Counted from the stretch's first letter, positions 1 to 64,000 are shown. The stretch is DNA of 64,000 nucleotides from Candidatus Hermodarchaeota archaeon (GCA_048885525.1 JBHLLP010000001.1:64001-128000); one strand, 5' to 3'. The notes: a model not told the origin generated them from the letters alone. Numbers and translations: made by a program.

Positions 1-165
1 TAATTTAAATAACCTAATTTATAATTGTAATATATTTGGTCTTAAAAATTAATTAAATCTATCGATTTTATGCTTCAATAAAATTATTAATTTTAAAATA
101 AACCTTATGAAAAAATTTACAAAATAACTGCTCTTATAATATGTTAGTCTTTAAATTCTAAGCAT

Positions 166-783
166 GTGGGACCAAGTTTGAAAAAAATTATCTTAGCTTC
201 TAAATCAATTGATCGGAGCGAATTATTTAGATTAGCAGAAATTCCATTTGAAAACTTTGTTACCAATGTTGATGAAGAAAAATATAAAAAATCTATTTCA
301 GATGTGAATGAACTGGTAAAAGAACTTGCTAAAGTTAAAGCCTTATTTGCTAAAAAAAAATTAAATATTAGAAATGAAGATGCTATAATCGTTGCTGCTG
401 ATACTATAATAGAACTTGATGGAAAAATTATCGGGAAAGCTAAAAATGAAAAAGAAGCATTCGATATCCTCAAAAAAATGATGGGTAGAACACATAGGCT
501 CATAACAGGAATTGCTATTACTGAAAGTAAAAACCCAAAAATAATTGTGGATTCAGATATTACATTAGTTGAATTTCTTCCACTTTCTGATAAAGAAATA
601 AGAGAATATATTAAAACTAACGAATGGAAGGGACGTGCTGGAGCTTATTCAATAAAAGATAAGGCAAGTTTGTTTATAAACAAAATAAATGGTTCTTCAT
701 CTAATGTAATTGGCTTACCTATGCATAAATTATATCTGATAATGAGAAAAGAATTTCAATATAATTTATTTCAAACGGGGTGA
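166..783 (+). CDS. maf: Maf-family nucleoside triphosphate pyrophosphatase
   Basis: IILASKS..R, VAADT, GKA, GRAGAYSI and NVIGLP motifs of Maf/YhdE; the start may be the TTG at 178. Confidence 0.92.
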   Translation: MGPSLKKIILASKSIDRSELFRLAEIPFENFVTNVDEEKYKKSISDVNELVKELAKVKALFAKKKLNIRNEDAIIVAADTIIELDGKIIGKAKNEKEAFDILKKMMGRTHRLITGIAITESKNPKIIVDSDITLVEFLPLSDKEIREYIKTNEWKGRAGAYSIKDKASLFINKINGSSSNVIGLPMHKLYLIMRKEFQYNLFQTG

Positions 784-794
784 TTTAAATTTTA

Positions 795-1367
795 ATGTCT
801 GAGAAAATTAATATTTGTGTAGGCTCTTTAAATCCTACAAAAATTGAAGCTGTAAAGTCAGCTTTTTGTAGATATTATAAGAATTTTGAAGTTCAAAATA
901 TTAAGGTACATTCAAAAGTATCAAATCAACCAATCGGATTTATAAATATTATCGATGGGGCAATTAATAGAGCTAAACAATCACTAAATTATATAATTGA
1001 AAGAAAAAAGATCTTCAATAATATTTTCGGTATTGGAATTGAAGCAGGGCTAGCCACAGTACCTTATACTAAATCAGGATTCATGGATTTTCAATTTTGT
1101 GCAATAATTGATGAACAGAAACACTTATCACTCGGTTCTGGTATTGCTTTTGAATATCCCAAGTTTATAGTAGAACAAGTTTTGCAAGATCCAGATAAAG
1201 AAATTGGTGAAATTGTAGGAAAACTTGCAAATAATGAAAATTTAAAAAATGAAAAAGGTGCAATAAGTTTTCTAAGTAAAAATTCAATTACAAGAACAGA
1301 AATCCTTACTCAAGCAGTAATTTGTGCGTTATTACCTTTCATTAATGAAGAATTATATAATGTTTAA
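795..1367 (+). CDS. yjjX: Inosine/xanthosine triphosphatase (YjjX/DUF84 family)
   Basis: VGSLNPTKIEAV, SNQP, GAINRA, GIEAG and GAISFLS motifs; 11 nt downstream of maf. Confidence 0.9.
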   Translation: MSEKINICVGSLNPTKIEAVKSAFCRYYKNFEVQNIKVHSKVSNQPIGFINIIDGAINRAKQSLNYIIERKKIFNNIFGIGIEAGLATVPYTKSGFMDFQFCAIIDEQKHLSLGSGIAFEYPKFIVEQVLQDPDKEIGEIVGKLANNENLKNEKGAISFLSKNSITRTEILTQAVICALLPFINEELYNV

Positions 1368-1395
1368 ATAACGAAAATGGAGAAATAGTTCTTGA

Positions 1396-1566
1396 TTATT
1401 TTCCCGAAAATTCTTTCCAAACTTTTAAATCTTCATAAAATTTCAGTATCTTTTCAAATTTGGAAATTTTATTCTCATAATAAGTACGATCAGCATACTT
1501 TCTTTTAGATAACTCTTTTGCGGCTAAAATTCCACTTTTATAACGATTTATTTTTTCATCAATCAC
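1396..1566 (-). CDS. Unannotated 56-aa basic helical microprotein
   Basis: Hand translation from GTG: MIDEKINRYKSGILAAKELSKRKYADRTYYENKISKFEKILKFYEDLKVWKEFSGK*; below the ORF-track cutoff; fills the gap downstream of the DUF1028 gene. Confidence 0.6.
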   Translation of the reverse strand: MIDEKINRYKSGILAAKELSKRKYADRTYYENKISKFEKILKFYEDLKVWKEFSGK

Positions 1567-1648
1567 ATTTTTTTTTCATTTTTATTATTACTTAAAACAA
1601 AAAAATATCGTGATAATATTGTATTAAAAAAATTGAAATCGAAGGATG

Positions 1649-2638
1649 TTAATTTAAAGTCATTATTTTTTCTAATTCATCTTCTTTGATGTTTAAAATT
1701 CCTACTTCTGTTAATCTTTCAGTAAGTAAACGCCAATTTTTATCTTTTTTAAAAATTTGGTTAAATAAAACTAAAGCATCATTCAATCTGTTATTATTAG
1801 CTAAAGATATTGCTGTCCAATACTTCATTTCAAGATTTTCTGGAAACATTTCCATAGCAGCATTATATTCTTTAAGAGCTTCACCCATATCTCTATGTTC
1901 AATCGCAAGATCCCCATTATTCATATGTTCATATGCACGCCATACTTTCAATAATCTGCTTATTTCCTTTAAGGGTTCTATATGATCCTCTACTCTGAGA
2001 TCAATCATGGGATCTTCCCATTTATTTTCTGGAGCCTCTCCACTAACTATTAATAAAGCAGCAGATTGCTTTCCTCGTATATCACCTCCAACTGATTCTG
2101 CTGCTTCTAAGCATTTAATTATTCGTTCTGGTAAAGGTAACCTATTATGCTTTTCATAAGCTTTCTTCATCGTAGGCCAGACTTTATCACAAAACATCAT
2201 ATTTGCTTGAACAGAAAAATTATCACCCACTGCATGCCCTGCATACTTTATGCATTTTGAACCTGTATGCGTGGCAACTCTTCCTTGAGTATCTAGAATG
2301 GCTACTTGCCTTAGATCTCTCCCGTCATCATCTGAAAGCAATATTTCAATAGCTTTTTGAGGAGATTTACCTTGTTTTAAAAGTTCAAGGCCTCTTAATC
2401 CAAAAGAGACATTAACAAGTGATTGTGTAGCAACTACACCAGTACCAGCTTCACCCCACGAGACAATAGTCCCCACTGAAAACCAGTGACTTTGTACTCC
2501 GACTCCCATTTCACCAGTTTTGGGATCTCTAGCGACAATAGAATATGTATGAGCAAAAATCTTACTATTAGATTGATCATTTTTGTGAATCATATTTATT
2601 AGACTAGCTTGAATATTAAATAAAGCTTTATTATTCAT
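1649..2638 (-). CDS. DUF1028 (Ntn-hydrolase-like) protein with C-terminal TPR-like helices
   Basis: TYSIVARDP..GEMGVGVQS, GVVATQS, GGDIRGKQSAALL and DLRVEDH motifs; true start probably downstream of the TTG. Confidence 0.85.
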   Translation of the reverse strand: MNNKALFNIQASLINMIHKNDQSNSKIFAHTYSIVARDPKTGEMGVGVQSHWFSVGTIVSWGEAGTGVVATQSLVNVSFGLRGLELLKQGKSPQKAIEILLSDDDGRDLRQVAILDTQGRVATHTGSKCIKYAGHAVGDNFSVQANMMFCDKVWPTMKKAYEKHNRLPLPERIIKCLEAAESVGGDIRGKQSAALLIVSGEAPENKWEDPMIDLRVEDHIEPLKEISRLLKVWRAYEHMNNGDLAIEHRDMGEALKEYNAAMEMFPENLEMKYWTAISLANNNRLNDALVLFNQIFKKDKNWRLLTERLTEVGILNIKEDELEKIMTLN

Positions 2639-2734
2639 ATTCTAAATCTTTTAATATTATGGAATAAAAAAAATTAAATTCTTTTATTATTTGGAATCTT
2701 TAATACAATTATTCAAAAAAAAAGATGATCTTAA

Positions 2735-3070
2735 ATGACAAAGAAGTATAAAAATGAAGGGCTAATGAAAGTTTTAGTAATTCTCGGTGCGTTAGTAGGA
2801 TTAGTAACATTGATTTTAAGATTAGCAGGATTGGAAAGTTATGGATTAGTTGCTCCCTTAGTAGCTCTCGACATTATTATTGTTTTCATCATTGGTTTAG
2901 GTATTGTCATTATCACATTCTGGGTAGGATTTAAACCAAATGACCCAATTCCATTTCATTGGTTAATGTTAATAATACTTGCTATTCTTTTAGTAGTATT
3001 TGGTGCTGGAATATGGAGTTGTGTATTGGTAATAATTGCAGCACTTATAGGTATAATAGAAGAGCTATAA
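2735..3070 (+). CDS. Small integral membrane protein, unknown function
   Basis: Three to four hydrophobic segments; ATG start. Confidence 0.75.
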   Translation: MTKKYKNEGLMKVLVILGALVGLVTLILRLAGLESYGLVAPLVALDIIIVFIIGLGIVIITFWVGFKPNDPIPFHWLMLIILAILLVVFGAGIWSCVLVIIAALIGIIEEL

Positions 3071-3125
3071 AATTATAAACTAAATTAATTTTTTATTTTT
3101 TTTTCTTGTTTTTGAAAAGAGTTTT

Positions 3126-4004
3126 TTAAGAACTTGCATTTTCTAGAAAATATTTAATAATTTTTTCAGCAATATTTATATCTGTAACTTTTTGTAATGC
3201 TGTAAATCCCGGAATGGAATTGACCTCCAAAACAGTAAGCCCTTTTTCGCATTCTATTATATCAACTCCTGCAATTTCAGTTTTAGTTATATTTGCTGCC
3301 TTAATCGCAAGATTTTTCATATCACCAGTTAATTCTATAGGTTCAGCTCTCGCACCAGAATAGATATTTGTTTTCCAGCTATCGCCTACTCTATACATCC
3401 CGGTGACAACCTCATTTCCCAATACTAAAATTCTAATATCTCGATTCCCATGTTCAACAAATTCTTGTAAATAAAAAACTTGATTCAACTGACCCAGAGA
3501 ATAAATAATATTTTCAGCAAAAGCCCTATCATTCAATCTTGTTATTCCTATACCTTTAGAACCATACAGGGGCTTCAAGACACAATCTCCTCCTAATTCA
3601 TCAAAAGCTTCTAAAGCTTTATGAGGATCTTCACAAATTACGGTCTTTGGAGTTGGAATATTATGATTTTCTAAAAAAACGGAAGTTAAAAATTTATCAC
3701 TTGCTATTTCTAAAGATTCTCTTGAATTAATCAATCTGACATCATATTCTTCTATAGCTCTTAGAATATCAAGCCTAAAAAAAATCTTTTGAGTAGCTGC
3801 GGCTCCAAAACCTCTTACAAGAGCAGCCTTAGGTTCGAGAGATTCAAATTGTTTGTAAAAATCCCGTTGAAAGCCTATTCCTACTTTAATCATTGAAGGG
3901 ATAAAATAATGAGTATCATAACCACATTTTTTCAATTCATTAGTTAATATTTGAACTTCGGGGTCTTTAGAATTAGGAGTTATAATCATTGATTTCATTT
4001 TCAT
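3126..4004 (-). CDS. RimK-family ATP-grasp glutamate ligase (MptN/CofF-like)
   Basis: DKFLT, IPTPKT, VLKPLYGSKG, LQEFV, WKTN and LEVNSIPG motifs. Confidence 0.88.
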   Translation of the reverse strand: MKMKSMIITPNSKDPEVQILTNELKKCGYDTHYFIPSMIKVGIGFQRDFYKQFESLEPKAALVRGFGAAATQKIFFRLDILRAIEEYDVRLINSRESLEIASDKFLTSVFLENHNIPTPKTVICEDPHKALEAFDELGGDCVLKPLYGSKGIGITRLNDRAFAENIIYSLGQLNQVFYLQEFVEHGNRDIRILVLGNEVVTGMYRVGDSWKTNIYSGARAEPIELTGDMKNLAIKAANITKTEIAGVDIIECEKGLTVLEVNSIPGFTALQKVTDINIAEKIIKYFLENASS

Positions 4005-4079
4005 TTCACGAAAAAATAAATTACTTAATTAATCTATAGCACTAATTTTTAAATAAATTTAAGTTCATATAAAATATAT

Positions 4080-4700
4080 ATGAATTCAATGGATCCTAAA
4101 GACACTGAAAATGAAATTGAAAATCTCTCACATATATTAAGTAAGATTCAAACTCTATATTATAAAAAAAAAGAGCAACTCGAAGAATTACAATTAGAAA
4201 TAAGTGAATTGAGAGAAGTTTTAAATTTCTTAAATTCATTGATATCTGGTAAATCATTTTACAGCGCAGACGAGTTTTACTCAAAATCACTTATCAAAAA
4301 AGGCGATGAATCAATTGAAGAACGATATTTTGTAGAGGAAGTTTCAAAAGAAAAGGTTGAAGGAACAAATATCAAAAGAAAGATATTTTCCAAAGGAAAG
4401 AATAAAGAGGATGAGTTGCTATGCATCTTAAATTTCTATGACTTTAATAGGGTTGAGATAAAAATTATCGATCCAGAAAAGCGTTTAATAAAGGAATCTT
4501 CTGAAGATTTTATCCGAATATTTATTAGAGGAGCTCTTATAAAAATCAAAGAAGAGAATCCAAATATGAGTTTAAAGTATGACTATTTTAAGAGTTCAGA
4601 GCTAATAGAATATATTATTATTACTAAATTAAAATCAATAAAGGAATATGATATAATAACTTCAAAAATGAGAGAGCTTTTAGCTAAAGAAGTCAAATAG
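4080..4700 (+). CDS. Hypothetical protein with N-terminal coiled coil
   Basis: 206-aa ORF with a heptad-rich N-terminus. Confidence 0.7.
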   Translation: MNSMDPKDTENEIENLSHILSKIQTLYYKKKEQLEELQLEISELREVLNFLNSLISGKSFYSADEFYSKSLIKKGDESIEERYFVEEVSKEKVEGTNIKRKIFSKGKNKEDELLCILNFYDFNRVEIKIIDPEKRLIKESSEDFIRIFIRGALIKIKEENPNMSLKYDYFKSSELIEYIIITKLKSIKEYDIITSKMRELLAKEVK

Positions 4701-4884
4701 GATAACGAATTGTTATTTTAGCAATTATAACGTTAAATTACTGAGAAGAACTTATTTAAGATAAATGATTTCATTTGCAAAATATTATATTGAGATAATA
4801 TATTGTTTAATTAAAATGGGAAAAATTAATTATACAGCAATTCTTATTTATTTTAACTTAATTACCACATAGTGTCTAATAATA

Positions 4885-5697
4885 ATGGCAAAGAAAAAAT
4901 CTTGGTTACAAATGCCAAAAGTCCACTCGAAATTTCATGATGAAAAACTTGAAAGTGTTTTAATTGAAAAGTCTTTAGATTTTTTAACTGGTGAAAAAAG
5001 TGAAGCGCCCTCTTTTTTATTTCTTTCAGGAGCTTTTTTTGATGTAAAATCATTCGCTTATTCCGGATTAAGAGCTTGGAAAGGTGCTGTAAAACCATCT
5101 GAAGATAATGGTGGGAGAAGACCTGTGTTGGAAGCTACTTTTGCATCATTATCTGTATATTTAAGTTCATTATTAGCGCTCCAAGCAGATTTTTATTTTG
5201 CATATGATGAAATTAAAGAGATCTTGTTAGAAAAAAAAAGAGAAGATCTCTGGACAATTGTCTCAGAGAAGTTGCCATTTATCTCTATCCCTCCAAAAGA
5301 AATGTATGGAACACAAGTATCTCCAATTTCTCCTTATTTTATAATTAAACAAGATGAAGAACTTACATTGGGAGAAATTTATCCTTCAGCATATTTATCT
5401 CAAATTATAAGGAATATTAAAACAAGGTTTTTTGTTTTTTTCCAATACCAAGGATATTCTGCTTTTGGGTTTTTCAACACACTACCTGATCTTTCTAAAT
5501 TTGGATTTGAGGAACACGCTAAAGATTTTGATGGGGATCCTACAGCAGAGAATCTAATCAAATATTCAAAAAATGCAAAAAATGTTAAAGAAATATTAAT
5601 AGCACTTATTCACGCTCACAATAACGCTTTACTTGAACAATTTTTGATACCTGATTATGAATTATTATTAAATAAACTACTGGAGGGAGAAGCTTAG
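4885..5697 (+). CDS. Hypothetical protein abutting the GTPase gene
   Basis: 270-aa ORF; its TAG is followed directly by the GTPase TTG start, with SD-like GGAGG inside its 3' end. Confidence 0.75.
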   Translation: MAKKKSWLQMPKVHSKFHDEKLESVLIEKSLDFLTGEKSEAPSFLFLSGAFFDVKSFAYSGLRAWKGAVKPSEDNGGRRPVLEATFASLSVYLSSLLALQADFYFAYDEIKEILLEKKREDLWTIVSEKLPFISIPPKEMYGTQVSPISPYFIIKQDEELTLGEIYPSAYLSQIIRNIKTRFFVFFQYQGYSAFGFFNTLPDLSKFGFEEHAKDFDGDPTAENLIKYSKNAKNVKEILIALIHAHNNALLEQFLIPDYELLLNKLLEGEA

Positions 5698-6333
5698 TTG
5701 GTTAATATCGGTTTATTAGGAGATGTGTCTGTAGGAAAAACAAGTATTCTTCGTTTATTTGTTCGATATTTAAAGAAAGGAGATATAGAAAAGGTCAAAG
5801 GTGGAATAAAATGTTCTGTAGTTAAAGCTGATTTTTCTGGAGAAGCTACAGTTCCTGGAGGAGAGAAAGAAGATGCCTTAAATGAAAAGGAAACTAAAAC
5901 TATTCACCCTAATAGAATCGTATTTAGAGAAGATGAATCAAATAAAGCTCATACAATCTTTGCCCCTGGTGGAGATCGAGCTAGAGCCGTAGTTAAAATG
6001 GGTATCATAACAATTTCTAGAATTGCAACCCAAATTATAGCAGTCTTTTCTCTTGATCGAGATCTACCAAATCAATTTGAATTTTTCAATGATGTTAGAT
6101 TTTTTCCCGATAAAATTTATGTTTGCATAAATAAAATCGATTTAGTTGAAGGAGATAAAGAGAAAAAACTAAATGAGGTAAAAAAGCAGATAAAAGATTT
6201 TTTCGAAGCCCGAAAAATAGCCATTAATGAAACTTTTATAACATGTGGCGAAACCATTGAAGGATTTGAAGATGTTGAAACATACAATAATCAAGTCGCA
6301 GAAATGATTTTAGAAATTACTACAAAACATTAA
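5698..6333 (+). CDS. Divergent small (Ras-superfamily-like) GTPase
   Basis: G1 GDVSVGKT, G4 NKID; G3 degenerate (FAPGG in place of DxxG). Confidence 0.75.
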   Translation: MVNIGLLGDVSVGKTSILRLFVRYLKKGDIEKVKGGIKCSVVKADFSGEATVPGGEKEDALNEKETKTIHPNRIVFREDESNKAHTIFAPGGDRARAVVKMGIITISRIATQIIAVFSLDRDLPNQFEFFNDVRFFPDKIYVCINKIDLVEGDKEKKLNEVKKQIKDFFEARKIAINETFITCGETIEGFEDVETYNNQVAEMILEITTKH

Positions 6334-6346
6334 TCATTTTACTTCT

Positions 6347-6862
6347 TTAATCTCTCAATTTAAAAGCAATTTTTAAAAATAATTTCTCTAAATTGAGTAA
6401 ATACCCTATTAATGGAGTTAGACTAACTATATTCAAGTTTTTTTCAAAAATTACAAATCCCATTTTTTCTAATTCTTTAACATCTTCCAGAACTCCTTTT
6501 TTCTTACGAATTTCTTTTATTTTTTGAAAATTAGTTACACCTTGGCTACTAAAAGAACTTATCAATATAGAAAATAATGTAGCTGCTAATCTAGGTTTTC
6601 CATCAAATGGATTAGCTGAGATAAGTTCAGTAGTTTCTGACTCAAATGATATATACCAGTAAGAATTCAGAGGATTAAATCTAACTTGAAGACCTAAAGG
6701 TTCAAGATAATTAGATAAGTTTTTAATTAAGTTTTGGAAATAAATGTTTTTATTTTTATCTTTAACATTTAAAGCATTAAGAATTTCATTTCTTGTTGCC
6801 CCTATTTGTGAGATATTGTCTTTCTTACTTAAATAATGCATTAATATACTCAATTCATTCAC
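6347..6862 (-). CDS. KITE-family (ScpB/Nse1/MksE-like) tandem winged-helix SMC subunit
   Basis: Two wHTH-like halves; LSNYLEPLGLQVRF resembles the first wHTH of Nse1/MksE; overlaps the kleisin gene by 8 nt. Confidence 0.65.
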   Translation of the reverse strand: MNELSILMHYLSKKDNISQIGATRNEILNALNVKDKNKNIYFQNLIKNLSNYLEPLGLQVRFNPLNSYWYISFESETTELISANPFDGKPRLAATLFSILISSFSSQGVTNFQKIKEIRKKKGVLEDVKELEKMGFVIFEKNLNIVSLTPLIGYLLNLEKLFLKIAFKLRD

Positions 6863-7526
6863 TTTTTATTCTATCCTCCTGTAAATATAAAAAATTCGTT
6901 TCTTTTTGATAATTTAATCTACCTAACTGGAGTAAGTGTAAGAGATATACAAAATATTCAAAAATTTTAATTTGATCTTCCTCACCATCAAAAATTTCAT
7001 CATAGGAACATGGTAATTTGTGTTTGATAGACTCAAAAAATGCGTCCATTTTCTCAGTGAACTTTTTGTCAAATATTTCCAATAAGAAGTTGGTTTTTAT
7101 ATCAATTTTATCAATAGGTTCAATTGAAAAGAGGTCTTGTTTATCAGCAATTAGTCGCTCTATAGAATATTCAAGAAATTCCAATGAGAGTGTTTTGATG
7201 GTGAAAGGTTTCATCCAACAATCTTCTAGCAATTCACTTATTTCGAAATCTTTAGGGTTTGTCTTTATGAAGTTTATAAATTTATCTTTGTTATCTAAAT
7301 AGCTTAAGTATATTTTTAATTCTTCAAATTTTTGACTAAGTAGTTTAAATGCACTTGTATACGTGATTGAATATTTATCAATGTTATAGATATTAAGAGA
7401 ATCTTTTAAATTCTCAAAAATTGGGAATAATTCAACATCCAAAAGTGATAATTCTCCCGAAAGAACTTTTTTTTTAATATCTTCGATTTTTTTGTTTATT
7501 TCTTTAGATAAATCTTGATGATCCAT
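6855..7526 (-). CDS. Kleisin (ScpA/Nse4-like)
   Basis: N-terminal LSLLDVELFPIF resembles the ScpA N-helix; C-terminal wHTH FVYLLHLLQLGRL..Q is the ScpA signature; 9 nt after the SMC stop. Confidence 0.75.
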   Translation of the reverse strand: MDHQDLSKEINKKIEDIKKKVLSGELSLLDVELFPIFENLKDSLNIYNIDKYSITYTSAFKLLSQKFEELKIYLSYLDNKDKFINFIKTNPKDFEISELLEDCWMKPFTIKTLSLEFLEYSIERLIADKQDLFSIEPIDKIDIKTNFLLEIFDKKFTEKMDAFFESIKHKLPCSYDEIFDGEEDQIKIFEYFVYLLHLLQLGRLNYQKETNFLYLQEDRIKSE

Positions 7527-7535
7527 TTTTAACCA

Positions 7536-10500
7536 TTACTTATTTTTTTTAACGATTTTTGGTTTAAATACCGAAGATATTTCTTTTTTACCTACTCTAG
7601 CAATCCCTATTAGCTTTTCGGCAAGTAAGAATAATGCATTTGAAGATTTTGGTAAAAACATAAACAATTGTATTGGGTTTTGTTCTAAAGTTGCTTTTAT
7701 TAGTTGATATGCTACTTCGGAGTTTTTTTCATCTAAAAACATGCCAGGTTCATCAAGTAAACACAAAGGAGAAGGTTTTATTTCTTGAAGAGATAAAATT
7801 AAACAAATCGATATTAAGGAAACTTGGCCACCACTAAGGGCAGTAAATGATTTAAGTTGTTCCTTTGAAGTAGCTGCTTTAATATTAACGCCTAAATCTT
7901 CAAAATTTCCTGTTAACTCCAAAGAACAATAAGATTTTATTTGAGAATCGAGAAATTTTTGATTAACTCTCTTTTGTAAATTTTCAAGTAAACCACTGAA
8001 TTTTTCATAGTATGTTTTCTCTATCTTTTTTTCTGCTTTAATTGCTGCTTTTACATCCTCTTCTAGATCTTCTTGATTTTTTGAGATTTCCTTAAGCGAT
8101 GATAATATCTGTTCTTTTTCAATCAAAATTGAATCGTCAATATCTAAATATTTAAGTAATCCCTTATCGATTCCAGTGATTTCTTTTTCAATATCTTCTA
8201 TAGGACGAATTTTGATTAAATTTTTTAAAATTAAGGGACCTATTTCAGAATTAATTCGCAATAAATCGATTTTTTTTGAATTTAAATCTTGGATATACGA
8301 ATTCAATTTGATATTTTCTTGTTCAAAAGTTAATGTTATTTGAATAGATTTCCTTTCGATTTCACTTTTTTTAGTTTGAATTTGTGAAATTTCAACTTTT
8401 AGATTCGAAATCTTTTTTTCTATTGTTTCAAGTTCTTCTTCAATATTTTCTAATTGACGATATGTATTAAATGCTGTAGTATCTGCTTTTTGAAATGCTT
8501 CTTTCTTTGTCTCATAATCCTTTTGGATTAAATTCTTTTCCCTTTTTTGTTTAGCTAATCTATCTTTCACTTCTTTTAAGATGTTTGAATTTTCATTAGA
8601 TTTCAAATCCCATTTTTTTTTATCCTCGTTAAGTAGTGCTAATTTTTTAGGAATCTCTTTTATCCTATCATTCCATTGAAAAAAATCTGGATCAGATTGA
8701 GATTTTAAATCTTTAATCTGATTTTCATATTTTTTATTTTCATCTTTAAGAAAATGATTAGATTTTTCTAAATTATGCATTTGATCATATAATTGGTTTT
8801 TCTTTGAAGTTATTCTTTGTTTTTGGTTAAAATTGTATAAAAGATCATTAAAAGATTCCTTTTTTTTAAATATTTCTTGTTGTTCAGTATTTGTTTTAGA
8901 TTGTTCAACTTTTAATTCCGAAATTTTATCATTTAAATGCTTAACTTCAGTTTCTAGAATTTCGGATTGTTCTCCTTGTGTACCAGCACTTAATAATCCT
9001 TTCAATCTCTTTAAGTAAGGGGTTTCGTAAACATATTTATAAGATATTATTTGTTCACCTTTTAATGTAACACACTTTCCTTTGAAATTAAGAGTTTTAT
9101 AAATTTCTCTTCCTGAATGATAATCTTTTACAACAAGGCAATTTTTTATCGTCGAATAAATGACTTTTTTAATATCAATATCATTATCGATAATTTTAAT
9201 TAATTCTGCTAAATACCCTAAAACTCCATTGGCTGTTATAGTTATCATAGGTGTTATATCTACATTTTTGGGTAGATAGATATTGCAATATGCGTTGAAT
9301 TTTTCTTTTAGTCTCTTTAACAAATTAAGAGTATCCCAGTCTTCAGCAACAAAACTGTAGAGCAATTTTTCACCAAGAACAGATTCAATTGCATAACTCA
9401 ACTCATCTTCATATTTTAAATAGTCTATAATCGGACCTTTAACTTTTAAACCTCTTTTTTTTATCTCATCTTTTAAAACTGATATATTTGATGGAAGAAT
9501 TACTCTCCGTTCTCTAAGTGATGCTTGTAAAATTTTTAACTTTTTCAATTTTTTAGATTTTTCTATCATTAGTTGATTTATTTCAGAAGAAAGTTGATAG
9601 ATTCTTATTGAAATCCTTTTCAGTTCCTTATCAAGCTGATTTAATAGATCTTTTGAAGGATTTTCTAGGAACCATTTGTTTTTTTCTAATTTATGCTCAA
9701 TATCCTTAAAACTTTGAAAAAGTTGATTAATTTCATTATTAATAGATAGTATAGTTTTCTTATTCTCTTGAATTCTTAATATATTTTCATTTTTTTCTGA
9801 ATTTAGTTGATTATATTTATCTAAAAGCTCTTTATTCTGAGTTATTTTTTTTAATAACTGGTTTTGTTCTATTATTAGTTTATCAATCTGTAAACTAGTA
9901 TTATTACTCTCAACTTGTAATCTTTTATTTTCATTGCCTAAGCTTTCTTTTTGTTTCTTAAAATTATTGATAATCTTCTTAAACTCATTAATCTTTTCTG
10001 ATAACTCATCTAACTCTTGTTTAACTAAAATTTTATCTTTCTGCCAATTTTGAATTTTTGTAATTAATTCTTGTTTTATATAATTTAGTTCTCCAACTTT
10101 CTCAGATAGGTGATTCATGTTTTTATGATGTTTTGAAATTTTATTAGATAAAAGTTCTATTTCTCTATCTGAAAATTCTTTTTTTCTTTTAATACCCTCT
10201 ATGACTAATTCAACATTTTTTATTATATCTTCAATTTGGATAATTTCTTTTTCTAATTTGTCCTTGCTTGCCCACAATAGTTCATCGTTGAGTTTTTCCT
10301 TTATTTTCAATAATTCATTTTTTTGTTTTAAACGTTCTAATTTAGGATTTAATAATTCTAAACTAATATTTAATGTATTCCTTCTGCTTTTTAGAGATTG
10401 AAGGTCTTTATTTAAATTTAAAATATCATTCTTTTGATGTAATATTTCTTCTCTCAAATCCTTTAATCCAATTCCCTCCTCTAGAAAAGAACATAATTCT

Positions 10501-11006
10501 GTAGGTTTCAGATTTTTAATTGAATCAATTTTCCCTTGACTTACAAAAGCAAATTGATTATCAGGATTAATATTAAAATCAGAAACTAATTTTTGAACTT
10601 CTTGAACTGGTACTTTTCTGAATTCTTTATCAGACTTTCTCTGTATTTTGAAGAAGGGAGATTGTCCTCTAATTACATATCTTCTTATTTTAATTAATTC
10701 ATCCACGATTTGAACGTGAATTTCCACCATAGCATGATTTTGTCCATTTCTAATAAAATTCGCCCATTTCTTATATCGATCATCTCTTTCATTGCTCCCT
10801 AAAGCAAATTTAATGGCTTGAAATATTGAGGTTTTTCCACTCCAATTTGGTCCTACAATAATCACGAATTTAGATTTACCAAAATCCACTTCATCCTTCT
10901 GAAAAGATAAAAAATTTTCTAAAATAACTTTTCTAATAAAAATTCTAGAATTCTCTATATGAGATATTTCATTTTTTTTCAGGTTCGATTGAGATCGAGA
11001 AGCCAT
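7536..11006 (-). CDS. SMC ATPase, Smc5/6-like
   Basis: Walker A GPNWSGKT, Q-loop FNINPDNQFAFVSQG, long coiled coils with central hinge (GPIIDY), signature LSGGQ, Walker B LLDEP, C-terminal QLFMFLPK. Confidence 0.9.
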   Translation of the reverse strand: MASRSQSNLKKNEISHIENSRIFIRKVILENFLSFQKDEVDFGKSKFVIIVGPNWSGKTSIFQAIKFALGSNERDDRYKKWANFIRNGQNHAMVEIHVQIVDELIKIRRYVIRGQSPFFKIQRKSDKEFRKVPVQEVQKLVSDFNINPDNQFAFVSQGKIDSIKNLKPTELCSFLEEGIGLKDLREEILHQKNDILNLNKDLQSLKSRRNTLNISLELLNPKLERLKQKNELLKIKEKLNDELLWASKDKLEKEIIQIEDIIKNVELVIEGIKRKKEFSDREIELLSNKISKHHKNMNHLSEKVGELNYIKQELITKIQNWQKDKILVKQELDELSEKINEFKKIINNFKKQKESLGNENKRLQVESNNTSLQIDKLIIEQNQLLKKITQNKELLDKYNQLNSEKNENILRIQENKKTILSINNEINQLFQSFKDIEHKLEKNKWFLENPSKDLLNQLDKELKRISIRIYQLSSEINQLMIEKSKKLKKLKILQASLRERRVILPSNISVLKDEIKKRGLKVKGPIIDYLKYEDELSYAIESVLGEKLLYSFVAEDWDTLNLLKRLKEKFNAYCNIYLPKNVDITPMITITANGVLGYLAELIKIIDNDIDIKKVIYSTIKNCLVVKDYHSGREIYKTLNFKGKCVTLKGEQIISYKYVYETPYLKRLKGLLSAGTQGEQSEILETEVKHLNDKISELKVEQSKTNTEQQEIFKKKESFNDLLYNFNQKQRITSKKNQLYDQMHNLEKSNHFLKDENKKYENQIKDLKSQSDPDFFQWNDRIKEIPKKLALLNEDKKKWDLKSNENSNILKEVKDRLAKQKREKNLIQKDYETKKEAFQKADTTAFNTYRQLENIEEELETIEKKISNLKVEISQIQTKKSEIERKSIQITLTFEQENIKLNSYIQDLNSKKIDLLRINSEIGPLILKNLIKIRPIEDIEKEITGIDKGLLKYLDIDDSILIEKEQILSSLKEISKNQEDLEEDVKAAIKAEKKIEKTYYEKFSGLLENLQKRVNQKFLDSQIKSYCSLELTGNFEDLGVNIKAATSKEQLKSFTALSGGQVSLISICLILSLQEIKPSPLCLLDEPGMFLDEKNSEVAYQLIKATLEQNPIQLFMFLPKSSNALFLLAEKLIGIARVGKKEISSVFKPKIVKKNK

Positions 11007-11028
11007 ATTTCCCTCATTTTATAATTAA

Positions 11029-12264
11029 TTATTTACCAAAAGCTTGTTTTATTAGATCTACTCGCTTCTTAGCTTTTTCTAAATTTATTTGCGCCCTATT
11101 TGGAGAATCATTTAAGATAAAAGGATAATTAGCTAACATCTTCATATCGTTATCTTCCAACGGCTCTTTTTTACTTAATTTGTCAATAATAAGTGTAAGT
11201 TCGGTATAATTCTTGGATGAGGCATTCTCATATAACTGATTTAGCATAAATTCTGAAATGCGAGTCTCCCGAATTTCATTCACAATGCCGGTAACATCCT
11301 CAGAGTTATCAATTTTATTACTTTTTTGAATAGAAATTATTTCCTTCTCTTGATTAGATTCTGTATTTAGATCGATTTTGGAATTCTTTTCTAAGCTTAG
11401 TGGAATGGAATTTGGTATATATTCTCCAGATACAATTAAATCGATTAAAATATCCGTTATTTCATTACTAGTCTCATTTAATTCCGAGTTCAAAAAATGC
11501 TTGAATATCCCAACTTTCAATAGTTGTTTAATATCTTTTACTTCCCAATTTTCCGTGTAATTTACTATTTCGTTAATATCAAATACAATCTTAGTATTTT
11601 TTTCTAAAAAATCTTTTAATACTGTTTGGCGCTCAATTTTATTCAGTAATGGAATTTTAATAAAAAGATCAAATGCAGTATAGATTTTATTTGAAATAAG
11701 GTTAATATCTTGGATGTTATAATTAATCCATACTAAAACCAAATTCAAATCAGTAAATTTAAAATCAAAATTTCTACTCTGTTGAACCTCGAAAAACTTT
11801 TCTAATAAGTTTTCTCCAATTTTTTGCCTAAATTCTGTTTGCTGATTAATTAATAATAATCTCTTTTCACTAGTTTTATCCAGTTCAATTTCATCATCTT
11901 CTTTTTCTATTGATTGTGCAAAAGCTTCTAAAATTGAGATGAAACTCTTTACAAATTTGGTTGGAGATTTTAAAATCTCACTTTCTTCAAATTCAATTAG
12001 ATCTAAGTAATAATTCTTAGTGATAAGTTTAATGTAGTCTATTATGTCTGTTCCGGGACTGGTATTAATCAAAATTGCTCCTCTTGGTTCTAGATAACTA
12101 TTTAAAATAGTATCTTCATGATTTGTTAATATCACCTTGAGAAAGTTAATAATATCATTATATTTATCTCTATAGAATATGTCCTCTTTCTTAATTCTAA
12201 TTTCTGAAGGTCTAATTATCTTAAAATATCTAGAAAACTCCGGAATATCGTTTAAATCTTTCAT
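11029..12264 (-). CDS. Degenerate (probably inactive) AAA+ ATPase-like protein
   Basis: PRGAILINTSPGTDII at the Walker A position lacks GKT; AAA lid-like PLLNKIER..VL...TENWEVKDIKQL is kept; 22 nt upstream of the SMC gene. Confidence 0.6.
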   Translation of the reverse strand: MKDLNDIPEFSRYFKIIRPSEIRIKKEDIFYRDKYNDIINFLKVILTNHEDTILNSYLEPRGAILINTSPGTDIIDYIKLITKNYYLDLIEFEESEILKSPTKFVKSFISILEAFAQSIEKEDDEIELDKTSEKRLLLINQQTEFRQKIGENLLEKFFEVQQSRNFDFKFTDLNLVLVWINYNIQDINLISNKIYTAFDLFIKIPLLNKIERQTVLKDFLEKNTKIVFDINEIVNYTENWEVKDIKQLLKVGIFKHFLNSELNETSNEITDILIDLIVSGEYIPNSIPLSLEKNSKIDLNTESNQEKEIISIQKSNKIDNSEDVTGIVNEIRETRISEFMLNQLYENASSKNYTELTLIIDKLSKKEPLEDNDMKMLANYPFILNDSPNRAQINLEKAKKRVDLIKQAFGK

Positions 12265-12337
12265 TGAAAATTCTAATTTAATTCTTTGGTCTTTTTTTGA
12301 ACATTATTTACATGACATTTTACACATATATATTTAG

Positions 12338-12370
12338 CGGTAGTCATAGTTAGCGATAACTAGACCCCCG
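12338..12370 (-). promoter_or_regulatory. GC-rich hairpin at the predicted 5' end of the AAA-SMC operon leader
   Basis: Minus strand CGGGGGTC-TAGTTA-TCGC-TAACTA-T-GACTACCG folds into a long stem; TTTATAAA TATA-like box at ~12386-12393. Confidence 0.45.
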
Positions 12371-12465
12371 ACAAAAACCAAAAAGTTTATAAAAACGTAT
12401 TTCAAAAGAGAAAAATGAAAAGTGAATTTAATTTTTCATTCAAATTTAACTTTTTATAGATTTAT

Positions 12466-12915
12466 CTAAATTTTATCTAGAATAAATGATGGCAATCGGC
12501 CTTCATCTACCAAAATTCTTATTAAATTAGGCATACTATTCCATTGTCGAATAGAAAGGTTAAACTCTTCTTCTGTAATATCTTTTAATTGGGGAGCCCC
12601 AAAAGTTAGCATGCTAATAGAAGAGGTTATAAGATGTTTTACTTTTGTGCATGGGAACTCATTACATTGAGCACAACTATCAAACCCCTTTTCTCGTGCG
12701 CAAGGTCGGGCTTCACAATTCTTATCTGCTATTTTGTCTCCTTTACTCTTACAACCCTCACAATGAACATTCTCAGCAGTATAGTTTTCATGACCAAGAT
12801 ATTTTCGCCAAGCTTCAACCATTTTTTGTCGAATATTAATATTATCTGATTGAGCAGCACATAAATAACAGTTATAACCACAATAACCTATTATTTTATC
12901 ATCATTTTGAGTCAA
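12466..12915 (-). CDS. DUF3795-type Cys-rich (Zn/Fe-S) protein
   Basis: CGYNCYLC, CEGC and C..RPCA...SCAQCNEFPC pattern. Confidence 0.8.
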   Translation of the reverse strand: MTQNDDKIIGYCGYNCYLCAAQSDNINIRQKMVEAWRKYLGHENYTAENVHCEGCKSKGDKIADKNCEARPCAREKGFDSCAQCNEFPCTKVKHLITSSISMLTFGAPQLKDITEEEFNLSIRQWNSMPNLIRILVDEGRLPSFILDKI

Positions 12916-13028
12916 AAAATAACACCTCAGAGAGAAGAAGCAAATAATGTTTATAATTCTTATTGCCTATCTAGGTAATGTTTCTATATTAAGTCAATTT
13001 AAAATATTATAGAAAATATCCAAATGTT

Positions 13029-13502
13029 TCAATAATTTTGATAAAATACTTCTAAACCTAATTCTTGATTTAATAATTTAATATAAAACTCAAACTGTTC
13101 ATTAACAAGATCATAATGAGTGAATTTTCCCTTTTTGAAACTTCTAATGAGCCCAACACTCTCTAAAATTCGAAGATGATGTGAAATAGATGGTTGGGAT
13201 TTATCTAAGATTGCTTCTAGTTCACAAACGCAATGATCATTATTCTTTAATGCTGTAACTATTTTTAAACGTTCCTTATTTCCAAGAGCATAACAGAATT
13301 CTAATATTTTTTCGAAGTTGTCGAAATTGTCTAAATTTTTTCCAAAATCTTGTAAATTTTGGAAGTAGGTATTAACATCAATTTTTTTCATATCAATACA
13401 ACTTTCAAGGGAGCCAATTATCTCAAGAGTCCGCTTTTTATTAATATTATCCACCCAAATTATTATAACTTTTTTGAGAAATATAATTAATGCACTTATC
13501 AA
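13029..13502 (-). CDS. arsR: ArsR/SmtB metalloregulator
   Basis: ALGNKERLKI, CVCEL As(III)-binding motif, SQPSISHHLRIL HTH; divergent from acr3; true start probably downstream. Confidence 0.88.
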   Translation of the reverse strand: MISALIIFLKKVIIIWVDNINKKRTLEIIGSLESCIDMKKIDVNTYFQNLQDFGKNLDNFDNFEKILEFCYALGNKERLKIVTALKNNDHCVCELEAILDKSQPSISHHLRILESVGLIRSFKKGKFTHYDLVNEQFEFYIKLLNQELGLEVFYQNY

Positions 13503-13509
13503 ACATTAT

Positions 13510-13531
13510 ATATTTATATTAATATAAATAT
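13510..13531. promoter_or_regulatory. Perfect 22-bp palindrome in the arsR-acr3 divergent promoter (candidate operator)
   Basis: ATATTTATATT/AATATAAATAT; entirely A/T, so it may be chance. Confidence 0.35.
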
Positions 13532-13638
13532 TTTATTAAACTTTTTAAATCCAAATATTTTTATTTGATGCATTTCATAAATATCTCAAACTGTATAAAT
13601 ATAAAATACATAAAAAAACATAAAATTTTTGAAGATAG

Positions 13639-14700
13639 ATGAGCATTTCAGAAACAGAGGGATTATCAGTAACTCATGAAGAACAATCTAAAGATCTTGG
13701 ATTTTTTGAAAAATATCTTACATTATGGGTCGCTTTATGCATTTTTATTGGAATTCTTTTATCTATTTATGTTCCAGAAATAAGTCAAGCGATCAATTCA
13801 TTTACTATAGGTCAAATTTCTATACCGATTGGTATTTGCCTATTTTTAATGATGTATCCAGCAATGTTGAATTTGCAAGTTTCAGAGTTGAAAAAATTAG
13901 GTAAAAATCCCAAACCAATAATTCTCACGATAATATCTAATTGGTTAGTTGCTCCATTTGTAGGTCTACTTATGGCTCGTATATTTTTACAAGGTTATGA
14001 GCAATTAGTTGTTGCTATCATATTACTAAGCTCAAGTCCATGCACCGCAATGGTTTTAGTATGGGGATGGATGGCAAAAGGCAATCAAGAGCAAAATGTA
14101 GTAAATACGAGTCTAAATACGATAACAATAATCTTTGGTTATGCTCCTATGGTAACATTATTAACGGGTATTCAGAATATTCCTGTTGATTGGGTACTTC
14201 TACTTATTTCAACATTAATTTTTATTGGACTTCCGTTATTTCTTGGAATAATTAGTAAAAGATTATTAATATCAGCTAAAGGTGAGGATTGGTTTAATAC
14301 TACATATAGACCAATAGTTGGAAAAATCTCGATTATTGCCTTACTAACAACATTAGTGGTTCTTTTTTCTATGAATGGAGAAGTATTAATTAAGAATCCT
14401 GGTTACCTTTTATTGGTTTCCGTCCCACTCTTACTTGGATTCGTCATCGTTGTTGGTTACAACATCCTTATAACAAAGCTATTTAAATTAAAATATCGAG
14501 AAGCAGTCATAACAGTTATCATCGGTTCATCAAGTCACTTTGAAATTGCTATTGCTACAGCCATTGCTATGCCTGGTTATGGGATCGGGTCATTAGCAGC
14601 TTTGGGCACTACAATGGGATTATTTTGGGAAGTACCAGTAATGCTTTCGATTGTTTATTTAGGCAAATTCCTAAGGAAAAGAGGTTTTTGGAAATCCTAA
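13639..14700 (+). CDS. acr3: Acr3 arsenite efflux permease
   Basis: FFEKYLTLWV, MMYP, SPCTAMVLVW, SSHFEIAIA and EVPVM motifs; about 10 TM segments. Confidence 0.93.
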   Translation: MSISETEGLSVTHEEQSKDLGFFEKYLTLWVALCIFIGILLSIYVPEISQAINSFTIGQISIPIGICLFLMMYPAMLNLQVSELKKLGKNPKPIILTIISNWLVAPFVGLLMARIFLQGYEQLVVAIILLSSSPCTAMVLVWGWMAKGNQEQNVVNTSLNTITIIFGYAPMVTLLTGIQNIPVDWVLLLISTLIFIGLPLFLGIISKRLLISAKGEDWFNTTYRPIVGKISIIALLTTLVVLFSMNGEVLIKNPGYLLLVSVPLLLGFVIVVGYNILITKLFKLKYREAVITVIIGSSSHFEIAIATAIAMPGYGIGSLAALGTTMGLFWEVPVMLSIVYLGKFLRKRGFWKS

Positions 14701-14776
14701 TATTTTTAATTATACATTAAATTATCAAATTAAGATAGGTATCTTGAAAAACTAAACAAAATTTTACTGAATAATA

Positions 14777-14956
14777 ATGAATGAAGAAAACATGGAAGAA
14801 CAGATAGCCAATATAATAAAGGAAGCGATGAGTCAAATTTCTCATTCGAGTTGTGACCATTCAGAAACACATTGTAATAAAGATAGTCCCGATTATGAAC
14901 CCAAACATATTCATTGTGGAACTGATAGATGCAAAGGACTCCATCAAAATGATTAA
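14777..14956 (+). CDS. Unannotated 59-aa His/Cys-rich peptide (candidate metal/metalloid binder)
   Basis: Hand translation MNEENMEEQIANIIKEAMSQISHSSCDHSETHCNKDSPDYEPKHIHCGTDRCKGLHQND*; 4 Cys, 6 His; stop 3 nt before the next ORF. Confidence 0.7.
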   Translation: MNEENMEEQIANIIKEAMSQISHSSCDHSETHCNKDSPDYEPKHIHCGTDRCKGLHQND

Positions 14957-14959
14957 AAA

Positions 14960-15256
14960 TTGGATGTGATAAAGATTAGAGAAGAAGTGGAATTAAAAAA
15001 ATTAAAAATAGATATTTACGTCCCATTAGATGCGTGTGCCTGTGAATGGGATAAGTTTATGAATCGCGTATTTGTTGAACTGACACCTTATATAAAATAT
15101 ATTGATTATGATACTAAGAATCTAAATTCAGAAGAAGCAAGAAAACTCAATCTACACAATAAATGCGTAGTTGTAGATGGAGAGAAAAAATTTTCCTCAT
15201 CTTTGTTTCTTAAAAAGGAATTACCAAATCTACTTAAAGCTAAAGGACTTATTTAG
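14960..15256 (+). CDS. Small thioredoxin-fold/ArsD-like protein with CxC motif
   Basis: KIDIYVPLDACAC after the first beta strand and CVVVDG near the end; located in the ars operon. Confidence 0.55.
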   Translation: MDVIKIREEVELKKLKIDIYVPLDACACEWDKFMNRVFVELTPYIKYIDYDTKNLNSEEARKLNLHNKCVVVDGEKKFSSSLFLKKELPNLLKAKGLI

Positions 15257-15289
15257 TCTTTAGATTATTTATTTTAAAATTTAATTAAG

Positions 15290-15769
15290 GTGATTGTAAG
15301 AATTAAAAAAATTAAATTAACGATTTTTGCACCAGATCCTGAAAATAAATTATCAAATGGGCTTGATTACAACCTAACTATAAATGAAAAAGGAACTATT
15401 GTTGATCTCTTAACCACTTTAGATAAATATATCTATGAAAATCCTGAAAAGTCTATTTTTCCCATATATAAAGGGTTAATTCACTGTTATCTTCAGCTTA
15501 TTTGGGATGCTGAAGAGAATGTAATTTATGAGGATTGTGCGGTAAATGCATATGGGCCAAATAAAGAATTTATGCCTTTACGCGAAGATATTAACTTTAA
15601 CTTGTATTCTGATAGTGATATAACGATAGTAGTGCATGCAGATTGATGAGCTGATGTTATGAAAGAACGATTGGATTATGGTAAATTTAAAAGAATTATA
15701 ATGAAAACTTATGGAAAAAACCATGAAAATTTTGCCCATTATTTTAAGACCCAAAGAAATAATTCTTAA
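15290..15769 (+). CDS. Candidate selenoprotein (159 aa) with tandem Sec-Sec; beta-grasp-like N-terminal domain
   Basis: The track ORF stops at TGA 15644-15646, but TGA-TGA is followed in frame by 39 sense codons (ADVMKERLDYGKFKRIIMKTYGKNHENFAHYFKTQRNNS) to TAA 15767-15769, then a SECIS-like hairpin. Confidence 0.72.
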
Positions 15770-15817
15770 GGTGAATGATACCTTTCAATAAATTCTAGTG
15801 AAAGGTTGACAATAGGA
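15764..15817 (+). promoter_or_regulatory. SECIS element (eukaryote/Lokiarchaeal AUGA...GA kink-turn type)
   Basis: ATGA-T (15775-15779), perfect 8-bp stem ACCTTTCA/TGAAAGGT (15780-15787/15799-15806), apical loop containing AAA, 3' T-GA-C (15807-15810); possible lower helix TCTTA/TAGGA. Confidence 0.72.
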
Positions 15818-15880
15818 TTGCCTCCTATGAAAATTAAATTTATTCGAAATTGTTGGATTTAACTCCTTTGGTATATTTTT

Positions 15881-16474
15881 ATGTTAGAAAAAGAAAGACT
15901 ATCCCTTGTAAGAAAATATTCAATTGAACACTCTGAAGAGGATGATATTCACGGATTTTTGCATGTTGAACGCGTTCTAAAAATATGTCTCCAATTAGGG
16001 AAAAAATTAAATGCTAATCTATTGATACTTGAAATATCGGCTCTACTCCATGATATTGGCAGAAAATTGAAAAAAAATTCAAGTTCTACTGAGAATCATG
16101 CTGAATTATCTGCAGAGCTAGCTTTAAAATTCTTGAAATCTTATGATTTTAAACTCTCTCAAGAAGATTTTGATAATATAATTCACTGTATTAGATCGCA
16201 TTCATTCTCAAATAATTCAAATCCTATAACTATTGAAGCAAAAATATTATCTGATGCTGATAAATTAGATGCTCTTGGTGCTATCGGTTTATATCGGACT
16301 ATAGGTTTTACTATAAAAAACCAAGGGGGAATAGAAGAAGTCATCAAACACTTAGAAAATAAAATCTTGAAATTAAAGGATCAAATGAATTTAGAAATAT
16401 CAAAACAAATAGCAGTTAAAAACCATCAAGTCGTTTTAGATTTTTATAATAAATTAAAAGAAGAAAGATTATAA
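15881..16474 (+). CDS. HD-domain phosphohydrolase (YedJ-like)
   Basis: H...HVERV, LLHDIG, HAE, IRSHSFS and DADKLDALGAIG motifs. Confidence 0.88.
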   Translation: MLEKERLSLVRKYSIEHSEEDDIHGFLHVERVLKICLQLGKKLNANLLILEISALLHDIGRKLKKNSSSTENHAELSAELALKFLKSYDFKLSQEDFDNIIHCIRSHSFSNNSNPITIEAKILSDADKLDALGAIGLYRTIGFTIKNQGGIEEVIKHLENKILKLKDQMNLEISKQIAVKNHQVVLDFYNKLKEERL

Positions 16475-16492
16475 GAAAGAGTCATTAGAGTT

Positions 16493-16756
16493 TTAAAATA
16501 ATTGATAATAATATGGGAAATTGCTCTTCAGAACCCCATACAACAAAGATTTTATCATCAAGGGTACTGCTACATGTCTCGCAGCAACAATCCAATCTAT
16601 CCCAATATTATTTCCAGTTCTGCTTCCCTCTTTAAATTTAAAATACATTGTCATACCTAAATGATCTTGAATTTTTGTATCTTCAATTTTAATATCTTCT
16701 AAATCTGGGATAGTAAATTCTTTGATATCAAGATTAGGCTGTATTGGTTCCCTCAT
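16493..16756 (-). CDS. Short hypothetical ORF, possibly a gene remnant at the end of the UvrA-like operon
   Basis: 87 aa; the frame stays open upstream of the ATG with no clear start. Confidence 0.35.
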   Translation of the reverse strand: MREPIQPNLDIKEFTIPDLEDIKIEDTKIQDHLGMTMYFKFKEGSRTGNNIGIDWIVAARHVAVPLMIKSLLYGVLKSNFPYYYQLF

Positions 16757-16807
16757 TTTCTCAGAAGATAATTGTAAAGCAGCTCGAATTATTACTTCCT
16801 TCTTTAC

Positions 16808-17221
16808 TTATAAAGAATTCAAGGAGGAGATAAGTTTATATTGATCTTCCGATAGTTTATCTTTTACTACTTCGAAAAGCTCTAAAAGTACATTGTCCGG
16901 AGCTCCCGCCATTACATACTTCAAAGGACCAAAAATTTTTATTTCTTTAATAAATTGAAATCCTCTGTTTTTCATATGTGTAACTAAAGCTTCTAAATCG
17001 TCGGTTTCAATCCCCAAATGATGAATGGCTCCACGTCCTTGGTCTTTTGGTGGTTGATCATAAAAATTAATTTTCGATGATCCAATTGATATCATTACGT
17101 TTCTAGCACCTGCCATTTTCAAATCAAATAAAACTTTAGCTCCAAACATATCTTGATAAAATTTAATACTTTTATCAAGATTGGAAGTAAAAAGATGTGC
17201 ATGATGAAGTGATGTTTTCAT
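16808..17221 (-). CDS. VOC/glyoxalase/bleomycin-resistance family protein
   Basis: LHHAHL...LDKSIKFYQDMFG, IHHLGI and PDNVLLELFE metal-ligand pattern. Confidence 0.88.
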   Translation of the reverse strand: MKTSLHHAHLFTSNLDKSIKFYQDMFGAKVLFDLKMAGARNVMISIGSSKINFYDQPPKDQGRGAIHHLGIETDDLEALVTHMKNRGFQFIKEIKIFGPLKYVMAGAPDNVLLELFEVVKDKLSEDQYKLISSLNSL

Positions 17222-17286
17222 ATTTCGACCTTTTCAATTTTTTCATTAATTTTATTATTTGAATAATTGGACTATATAAAAGTTTT

Positions 17287-18321
17287 TTAAAATCTTCTTG
17301 TTTTCTTTGGATATATTTGAAAAGGAGTACGTGCTTCTTCGGAAATCCATTCTACGTTTTCATTTATATGAGAAAGTGATCTCAATAAGTCAAAAGTTAG
17401 CCAACGTGTAGCTTTTGGATGTGAGATATATTCCCATAATCCATATTCTCCTCGTTCAGACTTTATGAATTCTATGAAATCACAAATCCGCTCATCATCC
17501 TTACTAGCATCTACTCTCCAACAAAGATTTAATATATGAGCAATATCAAATTTAGCCATAAAAGTTATCCGTCCAAAAGACTTTTCTAATCCAATAAGAC
17601 GGGCAATCATGAAACCTACATTATTTCTTAATTTTGAATCAGTTCCAAGTATTAGATCTAGAGCTCGCTTAGCTTCATCACTTTTACTACGTTTAGGGTG
17701 ATAAGCAAGACAGGTGAGAACTGCTGTCGTATTCGATCGGCACCCCCATCTTGAATGAGCAAGACGGCGATATCCAGCAATTCCTCCATAATTACCTGCA
17801 GATAAACCAACAGGCCATGCCCCATCTTCTAAACGTTGTTCCATTAACCATTCAAATGCTTTCTCAGTTCTTTCATCCGTTGAATATCCACACATAACTA
17901 ATCCTAGAAGTGGAATTGCAGTTTGAATAGGCATCATCTGATATCCAATTTCTTCATCAATTAACTGTTTCTTACCAGGCATTGGCCAAGAACCATCTTT
18001 TTGTTGTTTTGAAAACATAAATTCTGCAGCTCTCTGCACAACTGGATAAGACGAATCAAAGCCAAAATAACCTAATCTCTGTAATGCTATAGATGTTATT
18101 TGAAGGTTATCACTGGTTGTAATTCGTTCTACCCCAAAAGAATCCCATGCTCCATTTTTTTTTTGGAGTTTAAGTAAATCTCTGACGAGGGAGTCTGATT
18201 CTCTCATTTCTGATAATTCTTGAACTTCTTTTTCATCCTTGGAATGGTGTAATAATTCAGTTAATACCAAATATCGTAAACAAGGAGATGGATCAGTTAA
18301 TAAAAGTGGAATCCATGTCAC
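17287..18321 (-). CDS. Prenyltransferase/terpene-cyclase-like alpha/alpha-barrel protein
   Basis: QW-type repeats QKKNGAW, QQKDGSW, QRLEDGAW and ERGEYGLW; no DxDD cyclase motif; GTGA overlap with the upstream gene. Confidence 0.7.
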   Translation of the reverse strand: MTWIPLLLTDPSPCLRYLVLTELLHHSKDEKEVQELSEMRESDSLVRDLLKLQKKNGAWDSFGVERITTSDNLQITSIALQRLGYFGFDSSYPVVQRAAEFMFSKQQKDGSWPMPGKKQLIDEEIGYQMMPIQTAIPLLGLVMCGYSTDERTEKAFEWLMEQRLEDGAWPVGLSAGNYGGIAGYRRLAHSRWGCRSNTTAVLTCLAYHPKRSKSDEAKRALDLILGTDSKLRNNVGFMIARLIGLEKSFGRITFMAKFDIAHILNLCWRVDASKDDERICDFIEFIKSERGEYGLWEYISHPKATRWLTFDLLRSLSHINENVEWISEEARTPFQIYPKKTRRF

Positions 18322-21300
18322 AATCCTCCCTCCAATACTTTTTTTAAATAAGATGCGGTGGGTGTATTTAGTTCTGCAACTTCTTCGGGAGGACCTTTAG
18401 CAATAATTTGACCTCCTTTTGGTCCCGCTCCTGGTCCTAATTCAATAATCCAATCGCATGATGCTAACACATAAGGATGATGTTCAATTACAACTACAGT
18501 ATGACCTCTATTAATTAAAAGGTGTAACACATCAATTAAATTAGACACATCCTCCATATGCTGTCCAATAGTCGGTTCATCTAAAATATAGAGCGTTTTT
18601 TTGTTGGATTTCTTCGATAATTCCTTCACTATTTTAAGTCTTTGAGCTTCACCTCCAGAAAGAGTACGAGCGGGCTGATTTAATTGCAAATAACCTAAAC
18701 CTACTTTCCTAGCATAATTTAATTTTGAATGAATTGTTTCAAAATCTTTAAACAATTCATAAGCTTCATCAATTGTTAAATTATTTATGTCTGGCAACGA
18801 AACACCTTTAAAGTATATTCGCCAAGCTTCAGCAAGATAACCAGATCCCTTACAGCTTTCGCAAGTTTCAACAATATCAGGTAAAAATTTCATATCTAAT
18901 TTGATAAAACCACGTCCATTGCAAACGGAACATCTTTTTTTTAATCTTTTTTCATTTAATCTTAAAACCTTTGCATCTTCAGTCTCAGCAAAAATTTTAA
19001 GTATAGAAGGTTCTAAACCTAAGAATTTAAGAGGACTTCCAATTTTTGCTTTAGTTTGATCTACCAATATTGTTTGAGGTAAAGAGCCTTCAATCTTTTC
19101 ATATTCCCCGGGATCAATAGGTTCTCGTGATACAGAAGTTGTATGTTTTATAGGCACTAAAGCTCTTCCCAATGTGTCAATTAGTAAAGTACTTTTTCCT
19201 GAACCTGAAACTCCACACAATCCAGTTAATGAACTGTGAGGAATCTCAACTAATTCACCTTTTAGGTTATGCTCTTTTGCTCCAAAAATCTTTAACCATT
19301 TCTTTGGTTTTCGAGTCTTTCTTGATAATTTAAATTTCCTTTTTCCACTTAACCAGTCTCCCGTAATAGTATTAGATTTTATAACTTCTTCTAAAGTTCC
19401 TTTAGCTACAATTTCGCCACCGTTGGCTCCTGCTCCTGGTCCCATATCAATAATGTAATCAGCGAATTCTAAAAATAGAGGATCATGTTCTATTATAATA
19501 ATTGTATTGCCTTTATTTCGTAATTTAATTAGAACCTTTAATAATGCCATTAGTTCAGAAGGATGTAAACCCCTTGAGGGTTCATCAAGTAGAATAGTTA
19601 AAGACGTTAATTCACTCCCTAATAGTCCAGCTAATCGTACTCTCTGAGCTTCTCCAGCTGAAAGGCTCTCAGCAATGCGATTTAAATTAATATATCCTAA
19701 TCCCGTTTTGATTAGAAATTCCAAACGAATCAAAATGACCTTAAGGCTATTTTTCACAAAATCTGGTATTTTATCTTCATTCTTTCCTTTTTTAAGAATT
19801 TCAAAGAGTTCATTCAATGGAATCTCGCACATCTGTGGGATGTTATATCCATAAAGAGAGATAGCTAGATATTGAGGACGTAATTTCATTCCATGACATT
19901 CATTGCATACTTCCTTATCTGTATAGGTCCCTCCTACATCCCAATCTCTTAACCAGTGCTCATAAAACCCTTTGAATTGAACTACTTTATTATAGATTTG
20001 TCCTTTTTTGTTTTCAAATTCTACATCTAAAGGTTCTTTTTCTCCAAATACAAATGCATTTTTTGCTAGTTCTGACATGTCATTCCAAGTTGTTGAAAAT
20101 GGATCAAAACCATAACGAGCTGCGAGAGCCTGAACTATATAATAACCCCCGTTATATGGTTTACATAGGTATCCTTTTGGAAAAAACCCGGGAGAGTACA
20201 TAGCGCCACTGCATAATGGTTTTTCAGGGTGAATTATTAATTTGTTTGGATTAGGGACTTGAAATGATCCTACTCCATGGCACTTAAGACAAGCTGCAGA
20301 ATAATTTGTAGGTATGAAATGTCTTGGTTTTGCAAAAACTATTGAAGTATTACACTTCTTACAAACCCATTTTTCTTCTCTTTCCATCCACTGATTGCAT
20401 TTAGGACAAGTTCGCTTTCCCATATAAGAAAATATATTCGACAAATGGAGTATTATGTCTGTAGCCTTTCCTATAGTATTTCTGAGATTAAAATACCATC
20501 CATGTATAATTTTTTCAGGGATAATTGATGCTGTTATACCTAAACCTTGAATATTTTCTACTAGAGCTTCAGTGCTTTCTTTTATACCTTGTCTTTCATA
20601 CATCGATAATGTTTCTAAATACCTACGTCGTGCTTCTGTTTCAAGTGTATCTATTATCAAACTGGATTTACCTGATCCAGAGACTCCTGTGATTACAGTT
20701 AATTTCTTTTTTGGTATTTTAACATTTACATTCTTTAAATTATGAATATGAGCATTTTGAATAATAATATTTTCTGAACTTTCTCGTTTCTTCTTTACTT
20801 TTTCAATTAATGGTAAGGTTTTTTCCTCTTCTTTCAAAGCTCGAGCTGTAAGAGATGAATGTATATCCATAAATTCTTTTAACGAACCCTGATAAATTAT
20901 TTCTCCACCAGAAGGTCCAGAACCTGGACCAAGGTCTATAATCCAATCAGCAGCTCTTATAATGTCTATATTATGTTCAACTACAACTAAAGTTGCTCCA
21001 TTTTGAATCAAGTTATTCAAAATTTTTAGTAACCCTGCTAAATCCTGGGGGTGCAATCCTGTTGAAGGTTCATCAAGAATAATTAAATGGTCCTTTAGAG
21101 TCTTTCTACCAAGGTATTTTGATAATTTAATTCGTTGAGCTTCACCCCCAGATAATGTTGGTGAGGGTTGGCCTAAAGAAAGATATCCCAAACCGATATC
21201 ATTAAGAGCTTTTAACATTTGATTTGCAGAATTTAGATCTCCAATAGATAATCGCTTCTCTTTATCTAAAATCTTAACAACCTCTGAAATTGGTATATCA

Positions 21301-23207
21301 TAGAATTCTGCAATAGAATATTCTTTATCTTCAAACTTAACTTTTTCAGTAAGAATCTCTTCAGAAAATCTCTGACCATTACAATCTGGGCAATCAATCC
21401 AATTAGAAGGTAAATATCTCATTTTAATTTCAAGGGCACCCATTCCATTGCATGTTGGACATTGACCTTCTGGAGTATTAAATGAAAAATAAGTAGCATT
21501 AAATCTAGTAGCCTTAGCAAACACTTTTCTAATAAGATCAGCTATCTTTGTATATGTAGCAGGATTTGATCTAGGATTTTTGCCAATGGGTCCTTGATCT
21601 ACCATTATAGGTTTAACATTTGGACCTTTTATTCCATCACAACCAATAGTTTCCTTTCCTTTTAATGTGGAAAATAATACATTTTCAACTAAAGTACTTT
21701 TTCCCGAACCAGATACGCCTGTGATGACCGTTAGACGATTTAAAGGGATCTTACAACTAATATTCTTCAAATTATGCTTTTTAGCATTCTCTACTGTAAG
21801 AAATAATTGAGGTTTAGGTCTATATTTGGGAATTTTTACTTTTTCTCTTGAACTAAAAAACTTACCTGTTGGTGTCTCTGCTTTCCATAACTCAGCAGGA
21901 GTTCCAGTAAATATGATTTCACCCCCATATCTTCCAGCTCCGGGACCGATATCAATCACATTATCTGCAGATAATGCAGCTTGCCGGTCATGTTCAATAT
22001 AAATCACTGGACCCTCAAGATTGTGAAGTACTGGTAATAATCGTGCGACATCAGCGGGATGTTGACCAATCGTCGGTTCATCAAGTATATGTGTTATATC
22101 CTCTAATTCACTTAATAATGCAATAGCTAGTCGAACTCTTTGAGACTCCCCTCTTGATAAAGTTGGAGAAACTCGATCTAACGTTAGATAGTCTAGACCT
22201 ACAGTCTTTAATGCAAGCAGACGTTTTTTGATTTCTTGTAGTAATCTATTTGTAATTGGTAATTCCTCTTTAGAGAAGTAAGTGATTAGTTCTCCCACTG
22301 ATTTTGTTAATATTTGGGAAAATAACATACCTTCCCAAGAAACATTAGATGCTAGTGGATGATATCCTGTTTTATTACATTCTTTACACCCTCTTCCCTT
22401 ACAATGAGGACAATTTTTCTTAAAGTGTGTAGGTTCAAGCTCACCAAACCAATTGCCACATTCCACACATATAGGAACTCGAGAAATGATAGATTTTACT
22501 GATTTTCCTTCAACAATTAATGAATTTGCCCCTAATGAGGAGATAGTTTTAACTATATTTCGAATCTCATTAATATTGCTGCTTGCGGTCACTTGACCAA
22601 TTTGAATCTGAATATCATGAGATTCCTTTGGATTTAATTCTGTCCTTACAGGTTTTCCGTCAACTAAAACTGCTTCAAAACCAAATTCCTTCTTTAGAAG
22701 TTCAATTAAGGTTTGATGACTCCCTTTTATTTTTCTTACTAAAAGAGCAGAAATAATTAATGATTCTCTTTTTCTCAATCCATCTACTTTAGCGATAATC
22801 TCGTCTTCTTTTAAAACAGACAAATTACTACCACATACATGGCATTTTCTATCACCAAATCTGGCATATAAAATCTTTAAAAGCGGAATAAGACCTATTG
22901 CTGATGCTAAGATGGAATTTGGATTTCGATTAAGAACATTCTGTCCAAGAGCTATTGTAGGTCCTAGTCCAGTTATAGACCTTACTTTCGCAGGACTTAA
23001 TTTTATTTCATCTTTACTAACTGAAAATGCTTCTAAAAACCTGCGACGAGCTTCCTTATACAATATGTCGAAAATAAGTGAAGTTTTTCCCGAACCAGAA
23101 ACACCAGTTATCACCGTTAGCCCGTCTTTTATATCAACATCAACATTCTTTAAATTATGTTCCTCTGCTCCACGAATTTTTATCTCCATATTACTTCTAA
23201 CATCCAT
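18318..23207 (-). CDS. Tandem-duplicated UvrA-like ABC ATPase (four NBDs, 1629 aa)
   Basis: Four GVSGSGK[ST] Walker A motifs; signatures LSRGE, LSGGE, LSAGE, LSGGE; four LDEP Walker B motifs; several CxxC zinc modules; repeated HNLKNV and DLGPGAG motifs. Confidence 0.9.
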   Translation of the reverse strand: MDVRSNMEIKIRGAEEHNLKNVDVDIKDGLTVITGVSGSGKTSLIFDILYKEARRRFLEAFSVSKDEIKLSPAKVRSITGLGPTIALGQNVLNRNPNSILASAIGLIPLLKILYARFGDRKCHVCGSNLSVLKEDEIIAKVDGLRKRESLIISALLVRKIKGSHQTLIELLKKEFGFEAVLVDGKPVRTELNPKESHDIQIQIGQVTASSNINEIRNIVKTISSLGANSLIVEGKSVKSIISRVPICVECGNWFGELEPTHFKKNCPHCKGRGCKECNKTGYHPLASNVSWEGMLFSQILTKSVGELITYFSKEELPITNRLLQEIKKRLLALKTVGLDYLTLDRVSPTLSRGESQRVRLAIALLSELEDITHILDEPTIGQHPADVARLLPVLHNLEGPVIYIEHDRQAALSADNVIDIGPGAGRYGGEIIFTGTPAELWKAETPTGKFFSSREKVKIPKYRPKPQLFLTVENAKKHNLKNISCKIPLNRLTVITGVSGSGKSTLVENVLFSTLKGKETIGCDGIKGPNVKPIMVDQGPIGKNPRSNPATYTKIADLIRKVFAKATRFNATYFSFNTPEGQCPTCNGMGALEIKMRYLPSNWIDCPDCNGQRFSEEILTEKVKFEDKEYSIAEFYDIPISEVVKILDKEKRLSIGDLNSANQMLKALNDIGLGYLSLGQPSPTLSGGEAQRIKLSKYLGRKTLKDHLIILDEPSTGLHPQDLAGLLKILNNLIQNGATLVVVEHNIDIIRAADWIIDLGPGSGPSGGEIIYQGSLKEFMDIHSSLTARALKEEEKTLPLIEKVKKKRESSENIIIQNAHIHNLKNVNVKIPKKKLTVITGVSGSGKSSLIIDTLETEARRRYLETLSMYERQGIKESTEALVENIQGLGITASIIPEKIIHGWYFNLRNTIGKATDIILHLSNIFSYMGKRTCPKCNQWMEREEKWVCKKCNTSIVFAKPRHFIPTNYSAACLKCHGVGSFQVPNPNKLIIHPEKPLCSGAMYSPGFFPKGYLCKPYNGGYYIVQALAARYGFDPFSTTWNDMSELAKNAFVFGEKEPLDVEFENKKGQIYNKVVQFKGFYEHWLRDWDVGGTYTDKEVCNECHGMKLRPQYLAISLYGYNIPQMCEIPLNELFEILKKGKNEDKIPDFVKNSLKVILIRLEFLIKTGLGYINLNRIAESLSAGEAQRVRLAGLLGSELTSLTILLDEPSRGLHPSELMALLKVLIKLRNKGNTIIIIEHDPLFLEFADYIIDMGPGAGANGGEIVAKGTLEEVIKSNTITGDWLSGKRKFKLSRKTRKPKKWLKIFGAKEHNLKGELVEIPHSSLTGLCGVSGSGKSTLLIDTLGRALVPIKHTTSVSREPIDPGEYEKIEGSLPQTILVDQTKAKIGSPLKFLGLEPSILKIFAETEDAKVLRLNEKRLKKRCSVCNGRGFIKLDMKFLPDIVETCESCKGSGYLAEAWRIYFKGVSLPDINNLTIDEAYELFKDFETIHSKLNYARKVGLGYLQLNQPARTLSGGEAQRLKIVKELSKKSNKKTLYILDEPTIGQHMEDVSNLIDVLHLLINRGHTVVVIEHHPYVLASCDWIIELGPGAGPKGGQIIAKGPPEEVAELNTPTASYLKKVLEGGL

Positions 23208-25721
23208 TTAATTAAGATACGGACCAGTCTTGGATTTTTTATTCATTTTTATATCTGTTGAAGTACCTTCTGCGATAATCTTTCCTCCTTTAGGCCCTCC
23301 CTCAGGTCCTAATTCTATGATGTAATCGCAATATGAAAGAATCTCGGGATCATGTTCTATAATTATAACAGAATTACCTTCCCTAACTAATTTTTCAAGT
23401 AATTCCATTAGTTTTATTGCATCATAAAATGATAATCCAACTGTTGGCTCATCCAAAATATAAAGGGATTTCCCTTTTCTAACTTTTCCCAGTTCCTTTG
23501 CTAATTTTATACGTTGAGCTTCTCCCCCACTTAGAGTAGGAGCGGGTTGTCCAAGCTCAATATATCCCATTCCAATATCATCTAAAATATTAAGTACTTT
23601 TGAGATGCTTTCTTGTGTTTTAAATAATTCATTAGCTTCGTTAACAGTTATTCCAAGCACATCTGCTATGGATTTCCTTTTATACTTGATTTCTAATATC
23701 TCTGGTTTATATCTTGATCCTTTACACTCTTTACAGGGGATTGTAAAACTTGTAAGGAATGAGACTTGAAGATCTTGAACTCCTTGCCCCTTACATGCTG
23801 GGCAACGTCCTCTGTCAGAATTATAGGAAAAGTGTCCTGTAGTAAATTTACGTTTCTTAGCTTCAGCAGTTTTTGAAAATAAGTTGCGTATCTTGTCCCA
23901 AATACCGATAAATGAGCAAGGAGTGGATGTTCGTACTCTCGATATAGGTTTTTGATTAACTACTATGACTTCATCAATATTTTCCCATCCCTCTACCTGT
24001 CCAAAGTATTCTAATAATCCTTCACCATTTTCTTCATTTTCTTCCTCTTCCCCATTAATACTTTTTTGTTTTCCTTTTCTTTTAACTCTTCTCTTAAAGT
24101 ATGGTTTTAACAAAGGTACTAGTGTATCTAAAATAAGCGAGCTCTTACCAGAACCTGAAACACCCGCAACTCCTACCATTACGCCCAATGGTATTTTTAC
24201 TGTAACATTCTTCAGGTTATTTGTATTGGCATTACTTAATGTTATATATTTCGTAGTTCTATCAATATGCCTTAATGATTCAATTTCCTTTTTAGGCAAT
24301 TCTATTTGCCCTGCGAGGAATTGTCCTGTATATGATTCCTTAATCTGTTTAATGCCATCTAAAGCTCCTTGATAAACTATTTCACCACCATGAATACCAG
24401 CCCCGGGACCGATATCGATGATTTCATCAGCAATCTCAATAAACCGCTTATCATGCTCAACTACTATAATAGTATTTCCCAAATCCTTTAATTGCTGCAG
24501 TAGAGTAACTAATGAATCTTTTTCAAGCTCGTGCAAACTCATACTGGGTTCATCTAAAATATATATTAATGAGTCTAGACCTCCATCTAAATGAGTCATA
24601 AGTGATAATCTTTGTAATTCTCCCCCACTAAGTGTTGGTAAAGAGCGGTGTAAGTGAAGATAGGAAAGTCCAACATTAACCATCCGCTTTAAACCTAGTT
24701 TTACATTATCAAGTATCGCTCTTCCTTGAGGTCTTTTTATATCTTCATCACTTAAATTATCGAAATGTTCTTGTAATTCATCAATAGTCATCATAGCTAA
24801 CTCACCAATATGTTTTTCAGAGATTTTAATTCCTCGTGCTTCTTCATTAATTCTATATCCTTGACAATCTTCACATTTCTTCTTGGACATGTATTCCTTA
24901 GTAATCTTGTTCTTTCTATAATCACTCTTACCTTCAGTCATTGCACGTTCCATGTGGGGTATGATACCTTCAAATACACGTTCCAATTCTCCCTGAAAAG
25001 TCTTTGATTCCCACCAAAACTTTAACTTTTTACCCTTACTACCATATAGATATAAGTCTTTTATTTCCTGAGGTAAGTCCTTGTAGGGAGTATTCATATT
25101 AAAATCAAAGAAATTAGGGAGTTGTTCTACGAATTTGATTTGATCGGCAAAACAACCAGAACCCGCTTTTGTAATCTGCATTAAAGTTCTACTATAATCT
25201 TGAACGATCATTTCTTCAGTGAAATGCATCTCATATCCGCGACCCTTACAAGTTAAGCACATCCCTGAAGGTTCATTAAAGGAAAAATGCTTAATTTGCT
25301 TGCGATCCACAACCATCCCACATATGTCGCATTCGAGGGTTGATTGGTTCACTGGTTCTTTGCAAATAGGACATAAAAGGATACCTTGAGTAGCATATAG
25401 CATCCTAATTAAACTATAAATCCCTGTTTTTGTACCAACTGTAGACCGGGGATTAAATACGCGTGTAGTCCTCTGTTCTACTGCCACGGTAGGACTTAAC
25501 CCTTCGATCATATCGAAAGGTTTTTCATCTTCAAACTTAGGTGGGAACCCAATAGATTGAAGATATCGATTCATTCCTTCATCAAATATAATATCAAATG
25601 CCAAGCTAGACTTTCCCGATCCAGAAACACCTGTTATTAGGATCATCTTCCCTTTAGGAATATCGACATCTATATCTTTTAAATTATGAATTCTTGCTCC
25701 TCTTACCTTTATTATATCCAT
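23208..25721 (-). CDS. UvrA-like ABC ATPase (two NBDs; short UvrA2/DrrC-like architecture)
   Basis: GARIHNLK, two GVSGSGKS, FSFN..GMC..CKG.G, and two LSGGE motifs; appears to lack the UvrB-binding domain. Confidence 0.88.
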   Translation of the reverse strand: MDIIKVRGARIHNLKDIDVDIPKGKMILITGVSGSGKSSLAFDIIFDEGMNRYLQSIGFPPKFEDEKPFDMIEGLSPTVAVEQRTTRVFNPRSTVGTKTGIYSLIRMLYATQGILLCPICKEPVNQSTLECDICGMVVDRKQIKHFSFNEPSGMCLTCKGRGYEMHFTEEMIVQDYSRTLMQITKAGSGCFADQIKFVEQLPNFFDFNMNTPYKDLPQEIKDLYLYGSKGKKLKFWWESKTFQGELERVFEGIIPHMERAMTEGKSDYRKNKITKEYMSKKKCEDCQGYRINEEARGIKISEKHIGELAMMTIDELQEHFDNLSDEDIKRPQGRAILDNVKLGLKRMVNVGLSYLHLHRSLPTLSGGELQRLSLMTHLDGGLDSLIYILDEPSMSLHELEKDSLVTLLQQLKDLGNTIIVVEHDKRFIEIADEIIDIGPGAGIHGGEIVYQGALDGIKQIKESYTGQFLAGQIELPKKEIESLRHIDRTTKYITLSNANTNNLKNVTVKIPLGVMVGVAGVSGSGKSSLILDTLVPLLKPYFKRRVKRKGKQKSINGEEEENEENGEGLLEYFGQVEGWENIDEVIVVNQKPISRVRTSTPCSFIGIWDKIRNLFSKTAEAKKRKFTTGHFSYNSDRGRCPACKGQGVQDLQVSFLTSFTIPCKECKGSRYKPEILEIKYKRKSIADVLGITVNEANELFKTQESISKVLNILDDIGMGYIELGQPAPTLSGGEAQRIKLAKELGKVRKGKSLYILDEPTVGLSFYDAIKLMELLEKLVREGNSVIIIEHDPEILSYCDYIIELGPEGGPKGGKIIAEGTSTDIKMNKKSKTGPYLN

Positions 25722-25736
25722 TTTTGACCCCCATTT

Positions 25737-26408
25737 TCATTCTATTTTTTGTAATATGTAAGTTGTACATTCAAAACCCGTGGGATTTTTTTTTACCATA
25801 TCGATTTCTGCTAAATGACGTTTAATTTCTTTAATATCGTCAATATTTTCATATTTATTACGCAACTCATTTACTTTCTTTTCTAATGGAGCGTAGTATT
25901 CCTTCCACCAGCATTTTTCAGCCCATGGAATTTGCTTTAAAACATTAAAACCAAATTTTGGAAAATGTTTAAGCTTCTTATCTGCCCAATTATTAGCTTC
26001 ACCTGAAATCAAATAACCATTTAACTTTAGTATTCTATTACATTCAGTTATAGCCTTCTTGAAATCAAGAAGATGTATAACCCCTTCTTCCCAAATGATA
26101 TCAAACGTCTCGTCTTCAAATTTTGTATCATATATTGAACGATTAAATATTTCTATTCTATCTGAAAGTCCTTCTTGCTTAATTTTATGATTAAATTTAT
26201 TTAATGAATCCTGATCAATATCTATACCAGTTATTTTTCCATTACTTAACTTAACCAACTCCAAGGAGGGCATTCCAGTACCACATCCAATGTCAAGGAT
26301 GCGTGGTTTATCTATCCTTGGGATGCTTTCAAATGCCATTCTAGTGTATTGTAGAAACACAGCTCGAAGTCCCTCAGCATTTAGTTCTTTTAGTATATTT
26401 TCAACCAT
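25737..26408 (-). CDS. Class I SAM-dependent methyltransferase
   Basis: ILDIGCGTG, GIDID and FDIIWEEG motifs. Confidence 0.9.
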   Translation of the reverse strand: MVENILKELNAEGLRAVFLQYTRMAFESIPRIDKPRILDIGCGTGMPSLELVKLSNGKITGIDIDQDSLNKFNHKIKQEGLSDRIEIFNRSIYDTKFEDETFDIIWEEGVIHLLDFKKAITECNRILKLNGYLISGEANNWADKKLKHFPKFGFNVLKQIPWAEKCWWKEYYAPLEKKVNELRNKYENIDDIKEIKRHLAEIDMVKKNPTGFECTTYILQKIE

Positions 26409-26425
26409 TTTAAATCAAACCTCCC

Positions 26426-27595
26426 TTAAATTGCTTTTTTTACGGTTTCCCATGCTTTAGTTTCTAATTCCAACCATTCTTGAATACCCCAGTCAATCTC
26501 TGGAATTCGTTCTCTCCAAGCATCCGCCTCTTTTTTTGCCCCATCTAGCACTTTCTCACTCTCATTATTTAATTGTTTTAATTGCTTTTGATAATCTTTT
26601 TCTCCAGCTTCTGTAATTTTGTTACTTTTAAGGAATATTTCTCTAAGTTTACCCAAATTTGGAAGGTCATCTGGTAAAATGAGAGTTTCTAAGTCATGAA
26701 TTTTTTTAACGATATCCCCAAATATATCTGAAGCTCTCAGAAGTCCATCATTATTCAACAATTCGCCTGCTTCCTTCAAGAAATCTCTATATAAAATTCT
26801 AAACATAGCCCCCCCAGTCCCGCCGGTTTCCATGTAAATGAACACACTTACTAAACCAAAAATTAAATTTTCATCAGTGAACTCAGTTCCCCAAGTAGGA
26901 AGCATTATTCTCCACTTTTGGAAGCCTGTTAATCCCATATTTTTAATGGGAGGATTATACATGAAATTTACATTTGCTTTTATAGCTGCTGGTATAAGCT
27001 CTTTCAAATCCTTAATCTTTTTTGGTAGGACTAACTCAACTAGTTTATTCTTTGCTGGAAACGGTGCATGCTTACTTCCTCTTGCTGCCTTTAGTTCTTC
27101 ATAGGTCATAAGATGAGGATTTGCATATCTATCTGAGATATAAGCCATATTTTTCTCCTCATCTATTCCGTATGTTACAAATGTATGTGCTCCAAAATGA
27201 CCTGATTTTTCATTTGGAATGGGTGTTCCTTCTGCAAAAAAGAAAGGTAGATAAGCGAAGTCAACAAATGTAATTGCAGGTTGCTCTTTCTCTAATAGAG
27301 CCACTAAATTATTATGGGCTACATTTACAGATGCCGTTTCTGTTATTTTAACACTCCCTCCTAAACGATTTAGGACCCGTTCAAATACTTCAGTTTTTTT
27401 CACAGCTAATCCTAAAACCATTGGAAAAGGCATGCGTTTCATGTAAAAATAGAAGAATCCTAATCCAGAGCTTAAACCAACAATCATTGGTTCAGAAAGT
27501 TCAATATCATAGTATGCGAGCACTTTTCTAAGACTAGACATCTGGCAGTTTGCGCCTGCCATGTGTTTAAAATCATCGATTACTATTCTAACCAT
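26426..27595 (-). CDS. BtrH-like papain-fold cysteine hydrolase (BtrH_N plus DUF4872-like)
   Basis: H..GANCQMSSL, SEPMIVGL..GLGF, HFGAH and YISD give a putative Cys-His-Asp triad; ETGGTGGAMFR.LY..FL. Confidence 0.8.
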   Translation of the reverse strand: MVRIVIDDFKHMAGANCQMSSLRKVLAYYDIELSEPMIVGLSSGLGFFYFYMKRMPFPMVLGLAVKKTEVFERVLNRLGGSVKITETASVNVAHNNLVALLEKEQPAITFVDFAYLPFFFAEGTPIPNEKSGHFGAHTFVTYGIDEEKNMAYISDRYANPHLMTYEELKAARGSKHAPFPAKNKLVELVLPKKIKDLKELIPAAIKANVNFMYNPPIKNMGLTGFQKWRIMLPTWGTEFTDENLIFGLVSVFIYMETGGTGGAMFRILYRDFLKEAGELLNNDGLLRASDIFGDIVKKIHDLETLILPDDLPNLGKLREIFLKSNKITEAGEKDYQKQLKQLNNESEKVLDGAKKEADAWRERIPEIDWGIQEWLELETKAWETVKKAI

Positions 27596-27607
27596 TTTAT
27601 TTTCCTC

Positions 27608-28036
27608 CTATTTTATATTTGGATTTATTTTCAATCCACATTCATAACATTTTGTATCATGTATACAAATCTCATCACCACATTCGGGGCAAGTATATAG
27701 CTTTTTTTTTTCTTTGAGCCAAGACTCAACTCCAATTTCTTTAAGTCTCTTCAAATTTTTAATTGGACTAACATTGTACCTACTCACATAAGTATCATCA
27801 ATTTTCTTCAAATTATCACATGGGAATTTTTCACATTCATAACAGTATTCCAATTCCTTTTTCCTAATTGGGGGACAATCTCTTTTAATGAAAGAGCAAT
27901 TTTTATTACGGATTCTACAACCTAAACATCCATATTTAAGACCTTTTTCTTCCAAAAGATTTTTCTTCCTGATTAAATATGACCTACAGGCACCACAATA
28001 AATTCCACAAGGTGCAGCTAAATTATTATCTATCAT
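27608..28036 (-). CDS. DUF3795-type Cys-rich protein
   Basis: APCGIYCGAC, CLGCR, YCYECEKFPC and a C-terminal CPECG...CYECG. Confidence 0.82.
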   Translation of the reverse strand: MIDNNLAAPCGIYCGACRSYLIRKKNLLEEKGLKYGCLGCRIRNKNCSFIKRDCPPIRKKELEYCYECEKFPCDNLKKIDDTYVSRYNVSPIKNLKRLKEIGVESWLKEKKKLYTCPECGDEICIHDTKCYECGLKINPNIK

Positions 28037-28047
28037 TTGATTCTCAC

Positions 28048-29475
28048 CTAGTTTTTAATTTTTGATAATCTTGTGAATAATTCCTCTTCCTTAGTAAGAA
28101 TATTAATCACAGTATTATGCAGTTCACCAAAATCCACATGATTAATACAATCATCTTTATATTCATCACCCGCATTCTTTAATGTTTCTGCGATCAGAGT
28201 CCAATTTTGAGCAGAATCACTAATTATGGGGATGCATTCTTCAATAATACCGAATTCATAAGAATTCCATGCCCTAGGACCTTCTTTAAGCTCAGGATGG
28301 CTTAGTAATTCTTCTAAAAACTCTTTATAGAGCTTTCTGAAAGAACCCCCTCCAGTACCCCAAGTTTCAATGTATCCATGCATAAGCTCAAACATCATGC
28401 GTCCTAAGGATATTTCATTTCCTTTTGAATTTGTAATAGTTTTATTTAATTTATCTCCCCATGTGAGTATAGAATTTGCAAACTGCTTCAAACCTTGAAT
28501 ACCATTAGAATTCATTGAGGGTCGTAGCATGTTATTCACAACTTTTTGAATCGCTAACTTAACGCCTGCTGCTAAAGGTGGATGTTTACCATCAGCACGA
28601 CGTGTCATTGAGAATTGAGTATTCCCTGGATGCATAAACTTCGGTCCATAAGTCGAACTCCTCGCTGTCTTAAGGATATCAATTGGAACTTCTTGAAAAC
28701 CCTCAAATTCAGTGTCACCTATGTATGCAATTCCTATCTCCTCGTTATAACCCCCTAATACTACTGCATGCCCTCCAAAATGAGCCTCTTCCATCTCGTC
28801 ATCAAAACCTTCATAAGGCATATAAGCGATATCTACTCTTAAAATAAGTGGAGTATTTTGTTTTAACATCCTCTTAGATTCCTCCCAAGCTTTATCTGTA
28901 TTCGTGAATGATTGCTTTCTTAGTGTAATACCTAACAATCGACATGCAAGACTATTTGGTTCAATTGTACCTTGTTTTCCTCCTAAGAAGAATGGGATAT
29001 CTGATTTGGGCATAAAGGAAACTTGTCCAGTAGTGTCAAAAAATCCAAATCCCAACGTTGCATCTAAGCCAAAAGCCATAGGTTCGGACATCGGAAATCC
29101 ATAAAACTCGAATAAATCCCTCAATGACGAGGATTCGCAATGAAAACCAATTCGATGTATTAAATTATTTATAATAATACCTTTATCTTGATTTATTCCT
29201 CTTTCCCTATCATGGGTGTTCCCATATATAATGCTTTCAGCATTATTATACCATTCATCTCTTTTCTCCTTTAGAAATTTCCTTTTTAATGGATTTGAAC
29301 CATAAATCTTATGACAATTAGTGCATAAGGGAGTTGCATTATTTTGATCATCTGGACCTCCTTCATTTTGAGGTATTATATGATGAATTTGGATAGTTTC
29401 TAATCTATGGCAAATAGAGCATCTATGAAAGGCTTTATTTCGAACTTCATTTTTTATTTTTTCACTAAATGGCAT
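28048..29475 (-). CDS. HNH endonuclease fused to a BtrH-like cysteine hydrolase
   Basis: N-terminal CSIC...IHHIIP...GG.D...N...LCTNCH (HNH); then GFHCESSSL, HFGGH, YIGD and ETWGTGGGSFR. Confidence 0.8.
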   Translation of the reverse strand: MPFSEKIKNEVRNKAFHRCSICHRLETIQIHHIIPQNEGGPDDQNNATPLCTNCHKIYGSNPLKRKFLKEKRDEWYNNAESIIYGNTHDRERGINQDKGIIINNLIHRIGFHCESSSLRDLFEFYGFPMSEPMAFGLDATLGFGFFDTTGQVSFMPKSDIPFFLGGKQGTIEPNSLACRLLGITLRKQSFTNTDKAWEESKRMLKQNTPLILRVDIAYMPYEGFDDEMEEAHFGGHAVVLGGYNEEIGIAYIGDTEFEGFQEVPIDILKTARSSTYGPKFMHPGNTQFSMTRRADGKHPPLAAGVKLAIQKVVNNMLRPSMNSNGIQGLKQFANSILTWGDKLNKTITNSKGNEISLGRMMFELMHGYIETWGTGGGSFRKLYKEFLEELLSHPELKEGPRAWNSYEFGIIEECIPIISDSAQNWTLIAETLKNAGDEYKDDCINHVDFGELHNTVINILTKEEELFTRLSKIKN

Positions 29476-29537
29476 ATTATCCTCATTTTTTTATTGTAAC
29501 TTTATTATTTAGATAATTGCTGTAAAATCTCAGCAAA

Positions 29538-30122
29538 TTATTTTTCTTTATAATCGTTGGGACCTATTTGTCTCCCGAATTTTTTAAGTTCTTCTAAAAC
29601 CCATTCTATAAATTTGATATCAGTTTCTAAGATCATTATTGGATGTTTAAACAAACCTGTTACATTAATTGGTAATTGGCTATTAACTTCTAGCATTTCC
29701 TCTAATTCTTTTTTATGTTTTTTGATTTTATTAAGTGAATAGTTGAAAACCTTCATCTGTTCCTCAAATGTTAAAACTGGAAACATAGAAAATGCCACAT
29801 AAAAATCTTCATCATTTTTACCATAAAAATCACGTAAAACTTGCTCGATTTTGTTTTTCAATACCTCTGAGCCATAAGGGGTGATATTATATACCTTAAT
29901 CATCCGGTTATCAAGTTCTTCAATCCAAGACTGAACTAACCCATCTTTTTCAAGTTTTTTAAGAACTCCATATATAGAAGATGTCCCGATGCTTGTCCAG
30001 CCTCGCATCCCTCTATTTTCAATCTTTTCATCAATAATTTTTCCATGACATGGTTCCTCCGAGATCAAACCTAAAACAACAAAAGCTACATGACTTAAGT
30101 CATAGTTATTGTTTTCTGACAT
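29538..30122 (-). CDS. PadR-family transcriptional regulator
   Basis: VLGLISEEPCHG, SSIYGVLKKLEKDGLV and KVYNITPYG motifs; C-terminal helical dimerisation region. Confidence 0.88.
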   Translation of the reverse strand: MSENNNYDLSHVAFVVLGLISEEPCHGKIIDEKIENRGMRGWTSIGTSSIYGVLKKLEKDGLVQSWIEELDNRMIKVYNITPYGSEVLKNKIEQVLRDFYGKNDEDFYVAFSMFPVLTFEEQMKVFNYSLNKIKKHKKELEEMLEVNSQLPINVTGLFKHPIMILETDIKFIEWVLEELKKFGRQIGPNDYKEK

Positions 30123-30157
30123 TCTATACGATATAATTTTTTTAATTATGTATTCAG

Positions 30158-30179
30158 ATCGTTCTTATATAAGAATGAT
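30158..30179. promoter_or_regulatory. 22-bp near-perfect palindrome, candidate PadR operator
   Basis: ATCGTTCTTAT/ATAAGAATGAT with one mismatch, between a minus-strand TTTAAATA box (~30192-30199) and the padR start. Confidence 0.6.
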
Positions 30180-30299
30180 ATGATAATAGAATATTTAAAT
30201 CTTATGCAAAAAAATGAAAAATGACAATAAAAAAAAATATTGAAACTAAATCTAAATTTTAATTTACAAATTCATTTCTATTATTAATCTAATAGAAAT

Positions 30300-31070
30300 T
30301 TGTTTTATCCTATGAAACAGGAATACCAAACCTTTTTAAATAAAGTACCTGCATTACGATCTTTAGGAAAAATTGTTCTTACTATCATATATATAATTAG
30401 TTTAATATTAATATCGATTCTATATTTCTTTTATTTAGATCCTATAATATGGTTCATGCCGATTGCAACCCAATCGCTTATGGCTGTGATTGTTGTCATC
30501 ATAGCATACATACATTTACAAAATGCAGAACACTATCGAAAAAAATATGGGGATCTAGCTTACCAAGCCTTTTTTTACCACTATATTATCCCATTATTAG
30601 TAAGTTGGTATGCTCTCTTTTTTCATCCTCTTTTTATTAGTGGAATCCGTTTGTTTCCTTTCCTAATATCAATTATTATGGCAATTATTTTCTTTATTTT
30701 TTTCATTCTAGTTACCATTCATATTGAACGAGCAGGATTTAAAATGATAACTCATGGAATGGATTTATATACTGTTTTTCCTGAAGAAACCTCTATCGTC
30801 CGAGGAGAGATCTATGGTTTTATCCGTCATCCTCTATATCTTTCCCTTACCTGTGGATGTTTTGCTTTAGCATTTATTGCTAATAATCTCATTGCTTTCT
30901 TAGCTGCAATCATTCAATTGATACCTTGTATTTTAGTGGCAAAAATGGAAGATAAGGAACTTATAAAAAGAGTTGGAGATGCTCATAGGGATTATATTAA
31001 TTCTACACAAATAATTTTCCCATTTAAAAGAATTCTCGGCTTTCTTAAGCTTTTATTTTTCTTTAAATAA
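30300..31070 (+). CDS. ICMT/PEMT-family membrane methyltransferase-like protein
   Basis: Multi-TM protein with IYGFIRHPLY and ED.EL motifs. Confidence 0.75.
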   Translation: MFYPMKQEYQTFLNKVPALRSLGKIVLTIIYIISLILISILYFFYLDPIIWFMPIATQSLMAVIVVIIAYIHLQNAEHYRKKYGDLAYQAFFYHYIIPLLVSWYALFFHPLFISGIRLFPFLISIIMAIIFFIFFILVTIHIERAGFKMITHGMDLYTVFPEETSIVRGEIYGFIRHPLYLSLTCGCFALAFIANNLIAFLAAIIQLIPCILVAKMEDKELIKRVGDAHRDYINSTQIIFPFKRILGFLKLLFFFK

Positions 31071-31134
31071 AATTTGGAGGTTAATTAGTACTATAATAAA
31101 TTTTATAAAAGGAATACTTTAAGGTGATTAAAAT

Positions 31135-31467
31135 ATGGATATGAAAGAAATTTTGGAAAAATGTCAATTAACTGAAGAAGAAATGAAGGAGTTTTTACAC
31201 TTAACCAAAAATCTAGACCATAAGGAAGATCATAGTCGCGCTTATAGAACTATGATGAATCAAACGAGGAGAGAACTATTGAAATTTATTGGAATCAATA
31301 TAAAAACATTTGATCAAATAAAAAAAAATTTTCAAGAAGAGGAAGATTTATTAAAATATCATTTAACAATGTTAGAACAACTATTTTACATCATGAATAC
31401 AGAAAGCGGTTGGAAAGCAACCCCAAGAGGTATTGGTTTTTTGAAAAATGCGATAATGGGAGATTGA
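31135..31467 (+). CDS. Small winged-helix protein
   Basis: RRELLKFIG...LKYHL.MLE...WKATPRG wHTH pattern. Confidence 0.65.
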   Translation: MDMKEILEKCQLTEEEMKEFLHLTKNLDHKEDHSRAYRTMMNQTRRELLKFIGINIKTFDQIKKNFQEEEDLLKYHLTMLEQLFYIMNTESGWKATPRGIGFLKNAIMGD

Positions 31468-31605
31468 GGTTTTGGTAAAGCTTACCTTTTTAATTTAAAT
31501 TTCTAGCACATTTATTCTTGATGCGATAAATAATCAGAATTAAAAATTTAAATCGATAAAATTGATTACTCTTCACTTCTGAAAATCTCAAAAAAATAAT
31601 TATAA

Positions 31606-33324
31606 TTAATCTGAAATTTTTATTTTTGGTCTTATTATGATATGTTCACATTTAGGACAGATTTTATAATAACGGTACTCTTGCATAGTGCTAAAAAAGT
31701 TTGATCCAAGGATACCTGCTGGTAAAATAAAAAGTGAAACTCCAAGAAAGGCTAAAGCTATTGTACAAAAACGACCACCTGTAGTAATAGCATAAACATC
31801 ACCAAATCCGGTAGTTGTAAATGTAATAATTCCCATCCATAATGTTGTAGGAATATCTGCAAATTTAGTTGGTTGAGCATTTCTCTCCATATAATATATT
31901 AAAGTAGAAGCGAACATAAGAAATATCCAGCATAACATCACCGTAACTAAAAACTCTCTTTTTGTCTCTTTAAAAATTAACCGGGCCACTCTAAACACAT
32001 CAATAAAATGCCCTATTTTAAATATAACTAACATCCTCAAAATTTGGAGATACAAAACTAAAATACGAACATGACTGAAAACAAACATTAGATATAAAGT
32101 AAAAAGAGTAATGATGTCTATAATAGCAATTGGGCGCAAAACATATCTTAACCTACCCCTAATAGGATCATTATATGTAGGATTTTTTGAAGCAACTATA
32201 CACCAAACTCTTAGGACGTATTCAATGCTAAATGTTATAATCGAAAATATTAATAAAGAATTTAATAAAAAATTAAGCTCTAATGATATTTCTGGGTTAG
32301 TTCCAATCATTATTGCTAATATATTTAGAGTTATAATGCTTAAGAAGAATATAAATACGACCTTTTGCCCTAATTTATTTGGAAATTTAAATTGAATTAA
32401 CTTGTATATTTTCTTTTTATAGTTTCCCTTGGAAGGAATTTCCAAAGTTTTTTTTTTAATTTTCTGCTTTCTTAATTTTCTTATAAACTCAGATTTTTGA
32501 ATAATAACTTTACAATTGGGACAAACCTCCGACGTAGGTTTCCTCTCTTCAAGTTCCTCGAGAAATCCCGATACGATAACACTCGCGGGTAACAAGAATA
32601 ATGTTATTCCTATAAAAGATATACTTCCTGATACTATTTTACCAAATGGAGTTAATGGTACAATATCTCCATAACCTATTGTAAAGAGATTTATTGCTGT
32701 AAACCACATGGCACCAAAAAGATTTGTTATTTTATCCGGCTGGGCTTCATGTTCAGAAATGTAAATTAATGTAGCCCCAAAAAACATCAAAATCAAAGAG
32801 AGCATTAAAGTAATTAATAATTCTTCTTTCTTGCGTTTTATAACCGCCAATATAATTTCAAAGGATCTAGAATAGCGAGTGAATTTAAAGAATACAAATA
32901 ACCGTAATAATCGTGCGATCTCCATCAATTCGTTAAAAAAAAAACTTATTAAAAAAAATATAAATGAAATCGCACTTAGAAAATCAATTATCCCCATAAT
33001 GCTTGTAACATAATTCAATCGTTTTGGAATGGAATCCTCATTTCTAGCTTTCTGATTATAACTCCAAACGCGAAGAGAATATTCTAATAAAAATGAAAAA
33101 CCAGTTATACACGATAATAAAGTAAAAGCTATTTCTAATTGTTGCTGTAAATTTATATTAGTCTCTAATATAGCAATTGTACCATATAAAAGACTGGAAA
33201 AAATCAACCAAATTGCTATTATTTTTGCTGAAATAGTTTTTGTTTTAGGAAAACTCAGACTTCTGAGTACTTGTTCTTTTAAAATATTTACTTCAAATTC
33301 TTTATTTGAATCCATAATTAACAC
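31606..33324 (-). CDS. Tandem two-repeat (2x6TM) voltage-gated-type potassium channel
   Basis: Two repeats, each with EY.LRVW, IID, an S4 segment, AQP.K, a pore helix and a filter (TIGYGD; TTGFGD), and each followed by CPxC. Confidence 0.88.
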   Translation of the reverse strand: MLIMDSNKEFEVNILKEQVLRSLSFPKTKTISAKIIAIWLIFSSLLYGTIAILETNINLQQQLEIAFTLLSCITGFSFLLEYSLRVWSYNQKARNEDSIPKRLNYVTSIMGIIDFLSAISFIFFLISFFFNELMEIARLLRLFVFFKFTRYSRSFEIILAVIKRKKEELLITLMLSLILMFFGATLIYISEHEAQPDKITNLFGAMWFTAINLFTIGYGDIVPLTPFGKIVSGSISFIGITLFLLPASVIVSGFLEELEERKPTSEVCPNCKVIIQKSEFIRKLRKQKIKKKTLEIPSKGNYKKKIYKLIQFKFPNKLGQKVVFIFFLSIITLNILAIMIGTNPEISLELNFLLNSLLIFSIITFSIEYVLRVWCIVASKNPTYNDPIRGRLRYVLRPIAIIDIITLFTLYLMFVFSHVRILVLYLQILRMLVIFKIGHFIDVFRVARLIFKETKREFLVTVMLCWIFLMFASTLIYYMERNAQPTKFADIPTTLWMGIITFTTTGFGDVYAITTGGRFCTIALAFLGVSLFILPAGILGSNFFSTMQEYRYYKICPKCEHIIIRPKIKISD

Positions 33325-33487
33325 GCAAATTTTTAAAATTTCTTAAGTTTAAAGCCCTAGGATAAACTCAATACATTTGTGTTCATTATATTTCATCAAA
33401 TAAATGTTTGATTAAATTTATATAATAACATCTTCTATTCATCTTTAACATCCAATTTATCTTAAAAAATTAAAGGTTGAAATTAAG

Positions 33488-33910
33488 ATGAGTGAGACTA
33501 AAAAGAAAGATTCAAACGAATTATTAAATATTCTAATGATCATAATTGGACTTCTCTTTCTCTTTAAAGCTGTAATGGAATTTTTAGCTTGGGCGGATAT
33601 TATTACACCATCATGGGCAGTTGATCCCGCAGTACTGTCTGTTTTTGGCGGACAAGCAACAGTTTCAACATTATTAGGATTTTGGTGTTTAGTAGCAGGT
33701 GTTGGGTTGTTTAGAGAAGAAGAATATGCATTGGGAATGGGACTGGTCGTATTAAGCATAATGGCAGCCTCAGGTATTATGACTATGATTTCATGGGTGG
33801 GAGGATCTTTTGATGTAGCATATTGGCCCAATTATTTAATAATAATTGCTACTATCGTCGGTGTCTTAGGATTTTTCTGGTTACTATTTACATATAAGAG
33901 ATATGATTAA
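33488..33910 (+). CDS. Four-TM membrane protein
   Basis: Hydrophobic segments, ATG start, T-rich terminator-like tract downstream. Confidence 0.72.
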   Translation: MSETKKKDSNELLNILMIIIGLLFLFKAVMEFLAWADIITPSWAVDPAVLSVFGGQATVSTLLGFWCLVAGVGLFREEEYALGMGLVVLSIMAASGIMTMISWVGGSFDVAYWPNYLIIIATIVGVLGFFWLLFTYKRYD

Positions 33911-34046
33911 ACTAACTATTTTTTGAATTTTAAATTCATAAATCTTTTTTTTTAAATATTTTATAACTTAATTTTTTTATAAATAAAATTGAAAAAAGAG
34001 GATTTTTTATATTAAACAAAGAAAATATTGAAAATCTTCAATTTGT

Positions 34047-34619
34047 ATGTCAAAAATATCCAATAATCAAGTTTTAGGAATTGTTGGTAGTCCTCGTCGA
34101 GGGGGTAACACCGAAATTCTAGTAGATGAAGTATTATCAGGAGCAGAAAATGCTGGAGCTATAATCAAAAAAGTAATATTAAATGATTTAAATATTAATC
34201 CCTGTCAAGCGTGTAATAGTTGTTATAAAACAGGTAAATGTGTGCATAAAGATGATATGATTGAATTACTGGAGAACATGGAGGAAAGTGATATTTGGGT
34301 GCTTGGTACTCCTATATATTGGTGGGGACCCACAGCACAATTTAAACTTTTCTTAGATAGATGGTATTGTCCAAAACATCAAGATTTTAAAGGAAAACAA
34401 GTTATTCTTGTAATTCCCTTTGAAGGAGGTCATCCGAAATATGCACGTCATACAATAGGAATCCTTACAGACGTTTTAGACTATTTAAGTATGGAACTAT
34501 TAGATACTATATTAGCTCCTGGGGTAGGTGCTAGAGGTAAAGTTCGCGAAAAAAGCGATATAATGAAAAATGCATATAAAGCTGGTCAAAAAGCCCTTAT
34601 AATGATAAAAACAACATAA
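34047..34619 (+). CDS. Flavodoxin-fold iron-sulfur flavoprotein (Isf/FMN reductase family)
   Basis: GSPRRGGNT, CQACNSC....C and GTPIYW motifs. Confidence 0.9.
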   Translation: MSKISNNQVLGIVGSPRRGGNTEILVDEVLSGAENAGAIIKKVILNDLNINPCQACNSCYKTGKCVHKDDMIELLENMEESDIWVLGTPIYWWGPTAQFKLFLDRWYCPKHQDFKGKQVILVIPFEGGHPKYARHTIGILTDVLDYLSMELLDTILAPGVGARGKVREKSDIMKNAYKAGQKALIMIKTT

Positions 34620-34642
34620 TGATAATATTAGGTTTTAATTAA

Positions 34643-35305
34643 ATGCAATTAATTGAATTTCTTGAAAAAATTGAATGGTTAGAAAGTATACACCCTTATG
34701 GAAGTGCGTGTATTAGAATTAATAATGAAAAAACTATTTACGTGGATCCAGCTAATTTATCTCAAGCTAATATGAAAAAAAAAGCCGACTTGATCCTTTT
34801 AAGTCATTCTCACGACGATCATTTCTCAATAGATACAATTAAAAATTTGAGGAAACCTTCAACTATTATAGTCTGTCCAAGTGATTGTGAAGAAGTATTG
34901 ATGCAAGAACATATTGAATTCAACATTTATACTGTAAAATCTAGTGAAACTTTAAAATTAAACAAAGTTAAAATTATAACAATTCCTGCCTACTCTACAT
35001 CCGCACACCCAAAATCTGCTGGATGGATTGGTTATATTATAGAAACTAACGGTTTTCGTATTTATCATTCAGGAGATTCAGGTCTCATTCCAGAAATGAA
35101 TAATTTAGAAAATATTGATATTGCATTTCTAACCGTAAGAGAACCTTATATGATGAGTCCAAAGGAAGTGATTCAAGCTATCGACGCTTTTAATCCAAAA
35201 ATTTTAATTCCAATTCATTGGATTATGGAGGAAAAAGCAGATATAGATTATATTGTAGAAAATTCACCAAAGACTACAAAAGTAATAACTCTTAAGATGA
35301 AGTAG
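34643..35305 (+). CDS. Metallo-beta-lactamase-fold hydrolase
   Basis: YVDP, SHSHDDH, YHSGDS and IPIHW motifs. Confidence 0.88.
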   Translation: MQLIEFLEKIEWLESIHPYGSACIRINNEKTIYVDPANLSQANMKKKADLILLSHSHDDHFSIDTIKNLRKPSTIIVCPSDCEEVLMQEHIEFNIYTVKSSETLKLNKVKIITIPAYSTSAHPKSAGWIGYIIETNGFRIYHSGDSGLIPEMNNLENIDIAFLTVREPYMMSPKEVIQAIDAFNPKILIPIHWIMEEKADIDYIVENSPKTTKVITLKMK

Positions 35306-35430
35306 AATATTCTTAATATTAAAATTTACTCATTTTATAAAAACCAAGCGTTATGTAAAATAAAATTATTTAAATTATAATCGATGTAATAATAAATCCT
35401 CTTTCACTACTCTAATAATACATTAAATAA

Positions 35431-35937
35431 TTGAGAAAAACTATGGCAATCAAAGAAGGAGATATAATAAAAGTAGAATATATAGGCACTTTTGATGATG
35501 GAAAAATATTTGACAGTACAGAATTAAACGGAGGTATCCCTTTAAAGTTTGAAGTAGGAGCTGGACAAATAATTCCTGGTTTTGATACCTCTGTAATAGG
35601 TAAAACAGTTGGAGATGAGTTTGATATTAGACTGGACCCTTCTGAGGCGTATGGTGAATATAGGGAAGGGATGATCCAATCTATCCCAAAGGATCAATTT
35701 CCACAAGAACAAGAGCCAAAACCAGGGTTGATGATTTTATTATTAGGTCCACAAGGGCAATCGGTTCCTGCAACTATTAAAGAAGTTGTAGATGATACTG
35801 TTACAATTGATTTAAATCATCCTATGGCAGGTAAAGTGCTAAACTTTAAAATTAAAATAATTGAAACTGGTTGTGAACCCGATCCTCCTCATGCTTGTGG
35901 TTGTGGGCATGATCATAACCATAGTCATAACCATTAA
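35431..35937 (+). CDS. slyD: SlyD-type FKBP peptidyl-prolyl isomerase with His/Cys tail
   Basis: FDST, GQIIPGF, AYG and DLNHPMAGK motifs; C-terminal HACGCGHDHNHSHNH. Confidence 0.88.
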   Translation: MRKTMAIKEGDIIKVEYIGTFDDGKIFDSTELNGGIPLKFEVGAGQIIPGFDTSVIGKTVGDEFDIRLDPSEAYGEYREGMIQSIPKDQFPQEQEPKPGLMILLLGPQGQSVPATIKEVVDDTVTIDLNHPMAGKVLNFKIKIIETGCEPDPPHACGCGHDHNHSHNH

Positions 35938-36094
35938 TTAATTAGTCTAATAACAAAAATTTATGTAAAATTCTTTTTTTACCTTATTTTTAATATATGG
36001 CAAAACAAAAGAATTAACAGAAACTCATTAAATTAAAATTTTTAATCTCATTTTGTAAACCATCATTGGAGTTTAAAATTATATTATTAGGAAA

Positions 36095-37513
36095 ATGACC
36101 AAGGGGATAAGGACAAATTCAGAGAAATCATTCAATAGGATATTTTGGGATCTCTATTTGTTAAATGGATTTCAAAGCGTAGCATATGGAGCTATGATTG
36201 TACTTGTAGTACCTCTTGCTTTAATCATTTGGCCAAATGATCCAGCTGATATTCATGCATTGGAAATGGGGCTTTTATATACGACTTTATCATGGAGTGG
36301 TTCTTTTGCCGGACTATTTTTTGGTAGATTGATTGATAAATACTCTCGAAAAAAAATCATCATATTTATTTCTTTATTCAGAGGATTTTCAATGCTAATT
36401 TTAGGTTTTGCTCTTGAAGGCGGTGGATTTGAAACATGGCTTTATTTTTTTATATTAATATTTATTTTTGGCTTTTTTGCGGGAGGTTCATGGCCAGCTA
36501 TAACCTCATTATCTAATGATGTAGTTCCACGAAATAATCGTTCTAGATTTTTTGGGGTTTATCAAATTGTACTTAATACTACAAATATAATAGGGTGGTT
36601 GATAGCAACGTTTTTAGTCCAAATTGGTCTTTGGAGGATCTTTTTTTGGGGTATTGGGTTACTCATTCTTCTTGGAGGTTTAATTTTTGCTCTTCATAAT
36701 GAAGAACCAAGAAGAGGTGCTCAACAAGAAGAACTATATGAAGTTCTTCAAGATGATTCCATAGAATATGATTTTCAAATAGATTTGAAAATGATGCGAA
36801 AGACAATGCTTAGTAAGACAAATGTTGTAGCTCTTATTGAAGGAATTTTTACTTGTATTCTTATGAGTAGTCTTAATTTTTTGATTTTAAATTATGTCCA
36901 GAATCCACCTTATAATTTAGCTCCATTTTCAATAGGCGTTTTTATGGTGTTATTTGGATTGACTGGGGGATTAGTAGGACAAATATTTTTAGCCAGAGTT
37001 AGTGACAAAATAGCCATTAAAAACCCGATAAGAAGATTGCCAATAATAGTTTTTGCTATAATAGGGGGGCTAATTACTTTTGCTCTTTTCTTTTTCTTTC
37101 CCTGGGTTCCGTTAAGCCCAGAACAAGGTAAGAACATTTTATATATCATGACTATACCCACAATGTGGTTGATGGGGGCATTATTTTTCACATCGAGAAG
37201 TATTTTTTCTCTTTATATTGTAAATCAAAGTCCAGTAATACAACAGATCAATTTACCCGAAGCACAGGGCCAAATAGTTTCTTGGAACCAATTTCTAGAA
37301 CAGTTTGGAAGAGGAATCGGACCATTATTATGTGGTATTTTGTTAGCTTTTACAAGTACAAATTATCAAATAACGGTTTTGATTGTTTGTTTATGTATAC
37401 TTCCTGGAGTAATTTTATGGATTTTAGCAATGAAATGGTTCCCAAGTGATAAGGAAAACATAAGAACTATTTTAGCTAATCGTGCTGAGATTTTAAACTC
37501 TCAGAAGAAATAA
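36095..37513 (+). CDS. MFS transporter
   Basis: GRLIDKYSRK motif A; about 12 TM segments. Confidence 0.88.
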   Translation: MTKGIRTNSEKSFNRIFWDLYLLNGFQSVAYGAMIVLVVPLALIIWPNDPADIHALEMGLLYTTLSWSGSFAGLFFGRLIDKYSRKKIIIFISLFRGFSMLILGFALEGGGFETWLYFFILIFIFGFFAGGSWPAITSLSNDVVPRNNRSRFFGVYQIVLNTTNIIGWLIATFLVQIGLWRIFFWGIGLLILLGGLIFALHNEEPRRGAQQEELYEVLQDDSIEYDFQIDLKMMRKTMLSKTNVVALIEGIFTCILMSSLNFLILNYVQNPPYNLAPFSIGVFMVLFGLTGGLVGQIFLARVSDKIAIKNPIRRLPIIVFAIIGGLITFALFFFFPWVPLSPEQGKNILYIMTIPTMWLMGALFFTSRSIFSLYIVNQSPVIQQINLPEAQGQIVSWNQFLEQFGRGIGPLLCGILLAFTSTNYQITVLIVCLCILPGVILWILAMKWFPSDKENIRTILANRAEILNSQKK

Positions 37514-37715
37514 TATCCTAATTTGAGATATAAGAAGATATTTTTATCGCTAAATGATTATTCAAATTAAAAAATGTTAGGATCTATATATTTCTATAGA
37601 GATTTAATTCAATACTTACCAAAGGCTTAAAAATATTAAAATCAAATAAATTATAAAGTCATATTAAATCTATTCAAAATCTATTTGAATTGGAAAATAA
37701 GGTGCGAAAAAATTT

Positions 37716-38498
37716 ATGATTTCTTTTATTTTACTTGGAATTTTTGGAACTTGGGTCTTAATTAACCGACTTAGTGAAGGAGGTAAAGTTGAAGGACACC
37801 CACTTGGTATGCCACGAGGGACTATTAGAGGTCTTAGCACCATATTACTGGTAGCGTTTCCTTTTGGGTACATATTAAGTGGTAAAGATATCCCTAGTTT
37901 GATAGTAAATGTGATTTTTGTAGTAGTGGCTTTCTACTTTGAAGCAAGAAGAAGTGAGCATGAAAAAATAAAAAATATTGTTGATGAAATGAAAAGACCC
38001 GATTATTATATCCAAGAGTCGACTAAGCAAAAAATGCCTTTATACTTACCTAAATATTCTGTTAGATTTCTTATAGTCTTGATGTTAATCATAACTTTAA
38101 TTGCTAATTATCTTGGACCACGTGTTAATTTTGAAGTGACCAACACTATTTTTGACCTCTTAATAATAATAATATTATTTATCATTGGTGCTTCTTTTAG
38201 ATCTATTTTAAATTCTCGAGAAAAGAAAAAAATGAAAAATCGAATTGCTAATATGGATGCTTCTCTTTCAGATGTCGAAATCATTGAAAAACTTATGGTA
38301 GAAGAAATTAGTTGGTGGAAACGAAAAGGAAGAAATATCCTCTCGGTTGTAATGTTTATAATAGTAGTAATTTCATTAATTTGTTTTTCTTTTGAATGGG
38401 ATCTAACAATATTTAATATAACTGATCCTGATTATTCATTGACTCTCATAGGATTTTTATTATTGTTTATTAACGCATATTATGGTTTCAGAGATTAA
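37716..38498 (+). CDS. Membrane protein with an internal repeat (PLGMPRGTIR / PLYLPKYSVR)
   Basis: Multi-TM protein with two similar PLxxPxxxxR segments. Confidence 0.7.
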   Translation: MISFILLGIFGTWVLINRLSEGGKVEGHPLGMPRGTIRGLSTILLVAFPFGYILSGKDIPSLIVNVIFVVVAFYFEARRSEHEKIKNIVDEMKRPDYYIQESTKQKMPLYLPKYSVRFLIVLMLIITLIANYLGPRVNFEVTNTIFDLLIIIILFIIGASFRSILNSREKKKMKNRIANMDASLSDVEIIEKLMVEEISWWKRKGRNILSVVMFIIVVISLICFSFEWDLTIFNITDPDYSLTLIGFLLLFINAYYGFRD

Positions 38499-38618
38499 AA
38501 ATTATTCAAAAAATAATATGTAATTCTTTTTTATTTTTTTAATTCGTTATTCTACTAACTTAAAATTTAAGTAGAAAAGATATAATTTTTATTAATATCA
38601 AGAACTTAAATAATTCAA

Positions 38619-39086
38619 ATGATAACGTTTGAAAAAGATGACAAAATTTTTAGTTATAGGGTAGTTGGAGTAGTTATTCATAATAATAAAGTACTTGTGC
38701 ATAGAAATATTGTTGATGATTTCTGGTCCTTACCCGGAGGACGGTGTGAATTTTTAGAAGTTTCTATAGATACTCTGATAAGAGAGATGAAAGAAGAAAT
38801 CGGTGTTGAGATAAATATTATTAGACCTCTATATTTTGTAGAAAACTTCTTTAATTTTGAAGCAAAAGAATATCATGAAATATCTATTTTCTATCTTATA
38901 GATTTTCTTCCAAATTCACGATTAGTTTTTGAGAATGATACATTTTATGGAAAAGAACTTAGATTAATTTTTAAATGGGTTAATATAAATCAATTAGAGG
39001 AATTGAGGTTATATCCTTTATTTCTACGTAAATCTCTAAAATCTATAAAAGAATATCCAGAACATATAATTAATCGAGATGATTAA
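38619..39086 (+). CDS. NUDIX hydrolase
   Basis: LPGG.CEFLE......REMKEEIG Nudix box. Confidence 0.9.
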   Translation: MITFEKDDKIFSYRVVGVVIHNNKVLVHRNIVDDFWSLPGGRCEFLEVSIDTLIREMKEEIGVEINIIRPLYFVENFFNFEAKEYHEISIFYLIDFLPNSRLVFENDTFYGKELRLIFKWVNINQLEELRLYPLFLRKSLKSIKEYPEHIINRDD

Positions 39087-40290
39087 AAAAGATATAATTA
39101 AAAGCAAATATATATGTAATAAGCTAATATCAAATTATTTTATAATTAGGAAATTAAAAATGACTGATGTAAGTATAATAGAAGAATCTGACATATATAG
39201 AAAATTACAACAACATTTAGATAAAATGCCTGTAGGATTCCCCTCTGTGAAATCAGGCGCAGATATACGTGTGTTAAAACATCTTTTTACTCCTGAAGAG
39301 GTAAAAGTTGCTATGTTTTTAAAATTTGGCTGGGATAGGGATTTAGAACCATTAGAAATTATTTACGAACGAGCAAAAGGCACGGGAATTTCCCTTGACG
39401 AGTTTGAAAAGATTTTAGATAGAATGGCATCAAAAGGTTCAATTATGATCAAAAAAGAGGGAGGAAAAAAATATTATGGAAATGCTCTATTAGTAATAGG
39501 TATGTATGAGTTTCAAGTAAACAGGCTAACAAAAGAATTTATTAAAGATTTTGAAGATTACTACGTTCAGGGATGGTTACCAGAAGCATTTCGGGTAAAA
39601 GCTGCTCAAGTACGTACAATTCCCGTCGAAAAAAGTATAGAACTCGAACATAATGTAAGTAATTATGATAATATTACCAAGGTTCTTAATTCTTCAGAAG
39701 GACCATTCGCAATAATGAATTGTGTATGTAGGCAAGTAAAAGATATTTTAGAAGAACCATGTAAAGTTACTGATAGAAGAGAAGTTTGTATGGCATCGGG
39801 TATGATGGCTCAAGCAACTATTGATCTAGGGCGGGGACGGGAGATCACTAAGCAAGAAGCTTTCGAAATTTTGCAAAAGAACCAAGAGGAGGGACTTGTA
39901 CTGCAACCAGATAATTCACAAATTTTCTCGTTCGTTTGTAGTTGTTGTAGTTGTTGTTGTGAAAACTTATCTAAATATGTCTTATTACCTAATCCCGCTG
40001 ATGTGGTAATAGCAAATTATTATGCTGAAGCAGATCCAGATTTATGTACTGGCTGCGGTACATGTATAGAAATATGTCCAATGAAAGCGATAAAACTAAA
40101 AGATGAGATTTCCTCAATAAAGAGAAAAAGGTGTATAGGATGTGGTAATTGTGTAGCAAAATGTCCATCAGAAGCTATTCAAATGAAAAAAAGAGAGAGA
40201 CAATTCACACCGTTTCCATCAATGGATGAACTATTTGATAAAATTATGCAAAGAAAAATCAGATTAAAAGAACAGAGTATTAAAAAGTGA
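39079..40290 (+). CDS. 4Fe-4S dicluster protein with N-terminal wHTH-like region and Cys cluster
   Basis: CVCR, CSCCSCCC, CTGCGTCIEICP and CIGCGNCVAKCP motifs; true start probably the ATG at 39160. Confidence 0.85.
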   Translation: MIKKDIIKSKYICNKLISNYFIIRKLKMTDVSIIEESDIYRKLQQHLDKMPVGFPSVKSGADIRVLKHLFTPEEVKVAMFLKFGWDRDLEPLEIIYERAKGTGISLDEFEKILDRMASKGSIMIKKEGGKKYYGNALLVIGMYEFQVNRLTKEFIKDFEDYYVQGWLPEAFRVKAAQVRTIPVEKSIELEHNVSNYDNITKVLNSSEGPFAIMNCVCRQVKDILEEPCKVTDRREVCMASGMMAQATIDLGRGREITKQEAFEILQKNQEEGLVLQPDNSQIFSFVCSCCSCCCENLSKYVLLPNPADVVIANYYAEADPDLCTGCGTCIEICPMKAIKLKDEISSIKRKRCIGCGNCVAKCPSEAIQMKKRERQFTPFPSMDELFDKIMQRKIRLKEQSIKK

Positions 40291-40337
40291 ATTATAAAAA
40301 TTGGCTTAAGAGGATATATAAATAATTATAAATTTAA

Positions 40338-41144
40338 TTATTGATTTCCTCGCATTTCTTTTCTAATAAATGGTTTTAAATTTTTACCCCTTATCCAGTA
40401 CCATTCAAATAACTCTTTGATCCAATTTATAAAATCTTCATGATTATCTATTAAACATTGATTATAATCTATTTCACCATCTTTACTTAAGAAGAGTATC
40501 GCACCTTTATCAGAAACTATCATTGAGATCTTGATTTCATCCAGAATTCTAATATTTTCCAACATTTCTCTAAAAAATATTTTTGGGTCTTCAAATAATT
40601 TTGACCATCCATCAGGAATGTTATAGGATTTTAAAAGGTTTCTATTCACTATTGCTCTAATATTAAGTGATTGCTTTCTCATTTTATTCTCAGCTTCCTT
40701 TAATAATGATTTTTGATATTGATCTGTTATTGCGAAAAGAAACTCTTCAGAATCTTTCACTAGGTTTTCAAAAATTTCCATATTTTCCATAGTTTTATTT
40801 CCAAATTCAACGGTTTTCAATTTTCCTAATTGAAATATAAGATGTACAGGAATGGAAGTTATATCGTGGCTATTTAGGAAATCTCTATGGTTTAAAGATA
40901 CTTCAAAAATATCCATCATTCGGAGAAAAATTTTTCCTATATTAGTTATCCTATATTCATTATTTATATCCTTAAGAATGAGATTTTTTTCTTCTAATCT
41001 TTTTATATGACGAGAAACTTCAGATCCAGGAATATTTAAATCTTGTTGGAGCTGAAAGTGTCTTTTGCTATCAATATATAGACTTTTAAGCACATTATAT
41101 CTATGCTTATTAGAAAATTCAAACAATAATTTGTTTACGTCCAA
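40338..41144 (-). CDS. wHTH transcriptional regulator (DUF1724/FilR1-like)
   Basis: EFSNKHRYNVL, EVSRHIKRL, YRITNIG and W..ELFEWYW motifs; divergent from the acyl-CoA operon. Confidence 0.75.
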   Translation of the reverse strand: MDVNKLLFEFSNKHRYNVLKSLYIDSKRHFQLQQDLNIPGSEVSRHIKRLEEKNLILKDINNEYRITNIGKIFLRMMDIFEVSLNHRDFLNSHDITSIPVHLIFQLGKLKTVEFGNKTMENMEIFENLVKDSEEFLFAITDQYQKSLLKEAENKMRKQSLNIRAIVNRNLLKSYNIPDGWSKLFEDPKIFFREMLENIRILDEIKISMIVSDKGAILFLSKDGEIDYNQCLIDNHEDFINWIKELFEWYWIRGKNLKPFIRKEMRGNQ

Positions 41145-41426
41145 ATATAATCAACTTACAATCTTATTAATTATCCTTATAATAAAATCGCCTTGAGCTA
41201 AGATAATTTCAAATAATTTAAAATTATTCGTATCAATTTAATTAATTCATAAAAAATTAAATTAACTTTAATGTAGTTCTAATTTGTTATAAGGTTTATT
41301 TTTAACTATTTTATGATAATTGTGCAAATTAATATTTCATAAAAATATAAAAAAGTAATTTTTTAATTGCAATCTAATTTAAATGAAAAATTGAGATTTA
41401 AAAATAAATAAAATTGGCGAACAAAT

Positions 41427-41726
41427 ATGTATGAAGAATTAGAATTACGAGCTTTAAAATTATTGGCGAAAAATTTTGAATATAATCAAGCTCTCCATAT
41501 GGAAGCCCCTTTAATGGCTAAATTACTTGGAGTGAAAAATAAAGATATTCAACCAGTGTTAAGAGCTTTGGGAGATGCGAAACTAGCAAACCTTTATGAA
41601 GAAGGTGATAACATTAAATTAGCTAAAATTTCGTGGCAAGGATTAAATGAAATTGGTGAAGTTAAATTGAAATATGGAATGGGTAAGGATGCATATAAAA
41701 ATTACAATGTGGAGGGGTATCGATAA
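41427..41726 (+). CDS. Small wHTH-like protein heading the acyl-CoA operon
   Basis: Helix-turn-helix plus wing (LAKISWQGL); its stop abuts the ACAD start. Confidence 0.65.
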   Translation: MYEELELRALKLLAKNFEYNQALHMEAPLMAKLLGVKNKDIQPVLRALGDAKLANLYEEGDNIKLAKISWQGLNEIGEVKLKYGMGKDAYKNYNVEGYR

Positions 41727-42974
41727 TTGCCTTTTGATTACATGCCTTGGTGGGATAAAGAAACTAAAGAATTTGCTGACGAGGTCGAGAACTTCTGTGA
41801 TACAGAATTGGTTCCTCGAACAACAAAGTTGTTAGAGCAAAATAAAGATCCTATGGATATACAATGGACTGCTTCAAAACTCTGTGTAGAAAAGGGTTTT
41901 CATCCTTTAATGGTTTTAGCAGAGGAAGAATATGGAGGACGCGATAAAGGATATTCTGGATATACAATCTTGAATGAAGAAATTGGGCGTTCAAATCTAA
42001 ATGTTAATCCTTTATTAACTAGTGTTTTTGGAGCAGGTCCAGTGCATCTATTTGGAACTAACGCTCAAAAAAAGAAATTTTTAGAACCTATTGTAAAAGG
42101 AGAGAAATGGGCCTCCATCACAGTGACAGAACCCGATGTTGGTAATGATGCTGCTGGAATTCAACTTCATGCTGAAGAAGATAGTGATGAATGGGTTCTA
42201 AATGGCTGGAAGCGTTTTATAACTTTAGGTGCTCTTTCAGATTACCATATGCTTTATGCGAATACCGATCCTGAATTAAAACGTATTCACAGGCATCTTA
42301 CAGCATTTCTTGTACCAACTAATACTCAAGGGATCACTATAGAAAAAATAAATCAACTTATTGGAGACGTTGAAATGGCAAATTCTGTGATAAGATATCA
42401 TGATGTGAGAGTACCAAAAGAAAACATGATATTAGATCCTGGAGATGGATGGACAGTCATGACAAGCGCATTAAATATTGAAAGATTAGGGATTGCAAGT
42501 GTAGTGGGTTCATCAAAAAATCTAATAGAAACAGCACGGGCTTATGGTCGTAGGAGAGTACAATTTGGATTACCTATTTCTCGTTATAACGGAGTTCAAT
42601 TAAGAATGGCAAACATCTCAATGAAAATGCATCTTATTAGAGTGTATATATATTATTTAGCGCATTTACTTGATACAGGGGAAGCGGATATGTTTACTTT
42701 TGCTCTTAAATCTTCAACAGCAAAGATATTTGGGACTCAATCCTTAACAGAAATGGCTTTAGATGCTCTTTTTATAGTCGGTGGAGATGGTTATCTTCAA
42801 GAAACTGGGATTGGGGGTATATTAAAAAATGGAGCATTAATGCAAATTGCAGGAGGATCAAATGATATATTGAAATTATTTATCGGTAGACAAGAATTCA
42901 AGCAAGATGTTGACGAACGTATGTTAACTCCATCTGTTAGAGGTCCAACAAAAGAGGAAGCAGACAAATTATAA
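41727..42974 (+). CDS. Acyl-CoA dehydrogenase (IVD/LCAD-type catalytic Glu position)
   Basis: EEYGG, TEPDVGND, LNG.KRFIT, LNIER, RVQFG, GGDGY and IAGGSND motifs. Confidence 0.92.
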   Translation: MPFDYMPWWDKETKEFADEVENFCDTELVPRTTKLLEQNKDPMDIQWTASKLCVEKGFHPLMVLAEEEYGGRDKGYSGYTILNEEIGRSNLNVNPLLTSVFGAGPVHLFGTNAQKKKFLEPIVKGEKWASITVTEPDVGNDAAGIQLHAEEDSDEWVLNGWKRFITLGALSDYHMLYANTDPELKRIHRHLTAFLVPTNTQGITIEKINQLIGDVEMANSVIRYHDVRVPKENMILDPGDGWTVMTSALNIERLGIASVVGSSKNLIETARAYGRRRVQFGLPISRYNGVQLRMANISMKMHLIRVYIYYLAHLLDTGEADMFTFALKSSTAKIFGTQSLTEMALDALFIVGGDGYLQETGIGGILKNGALMQIAGGSNDILKLFIGRQEFKQDVDERMLTPSVRGPTKEEADKL

Positions 42975-42997
42975 ATAATCATTGGAGGTAAATTTTA

Positions 42998-43798
42998 ATG
43001 TCAAAATATAAGGAAGTTAAGTTTGAAGTGAAAGAAGAGGTGGGGATAATAACTATAGACCGACCAGAACGAAGAAATGCACTATGTAGAGATGTTTGGG
43101 CTAGTATTGGTCAAATCTTATCAGACACTTGGGATGATATAAACGTAAGAGTTATAATTCTAACAGGAAATGACGATGAATATAAGGGTGGTCGTGCCTT
43201 TTCAGCAGGACTAGATATAAAAGAAATGTCCTCTACGGGTTTTAAGAATTTAGGAGATTTTTTAGGGATCTTACTCGATCCTTGTGAATTAATGGCAAGG
43301 TATCCGAAACCGATAATAGCAGCGATAAATGGTTATGCTTATGCTGGAGGTCTTGAACTAACATTATGGTGTGATTGTACTATTGCAGCTGATGATGCCG
43401 TAATGGGATTCTGGGAAAATCGGAGAGGTTTAGCAAGTGGTGTTGCATTCCTATTACTTCCTGAATTGATTGGAATGCGTTATACTAAAGAATTGCTATT
43501 AACGGGAAAAATTATTTCTGCTGATGAAGCCTTTAGGATGGGTTTAGTTAATAAAGTAGTTCCTCACAACAACTTAATGAAAGCTGCGAGGGATATGGCA
43601 GACGAAATGAAAAAGGTTGCCCCCTTAAGCCATAAATGGACTAAAAAATGGTTTCAACAAGGATACCATTATACCAGAACTAGAGCAATAGGTAGTTTAT
43701 GGGAACCATTCCAAGAATTATTCCATAGCGAAGATGTTATAGAAGGTTTTACCTCTTTCATGGAGGAAAATAGAGAGCCTAAATGGAAGGGAAAATGA
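42998..43798 (+). CDS. Enoyl-CoA hydratase
   Basis: AFSAGLD, AINGYAYAGGLEL and WENRRG; both catalytic Glu present. Confidence 0.9.
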   Translation: MSKYKEVKFEVKEEVGIITIDRPERRNALCRDVWASIGQILSDTWDDINVRVIILTGNDDEYKGGRAFSAGLDIKEMSSTGFKNLGDFLGILLDPCELMARYPKPIIAAINGYAYAGGLELTLWCDCTIAADDAVMGFWENRRGLASGVAFLLLPELIGMRYTKELLLTGKIISADEAFRMGLVNKVVPHNNLMKAARDMADEMKKVAPLSHKWTKKWFQQGYHYTRTRAIGSLWEPFQELFHSEDVIEGFTSFMEENREPKWKGK

Positions 43799-43840
43799 AA
43801 TCTTTTTTTATTTAAAATTAAAAGTTAAGAGGTATAAAAA

Positions 43841-44170
43841 ATGGCAGATGAAGAATTAGTAGAAGGTATTAAAAAAATGGTTAGTAAATTAGAGGACCCT
43901 GCGTATCAAGAAAGATTCGCAGATTTTAACAAAATATTACAATTCAATTTTACTGACACTAACAATTACTATCTTGTATTTAAGGATGCAAAATGTGAAA
44001 TTAAAGAAGGTGAAATTGAAGACCCAGATATAACAATAACAACTCAAAGTGAAGTTATTATTGATATCATGGACGGCGAATTAAGTCCAACAAAAGCGTT
44101 TATGGGTGGCAAACTTAAAGCAAAGGGTCCTATGAAAGATATGCTTAAAATGCAAATGTTAATGAAGTAG
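43841..44170 (+). CDS. SCP2 sterol/lipid-binding domain protein
   Basis: PDITIT and GELSPTKAFMGGKLKAKG motifs. Confidence 0.9.
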   Translation: MADEELVEGIKKMVSKLEDPAYQERFADFNKILQFNFTDTNNYYLVFKDAKCEIKEGEIEDPDITITTQSEVIIDIMDGELSPTKAFMGGKLKAKGPMKDMLKMQMLMK

Positions 44171-44236
44171 AGGAGTAAACTTATTAATTTTTTTTTTTCA
44201 TTTAATATTAAGATAAGAATAAATTAGGTTTTTAAA

Positions 44237-45055
44237 ATGGAATTCAAATATCTTTTATTTGAAGTTAAAAACAATGTTGGTATTATTACTTTCAATAGAG
44301 AATATAAATTAAATGCTATAAATGGCAAAATGTTTGATGAAATCGGTGAAGCTTTAGACGAAATCACTACTAATAAAGATATTCGAGCAGCGATTATTAC
44401 TGGAAAAGGTCGCGCTTTTTCAACTGGAGGAGATTTTGATCAAGCAAGCCAGGGAATGGCAGGAGATGTAGATAGTGTGGAAGATGGAGGAAAAATGCAA
44501 TCAGGAGAACTTGAAGTTGATGTTTCTCAAAAAAGAACAGTTTTAAAATTACAGAAAACACCTAAACCAATTATAGCTGCAATAAATGGGCTGGCATTAG
44601 GAGGAGGGTTAAATATCGCGATAAACTGTGATTTAATTTATGCTGCAGAAAATGCAGAACTTGGCACTTTTTTTATGAAAAGAGCGATTATTCCGGAAAT
44701 GTCTTCCACCTATATTCTCCCCAGATTAGTGGGAATACATAAGGCGAAGGAGTTGATCTTTTTCGGTGATAGATTTAGCGCTCAAGAAGCCTTAAAAATA
44801 GGTTTAATCAATGGAGTATTTCCCGCTCAAAATTTCATGGATAAAGTTATGGAAGTAGCTGAGCGCTTAGCAAAAGGCCCTACTTATTCGATTGGATTAG
44901 CAAAATTAGCAATCAATAAACTTCTTGAAGATAAAACAATACAGGCTCTAGATAATGAAGCTGATGCATTATTCAAAGCATTTGATTCTGAAGATTTTAC
45001 TGAAGGATTATTAGCATTTTTTGAAAAAAGGGATCCTAACTTTTTAGGGCGTTAA
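44237..45055 (+). CDS. Crotonase-family enoyl-CoA isomerase-like protein (PaaG-like)
   Basis: AFSTGGD and AINGLALGGGLNIA; lacks both hydratase Glu; IIPEMSST. Confidence 0.85.
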   Translation: MEFKYLLFEVKNNVGIITFNREYKLNAINGKMFDEIGEALDEITTNKDIRAAIITGKGRAFSTGGDFDQASQGMAGDVDSVEDGGKMQSGELEVDVSQKRTVLKLQKTPKPIIAAINGLALGGGLNIAINCDLIYAAENAELGTFFMKRAIIPEMSSTYILPRLVGIHKAKELIFFGDRFSAQEALKIGLINGVFPAQNFMDKVMEVAERLAKGPTYSIGLAKLAINKLLEDKTIQALDNEADALFKAFDSEDFTEGLLAFFEKRDPNFLGR

Positions 45056-45077
45056 TTAAATTTTTAATGATTAAAAA

Positions 45078-45500
45078 ATGAATGAGGAAAAAGCTAAAAG
45101 ATTATTGATGATTTTCTCCTTGATTGGAGGAATTTATGAAATATTATTTGGGGTATTAATGATCTTTTTTATTATCCCGTTGTTGAATTTATTAGGAGCA
45201 AGTATTACACAATTAGAATTTCCAATTTTTTCTCAAACTGGAGGATTATTAGCTATAATTTTAGGTTTGATCTTGTCGTTCTCATCTCAAAATATCGAGA
45301 AATATTTGTTAAACATTATTTTAATAACGATCCTACGTTTTTTAATTCAAATAATAATTATTATTAATATAGTAATTATTCCTGAGATAGCAATAGGCTT
45401 GCTGTTATTTGGTTTAATGGATATTATATTTGCCTTAATTACAATTTACTTAATAAGAATTGCAAAATTATCCTTTAACATTTTTAAAGTTATAAAATAA
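45078..45500 (+). CDS. Four-TM membrane protein
   Basis: Hydrophobic segments; lies inside the operon. Confidence 0.7.
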   Translation: MNEEKAKRLLMIFSLIGGIYEILFGVLMIFFIIPLLNLLGASITQLEFPIFSQTGGLLAIILGLILSFSSQNIEKYLLNIILITILRFLIQIIIIINIVIIPEIAIGLLLFGLMDIIFALITIYLIRIAKLSFNIFKVIK

Positions 45501-46226
45501 TTGAGTCATCAAATTATGCAACCATATAAAATAATAAACGAAGTTTTAGCAGAAAATAGATCCTTTTTAATGGAACATGAAAGTAAGGATTTTCTTTCTT
45601 TATATGATATTCCTGTAGGAGAGTATAAGAATACAAAAACACAAAGTGAAGCTATAGAATTTGCAAACGAAATTGGTTATCCTGTGGTAGCCAAATTAAT
45701 GAGTCCTGATATAATACACAAAACAGATGCCAAAGTTATCAGGTTAAATATTAAATCGGAAGAGGAGTTGATTCAAGCTTATGAGGAAGTAATTGAAAAT
45801 GGTAAAAATTACAAATCAGATGCAAAAATTATTGGAGTTAATATCCAAAAAATGGTTAAAAATGGTATTGCTGAGATTATTATAGGCGGTATACGAGATA
45901 AAAATTTCGGACCTGTTCTTATGTTTGGATTTGGAGGTATTTTTGTTGAAATCTTTAAAGATGTATCATATAGAGTTTGTCCAATCACAATGGAAAATGC
46001 AAACAAGATGATCAGAAGTATTAAAGCTTTTCCCTTATTGAATGGATATCGTGGACACCCTAAGGGAGATATTGATCAAATTATTGATATCCTCTTAAAA
46101 TGCTGCCATCTTTTATTAAAAAATCCTGAAATAGCCGAAATCGATTTAAATCCTGTTATTGTATTTGAGGTTGGCAAGGGAATAACGGTGGTAGATGCTC
46201 GAATTATTTTGAAGGAGGTCAATTAA
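45501..46226 (+). CDS. acdB: ADP-forming acyl-CoA synthetase beta subunit (ATP-grasp)
   Basis: IGYPVVAK..SPDIIHKTD, FGPVLMFGFGG and EIDLNP motifs. Confidence 0.88.
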   Translation: MSHQIMQPYKIINEVLAENRSFLMEHESKDFLSLYDIPVGEYKNTKTQSEAIEFANEIGYPVVAKLMSPDIIHKTDAKVIRLNIKSEEELIQAYEEVIENGKNYKSDAKIIGVNIQKMVKNGIAEIIIGGIRDKNFGPVLMFGFGGIFVEIFKDVSYRVCPITMENANKMIRSIKAFPLLNGYRGHPKGDIDQIIDILLKCCHLLLKNPEIAEIDLNPVIVFEVGKGITVVDARIILKEVN

Positions 46227-46227
46227 G

Positions 46228-47688
46228 TTGTCAAAATTAATTGAATTTGAAGGATTTTTCAACCCAAAATTGGTTGCATTCTATGGAGCTTCTAATATGA
46301 TGCAAAAATTTGGCAGTATTCACCTTACAAATTTATTGTCTGCAGGATTTCAAGGTAAAGTGATTCCTATTCATCCAAAAGAAAAAAAAATCTTAGGTTT
46401 CAAAACCTATAAAAATATAAAAGACGTTCCCGAGCAAGTAGATTTAGCAGTAATGGCAATTAATCCAATGTTAATTAATAATGTTCTCGAGGATTGTGGC
46501 CAAAAAGGAGTGAAACATGTTATTATTTTATCTGGAGGGTTTTTGGAAGTAGGAAATAAAGATGCTCAAGATAAAATGAAAGAAATTGCTGAAAAATATA
46601 ATATTAAAATCATGGGCCCTAATTGTTCCGGTGAGGTGATTACCCCCACAGTGAATATAACTCATGTACCATGGCCTCCAAGAAAAGGTGGTGTATCAAT
46701 TGTCTCACAATCGGGAACATATGCTGTTCAGCCATTAATTGCGATCAGTTCAAAAATTGGATTAGGGATTTCAAAAATAATTTCTGTTGGTAATGAAGTT
46801 AATACCGATCTAGTTGATTATTTAGAAATTTTTGAAGAAGATGATGAAACTAAAGCAATTGGAATCTACTTTGAGGCAGTTAGGAGAGGAAAAGAATTCA
46901 TCGAGTTGGTAGAAAGAATTAACAAGAAAAAACCAATAGTAATAATACCAATTGGTCAAACAGAAGCAGGAACACGATCAGCAAAATCTCATACAGCAGC
47001 AATCACATCTCCGGGTTATGTTATAGATTCAGTATGTGAACAAACAGGAGCAATAAAAGTCAAGAATAGTATAGATATGTTAAATTTACTTAATGCTTTC
47101 GATTCTCTACCACTTCCTAGAGGAAATCGAGTAGCTATATTAACATTGGGAGGAGGTCCAGGAACATTAATGTCAGATCTATTTGAAAATAATGGAATGA
47201 ATGTTCCAATGCTTAGTAAAGAATTACAAGAGAAATTAAAACCATGGATGCCAGAAACTGCATCAACAATAAATCCAATTGATTTAACATATTCAGATGA
47301 TATGCAAAATTTCTTAAATGTACTTCCAGAAATTCTATTAAAAAGCAATGAAATTGATTCACTCATTTTTTATGGTCTCATGGGGACTGAATATTTTAAG
47401 AACTTAGTAGATGTACCAGATTTTATGAGAGAACATGAGAGTGTCATCACCATGAGAAATTTTGGAGAAATGATGGAAGATTTCTTTATTGCACTTTTCG
47501 ATGAGATTATTGAGTTTAAAGAGAAATATCAAAAACCTATTATTTTAACTTGCTATAACACTAGAGAAGAAAAATTTGTAACCTACTTACAAGATCATGG
47601 AATTCCTGTTTATTATCCTGAAGAAGGAGTATGGACTCTCATAAGAATGTGGCAATATGCTAAATTTTTAAAATTAAAAGATGAGTAA
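46228..47688 (+). CDS. acdA: ADP-forming acyl-CoA synthetase alpha subunit
   Basis: GAS, GPNC, VSQSG, phospho-His SHTAA, GGPG and NPIDL motifs. Confidence 0.88.
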   Translation: MSKLIEFEGFFNPKLVAFYGASNMMQKFGSIHLTNLLSAGFQGKVIPIHPKEKKILGFKTYKNIKDVPEQVDLAVMAINPMLINNVLEDCGQKGVKHVIILSGGFLEVGNKDAQDKMKEIAEKYNIKIMGPNCSGEVITPTVNITHVPWPPRKGGVSIVSQSGTYAVQPLIAISSKIGLGISKIISVGNEVNTDLVDYLEIFEEDDETKAIGIYFEAVRRGKEFIELVERINKKKPIVIIPIGQTEAGTRSAKSHTAAITSPGYVIDSVCEQTGAIKVKNSIDMLNLLNAFDSLPLPRGNRVAILTLGGGPGTLMSDLFENNGMNVPMLSKELQEKLKPWMPETASTINPIDLTYSDDMQNFLNVLPEILLKSNEIDSLIFYGLMGTEYFKNLVDVPDFMREHESVITMRNFGEMMEDFFIALFDEIIEFKEKYQKPIILTCYNTREEKFVTYLQDHGIPVYYPEEGVWTLIRMWQYAKFLKLKDE

Positions 47689-47720
47689 TTTTTCTTTTGG
47701 TTTTTGTCTATATTTTTATA

Positions 47721-48010
47721 CTATAACCCTTTAACTTTTTTTAATCATACGTGGGGTAGTACAATAAAATTTAACTTTTGGATATCCGAATGTAATTACA
47801 CCGACTTCTTTTCTCATATATTCGCTAACTTCATTATCCTTGGATTAATTTTCATTGACATATGAGTCCAACCATTCCAATATGTTCCTAAACCAAGAGG
47901 TTTTTCTGCTAATCTTCCGTAAATAATTACGTTCGCAATATTACGGGATTTAATGTCTAAATCCATGGAAGAATATACTAAAATAATGTGAGGTGTATTT
48001 TCTTTGAGTT
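47721..48010 (-). pseudogene. Degraded C-terminal fragment of a nitroreductase gene
   Basis: Hand translation TPHIILVYSS...YGRLAEKPLGLGTYWNGWT...NI* then, frameshifted, VGVITFGYPKVKFY...PR; no N-terminus. Confidence 0.65.
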
Positions 48011-48097
48011 CTTTGTTTTAATCCATATAGCAAATTATGTTTACAAATCATCTCAATTTTGGTATTATATTAAAGAAGAGCCGAATTATAACTAATT

Positions 48098-48235
48098 ATG
48101 CTGAAATGGTGTCATAAATGTGGGATGATTCGTTCAATGAAAGACTTAGTGCTATTAGAGAACGGAAATTATCTGTGTTTCTTATGCTGGAACGAGTTTA
48201 ATAAAGAAAAAGATAAAAAATCAAAAGAGGAATGA
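48098..48235 (+). CDS. Unannotated 45-aa zinc-finger microprotein
   Basis: MLKWCHKCGMIRSMKDLVLLENGNYLCFLCWNEFNKEKDKKSKEE*; two CxxC motifs. Confidence 0.72.
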   Translation: MLKWCHKCGMIRSMKDLVLLENGNYLCFLCWNEFNKEKDKKSKEE

Positions 48236-48259
48236 TTTATATATATTTTTTATAATTTA

Positions 48260-48481
48260 TTAATCATAAGAGATAAGAAATGTATATTTCTCAAGATTAA
48301 ACTTCTTTATTTTTATCTCGTTGTTTTTTTCTTTTTTTGGAAAAAGAGGCATTTTGATTACTATTTTATATTTATCTAAGTAAAAATTATTATAAAAAAC
48401 ATTCTCAAATTTATCCCAATCTATAAATTTTTGAATGGAAATCTGATTATTTTTTATTGTTGGTATTAAAGACATAGCCAT
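48260..48481 (-). CDS. Small hypothetical protein
   Basis: 73-aa ORF with ATG start. Confidence 0.5.
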   Translation of the reverse strand: MAMSLIPTIKNNQISIQKFIDWDKFENVFYNNFYLDKYKIVIKMPLFPKKEKNNEIKIKKFNLEKYTFLISYD

Positions 48482-48867
48482 TTTTTTAATTTTTACAGAG
48501 ATTTATTAAATTTTAATAAATGTGAACAATTTTATTTTTTAATACTTTTATAATGCTGTAATTGTTCCGAAATAACAAATAGATGGTTATTTCTGAATGA
48601 TAGCGTAAAATGGTACCATCTATATTATAATAAATTGTATATTTAAATGTTTCTTTAATATTATTTAAAGAAAGATTAATCGTTTAACATTAGCTATGAA
48701 CTTCTTATTAATGAGAGTTTATTTTCCATGCGATTTTTTAATAATAATAACCTTTAATCAAGGTTTTCTTAAAATTAAAGACAAAATAGTACAAAATTGA
48801 AATCATTTTTGGATAAACTTTTTAAATCTGATTTTATTTAAATTTAAAAGAAATTTGGAAGTTAAAT

Positions 48868-50832
48868 ATGGAAACTGGCTTTTTTGGAAGAGTCTTATGG
48901 ATTAACCTTACAGAAGAGAATTTTAAAGAGGTAAAAATAAACAAAGAGATATATAGGCAATATCTCGGAGGATATGGGTTAGGTGTAAAATTAATTTACG
49001 AAAAAATGCCTGCTAAATTAGATCCATTAGATCCTGAATCTGTCTTCGGATTTTTTCCAGGACTATTAACAGGAACTGCAGCACCATTTTCTGGAAGGTA
49101 TATGGTAGCTGGCAAATCTCCACTTACGGGAACTTGGGGTGATTCTAATTCTGGAGGAATTTTTGGGCCAGAAATAAAAAAATGTGGATACGATGCTATT
49201 CTTTTTAAAGGAATCGCCAATTCGCCTAAATATCTCTATATTACTGGGGATAATAAAGAAATTTTAGATGCTTCAAAAATCTGGGGTTTAGATATAATTG
49301 CAACAGAAAAAAAATTGAAAGAAAAACATGGTAAATTTATTAAAACTGCAGCAATTGGAAAAGCTGGTGAAAATTTATCTCGTATTTCTGGAATTGGTAA
49401 TGACAAAGGAAGAATTGCTGCTCGAGCGGGATTAGGGGCAATTATGGGTTCAAAAAATTTAAAAGCTTTAGTTTTAAAGGGGGATAGGAAGATTTCCATT
49501 TACAACAAAGAAAAATTCTTAAAATTAATAAGATTTTATAATGAAAGCGGAACACATGAGGAACCTAACAAATTAATTCGATCAATTCTGAAAAATGTTC
49601 CAAGATTGGCTAAAACTATTCGTAGATTTAGAATTGGATTCACGGGGCCCCCAAAAATGATCCGAGAAATTTACAAATCTTTTGGAACTAGCGTTGGAAA
49701 CACAATTTCAGCAGAATCAAATGATTCTCCAATAAAAAATTGGAGTGGAATCGGTATGTATGATTTTCCATTTAAAAAATCTAATAATTTATCTGCAATA
49801 AAGATTCAAAAATATAAAATCAGAGAATATGGATGTTTTAGTTGTCCAGTTCAATGTGGTGGAATTTTAAAAGTACCAGAATTAGATCTAGATGAAACAC
49901 ACCTTCCAGAATATGAAACTTGTTGTTCATTTGGTGCCCTCTTACTTAATGATGATCTAATCTCAATATTCGAGTTAAATGAATTATGTAATCGCGCAGC
50001 AATAGATACGATATCTACAGGTGCTACTATCGCTTTTGCTATAGAATGTTTTGAAAATGGTATTCTAACTAAAAAAGATACTGATGGGTTAGAATTAACA
50101 TGGGGAAACTCAAAATCTATTGTTGAATTAGCTAAAAAGATAATAAACCGTGATGGAATAGGAGATATTTTAGCAGATGGATGTAAAATTGCGGCACAAA
50201 AAATAGGAAAAGATTCAGATAAATATGCGATAACATCCTTAGGTTCTGAAATTGCTATGCATAATCCAAGAGTTTTTCCTTCATTAGCTTTTACATATAA
50301 TTATGATCCAACTCCTGGAAGACATACTGCCGCAAGTATTGATTTTATTGACATTGGACCAATAAATAAATTTCAAAAGGGATTTAAACTACCAAAAGGG
50401 TGGAAAAAGAATGACAAGAAGAAACAAGAAGGTCAAAAATTAGTTACTGCCTTTCATCAAGTTCTTAGTAGTGTTGGGCTATGTATGTTTTCAACTTTGT
50501 TTGGATCATATCCTCTTATCGATCTGATTAATAATTTAACTGGATGGGATATTAAAGTTGACGAAATTATAAAAATTGGATTAAGAATTCAAACATTACG
50601 TCAATCATTCACTTTACGGGAAGAGATAGACATTGCTAATAATAAATTACCCTATAGAGTTACTGGTCATCCTCCAGACGATAAAGGCCCAACAAAAGGT
50701 ATATCAGTTGAATATGAAGAATTTTACCGAGGATTCTGTCGTGAAATGGGATGGAATCCTAAAAATGGATACCCTTTAATAGAAACTCTAAAAGATCTAA
50801 ATTTGGATTTTGTTATAAAGGATTTATATTAA
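48868..50832 (+). CDS. aor: Aldehyde:ferredoxin oxidoreductase (tungstopterin AOR family)
   Basis: YLGGYGLG, KSPLTG, SNSGG, GAIMGSKNLKA, CFSCPVQC, PEYET, DTISTG and GLCMF motifs. Confidence 0.92.
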   Translation: METGFFGRVLWINLTEENFKEVKINKEIYRQYLGGYGLGVKLIYEKMPAKLDPLDPESVFGFFPGLLTGTAAPFSGRYMVAGKSPLTGTWGDSNSGGIFGPEIKKCGYDAILFKGIANSPKYLYITGDNKEILDASKIWGLDIIATEKKLKEKHGKFIKTAAIGKAGENLSRISGIGNDKGRIAARAGLGAIMGSKNLKALVLKGDRKISIYNKEKFLKLIRFYNESGTHEEPNKLIRSILKNVPRLAKTIRRFRIGFTGPPKMIREIYKSFGTSVGNTISAESNDSPIKNWSGIGMYDFPFKKSNNLSAIKIQKYKIREYGCFSCPVQCGGILKVPELDLDETHLPEYETCCSFGALLLNDDLISIFELNELCNRAAIDTISTGATIAFAIECFENGILTKKDTDGLELTWGNSKSIVELAKKIINRDGIGDILADGCKIAAQKIGKDSDKYAITSLGSEIAMHNPRVFPSLAFTYNYDPTPGRHTAASIDFIDIGPINKFQKGFKLPKGWKKNDKKKQEGQKLVTAFHQVLSSVGLCMFSTLFGSYPLIDLINNLTGWDIKVDEIIKIGLRIQTLRQSFTLREEIDIANNKLPYRVTGHPPDDKGPTKGISVEYEEFYRGFCREMGWNPKNGYPLIETLKDLNLDFVIKDLY

Positions 50833-50864
50833 AGCCATATTTTTCTTTATAAAATTACTATCTA

Positions 50865-51350
50865 GTGGAATACATTATTATGAATGATACAAAACCTATT
50901 GATTTGAATTCTTTTATAAAGACCACTGTGGTTAAAAATTACATAAAAGTAAGAGGAAAACATTCACCAATTTCAGAAATTGTCAATAAAGTTTCCAAAT
51001 CTTTATCAGTAAAAAAAATCTATGATTTGAGAGAAAGAGAAAATCATTTTTATGTTATAATAGTAAAAAATTATTCTAAGCATCCAAAATTAAGATATTT
51101 CATAGCAATTTCATTAGCAAATAATAGTTCTGATTTATTAGTTCAACTCGCAAGAAACATAGCTGTCAGAAATGATTTAAAATTGATTCAATATTCAATC
51201 TTTCCAAAGACCTTAAGAATTCAATTATTATTACTAAAAGAAATTAAAAAAGTTGAAGATTATGCTATCTTTATTGAAAAACTGAAAACTTTTAGAAAAG
51301 AATTTCGTACTAAACTCAGCAATTTAAGGAATTTAGTGGAAAATGAATAA
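50865..51350 (+). CDS. Hypothetical basic protein
   Basis: 161-aa ORF between aor and pyk. Confidence 0.65.
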   Translation: MEYIIMNDTKPIDLNSFIKTTVVKNYIKVRGKHSPISEIVNKVSKSLSVKKIYDLRERENHFYVIIVKNYSKHPKLRYFIAISLANNSSDLLVQLARNIAVRNDLKLIQYSIFPKTLRIQLLLLKEIKKVEDYAIFIEKLKTFRKEFRTKLSNLRNLVENE

Positions 51351-51440
51351 TTTTTAAGGATGAACATAATAATATTATTATCATAATAATTTTCATTTTA
51401 GAATCCGAAATACTTTAAACTTAAGAAAAGGTTAATAAAA

Positions 51441-52919
51441 ATGTCATTTAGAGAGAATACTGTAAAGATCGTCTCAACATTAGGTCCAGCTTCAAGTTCA
51501 AAGACGATGCTTAAAAATTTAATAGAAGCTGGAGTTGATATTTTTAGATTAAATTTTTCCCATGGATCTCATGATGAAAAACGAGAATTATTTAATAGAG
51601 TTAGAGAAGTAAGTGAATATACAGGAATATTAGCTGATATTCAAGGACCTAAAATCAGAGTGGGAAAATTTAAGGAAGATCAAGCATATAGCTTAAGTAT
51701 CGGTCAAGAAGTTAAAGTTTTTGAAAAAGATATTGAAGGTGATCAAAAACAATTTTCAGTTCCTTTAGAGGGTTTTCTTAAATCAATAAGAGTCGGAGAT
51801 GTATTCTTTGTAAATGATGGAATTATTAAAATTAAAGTCATCAGAAAAGAATCAGACCATATAGTAGGAGAAGTACTAGCTGGAGGCATGATCAGCAACA
51901 GAAAAGGAGTCAATATTCCAACTGGAGAATTATCTCAAAGAGTTCCTACTGAAAAAGACATAGAAGATCTTAAATTTATTGCTGAAATGGATCCTGAATA
52001 TGTAGCAATTTCATTTGTAGCAAGTGGAGATGATGTCTTAAATGTTCGACGAATTCTTGAGAATTATGGAAATTCTAAAATAAAATTAATTTCAAAAATC
52101 GAACGACCTATAGCATTAACTAATTTTGATCAAATCCTAGAAGTAAGCGACGGAATCATGGTTGCTAGAGGAGATTTAGGAGTTGAAATAGATCCGGATA
52201 AAGTACCATTATGGCAAAAAGAAATGATATATAAAGCTAATCGAGAGGGAAAACCCATTATTGTAGCAACTCAAATGCTAGAATCAATGATCTCTAATCC
52301 TATACCTACCAGAGCAGAAGCCAATGATGTATATAATGCTGTTATGGATGGAACTGATGCAGTAATGCTTTCAGCAGAAACTGCAATGGGAAAATATCCT
52401 ATTAATTCTGTTCAATATATGAATCAAATTGCTAAAACTGCAACTGAAAATATGCCTAAAAGAATTCCTGATGAATATGATTCTGATCGATTAACTCATA
52501 CTCAAACTCTTGGACATGCTATACATTCTTTGGCATCAGAAATGCAAGAATTAAATTTTAGGGGGAAAATTTTGGTGATCACGAGGAGAGGTTATGGAGC
52601 TAGAATGATAGCGAAATATCGACCTCCTTTACCAATAATTGCAATAACACCACGTAAAAGAACAGCTAGAGAATTAAATCTAGTTTGGGCTGTTCAAGCT
52701 ATTCAAATTGCAAATATTGATTTCTTCAATATGGATGCTGAAGAGATAATAGAGCAATCTGTTAAACTCGCCGTTGAAAATAAATTATTAGACGAGAATG
52801 AGCATGTAATAATCTTATTGGTTTCAAGAAAATTTGAACGTAGAGGAAATTTGGTAGGTTTTTATTATGTTGGTGAAATTATCGAATCTAAATCTGAAAA
52901 AAAGAAATTGAATAATTAA
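51441..52919 (+). CDS. pyk: Pyruvate kinase
   Basis: TLGPAS, RLNFSHG, DIQGPKIR, MVARGDLGVE, ATQMLESM and DAVMLS motifs. Confidence 0.97.
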   Translation: MSFRENTVKIVSTLGPASSSKTMLKNLIEAGVDIFRLNFSHGSHDEKRELFNRVREVSEYTGILADIQGPKIRVGKFKEDQAYSLSIGQEVKVFEKDIEGDQKQFSVPLEGFLKSIRVGDVFFVNDGIIKIKVIRKESDHIVGEVLAGGMISNRKGVNIPTGELSQRVPTEKDIEDLKFIAEMDPEYVAISFVASGDDVLNVRRILENYGNSKIKLISKIERPIALTNFDQILEVSDGIMVARGDLGVEIDPDKVPLWQKEMIYKANREGKPIIVATQMLESMISNPIPTRAEANDVYNAVMDGTDAVMLSAETAMGKYPINSVQYMNQIAKTATENMPKRIPDEYDSDRLTHTQTLGHAIHSLASEMQELNFRGKILVITRRGYGARMIAKYRPPLPIIAITPRKRTARELNLVWAVQAIQIANIDFFNMDAEEIIEQSVKLAVENKLLDENEHVIILLVSRKFERRGNLVGFYYVGEIIESKSEKKKLNN

Positions 52920-53073
52920 ATTGAATTCTCAATGATTATTTAAACAATAAGGTTATTGAATTTTAACTAAATACTATATAAACTATTTTAAATTTTAATA
53001 AGTTATAGATTTTTATTTACCAAATTAAAATCTATTATTATTAGAATTAAAAAAATGGATTGAGGTAAAAATT

Positions 53074-53502
53074 ATGAGTACTGAATGGAAACATGCATCA
53101 TGGGTATCCACTCTGGGAAAATGGGCATGGGTTTTGATAATAATAAATAGCATTATAGATATCATTTGGGGTCTTATTATCATAATTCCACTCGCGGTTC
53201 TACCATATGGTTATTTATTGATGGGTTACGGTATTTGGCTACTTTTGGGGGGAATTATAAATGCTTTAATCGCATTCTTTATTATATTGCCAAAATTCTC
53301 TAAAAAGTGCAGTGAAAGAGACTGGGATTCTCTATTAAATTGGGTTTTACCTATTGGCAGTTTAAGATTTCCATGGATGCTTTTATGGGGAATAATCCTA
53401 GAAATTTTTGGATATGGTTGGGGTGGGTTACCAGTATTAATTCCAGCAATTTTCTTATTATTCACTGGTCCAAAACGATATGAATGGTCATCTCAAAAAT
53501 AG
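53074..53502 (+). CDS. Trp-rich membrane protein
   Basis: Three to four TM segments; GAGGT SD-like sequence upstream. Confidence 0.72.
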   Translation: MSTEWKHASWVSTLGKWAWVLIIINSIIDIIWGLIIIIPLAVLPYGYLLMGYGIWLLLGGIINALIAFFIILPKFSKKCSERDWDSLLNWVLPIGSLRFPWMLLWGIILEIFGYGWGGLPVLIPAIFLLFTGPKRYEWSSQK

Positions 53503-53623
53503 AGAACAAATTTCATCTATATTTTTTTTTTTTCATTGTTTAAAGAAATTTTTAGACTATTATTGTATTTATATAAATCTATTTTTTTAACTCTTGAAAT
53601 AATAAAAAATATCTAAGATTGAA

Positions 53624-54028
53624 ATGTATAATTCTTTCAAGAAATTTAATAATAAGATATATACAGGTATGAGAATAGGGAACTCTCATCATTGGAATTA
53701 CACTAATGGAAAATGGTATGAAACTAAAAAAGAACCTGATAAATGGAATTTCACATTTGAAAGTCTAAAAACAAGGATTAACCCAGCACCAATCAACAGT
53801 GGTGCTGACATCAATACTCAATTTCATTGGTATATAATTGCTGATCAAATTGCAACTAAAATTGATAACAATTCTTATATGACCTCAATGAATGGAATTA
53901 AATTTAAAATTGGGCATAAGCGCCCCTATTGGAGAACTTTTAGTTATAATTACCCAAATCAAATAGGATATAAAGAAAAAGTAATTGAAATCTTAGAACG
54001 AATTCTTTTTGAACTCAAGAATAAATAA
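53624..54028 (+). CDS. Uncharacterised aromatic-rich beta protein (YTGM.IG.SHHW.Y motif)
   Basis: Distinctive YTGMRIGNSHHWNY, FHWYIIADQ and GHKRP motifs. Confidence 0.7.
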   Translation: MYNSFKKFNNKIYTGMRIGNSHHWNYTNGKWYETKKEPDKWNFTFESLKTRINPAPINSGADINTQFHWYIIADQIATKIDNNSYMTSMNGIKFKIGHKRPYWRTFSYNYPNQIGYKEKVIEILERILFELKNK

Positions 54029-54069
54029 TTTCAAGAAGATGTATTCAAAAATTAAGGTGAAAATGTCGC

Positions 54070-54279
54070 TTAATTTGTATTTAAATATTTAATTTTTGGT
54101 TTTATATCGATATTTGGCTGATATTTGGTTTTGAAACAATAGCAATGACAACAATATAATTCAATATAATTACAATTCCAAATTTTAGTTAAGTAGTTGA
54201 TATCTTTTGGACTACTATTTTTAATATAACTTTCATAATCCAGATCTTTTCCGCATCTAAAGCACTTTCTTGATCTCAT
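54070..54279 (-). CDS. Small zinc-finger protein
   Basis: CFRCG near the N-terminus and YCCHCY near the C-terminus. Confidence 0.7.
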   Translation of the reverse strand: MRSRKCFRCGKDLDYESYIKNSSPKDINYLTKIWNCNYIELYCCHCYCFKTKYQPNIDIKPKIKYLNTN

Positions 54280-54300
54280 TTTTAAAAAAATACAATTGAT

Positions 54301-54816
54301 TTAAAATTGTTCATAATGAACAATCTTATCAATAGACTTTCTTTCTTTTACTTCACCTTTAGGTTTTACTGAATATCCTAGAGGTGTTAATCCCATTACT
54401 TTATATTTTTTAGGTATTTTTAATGCTTCTTTAACCTCTTCTTCGTTAAATTGACCAATCCAACAAGTTGCTAAACCTTCAGCTGTAGCAGCTAAAATTA
54501 AATGTTCAAAACAGATACCAAAATCAACACCATAATATTTTTCTCCATTTTTATTTACTCCAGATCCGCTTGTAGAAATGATCCCAACAATAAATATTGG
54601 GGCTTCTATAAATTTTTTTTCTTGTCCAACCGCTTTCCATACAGCTTTAATATTTTCAGGCTCTTTTACTACAATATAATGAACACCTTGCATATTAGCC
54701 CATGTTGGAGCCAGACGCGCAGCTTCTAAAATTCTATCAACTTTTTCTTTTTCTGGCATATCTGGTTTATAAACTCGAAAACTTCTTCGCCTTTTCACTA
54801 CATCGTAAAAATCCAT
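54301..54816 (-). CDS. Nitroreductase family protein
   Basis: RRSFRVY, ARLAPTWANMQ, LAATAEGLATCWIG and PLGY motifs. Confidence 0.92.
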   Translation of the reverse strand: MDFYDVVKRRRSFRVYKPDMPEKEKVDRILEAARLAPTWANMQGVHYIVVKEPENIKAVWKAVGQEKKFIEAPIFIVGIISTSGSGVNKNGEKYYGVDFGICFEHLILAATAEGLATCWIGQFNEEEVKEALKIPKKYKVMGLTPLGYSVKPKGEVKERKSIDKIVHYEQF

Positions 54817-54949
54817 ATTAAATCTCTTTATTCAATTTTAAATTTAAAAAATTAAATGAATCCAAAAATTTTAACTTATCGATAGCGTAATTAAACCAAT
54901 ATTATCCTAAACTATGATTTTTGTGATCCATACCAATTTAAATTTCAAT

Positions 54950-55435
54950 CTAAGGTTGTGAAATATTCTTCAGCTTTTCTTCTTCTTTAATACTATTAAA
55001 TAATTCGTTTCCACATTTAATACAGTTTTCTTCGTACCAAGAAAAAGGATTTTCACATTTAGAACATAACCACCTATCTTTTTGTTGCTCTAGCCAAGCT
55101 TGGACTCCAATTTCTTTAATAATATCAAAACTATGAACTGAAACATTATGATGCGGCAAGTTATATTTTTCTATTCTTTTAAATTCCTTACAAGGATATT
55201 CAGAACACTCATTACAAAGTTCTATTCCTTTTGATTGAGCACATTTGCGAATATTACATCCTCGACAATTTTCAAATAATATATCACTTTTGCAACCATG
55301 ACATTTAAATTCCATATTTTGGATACTACTCAACCACTCAGCTGGTATACAATCATTACGATTTTGATTATAAGCAATCATAATAAAACATGCACCACAA
55401 TATAGACCGCAATATGCATCTAATTTATAAGTCAT
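54950..55435 (-). CDS. DUF3795-type Cys-rich protein
   Basis: YCGLYCGAC, CHGC, CNECSEYPC and CSKC...CIKCG motifs. Confidence 0.82.
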   Translation of the reverse strand: MTYKLDAYCGLYCGACFIMIAYNQNRNDCIPAEWLSSIQNMEFKCHGCKSDILFENCRGCNIRKCAQSKGIELCNECSEYPCKEFKRIEKYNLPHHNVSVHSFDIIKEIGVQAWLEQQKDRWLCSKCENPFSWYEENCIKCGNELFNSIKEEEKLKNISQP

Positions 55436-55595
55436 ATATAATCAATTTTTAGATTTTAAGATCAAGAAATTATATAAATAAGGATTCAATTCTCTTTTAA
55501 ATCTTTTAAATTAAAAATAATCTTTCTTAATATTTACTAAATTAAACTTATTCTGACAGGATCGTTTGATACTGAATTAAATAATTATTCACTTA

Positions 55596-56343
55596 CTATT
55601 TTTTATATAAACCAAAGAAAATGATCAGAAAAATAATAATATCTACTGTCTCAACTATTACTAAGTATATTGCTTCTTCTCCAATAATATTTAGCAGTAA
55701 TGGTCTAAAAATACTTGATAGCATATATAAGAAGAACCCAATTGTTAGTATTCCAGGTTTAACTACTGTTAATCGATTAAATCGATAAGCCATATAGAAA
55801 ATATAGACAATTCCAATTAATGAGGGTATAAGAATAAACGGTAGAATCATTGTTACAATTGTTACACTTGGCCCTATAAGGACGATTATTGATTCAATGA
55901 TAACTATTACAGCAATTAATATTGTTCTCAATCTGTTCATATAAGCCCTACTTTTTAATGTATTATACTTATCTTCTAGTCTAAAGAAAATTACTTCCAT
56001 ACCTAGGTAGAGTAAAGGGGGTTACTTCGAAAATAATTGTAAAAAATCTAACCTTCAAAAGGAGTAAAACTACAGCTTCGCTAAATGTAAAGTAGGTCAT
56101 ATCATGAAATAGATCAAGAGCTTTCCCAAACATCAAGATCAGAAAAAACAATTCTAATAGAAAGGGAATATCTGAGAGAAATTGTGCTTCCTGCTTAAAC
56201 CATTTACCAAATAAGTAAACATAAACTTTTCTCTTTTCGATACATTTATAATTATATAATATTGAGTAAACATCATGAGAGCTGCAAGCAGTATACCCTA
56301 GTTTACCTAAAATTCTTTTATTCCAATTTTCATTGAAATTCAT
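55596..56343 (-). pseudogene. Frameshifted multi-TM membrane protein gene (or sequencing error)
   Basis: Two overlapping ORFs (55981-56343 and 55596-56000) join as ...IIFEVTP/LLYLGMEVIFFRLEDK across a CCCCCTTT run at ~56013-56020; the N-terminal part also looks scrambled. Confidence 0.6.
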
Positions 56344-56415
56344 TAATCTGTATTAGAAAGTAAAATAAACATAATTAAAATTACTAAAGAGAAAAAAAAA
56401 AAAGAAAGTTTCAGT

Positions 56416-56880
56416 TTATTCTACTGAAATTTCTATTGCAGCGAAAAAGGTCGTAAACATTATTACAAAGAGTATTAATCCCGAAATAATTAGGCATATT
56501 CTACGTGTTCTTTCATCAATTCTATCATTTACAGCAAAACTTAAAAATCCTATAAGGATAAAAAATAAAGCCACATTAACACCAACCCTAGCAATATTCA
56601 TAAAAATAACGTCTTGCCATTGCATCCAATACATAATCCCCTCAATTTCTTCTCTTCTCTCCACATAATCATTATAGCCATAAACTCCATTCCAATAATT
56701 CAATTCGTTTTCTTGATTTTGTAAATAATACCACGTACTAGCGTTTTGATCAATTGAACGGCTTATCATCATCATTAATCCAAATAAAAGTGCTGCTAAT
56801 AGTCCATATATAATGTATTTTGTAGCTTTGTTTTTATCCATTAATGGTAACTTGTCAAAGAAACTTCTTTCATCTCCCAT
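56416..56880 (-). CDS. Three-TM membrane protein
   Basis: Hydrophobic segments; 2 nt from the upstream gene. Confidence 0.72.
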   Translation of the reverse strand: MGDERSFFDKLPLMDKNKATKYIIYGLLAALLFGLMMMISRSIDQNASTWYYLQNQENELNYWNGVYGYNDYVERREEIEGIMYWMQWQDVIFMNIARVGVNVALFFILIGFLSFAVNDRIDERTRRICLIISGLILFVIMFTTFFAAIEISVE

Positions 56881-56882
56881 TT

Positions 56883-57548
56883 TTATCGACCTCCCTTAAA
56901 TTTTTTGTAATACCCATAGAATAAAAGGAGAAAAGCTACTCCTATAACTCCTGCGCCGATATAATAAAATAATTCTTCTAAGAATTCTCCCGGACCATCC
57001 ATTGTTACCACAAGATTGAACCTTACTGTAGTATCAGAAGGAGGACCATTATTATCTCCATAAACTACGATTACATAGGATCCCGGTATTGAAATGAGAT
57101 AATCTCCAGCAGTATCTCCCGCAAATTCGATATAATAATACCCATCCTCAGCATAACCAAAACTTCTCTCATTATCTGAATATATATATGTTGAAGGTGA
57201 CACACCCCAGACAAATCGTGAATAAATAAAATTTAATCCTGTCAATCCTCCTGGAGAAGTAGTATTTAAAGCATACTCTTGATCATACAATCCTTTCGAA
57301 AAAATTTTTAGAGTTGCTGAAATATTGGCATAATAGACTGAAAATTCTATGCGTACTTTTTGTCCATTTGACAAAGAAAAACGATAGGCAAATGCATCTG
57401 GTAAATTAGCACTACTATCTTCACTAATATTAACCGGCTTTCTATTATATACTTCCAACTTATCTGTAGTATAACCTAAAATTGGAGCAAGTATTAACAA
57501 TACTACACCTGCACTAAAAATAATCTTTAAGATTGTTTTTTTCGCCAT
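56883..57548 (-). CDS. Membrane-anchored protein with an extracellular beta-rich domain
   Basis: N- and C-terminal TM helices flank a beta-rich region (PGSYVIVVYG). Confidence 0.72.
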   Translation of the reverse strand: MAKKTILKIIFSAGVVLLILAPILGYTTDKLEVYNRKPVNISEDSSANLPDAFAYRFSLSNGQKVRIEFSVYYANISATLKIFSKGLYDQEYALNTTSPGGLTGLNFIYSRFVWGVSPSTYIYSDNERSFGYAEDGYYYIEFAGDTAGDYLISIPGSYVIVVYGDNNGPPSDTTVRFNLVVTMDGPGEFLEELFYYIGAGVIGVAFLLLFYGYYKKFKGGR

Positions 57549-57847
57549 TGAAAAACACCTAAATTTTTTTTTTAAAATTTATAAATTTTTGTTATTTACA
57601 GTTTCTTTAGCATACTTAAAAAATTTCATAATAATGGTTTAATTTGAAACTTTTTTGTTACATTTACTAATCTTTATATTATAATATAGGACTATTAAAT
57701 TCTTATTCAAATTTTCAGGTTCTTCATTTATTTTTATGCTTTAAAAGTAGAATATATAAATATTAAAAATTGATAAGATCTAATAGATATCCACAATCTA
57801 TTTAAAAATTATTAAATTTGAATAAAAAAACTGAGCTAAATTGATAA

Positions 57848-58615
57848 ATGACTAAGAAAGAAATTTTACAGATTTTAAATCTTATAGGATTTATTGCAAC
57901 AGTAATTGTTAATTTTCTGGCTGTTCTTCTACCAATTGGACTTGGTACCACTCAAGAATTATCTGATGCAATCCCAAACTTGTTTGTTCCAGCTGGAATT
58001 ACTTTTTCGATTTGGAGTGTAATTTATATCTTTTTAGGACTATTTTCGATTTATCAAATTAGAGATATATTTAAGTCAGACAAAATTGAGATGAAATACT
58101 TAGATAATATCGGGTATTTCTTTATTATTGGAAGTTTAGCTAATGTAATATGGATAATTGTATGGCATTATAAACTAGTTCCGTTATCTCTAATTTTTAT
58201 GATTATTCTATTAATCTCATTATTATTTATCTATACAAGATTAAACATTGGAAAATCAGATATTTCTAAAATCGAAAAAGTAGCGGTTCATATACCATTC
58301 AGTATATATTTAGGTTGGATAACTGTTGCTACAATAGCTAATGTTACAGCTGTTTTAGTTGTTCTAGGGGTGAATAGTTTTGGATTATTGGCAGAACTAT
58401 TAACAATATTAGTAATAATTGTGGCGGTGCTCATAACTTTTACTATACTTATATTACGTAAAGATTATGCTTACAGTTTTGTAGTAGTTTGGGCATTATT
58501 AGGGATTTTAATCAAACAATTAAATTCTAACTTGACAATAGCAATAACTGCGTTAATATCTGGTGTTTTAATCCTAGTAGGAATTGTATATATCATTATT
58601 CGACAAAAGAAATAA
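57848..58615 (+). CDS. TspO/tryptophan-rich sensory protein-like membrane protein
   Basis: PAGITFSIWSVIY, N..WI..WH and PFSIYLGWITVATIAN motifs. Confidence 0.78.
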   Translation: MTKKEILQILNLIGFIATVIVNFLAVLLPIGLGTTQELSDAIPNLFVPAGITFSIWSVIYIFLGLFSIYQIRDIFKSDKIEMKYLDNIGYFFIIGSLANVIWIIVWHYKLVPLSLIFMIILLISLLFIYTRLNIGKSDISKIEKVAVHIPFSIYLGWITVATIANVTAVLVVLGVNSFGLLAELLTILVIIVAVLITFTILILRKDYAYSFVVVWALLGILIKQLNSNLTIAITALISGVLILVGIVYIIIRQKK

Positions 58616-58761
58616 TTATAATATTTTTTTTTTTCCATTATCCTTTTTTTTAATTAGGGTTTAATAAAGCTATAATTTTCTAAACTCTTTAGATGATAAA
58701 TGTATTTATTATTTCTTATGAAATTGCTCAACTTCAGCTATTTCTGATACTATAGTGATCA

Positions 58762-59982
58762 ATGGAAATTAATTTAAATGAAGTAAGCGATAACTATTTA
58801 GAGGTTTTAATAATGTATGATGTAGTAGTATCAGGTGCTGGACCTTCAGGATCGCAATGTGCAAAAGTAATAGCTAAAGCAGGATATAAAGTTGCTTTAA
58901 TAGAAAAAGATTCAAATTGGCGTAAACCATGCGGAGGAGCAATCCATTCCAGTGTTGTAAATGTTTATCCACAGTTGAAAAAATTAAATAATGCAAAAGT
59001 ATTAGGTGTTGTCATGCACTCAGCAGATTATCATAGGTTAGAATTTAAGGGTGTTGGTAACGAATTTTCAATAATTATGGATAGATTAGAGCTCGATAAA
59101 GTGATGAAAGACGCCGCAATTGATTCAGGAGCAGAGTTTTATGACAAAAATTTATCTTTTGATTTTGTATCTAAAAATCAGAAAAAAGTTGGTATAAAAA
59201 CAAAAACCCCAAGTGGTATCAAAGAGTATTATGGAAACTTGATTATAATTGCTGATGGTATGAGTTCTAAATTAGCTCCAAAATCCGGAGTCAGATCAAA
59301 ATGGAAATTAAATGAAATAGCAAATGGTAAATGTGCCATTATGGAAGGGGAAAATCGATTAGATGAAGAATTTGTTTATGTATTTTTTAAACCATATCTG
59401 GGATATGGATGGATCTTTCCATTAGGTAATAAAAAATTTAATATAGGGGTATTTACATTTGGTATTGATAATGCTAACTATAACCTACTTAAAGTTTATC
59501 GAGAGTTTCTTGATAATCCAAACATTAAGAAATATCTCCCAGGCTTAAAATATAAGCTTATCTGGTCAAGTTGTTATTCTTTTCCTGCAGAAGGAGTTTT
59601 GGAAAAAAGCTTATATAGTGATAATTTAATGCTTGTAGGAGATACTGGAGGTTTTGTTTCTCCTATAAGTGGTGAGGGAATTCAAACTGCCGTAATCTCA
59701 GGTAAAATTGCTGCAGAAACAGCGATTAAAGCCTTACAAGAAGAAGATTATTCAAAAAACTCATTAAAAAAATACAGAACTCATCCTGAAATCAAGAATA
59801 TCATTAACAATTTCAAATTAAAACGTTCAATGATTAAATTTTTTTTCGAAAATAATGGTAAAAATCTTAATAAAATGCTTGAGGTATCAGAAAATGATTT
59901 AGTATTTAGAGAACAATTAGTTAACATGTTTACTTACGGAGAACTACCTTCAAAAGAATTTCTAGCAAAAATTAATGACTAA
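58762..59982 (+). CDS. Geranylgeranyl reductase family FAD-dependent oxidoreductase
   Basis: GAGPSG, KPCGG, ADG, GYGWIFP and GDTGGFVSPISGEGI motifs; true start probably the ATG at 58813. Confidence 0.9.
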   Translation: MEINLNEVSDNYLEVLIMYDVVVSGAGPSGSQCAKVIAKAGYKVALIEKDSNWRKPCGGAIHSSVVNVYPQLKKLNNAKVLGVVMHSADYHRLEFKGVGNEFSIIMDRLELDKVMKDAAIDSGAEFYDKNLSFDFVSKNQKKVGIKTKTPSGIKEYYGNLIIIADGMSSKLAPKSGVRSKWKLNEIANGKCAIMEGENRLDEEFVYVFFKPYLGYGWIFPLGNKKFNIGVFTFGIDNANYNLLKVYREFLDNPNIKKYLPGLKYKLIWSSCYSFPAEGVLEKSLYSDNLMLVGDTGGFVSPISGEGIQTAVISGKIAAETAIKALQEEDYSKNSLKKYRTHPEIKNIINNFKLKRSMIKFFFENNGKNLNKMLEVSENDLVFREQLVNMFTYGELPSKEFLAKIND

Positions 59983-60157
59983 ATAAAATTCTAAGGTAAA
60001 AATAATTTATAAAGACAAATTTTTTGGTACAAATTTCTATTTTTTTTAAAAACAAAATTCCCCTTTATTACCCATTTCACTATATTTTTAACCTATTTTC
60101 CTTTATTTTTCAAAAACGTAACCTTTAAATAAGCAAATTAATATTGTTATATTAAGA

Positions 60158-60193
60158 TATGTAAAGTTCATCTTGACAATGAAACCTTACATA
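60158..60193 (+). promoter_or_regulatory. Imperfect inverted repeat at the grpE-dnaK-dnaJ promoter/leader
   Basis: TATGTAAAGTTCAT-CTTGACA-ATGAAACCTTACATA, ~27 nt after TTTAAATA (60124-60131). Confidence 0.55.
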
Positions 60194-60229
60194 CAAAAAA
60201 AAGGAGTTTAAAACTCAAAAAATAAAAAA

Positions 60230-60958
60230 ATGACATACGTGTTTAAAAATGAAATGGGAGATGTAAGACCTGTGACATTTGAAGAATATTTTGATAAATT
60301 TAATAGTAATCGCGGTTTTTCACGTGGATTATCAAATCAAATTTTGGTCTCAAGAAAAGATTACGAGCTTCTTAAAGCGAATGCAGAAAAATACGAAGCA
60401 TTAGTTGAGGAACACAAAAAGATTAAGACTCAAAATGATCGGTTACTAAAAGAACTTGACGATATGAAAGATGATGGTCGCAAATTTAAGGAATTATTAG
60501 AAGAGAAGGAAAAATATTTGAATTCACTTTTACGGATACGAGCTGATTTTGAGAATTATAAGAAGCGTTCTGAACAAGAGAATATTAGATACAAGTCATA
60601 TCTCATGGATTCTATATTAAAGAAGTTAATTGATCATTATGATGATTTAGTAAGAGCATTGAACTTGCTGAATATGCTTGAAAATATGGATGGTATTAAG
60701 AATGGCTTTGAAATAATAATCAAAAATTTTGTAAAGCTTTTAGATGAGGAAGGTGTAAAACCGATGAATTCAGAGGGCGAAAAATTTGATCCATATAAGC
60801 ATGAAGCCATACTAGTTGAAGAGGGTAGAGATGATCTCCCAGAAAATACGATATTAGAAGAAATAACAAAAGGTTATTATATTAAAGATAAGGTTTTAAG
60901 ACCTGCGAAGGTCAAAATCTCAAAAAAATCAAAATTAAAAAATTTAAATGAAAATTAG
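60230..60958 (+). CDS. grpE: GrpE nucleotide exchange factor
   Basis: LRIRADFENYKKR, FDPYKHEA and KGY...VLRPAKV motifs. Confidence 0.93.
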   Translation: MTYVFKNEMGDVRPVTFEEYFDKFNSNRGFSRGLSNQILVSRKDYELLKANAEKYEALVEEHKKIKTQNDRLLKELDDMKDDGRKFKELLEEKEKYLNSLLRIRADFENYKKRSEQENIRYKSYLMDSILKKLIDHYDDLVRALNLLNMLENMDGIKNGFEIIIKNFVKLLDEEGVKPMNSEGEKFDPYKHEAILVEEGRDDLPENTILEEITKGYYIKDKVLRPAKVKISKKSKLKNLNEN

Positions 60959-60994
60959 AAAATAATAAAAAAATAACAAAAGGAGTGAAATAAT

Positions 60995-62908
60995 ATGGCA
61001 AAAATAATAGGAATTGACTTAGGAACATCAAATTCAGCAGCAGCAGTCTTAATTGGCGGTAAACCAACAATTATTCCAAGTGCTGAGGGTTTAACCTTGG
61101 GTGGCAAGGCTTTTCCCTCTGTAGTAGCGTTTACGAAGGATGGTCAGAGATTAGTCGGAGAACCTGCAAGAAGGCAAGCAATCTCAAATCCAGATCGTAC
61201 AATTACGGCTATTAAAAGGAAAATGGGCACATCTTACAAAGTAACAATAGATGGAAAGGATTATTCACCTCAAGAGATTTCGGCAATGATTCTGAGAAAA
61301 ATCAAGGAAGATGCAAGTGCTTATTTAGGTGAAGAAGTCACTGACGCAATAATTACTGTACCAGCATATTTTAATGATAATCAAAGACAAGCTACAAAAG
61401 ATGCGGGAAGGATCGCAGGATTGAATGTAAAACGTTTAATTAACGAACCCACTGCCGCAGCTGTAGCTTATGGCTTAGATAAGAAAAATGCTAGACTAAA
61501 AATCGCAGTATTGGATCTTGGTGGTGGTACATTTGATGTTACGATTATGGAGATGGACAATCAAGTATTTGAGGTAATTTCTACAGCAGGAGATACTCAA
61601 TTAGGAGGCACTGATATGGATAAAATACTTGTTGATTATATAGTTTCTGAGTTCCAAAAAGATCAAGGTGTAAATATAAGAGGAGATTCTATGGCAATGC
61701 AACGAATTCGAGAAGCAGCAGAGAAAGCTAAAATTGAATTATCTACATCAATTACAACTGATATTAATTTACCCTATATTACAGCAACTAGCGAAGGACC
61801 AAAACATCTTAATATGTCACTGACCAGAGCTAAATTAGAGCAGTTAATAGAACCAGTCTTAAAGAGATTGGACATATCGATTTTAAAAGCTTTACAGGAT
61901 GCTGGAATGGCAAGAGGAGAAATCGATAAGATCATTTTAGTTGGAGGTCCTACAAGAATGCCTGTTGTACAGAAGAAATTCGAAAATCTACTAGCTAAGG
62001 CTCCAGAACGTAGTATTGATCCTATGGAGTGTGTTGCGATGGGTGCTTCGGTTCAAGGCGGAGTATTAACTGGTGAAGTTGAAGACTTATTATTACTTGA
62101 TGTGACACCTTTATCATTAGGAGTTGAGACATTAGGTGGAGTATTTACAAAATTAATTGAGAGAAACACAACGATTCCAACCAAAAAAGCGGAAACATTC
62201 TCAACAGCATCAGATAATCAACCAGCAGTAGAAATTCATGTTTTACAAGGTGAAAGACCAAGAGCAGCCGATAATATAACATTAGGAAGATTTCATTTAA
62301 ATGGCATTCCACCAGCTCCAAGGGGAGTACCACAGATTGAAGTAACATTTGATATTGATCAAAATGGAATCCTAAATGTTTCAGCGAAAGATAAAGGAAC
62401 AGGAAAAAGTCAATCAATAACTATCACTGCATCCACAAAGATGTCTGACGATGATATTGAACAAAAAGTTCGAGAAGCAGAAAGAAATGCAGAAGAAGAT
62501 AGAAAATTCCAAGAATTAACTGAAGCTAAAAATCATGCAGAATCACTAATCTACCAAACTGAGAAGCTATTAAAAGAGAATGATGCTGTCATTGGAGATT
62601 TAAAATCAAATATATTGAATAAGATCTCTATTTTAAGGAGTGCGATGGAATCTGAAGATTTAAATCGTATTAAAGGTGCTACAGAAGCTTTACAGAATTC
62701 ACTGCATGAAGTTTCATCTCGTATATACGGACAAAAGCAAGGGACATATCAAGGAACTTATCAAGGTGCTCAACCTGGAGGCATGGGAGATGTCCCACCA
62801 GGTGCTACATATGGATATCAAGGAAAGACTCAAGATGAGATAGAAGAAGAACAATTCCGAAAAGCAACTGGCCAAGATGATAATGTAGTTGACACTGAGT
62901 ATGATTAA
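60995..62908 (+). CDS. dnaK: DnaK/Hsp70 (short archaeal/Gram-positive type)
   Basis: [28 protein letters not shown] and [19 protein letters not shown] motifs. Confidence 0.98.
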
Positions 62909-62985
62909 ATTTTTTTTTTTAATTTTTTTTTAAATTCACATTTATTAAATTATTATTCATAATTGTAAGAAAGAGGTTGTAAAAT

Positions 62986-63996
62986 ATGGCAAAAAATTAT
63001 TACGAAATATTGGGAATAAACAAAGGAGCTTCAAAGGAAGAAATTAAAAGAGCCTTTCGAAAAATGGCTCGAAAATATCATCCTGATGTTAATCCAGATG
63101 AACCAAAATCAGGAGAGAAATTTAAAGAGATAAACGAAGCTTATACAATCTTAAGCGATGATAAAAAAAGAGAGATGTATGATAGATTTGGTGTTGTAGA
63201 AGGAGATTCTTCATCATATCAAAGTTGGAGTGGAGCTCCTGAAGGAGGAAGAGTCCATCGAAGTCCAGATGGTACAACTTATTATTATTCAACATCGGGT
63301 TCACCAGGAGGATTTGATTTCAGTGAAATTTTTGGAAATCATGATAATTCTAGAAGTAGAACTGGTGGATTTGATTTTTTTAACGATTTAGGGGATATCT
63401 TTGATGTTTTTAATAGAGGTGGAAGAGGAAGTACAAGGGCGAGATCTTCAAATTATAGTAATCTTCCAAGAGAAGGAGATGACTTAAGATATGATATGGA
63501 AATAGATTTTATGGATGCCTTTTATGGAGGAAAGAAAAGAGTAAATTATAAAGATCCTACAAGTGGCCAAATGAAGACCTTAAGTGTAAATATTCCAAGA
63601 GGTATCAAAGATGATCAAAAATTACGTCTAAAGGGGAAAGGAATGCCCGGAGAGAATGGAGGCGGTTCAGGAGATTTATATATTGCTATACACATTAGAA
63701 ATCATCCAAAATTTGAAAGGAAAGATGATGATATCTATACCGAACAAGAAGTTCCATTCACTACAGCGGCACTTGGAGGAAAAATTCAGGTCTCTGGTAT
63801 AGAAAGCATTTTAAATGTATCAGTTCCTCCGGGAACGAATGACTCATCATTATTAAGACTAAAAAACCAAGGTTTTTATAAAATTAATTCAGATCAAAGG
63901 GGAAATTTATTAATTAAAATAAAAATTAAAGTCCCTAAAAAACTAAATCGAGATCAGAAAGAATTGTTAAAAAAATTACAAATATTGGGTGTTTGA
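62986..63996 (+). CDS. dnaJ: DnaJ-family co-chaperone lacking the zinc finger (class B/CbpA-like)
   Basis: J-domain with HPD, G/F-rich linker and C-terminal domains; no CxxCxGxG repeats. Confidence 0.9.
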
Positions 63997-64000
63997 TCAA

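Follow-up and report, generated by a model that had tools for sequence, protein, structure and literature searches.

The window is a stretch of 64,000 nucleotides from the genome of a member of the Lokiarchaeia (Asgard archaea), in which positions 16808-30179 hold nine open reading frames, all on the minus strand and all where the initial annotation had placed them. Their Pfam assignments run, in transcriptional order, PadR; HNH with BtrH_N and DUF4872; DUF3795; BtrH_N with DUF4872; class I SAM methyltransferase; UvrA; double UvrA; an SQHop_cyclase_C-like barrel; and glyoxalase/VOC. The features are as follows.

30205..30227, minus strand: second upstream motif, TTGTCA...TGCA, from a comparison of 14 upstream regions
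30161..30176, no strand assigned: palindromic operator candidate with a TTCT-N6-AGAA core, presumed PadR site
29538..30122, minus strand: PadR-family repressor, 194 aa (PF03551, E 1e-11)
29176..29475, minus strand: HNH domain (PF01844, E 3e-9, aa 19-59) fused in frame to BtrH1; a rare add-on, possibly degenerate
28048..29175, minus strand: BtrH1, core gene, papain-like Cys-His-Asp enzyme of CtaG/CcbD/AziU3 fold (Z 21-23); C113, H236 and D254 in fusion numbering
27608..28036, minus strand: DUF3795 Cys-rich small protein, variable cargo
26426..27595, minus strand: BtrH2, second papain-like enzyme, variable; C17, H137 and D155; about 26-30% identity to BtrH1
25737..26408, minus strand: class I SAM methyltransferase, variable; 42-78% identity among loci, missing in some
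23208..25721, minus strand: UvrA1, 837 aa, in a clade of its own; no UvrB-binding domain, zinc module 1 and insertion domain kept
18318..23207, minus strand: double UvrA, 1629 aa, with four Walker A, four signature and four Walker B motifs
about 20784-23207, minus strand: N half of the double UvrA; degenerate UvrB-binding (docking) domain at about residues 125-260, insertion domain absent
about 18318-20783, minus strand: C half of the double UvrA; insertion domain present, UvrB-binding domain absent
17287..18321, minus strand: alpha/alpha-barrel protein, 344 aa, with QW-like motifs and invariant Y184, R185, C194 and R195
16808..17221, minus strand: VOC/glyoxalase-family protein with His/His/Glu candidate metal ligands; peripheral, mainly in close relatives

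Successive intergenic gaps measure 62, 11, 12, 17, 15, 0, -4 and 65 nt, the start of the barrel gene overlapping the stop of the double UvrA by 4 nt, and the candidate operator lies 39 nt ahead of the padR start. The reading frames, the gaps, the Pfam matches and the conserved palindrome thus bear out the description of nine co-directional, closely set genes behind a palindrome. The same is true of the claim that UvrB and UvrC are missing from the operon, as neither was found by Pfam among the nine genes; canonical uvrB-uvrA and uvrC, when located, proved to lie away from the operon on two other contigs of the same genome (C3 and C19), with uvrB and uvrC scoring above their TIGRFAM cut-offs.

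When Promethearchaeota loci were fetched with the barrel gene and followed as far as their contigs extend, we found the gene order to be kept in 21 of 21; loci of kin do not count as independent. Because the order recurs in this way, we regard the cluster as non-chance. Neither of the two outcomes that the initial annotation had named as refuting was observed: the gene set is widespread in these loci and in other Asgard families, and in bacteria for its modules, and neither UvrA groups with class I (below). The picture of one integrated nine-gene machine did not survive this comparison: the genes for DUF3795, BtrH2, the methyltransferase and the VOC protein are gained and lost among loci, and the two modules also occur separately. 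The operon is therefore made of two separable modules, padR-btrH and double UvrA plus barrel, with variable cargo.

The HNH domain had been assigned a role in incision, and we find no support for this as part of the system. Its fusion to BtrH occurs in 2 of 161 class genomes (this one and one other), and the BtrH proteins of relatives begin at residue 101 of the fusion. The domain has HH, N and CxxCH motifs, and the usual final His/Asn position, four residues past the CxxCH histidine, is occupied by Gly. We rejected the domain as a core component because the fused form is confined to two genomes, and likewise as private to this genome, given the second fused genome and two further relatives located elsewhere.

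The padR-btrH pair is conserved across Asgard families, padR lying directly 5′ of btrH in 19 of 23 BtrH loci of families other than that of the host. Of 56 regions upstream of padR, some of them from overlapping loci of one genome, 17 had the TTCT-N6-AGAA palindrome as their top-scoring site, compared with 0.6% of random 115-nt genome windows. A subgroup of relatives, mostly devoid of the first palindrome, carries the second motif, usually once or twice. Genome-wide, the operator matrix gave 77 matches against 50-75 in shuffles, showing no enrichment indicative of a PadR regulon. Prediction of a PadR-BtrH1 complex was weak, with a score of 0.54 against 0.01 for the best control (contact agreement at least 64%, partner pLDDT at least 84), where the score mark is passed by 58 of 80 solved pairs and 2 of 110 mismatched pairs, and passing scores of 0.60 or below comprise just seven solved pairs and both mismatched ones.

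What follows padR-btrH is exchangeable: the slot holds UvrA1, a lin2189-type cyclopropane hydrolase, an AlkD-family glycosylase, or the double UvrA with its barrel. We chose 19 padR-btrH loci from Asgard families other than the host's, with the BtrH score and not the cargo as criterion. The gene that follows was GyrI-like in eight, UvrA1 in two, double UvrA plus barrel in one and, in one, an AlkD-family enzyme of DNA-alkylation repair; in the other 7/19 it was unrelated or on the opposite strand. Amidase and nitroreductase genes were also seen as cargo. The GyrI-like slot proteins match Lin2189 (E 1e-48), and all ten copies retain E157, E185, W85, W99, Y46 and Y187, both catalytic glutamates included; these residues are required for yatakemycin/CC-1065 hydrolysis (PMC5684135). 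The families of the yatakemycin/CC-1065 self-resistance set, namely Lin2189 GyrI-like hydrolases and the glycosylase YtkR2, are thus found behind padR-btrH in related Asgard operons with the catalytic residues of the GyrI-like copies intact; unlike in that set, however, these genes are absent from the present operon, the host's own GyrI-like and AlkD-family genes sit outside it, and the locus bears no sign of a producer.

Both BtrH proteins carry a Cys-His-Asp triad; for BtrH1, the Cys and His are conserved in 52 of 52 sequences and the Asp in 50 of 52. A PDB sequence search returned no relative of BtrH1, and it was through its two-domain model (pLDDT 92) that we obtained a match to CtaG with Z 23.0 (rmsd 3.5, 297 aligned). 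Among solved structures, the fold comes nearest to CtaG and CcbD, both acyl-transfer enzymes, and to the aziridine-forming AziU3, so that the label of hydrolase given to these proteins is unproven. In common with the BtrH/CtaG/CcbD/AsbE thiotemplated ligases and AziU3, they combine a papain-like and a helical domain around the triad; in contrast to them, they are only 13-15% identical, coupled to a repressor, and found in an operon devoid of biosynthetic genes and, among its nine genes by Pfam, of any carrier protein. None of the characterised proteins with the BtrH/CtaG fold is a resistance enzyme; the examples cited work in biosynthesis, with carrier-protein thioesters as substrates (PMC12865890). 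Longer BtrH fusions were sought and none was found, which is weak evidence.

To place the UvrA proteins, we built a tree of 47 rows (SH-aLRT support, no bootstrap, midpoint root). In line with the initial annotation, the class I clade (99) leaves out UvrA1 and both halves of the double UvrA, which form three separate clades, each with support of 100. Membership of the Ecm16/DrrC class is not borne out: the class IIa clade (100), represented by DrUvrA2 and four others with Ecm16 and DrrC themselves outside the tree, contains no operon protein, and its placement relative to the UvrA1 clade is not settled. A missing first zinc module belongs to the definition of class IIa (PMC9328131), whereas UvrA1 and each half of the double UvrA retain both CxxC pairs of this module, which are absent from the IIa/IIb references. 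Like the class IIa proteins (Ecm16, DrrC, TrsM and D. radiodurans UvrA2), the operon proteins have the UvrA fold, two ABC sites and the insertion domain, are extra to canonical uvrABC, and in UvrA1 and the C half lack the UvrB-binding domain (0.03 of columns filled). Unlike them, one of the copies joins two units into an asymmetric dimer that is almost always accompanied by the barrel, and no biosynthetic cluster lies near the operon, in contrast to class IIa self-resistance genes. Ecm16, which also lacks the UvrB-binding domain, confers resistance to echinomycin independently of UvrABCD (PMC9328131, PMC10192343); chromosomal class IIa proteins of non-producers have unclear or minor roles.

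The proposed independence from UvrB needs a qualification for the N half of the double UvrA, where the UvrB-binding domain, although degenerate, persists over its full length (95% of columns filled; PF17760 above cut-off). Charged residues conserved on the UvrB-binding surface of class I are replaced in the double-UvrA copies compared, at positions matching B. stearothermophilus R176, D205-R206 and D219, which we take to be the UvrB-binding residues. A double-length UvrA with two units per chain is also known from Chlamydiae (NCBIfam PRK00635), where it is the housekeeping UvrA. The operon protein differs in scoring 889 against a PRK00635 cut-off of 3054, in the reciprocal domain losses of its halves, and in being an extra copy beside canonical UvrA.

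The barrel is tied to this protein: a UvrA C-terminus lies directly 5′ of it in 87 of 88 testable barrel loci, bacteria included. By sequence, the barrel matches PF13243 (E 3e-12); no close fold was found in the structure search, the best being squalene cyclase 1gsz with Z 15.2 (rmsd 4.0, 234 aligned), about the level expected of helical repeats, and the fold gives no function. It shares the alpha/alpha barrel and QW motifs with type II terpene cyclases and prenyltransferases, yet lacks a full-length family score (TIGR scores of 25-37 against cut-offs of 323-851) and the DxDD acid motif, in whose place the conserved columns hold Tyr-Arg and Cys-Arg. Three candidates for a natural double UvrA-barrel fusion were rejected as frameshift artefacts. 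One (L250) still encodes a normal UvrA C-terminus with its stop codon when the usual 4-nt overlap is read in the +1 frame, and a member of the same cluster found in a different assembly is unfused at 1556 aa; in the others the gene was already split (L251) or the junction garbled (P0277). In a bacterial Tn916-like element (L196), the double UvrA, barrel, DUF3795 (here too adjoining the double UvrA) and a WYL regulator lie directly after tcpC, the position that holds tet(M) in two other loci (L248 and L249), with a cargo GC of 0.33 against 0.39 in the conjugation genes. Given this resistance-cargo slot in a conjugative element, the module can move among bacteria; no barrel homologue was found on PLSDB plasmids.

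Taken together, we consider it reasonably probable that the PadR-repressed operon, working beside housekeeping UvrABC, provides inducible protection from small molecules that bind or alkylate DNA; these molecules are probably natural products of sediment neighbours. The initial annotation had proposed a small-molecule genotoxin, and the lin2189-type and AlkD slot genes and the double UvrA/barrel in the tet(M) slot now lend this independent support. The patchy distribution of the barrel gene (48 of 161 class genomes) and the canonical uvrABC elsewhere are as expected for an accessory defence. In such a system, PadR would bind the palindrome and be released by the toxin or a toxin product, possibly aided by BtrH1. 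The BtrH enzymes may acylate or cleave the toxin via a Cys acyl-enzyme intermediate, one of the least certain steps, and the methyltransferase and VOC protein could be optional toxin modifiers. UvrA1 homodimers, unable to load UvrB, would detect drug-distorted DNA through the insertion domain and remove the drug at the expense of ATP, along the lines proposed for Ecm16. In a further step that is also among the least certain, the double UvrA would act as a single-chain asymmetric dimer, one half reading DNA and the other using its remodelled docking domain, probably to bring in the barrel instead of UvrB; the invariant Cys-Arg site of the barrel may capture or cleave the adduct.

Several other explanations deserve weighing. 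Intact triads and a papain-like N-terminal domain related to C39 peptidases would suit repair of DNA-peptide or DNA-protein crosslinks, in which UvrA variants detect the bulky adduct and papain-like enzymes trim the protein, and a minimal three-gene form, padR-btrH-uvrA1, does exist in four loci (L059, L060, L087 and L100). We nevertheless think this unlikely: the full two-domain BtrH fold reaches Z 21-23 to small-substrate ligases against at most 15 to proteases, and BtrH often accompanies GyrI-like or AlkD cargo with no UvrA near, just as the double UvrA/barrel also occurs without BtrH. As the two occur apart, they are not obligate partners. It is similarly improbable that the double UvrA is an accessory sensor of nucleotide excision repair that loads the genome's UvrB in trans at lesions canonical UvrA handles poorly. 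The full-length domain of its N half and the presence of uvrB and uvrC in the genome would allow it; the replaced surface residues, the position of both halves outside class I and a constant neighbour that is the barrel and not uvrB argue otherwise.

A general xenobiotic or acyl-CoA metabolism operon with hitchhiking UvrA genes would account for the amidase and nitroreductase cargo and for bacterial btrH genes, which follow TetR with PaaI thioesterases (L209) or MerR (L210) and have no DNA-repair neighbours. It is rather hard to reconcile with the fact that UvrA1 has stayed with the operon in Lokiarchaeia as well as in two further families (57-86% identity) and with the recurrence of three unrelated DNA-protection families in the slot, and we rate it low. 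An anti-virus system with an ATPase sensor and an HNH effector seems very unlikely. MADS is an eight-gene anti-phage set with a DNA methylase, specificity subunit, kinase and nuclease, and PADLOC profiles for mad3 and mad8 match the UvrAs strongly and mad2 the methyltransferase. These are its only matching profiles, however, and they fall on generic methyltransferase and ABC-type stretches, the ATPase matches being weaker than those of UvrA models; six operon proteins (PadR, both BtrHs, DUF3795, barrel and VOC) have no PADLOC match, nearly all operon copies lack the HNH domain, and the neighbourhoods are not defence islands.

Within the preferred reading of a small-molecule defence, we offer a further, tentative and still doubtful proposal: that the double UvrA and barrel form a new two-protein, UvrB-independent pathway of drug or adduct removal, the barrel docking in UvrB's place and acting via its invariant cysteine, together with a sensor-repressor switch in which the papain-like BtrH acts on PadR by binding, modifying or cleaving it, so that Asgard archaea would have a response of their own that genotoxins induce. 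The switch is suggested by gene coupling and by the weak complex prediction. Our literature search, with most subscription papers outside it, found no paper describing the operon, none combining UvrA and BtrH and no usable one on double-length UvrA classes; titles and abstracts on Asgard/UvrA and DUF3795 held nothing evident about the operon.

A single-chain dimer with split DNA-reading and docking roles and a constant partner offers a clean test system for UvrB-independent UvrA drug resistance. Its study would also show what two uncharacterised families do, namely the barrel and the BtrH proteins outside biosynthesis, and the operon suggests that in sediment archaea near the ancestry of eukaryotes DNA is exposed to chemical attack.

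Gene families that swap into the slot directly behind padR-btrH provide the strongest functional evidence for this operon (16808-30122, minus strand). In 21 close loci, the order is btrH, (DUF3795), (btrH2), (methyltransferase), uvrA1, double uvrA, barrel and (VOC), as far as contigs extend. Wider sampling splits this order into separable modules. BtrH_N is matched in 209 of 400 Asgard genomes, padR immediately precedes btrH in 19 of the 23 loci of other families, and in minimal forms the pair is followed by uvrA1 (L059, L060, L087, L100), double uvrA-barrel (L088), a GyrI-like gene (8 loci) or an AlkD family gene (L086). Glycosylases such as YtkR2, which is AlkD-like, protect against yatakemycin and CC-1065. 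The GyrI-like cargo matches Lin2189, with both catalytic glutamates and the residues of the aromatic cage kept in 10/10 copies, and enzymes of this type hydrolyse the same two DNA alkylators (PMC5684135).

Independently, locus L196 contains a Tn916-like element in which tcpC is followed by the double UvrA, barrel, DUF3795 and a WYL regulator. In two annotated plasmids recovered by means of that tcpC protein, the corresponding position carries tet(M); the L196 parallel is a single case. The element is conjugative, with a serine recombinase, and its cargo (L196:5181-12892) also includes DUF6050. Because of the slot cargo and the L196 case, we favour an inducible defence directed at small-molecule genotoxins over proteolysis of crosslinks, accessory nucleotide excision repair (NER), general metabolism and anti-virus defence; we consider this function reasonably probable, and infer its substrate and each mechanistic step.

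The strand and spacing of the nine genes match the initial annotation, and their families are borne out by Pfam. The window spans positions 64001-128000 of contig C1. The host genome (3.58 Mb, 29% GC) carries canonical uvrB-uvrA on contig C3 and uvrC on C19, so the UvrAs of the operon are extra copies. The palindrome at 30161-30176, from its position the presumed PadR site, fits a motif kept 5′ of padR across Asgard families (17/56 upstream regions vs 0.6% by chance); genome-wide enrichment of the motif was looked for in the window genome and not found. A second upstream motif (30205-30227) is a possible alternative operator; it frequently occurs twice in one subgroup of relatives, most of which have no main palindrome. 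After VOC, an 87-aa ORF (16493-16756) shares 70-75% identity with the C-terminal portion of a 400-416-aa gene that relatives carry close to the operon, and is probably a remnant. At 12466-15256 of the window, a second DUF3795 gene adjoins genes resembling, by sequence, an ArsR-type regulator and an ACR3 arsenite exporter.

Compared with class I (NER) UvrA, UvrA1 has lost the UvrB-binding domain but retains both zinc module 1 and the insertion domain. In the double UvrA the losses are reciprocal, the N half having the docking domain without the insertion domain and the C half the opposite, with Walker A, signature and Walker B motifs intact at all four ATPase sites. The N-half docking domain is conserved in length, and the charged surface residues of class I, which we take to be those binding UvrB, are substituted. 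In a 47-row tree, UvrA1, N halves and C halves form three separate clades outside class I and class IIa; a grouping with class I NER UvrA would have counted against the initial reading. Membership of the Ecm16/DrrC class does not hold, since class IIa is defined by the absence of zinc module 1 (PMC9328131), which UvrA1 keeps; the operon proteins may nevertheless work in the Ecm16 manner. Elsewhere, UvrA of the canonical type comes as a fused double protein of 1917-1957 aa in Asgard family f13 (G171, G174-G176, G180, G185) and as two tandem full-length genes in f31 (G312, G320, G387-G389 and others), both distinct from the operon's double type (1620-1650 aa).

The BtrH1 model (pLDDT 92) matched AziU3, CtaG and CcbD across both domains (Z 21-23), far higher than peptidases, and the triad is nearly invariant in 52 sequences. 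CtaG, BtrH and AsbE are carrier-dependent ligases acting via a Cys-thioester intermediate (PMC12865890), whereas the operon encodes no carrier; BtrH may thus acylate or cleave a small molecule, or act on PadR. For a predicted complex of BtrH1 with a PadR dimer the score was 0.54 vs 0.01 for the best control. The tool grades this as weak, since passing scores of 0.60 or under came from only 7/80 solved pairs and from both of the mismatched pairs that passed. In bacteria, btrH is also found behind TetR or MerR regulators, a pattern that speaks for a first effector enzyme and against a PadR-dedicated protease. A TetR-btrH-PaaI-PaaI unit lies on an Acinetobacter plasmid (L209:784-3320), and BtrH matches occur on 45 Acinetobacter plasmid records. 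The HNH domain, initially taken as the nuclease of the system, is instead a rare add-on: the start of BtrH1 in relatives corresponds to residue 101 here, the fusion recurs in one further genome, of a different genus, among 161, and the last expected metal-ligand position is Gly.

The barrel protein is modelled (pLDDT 89) as an alpha/alpha toroid, for which structure comparison found no close solved relative. It lacks cyclase motifs, and the invariance of Y184, R185, C194 and R195 in 63 sequences suggests an active or binding site. Relatives of the gene at 65-87% identity are labelled Promethearchaeota or uncultured archaeon, which makes the host an Asgard archaeon of Lokiarchaeia type. Atlas clusters of the barrel are mostly bacterial, Chloroflexota being most frequent, with one Spirochaetota homologue. 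Double UvrA and barrel are also found on their own, on contigs of 31-70% GC, and in 87/88 testable loci the barrel gene is immediately preceded by a UvrA C-terminus. A distant paralogue (~23% identity, no Pfam match), with Cys at the aligned position too, directly follows btrH in some Lokiarchaeia copies, mostly in operons without double UvrA (L064:12211-13227; similar in L007, L089, L092, L094, L096, L097).

A literature search, with most subscription journals outside its reach, found no paper on the operon or the double-UvrA/barrel pair. The known kind here is drug resistance by UvrA paralogues, and the barrel partnership is the part that could be categorically new.
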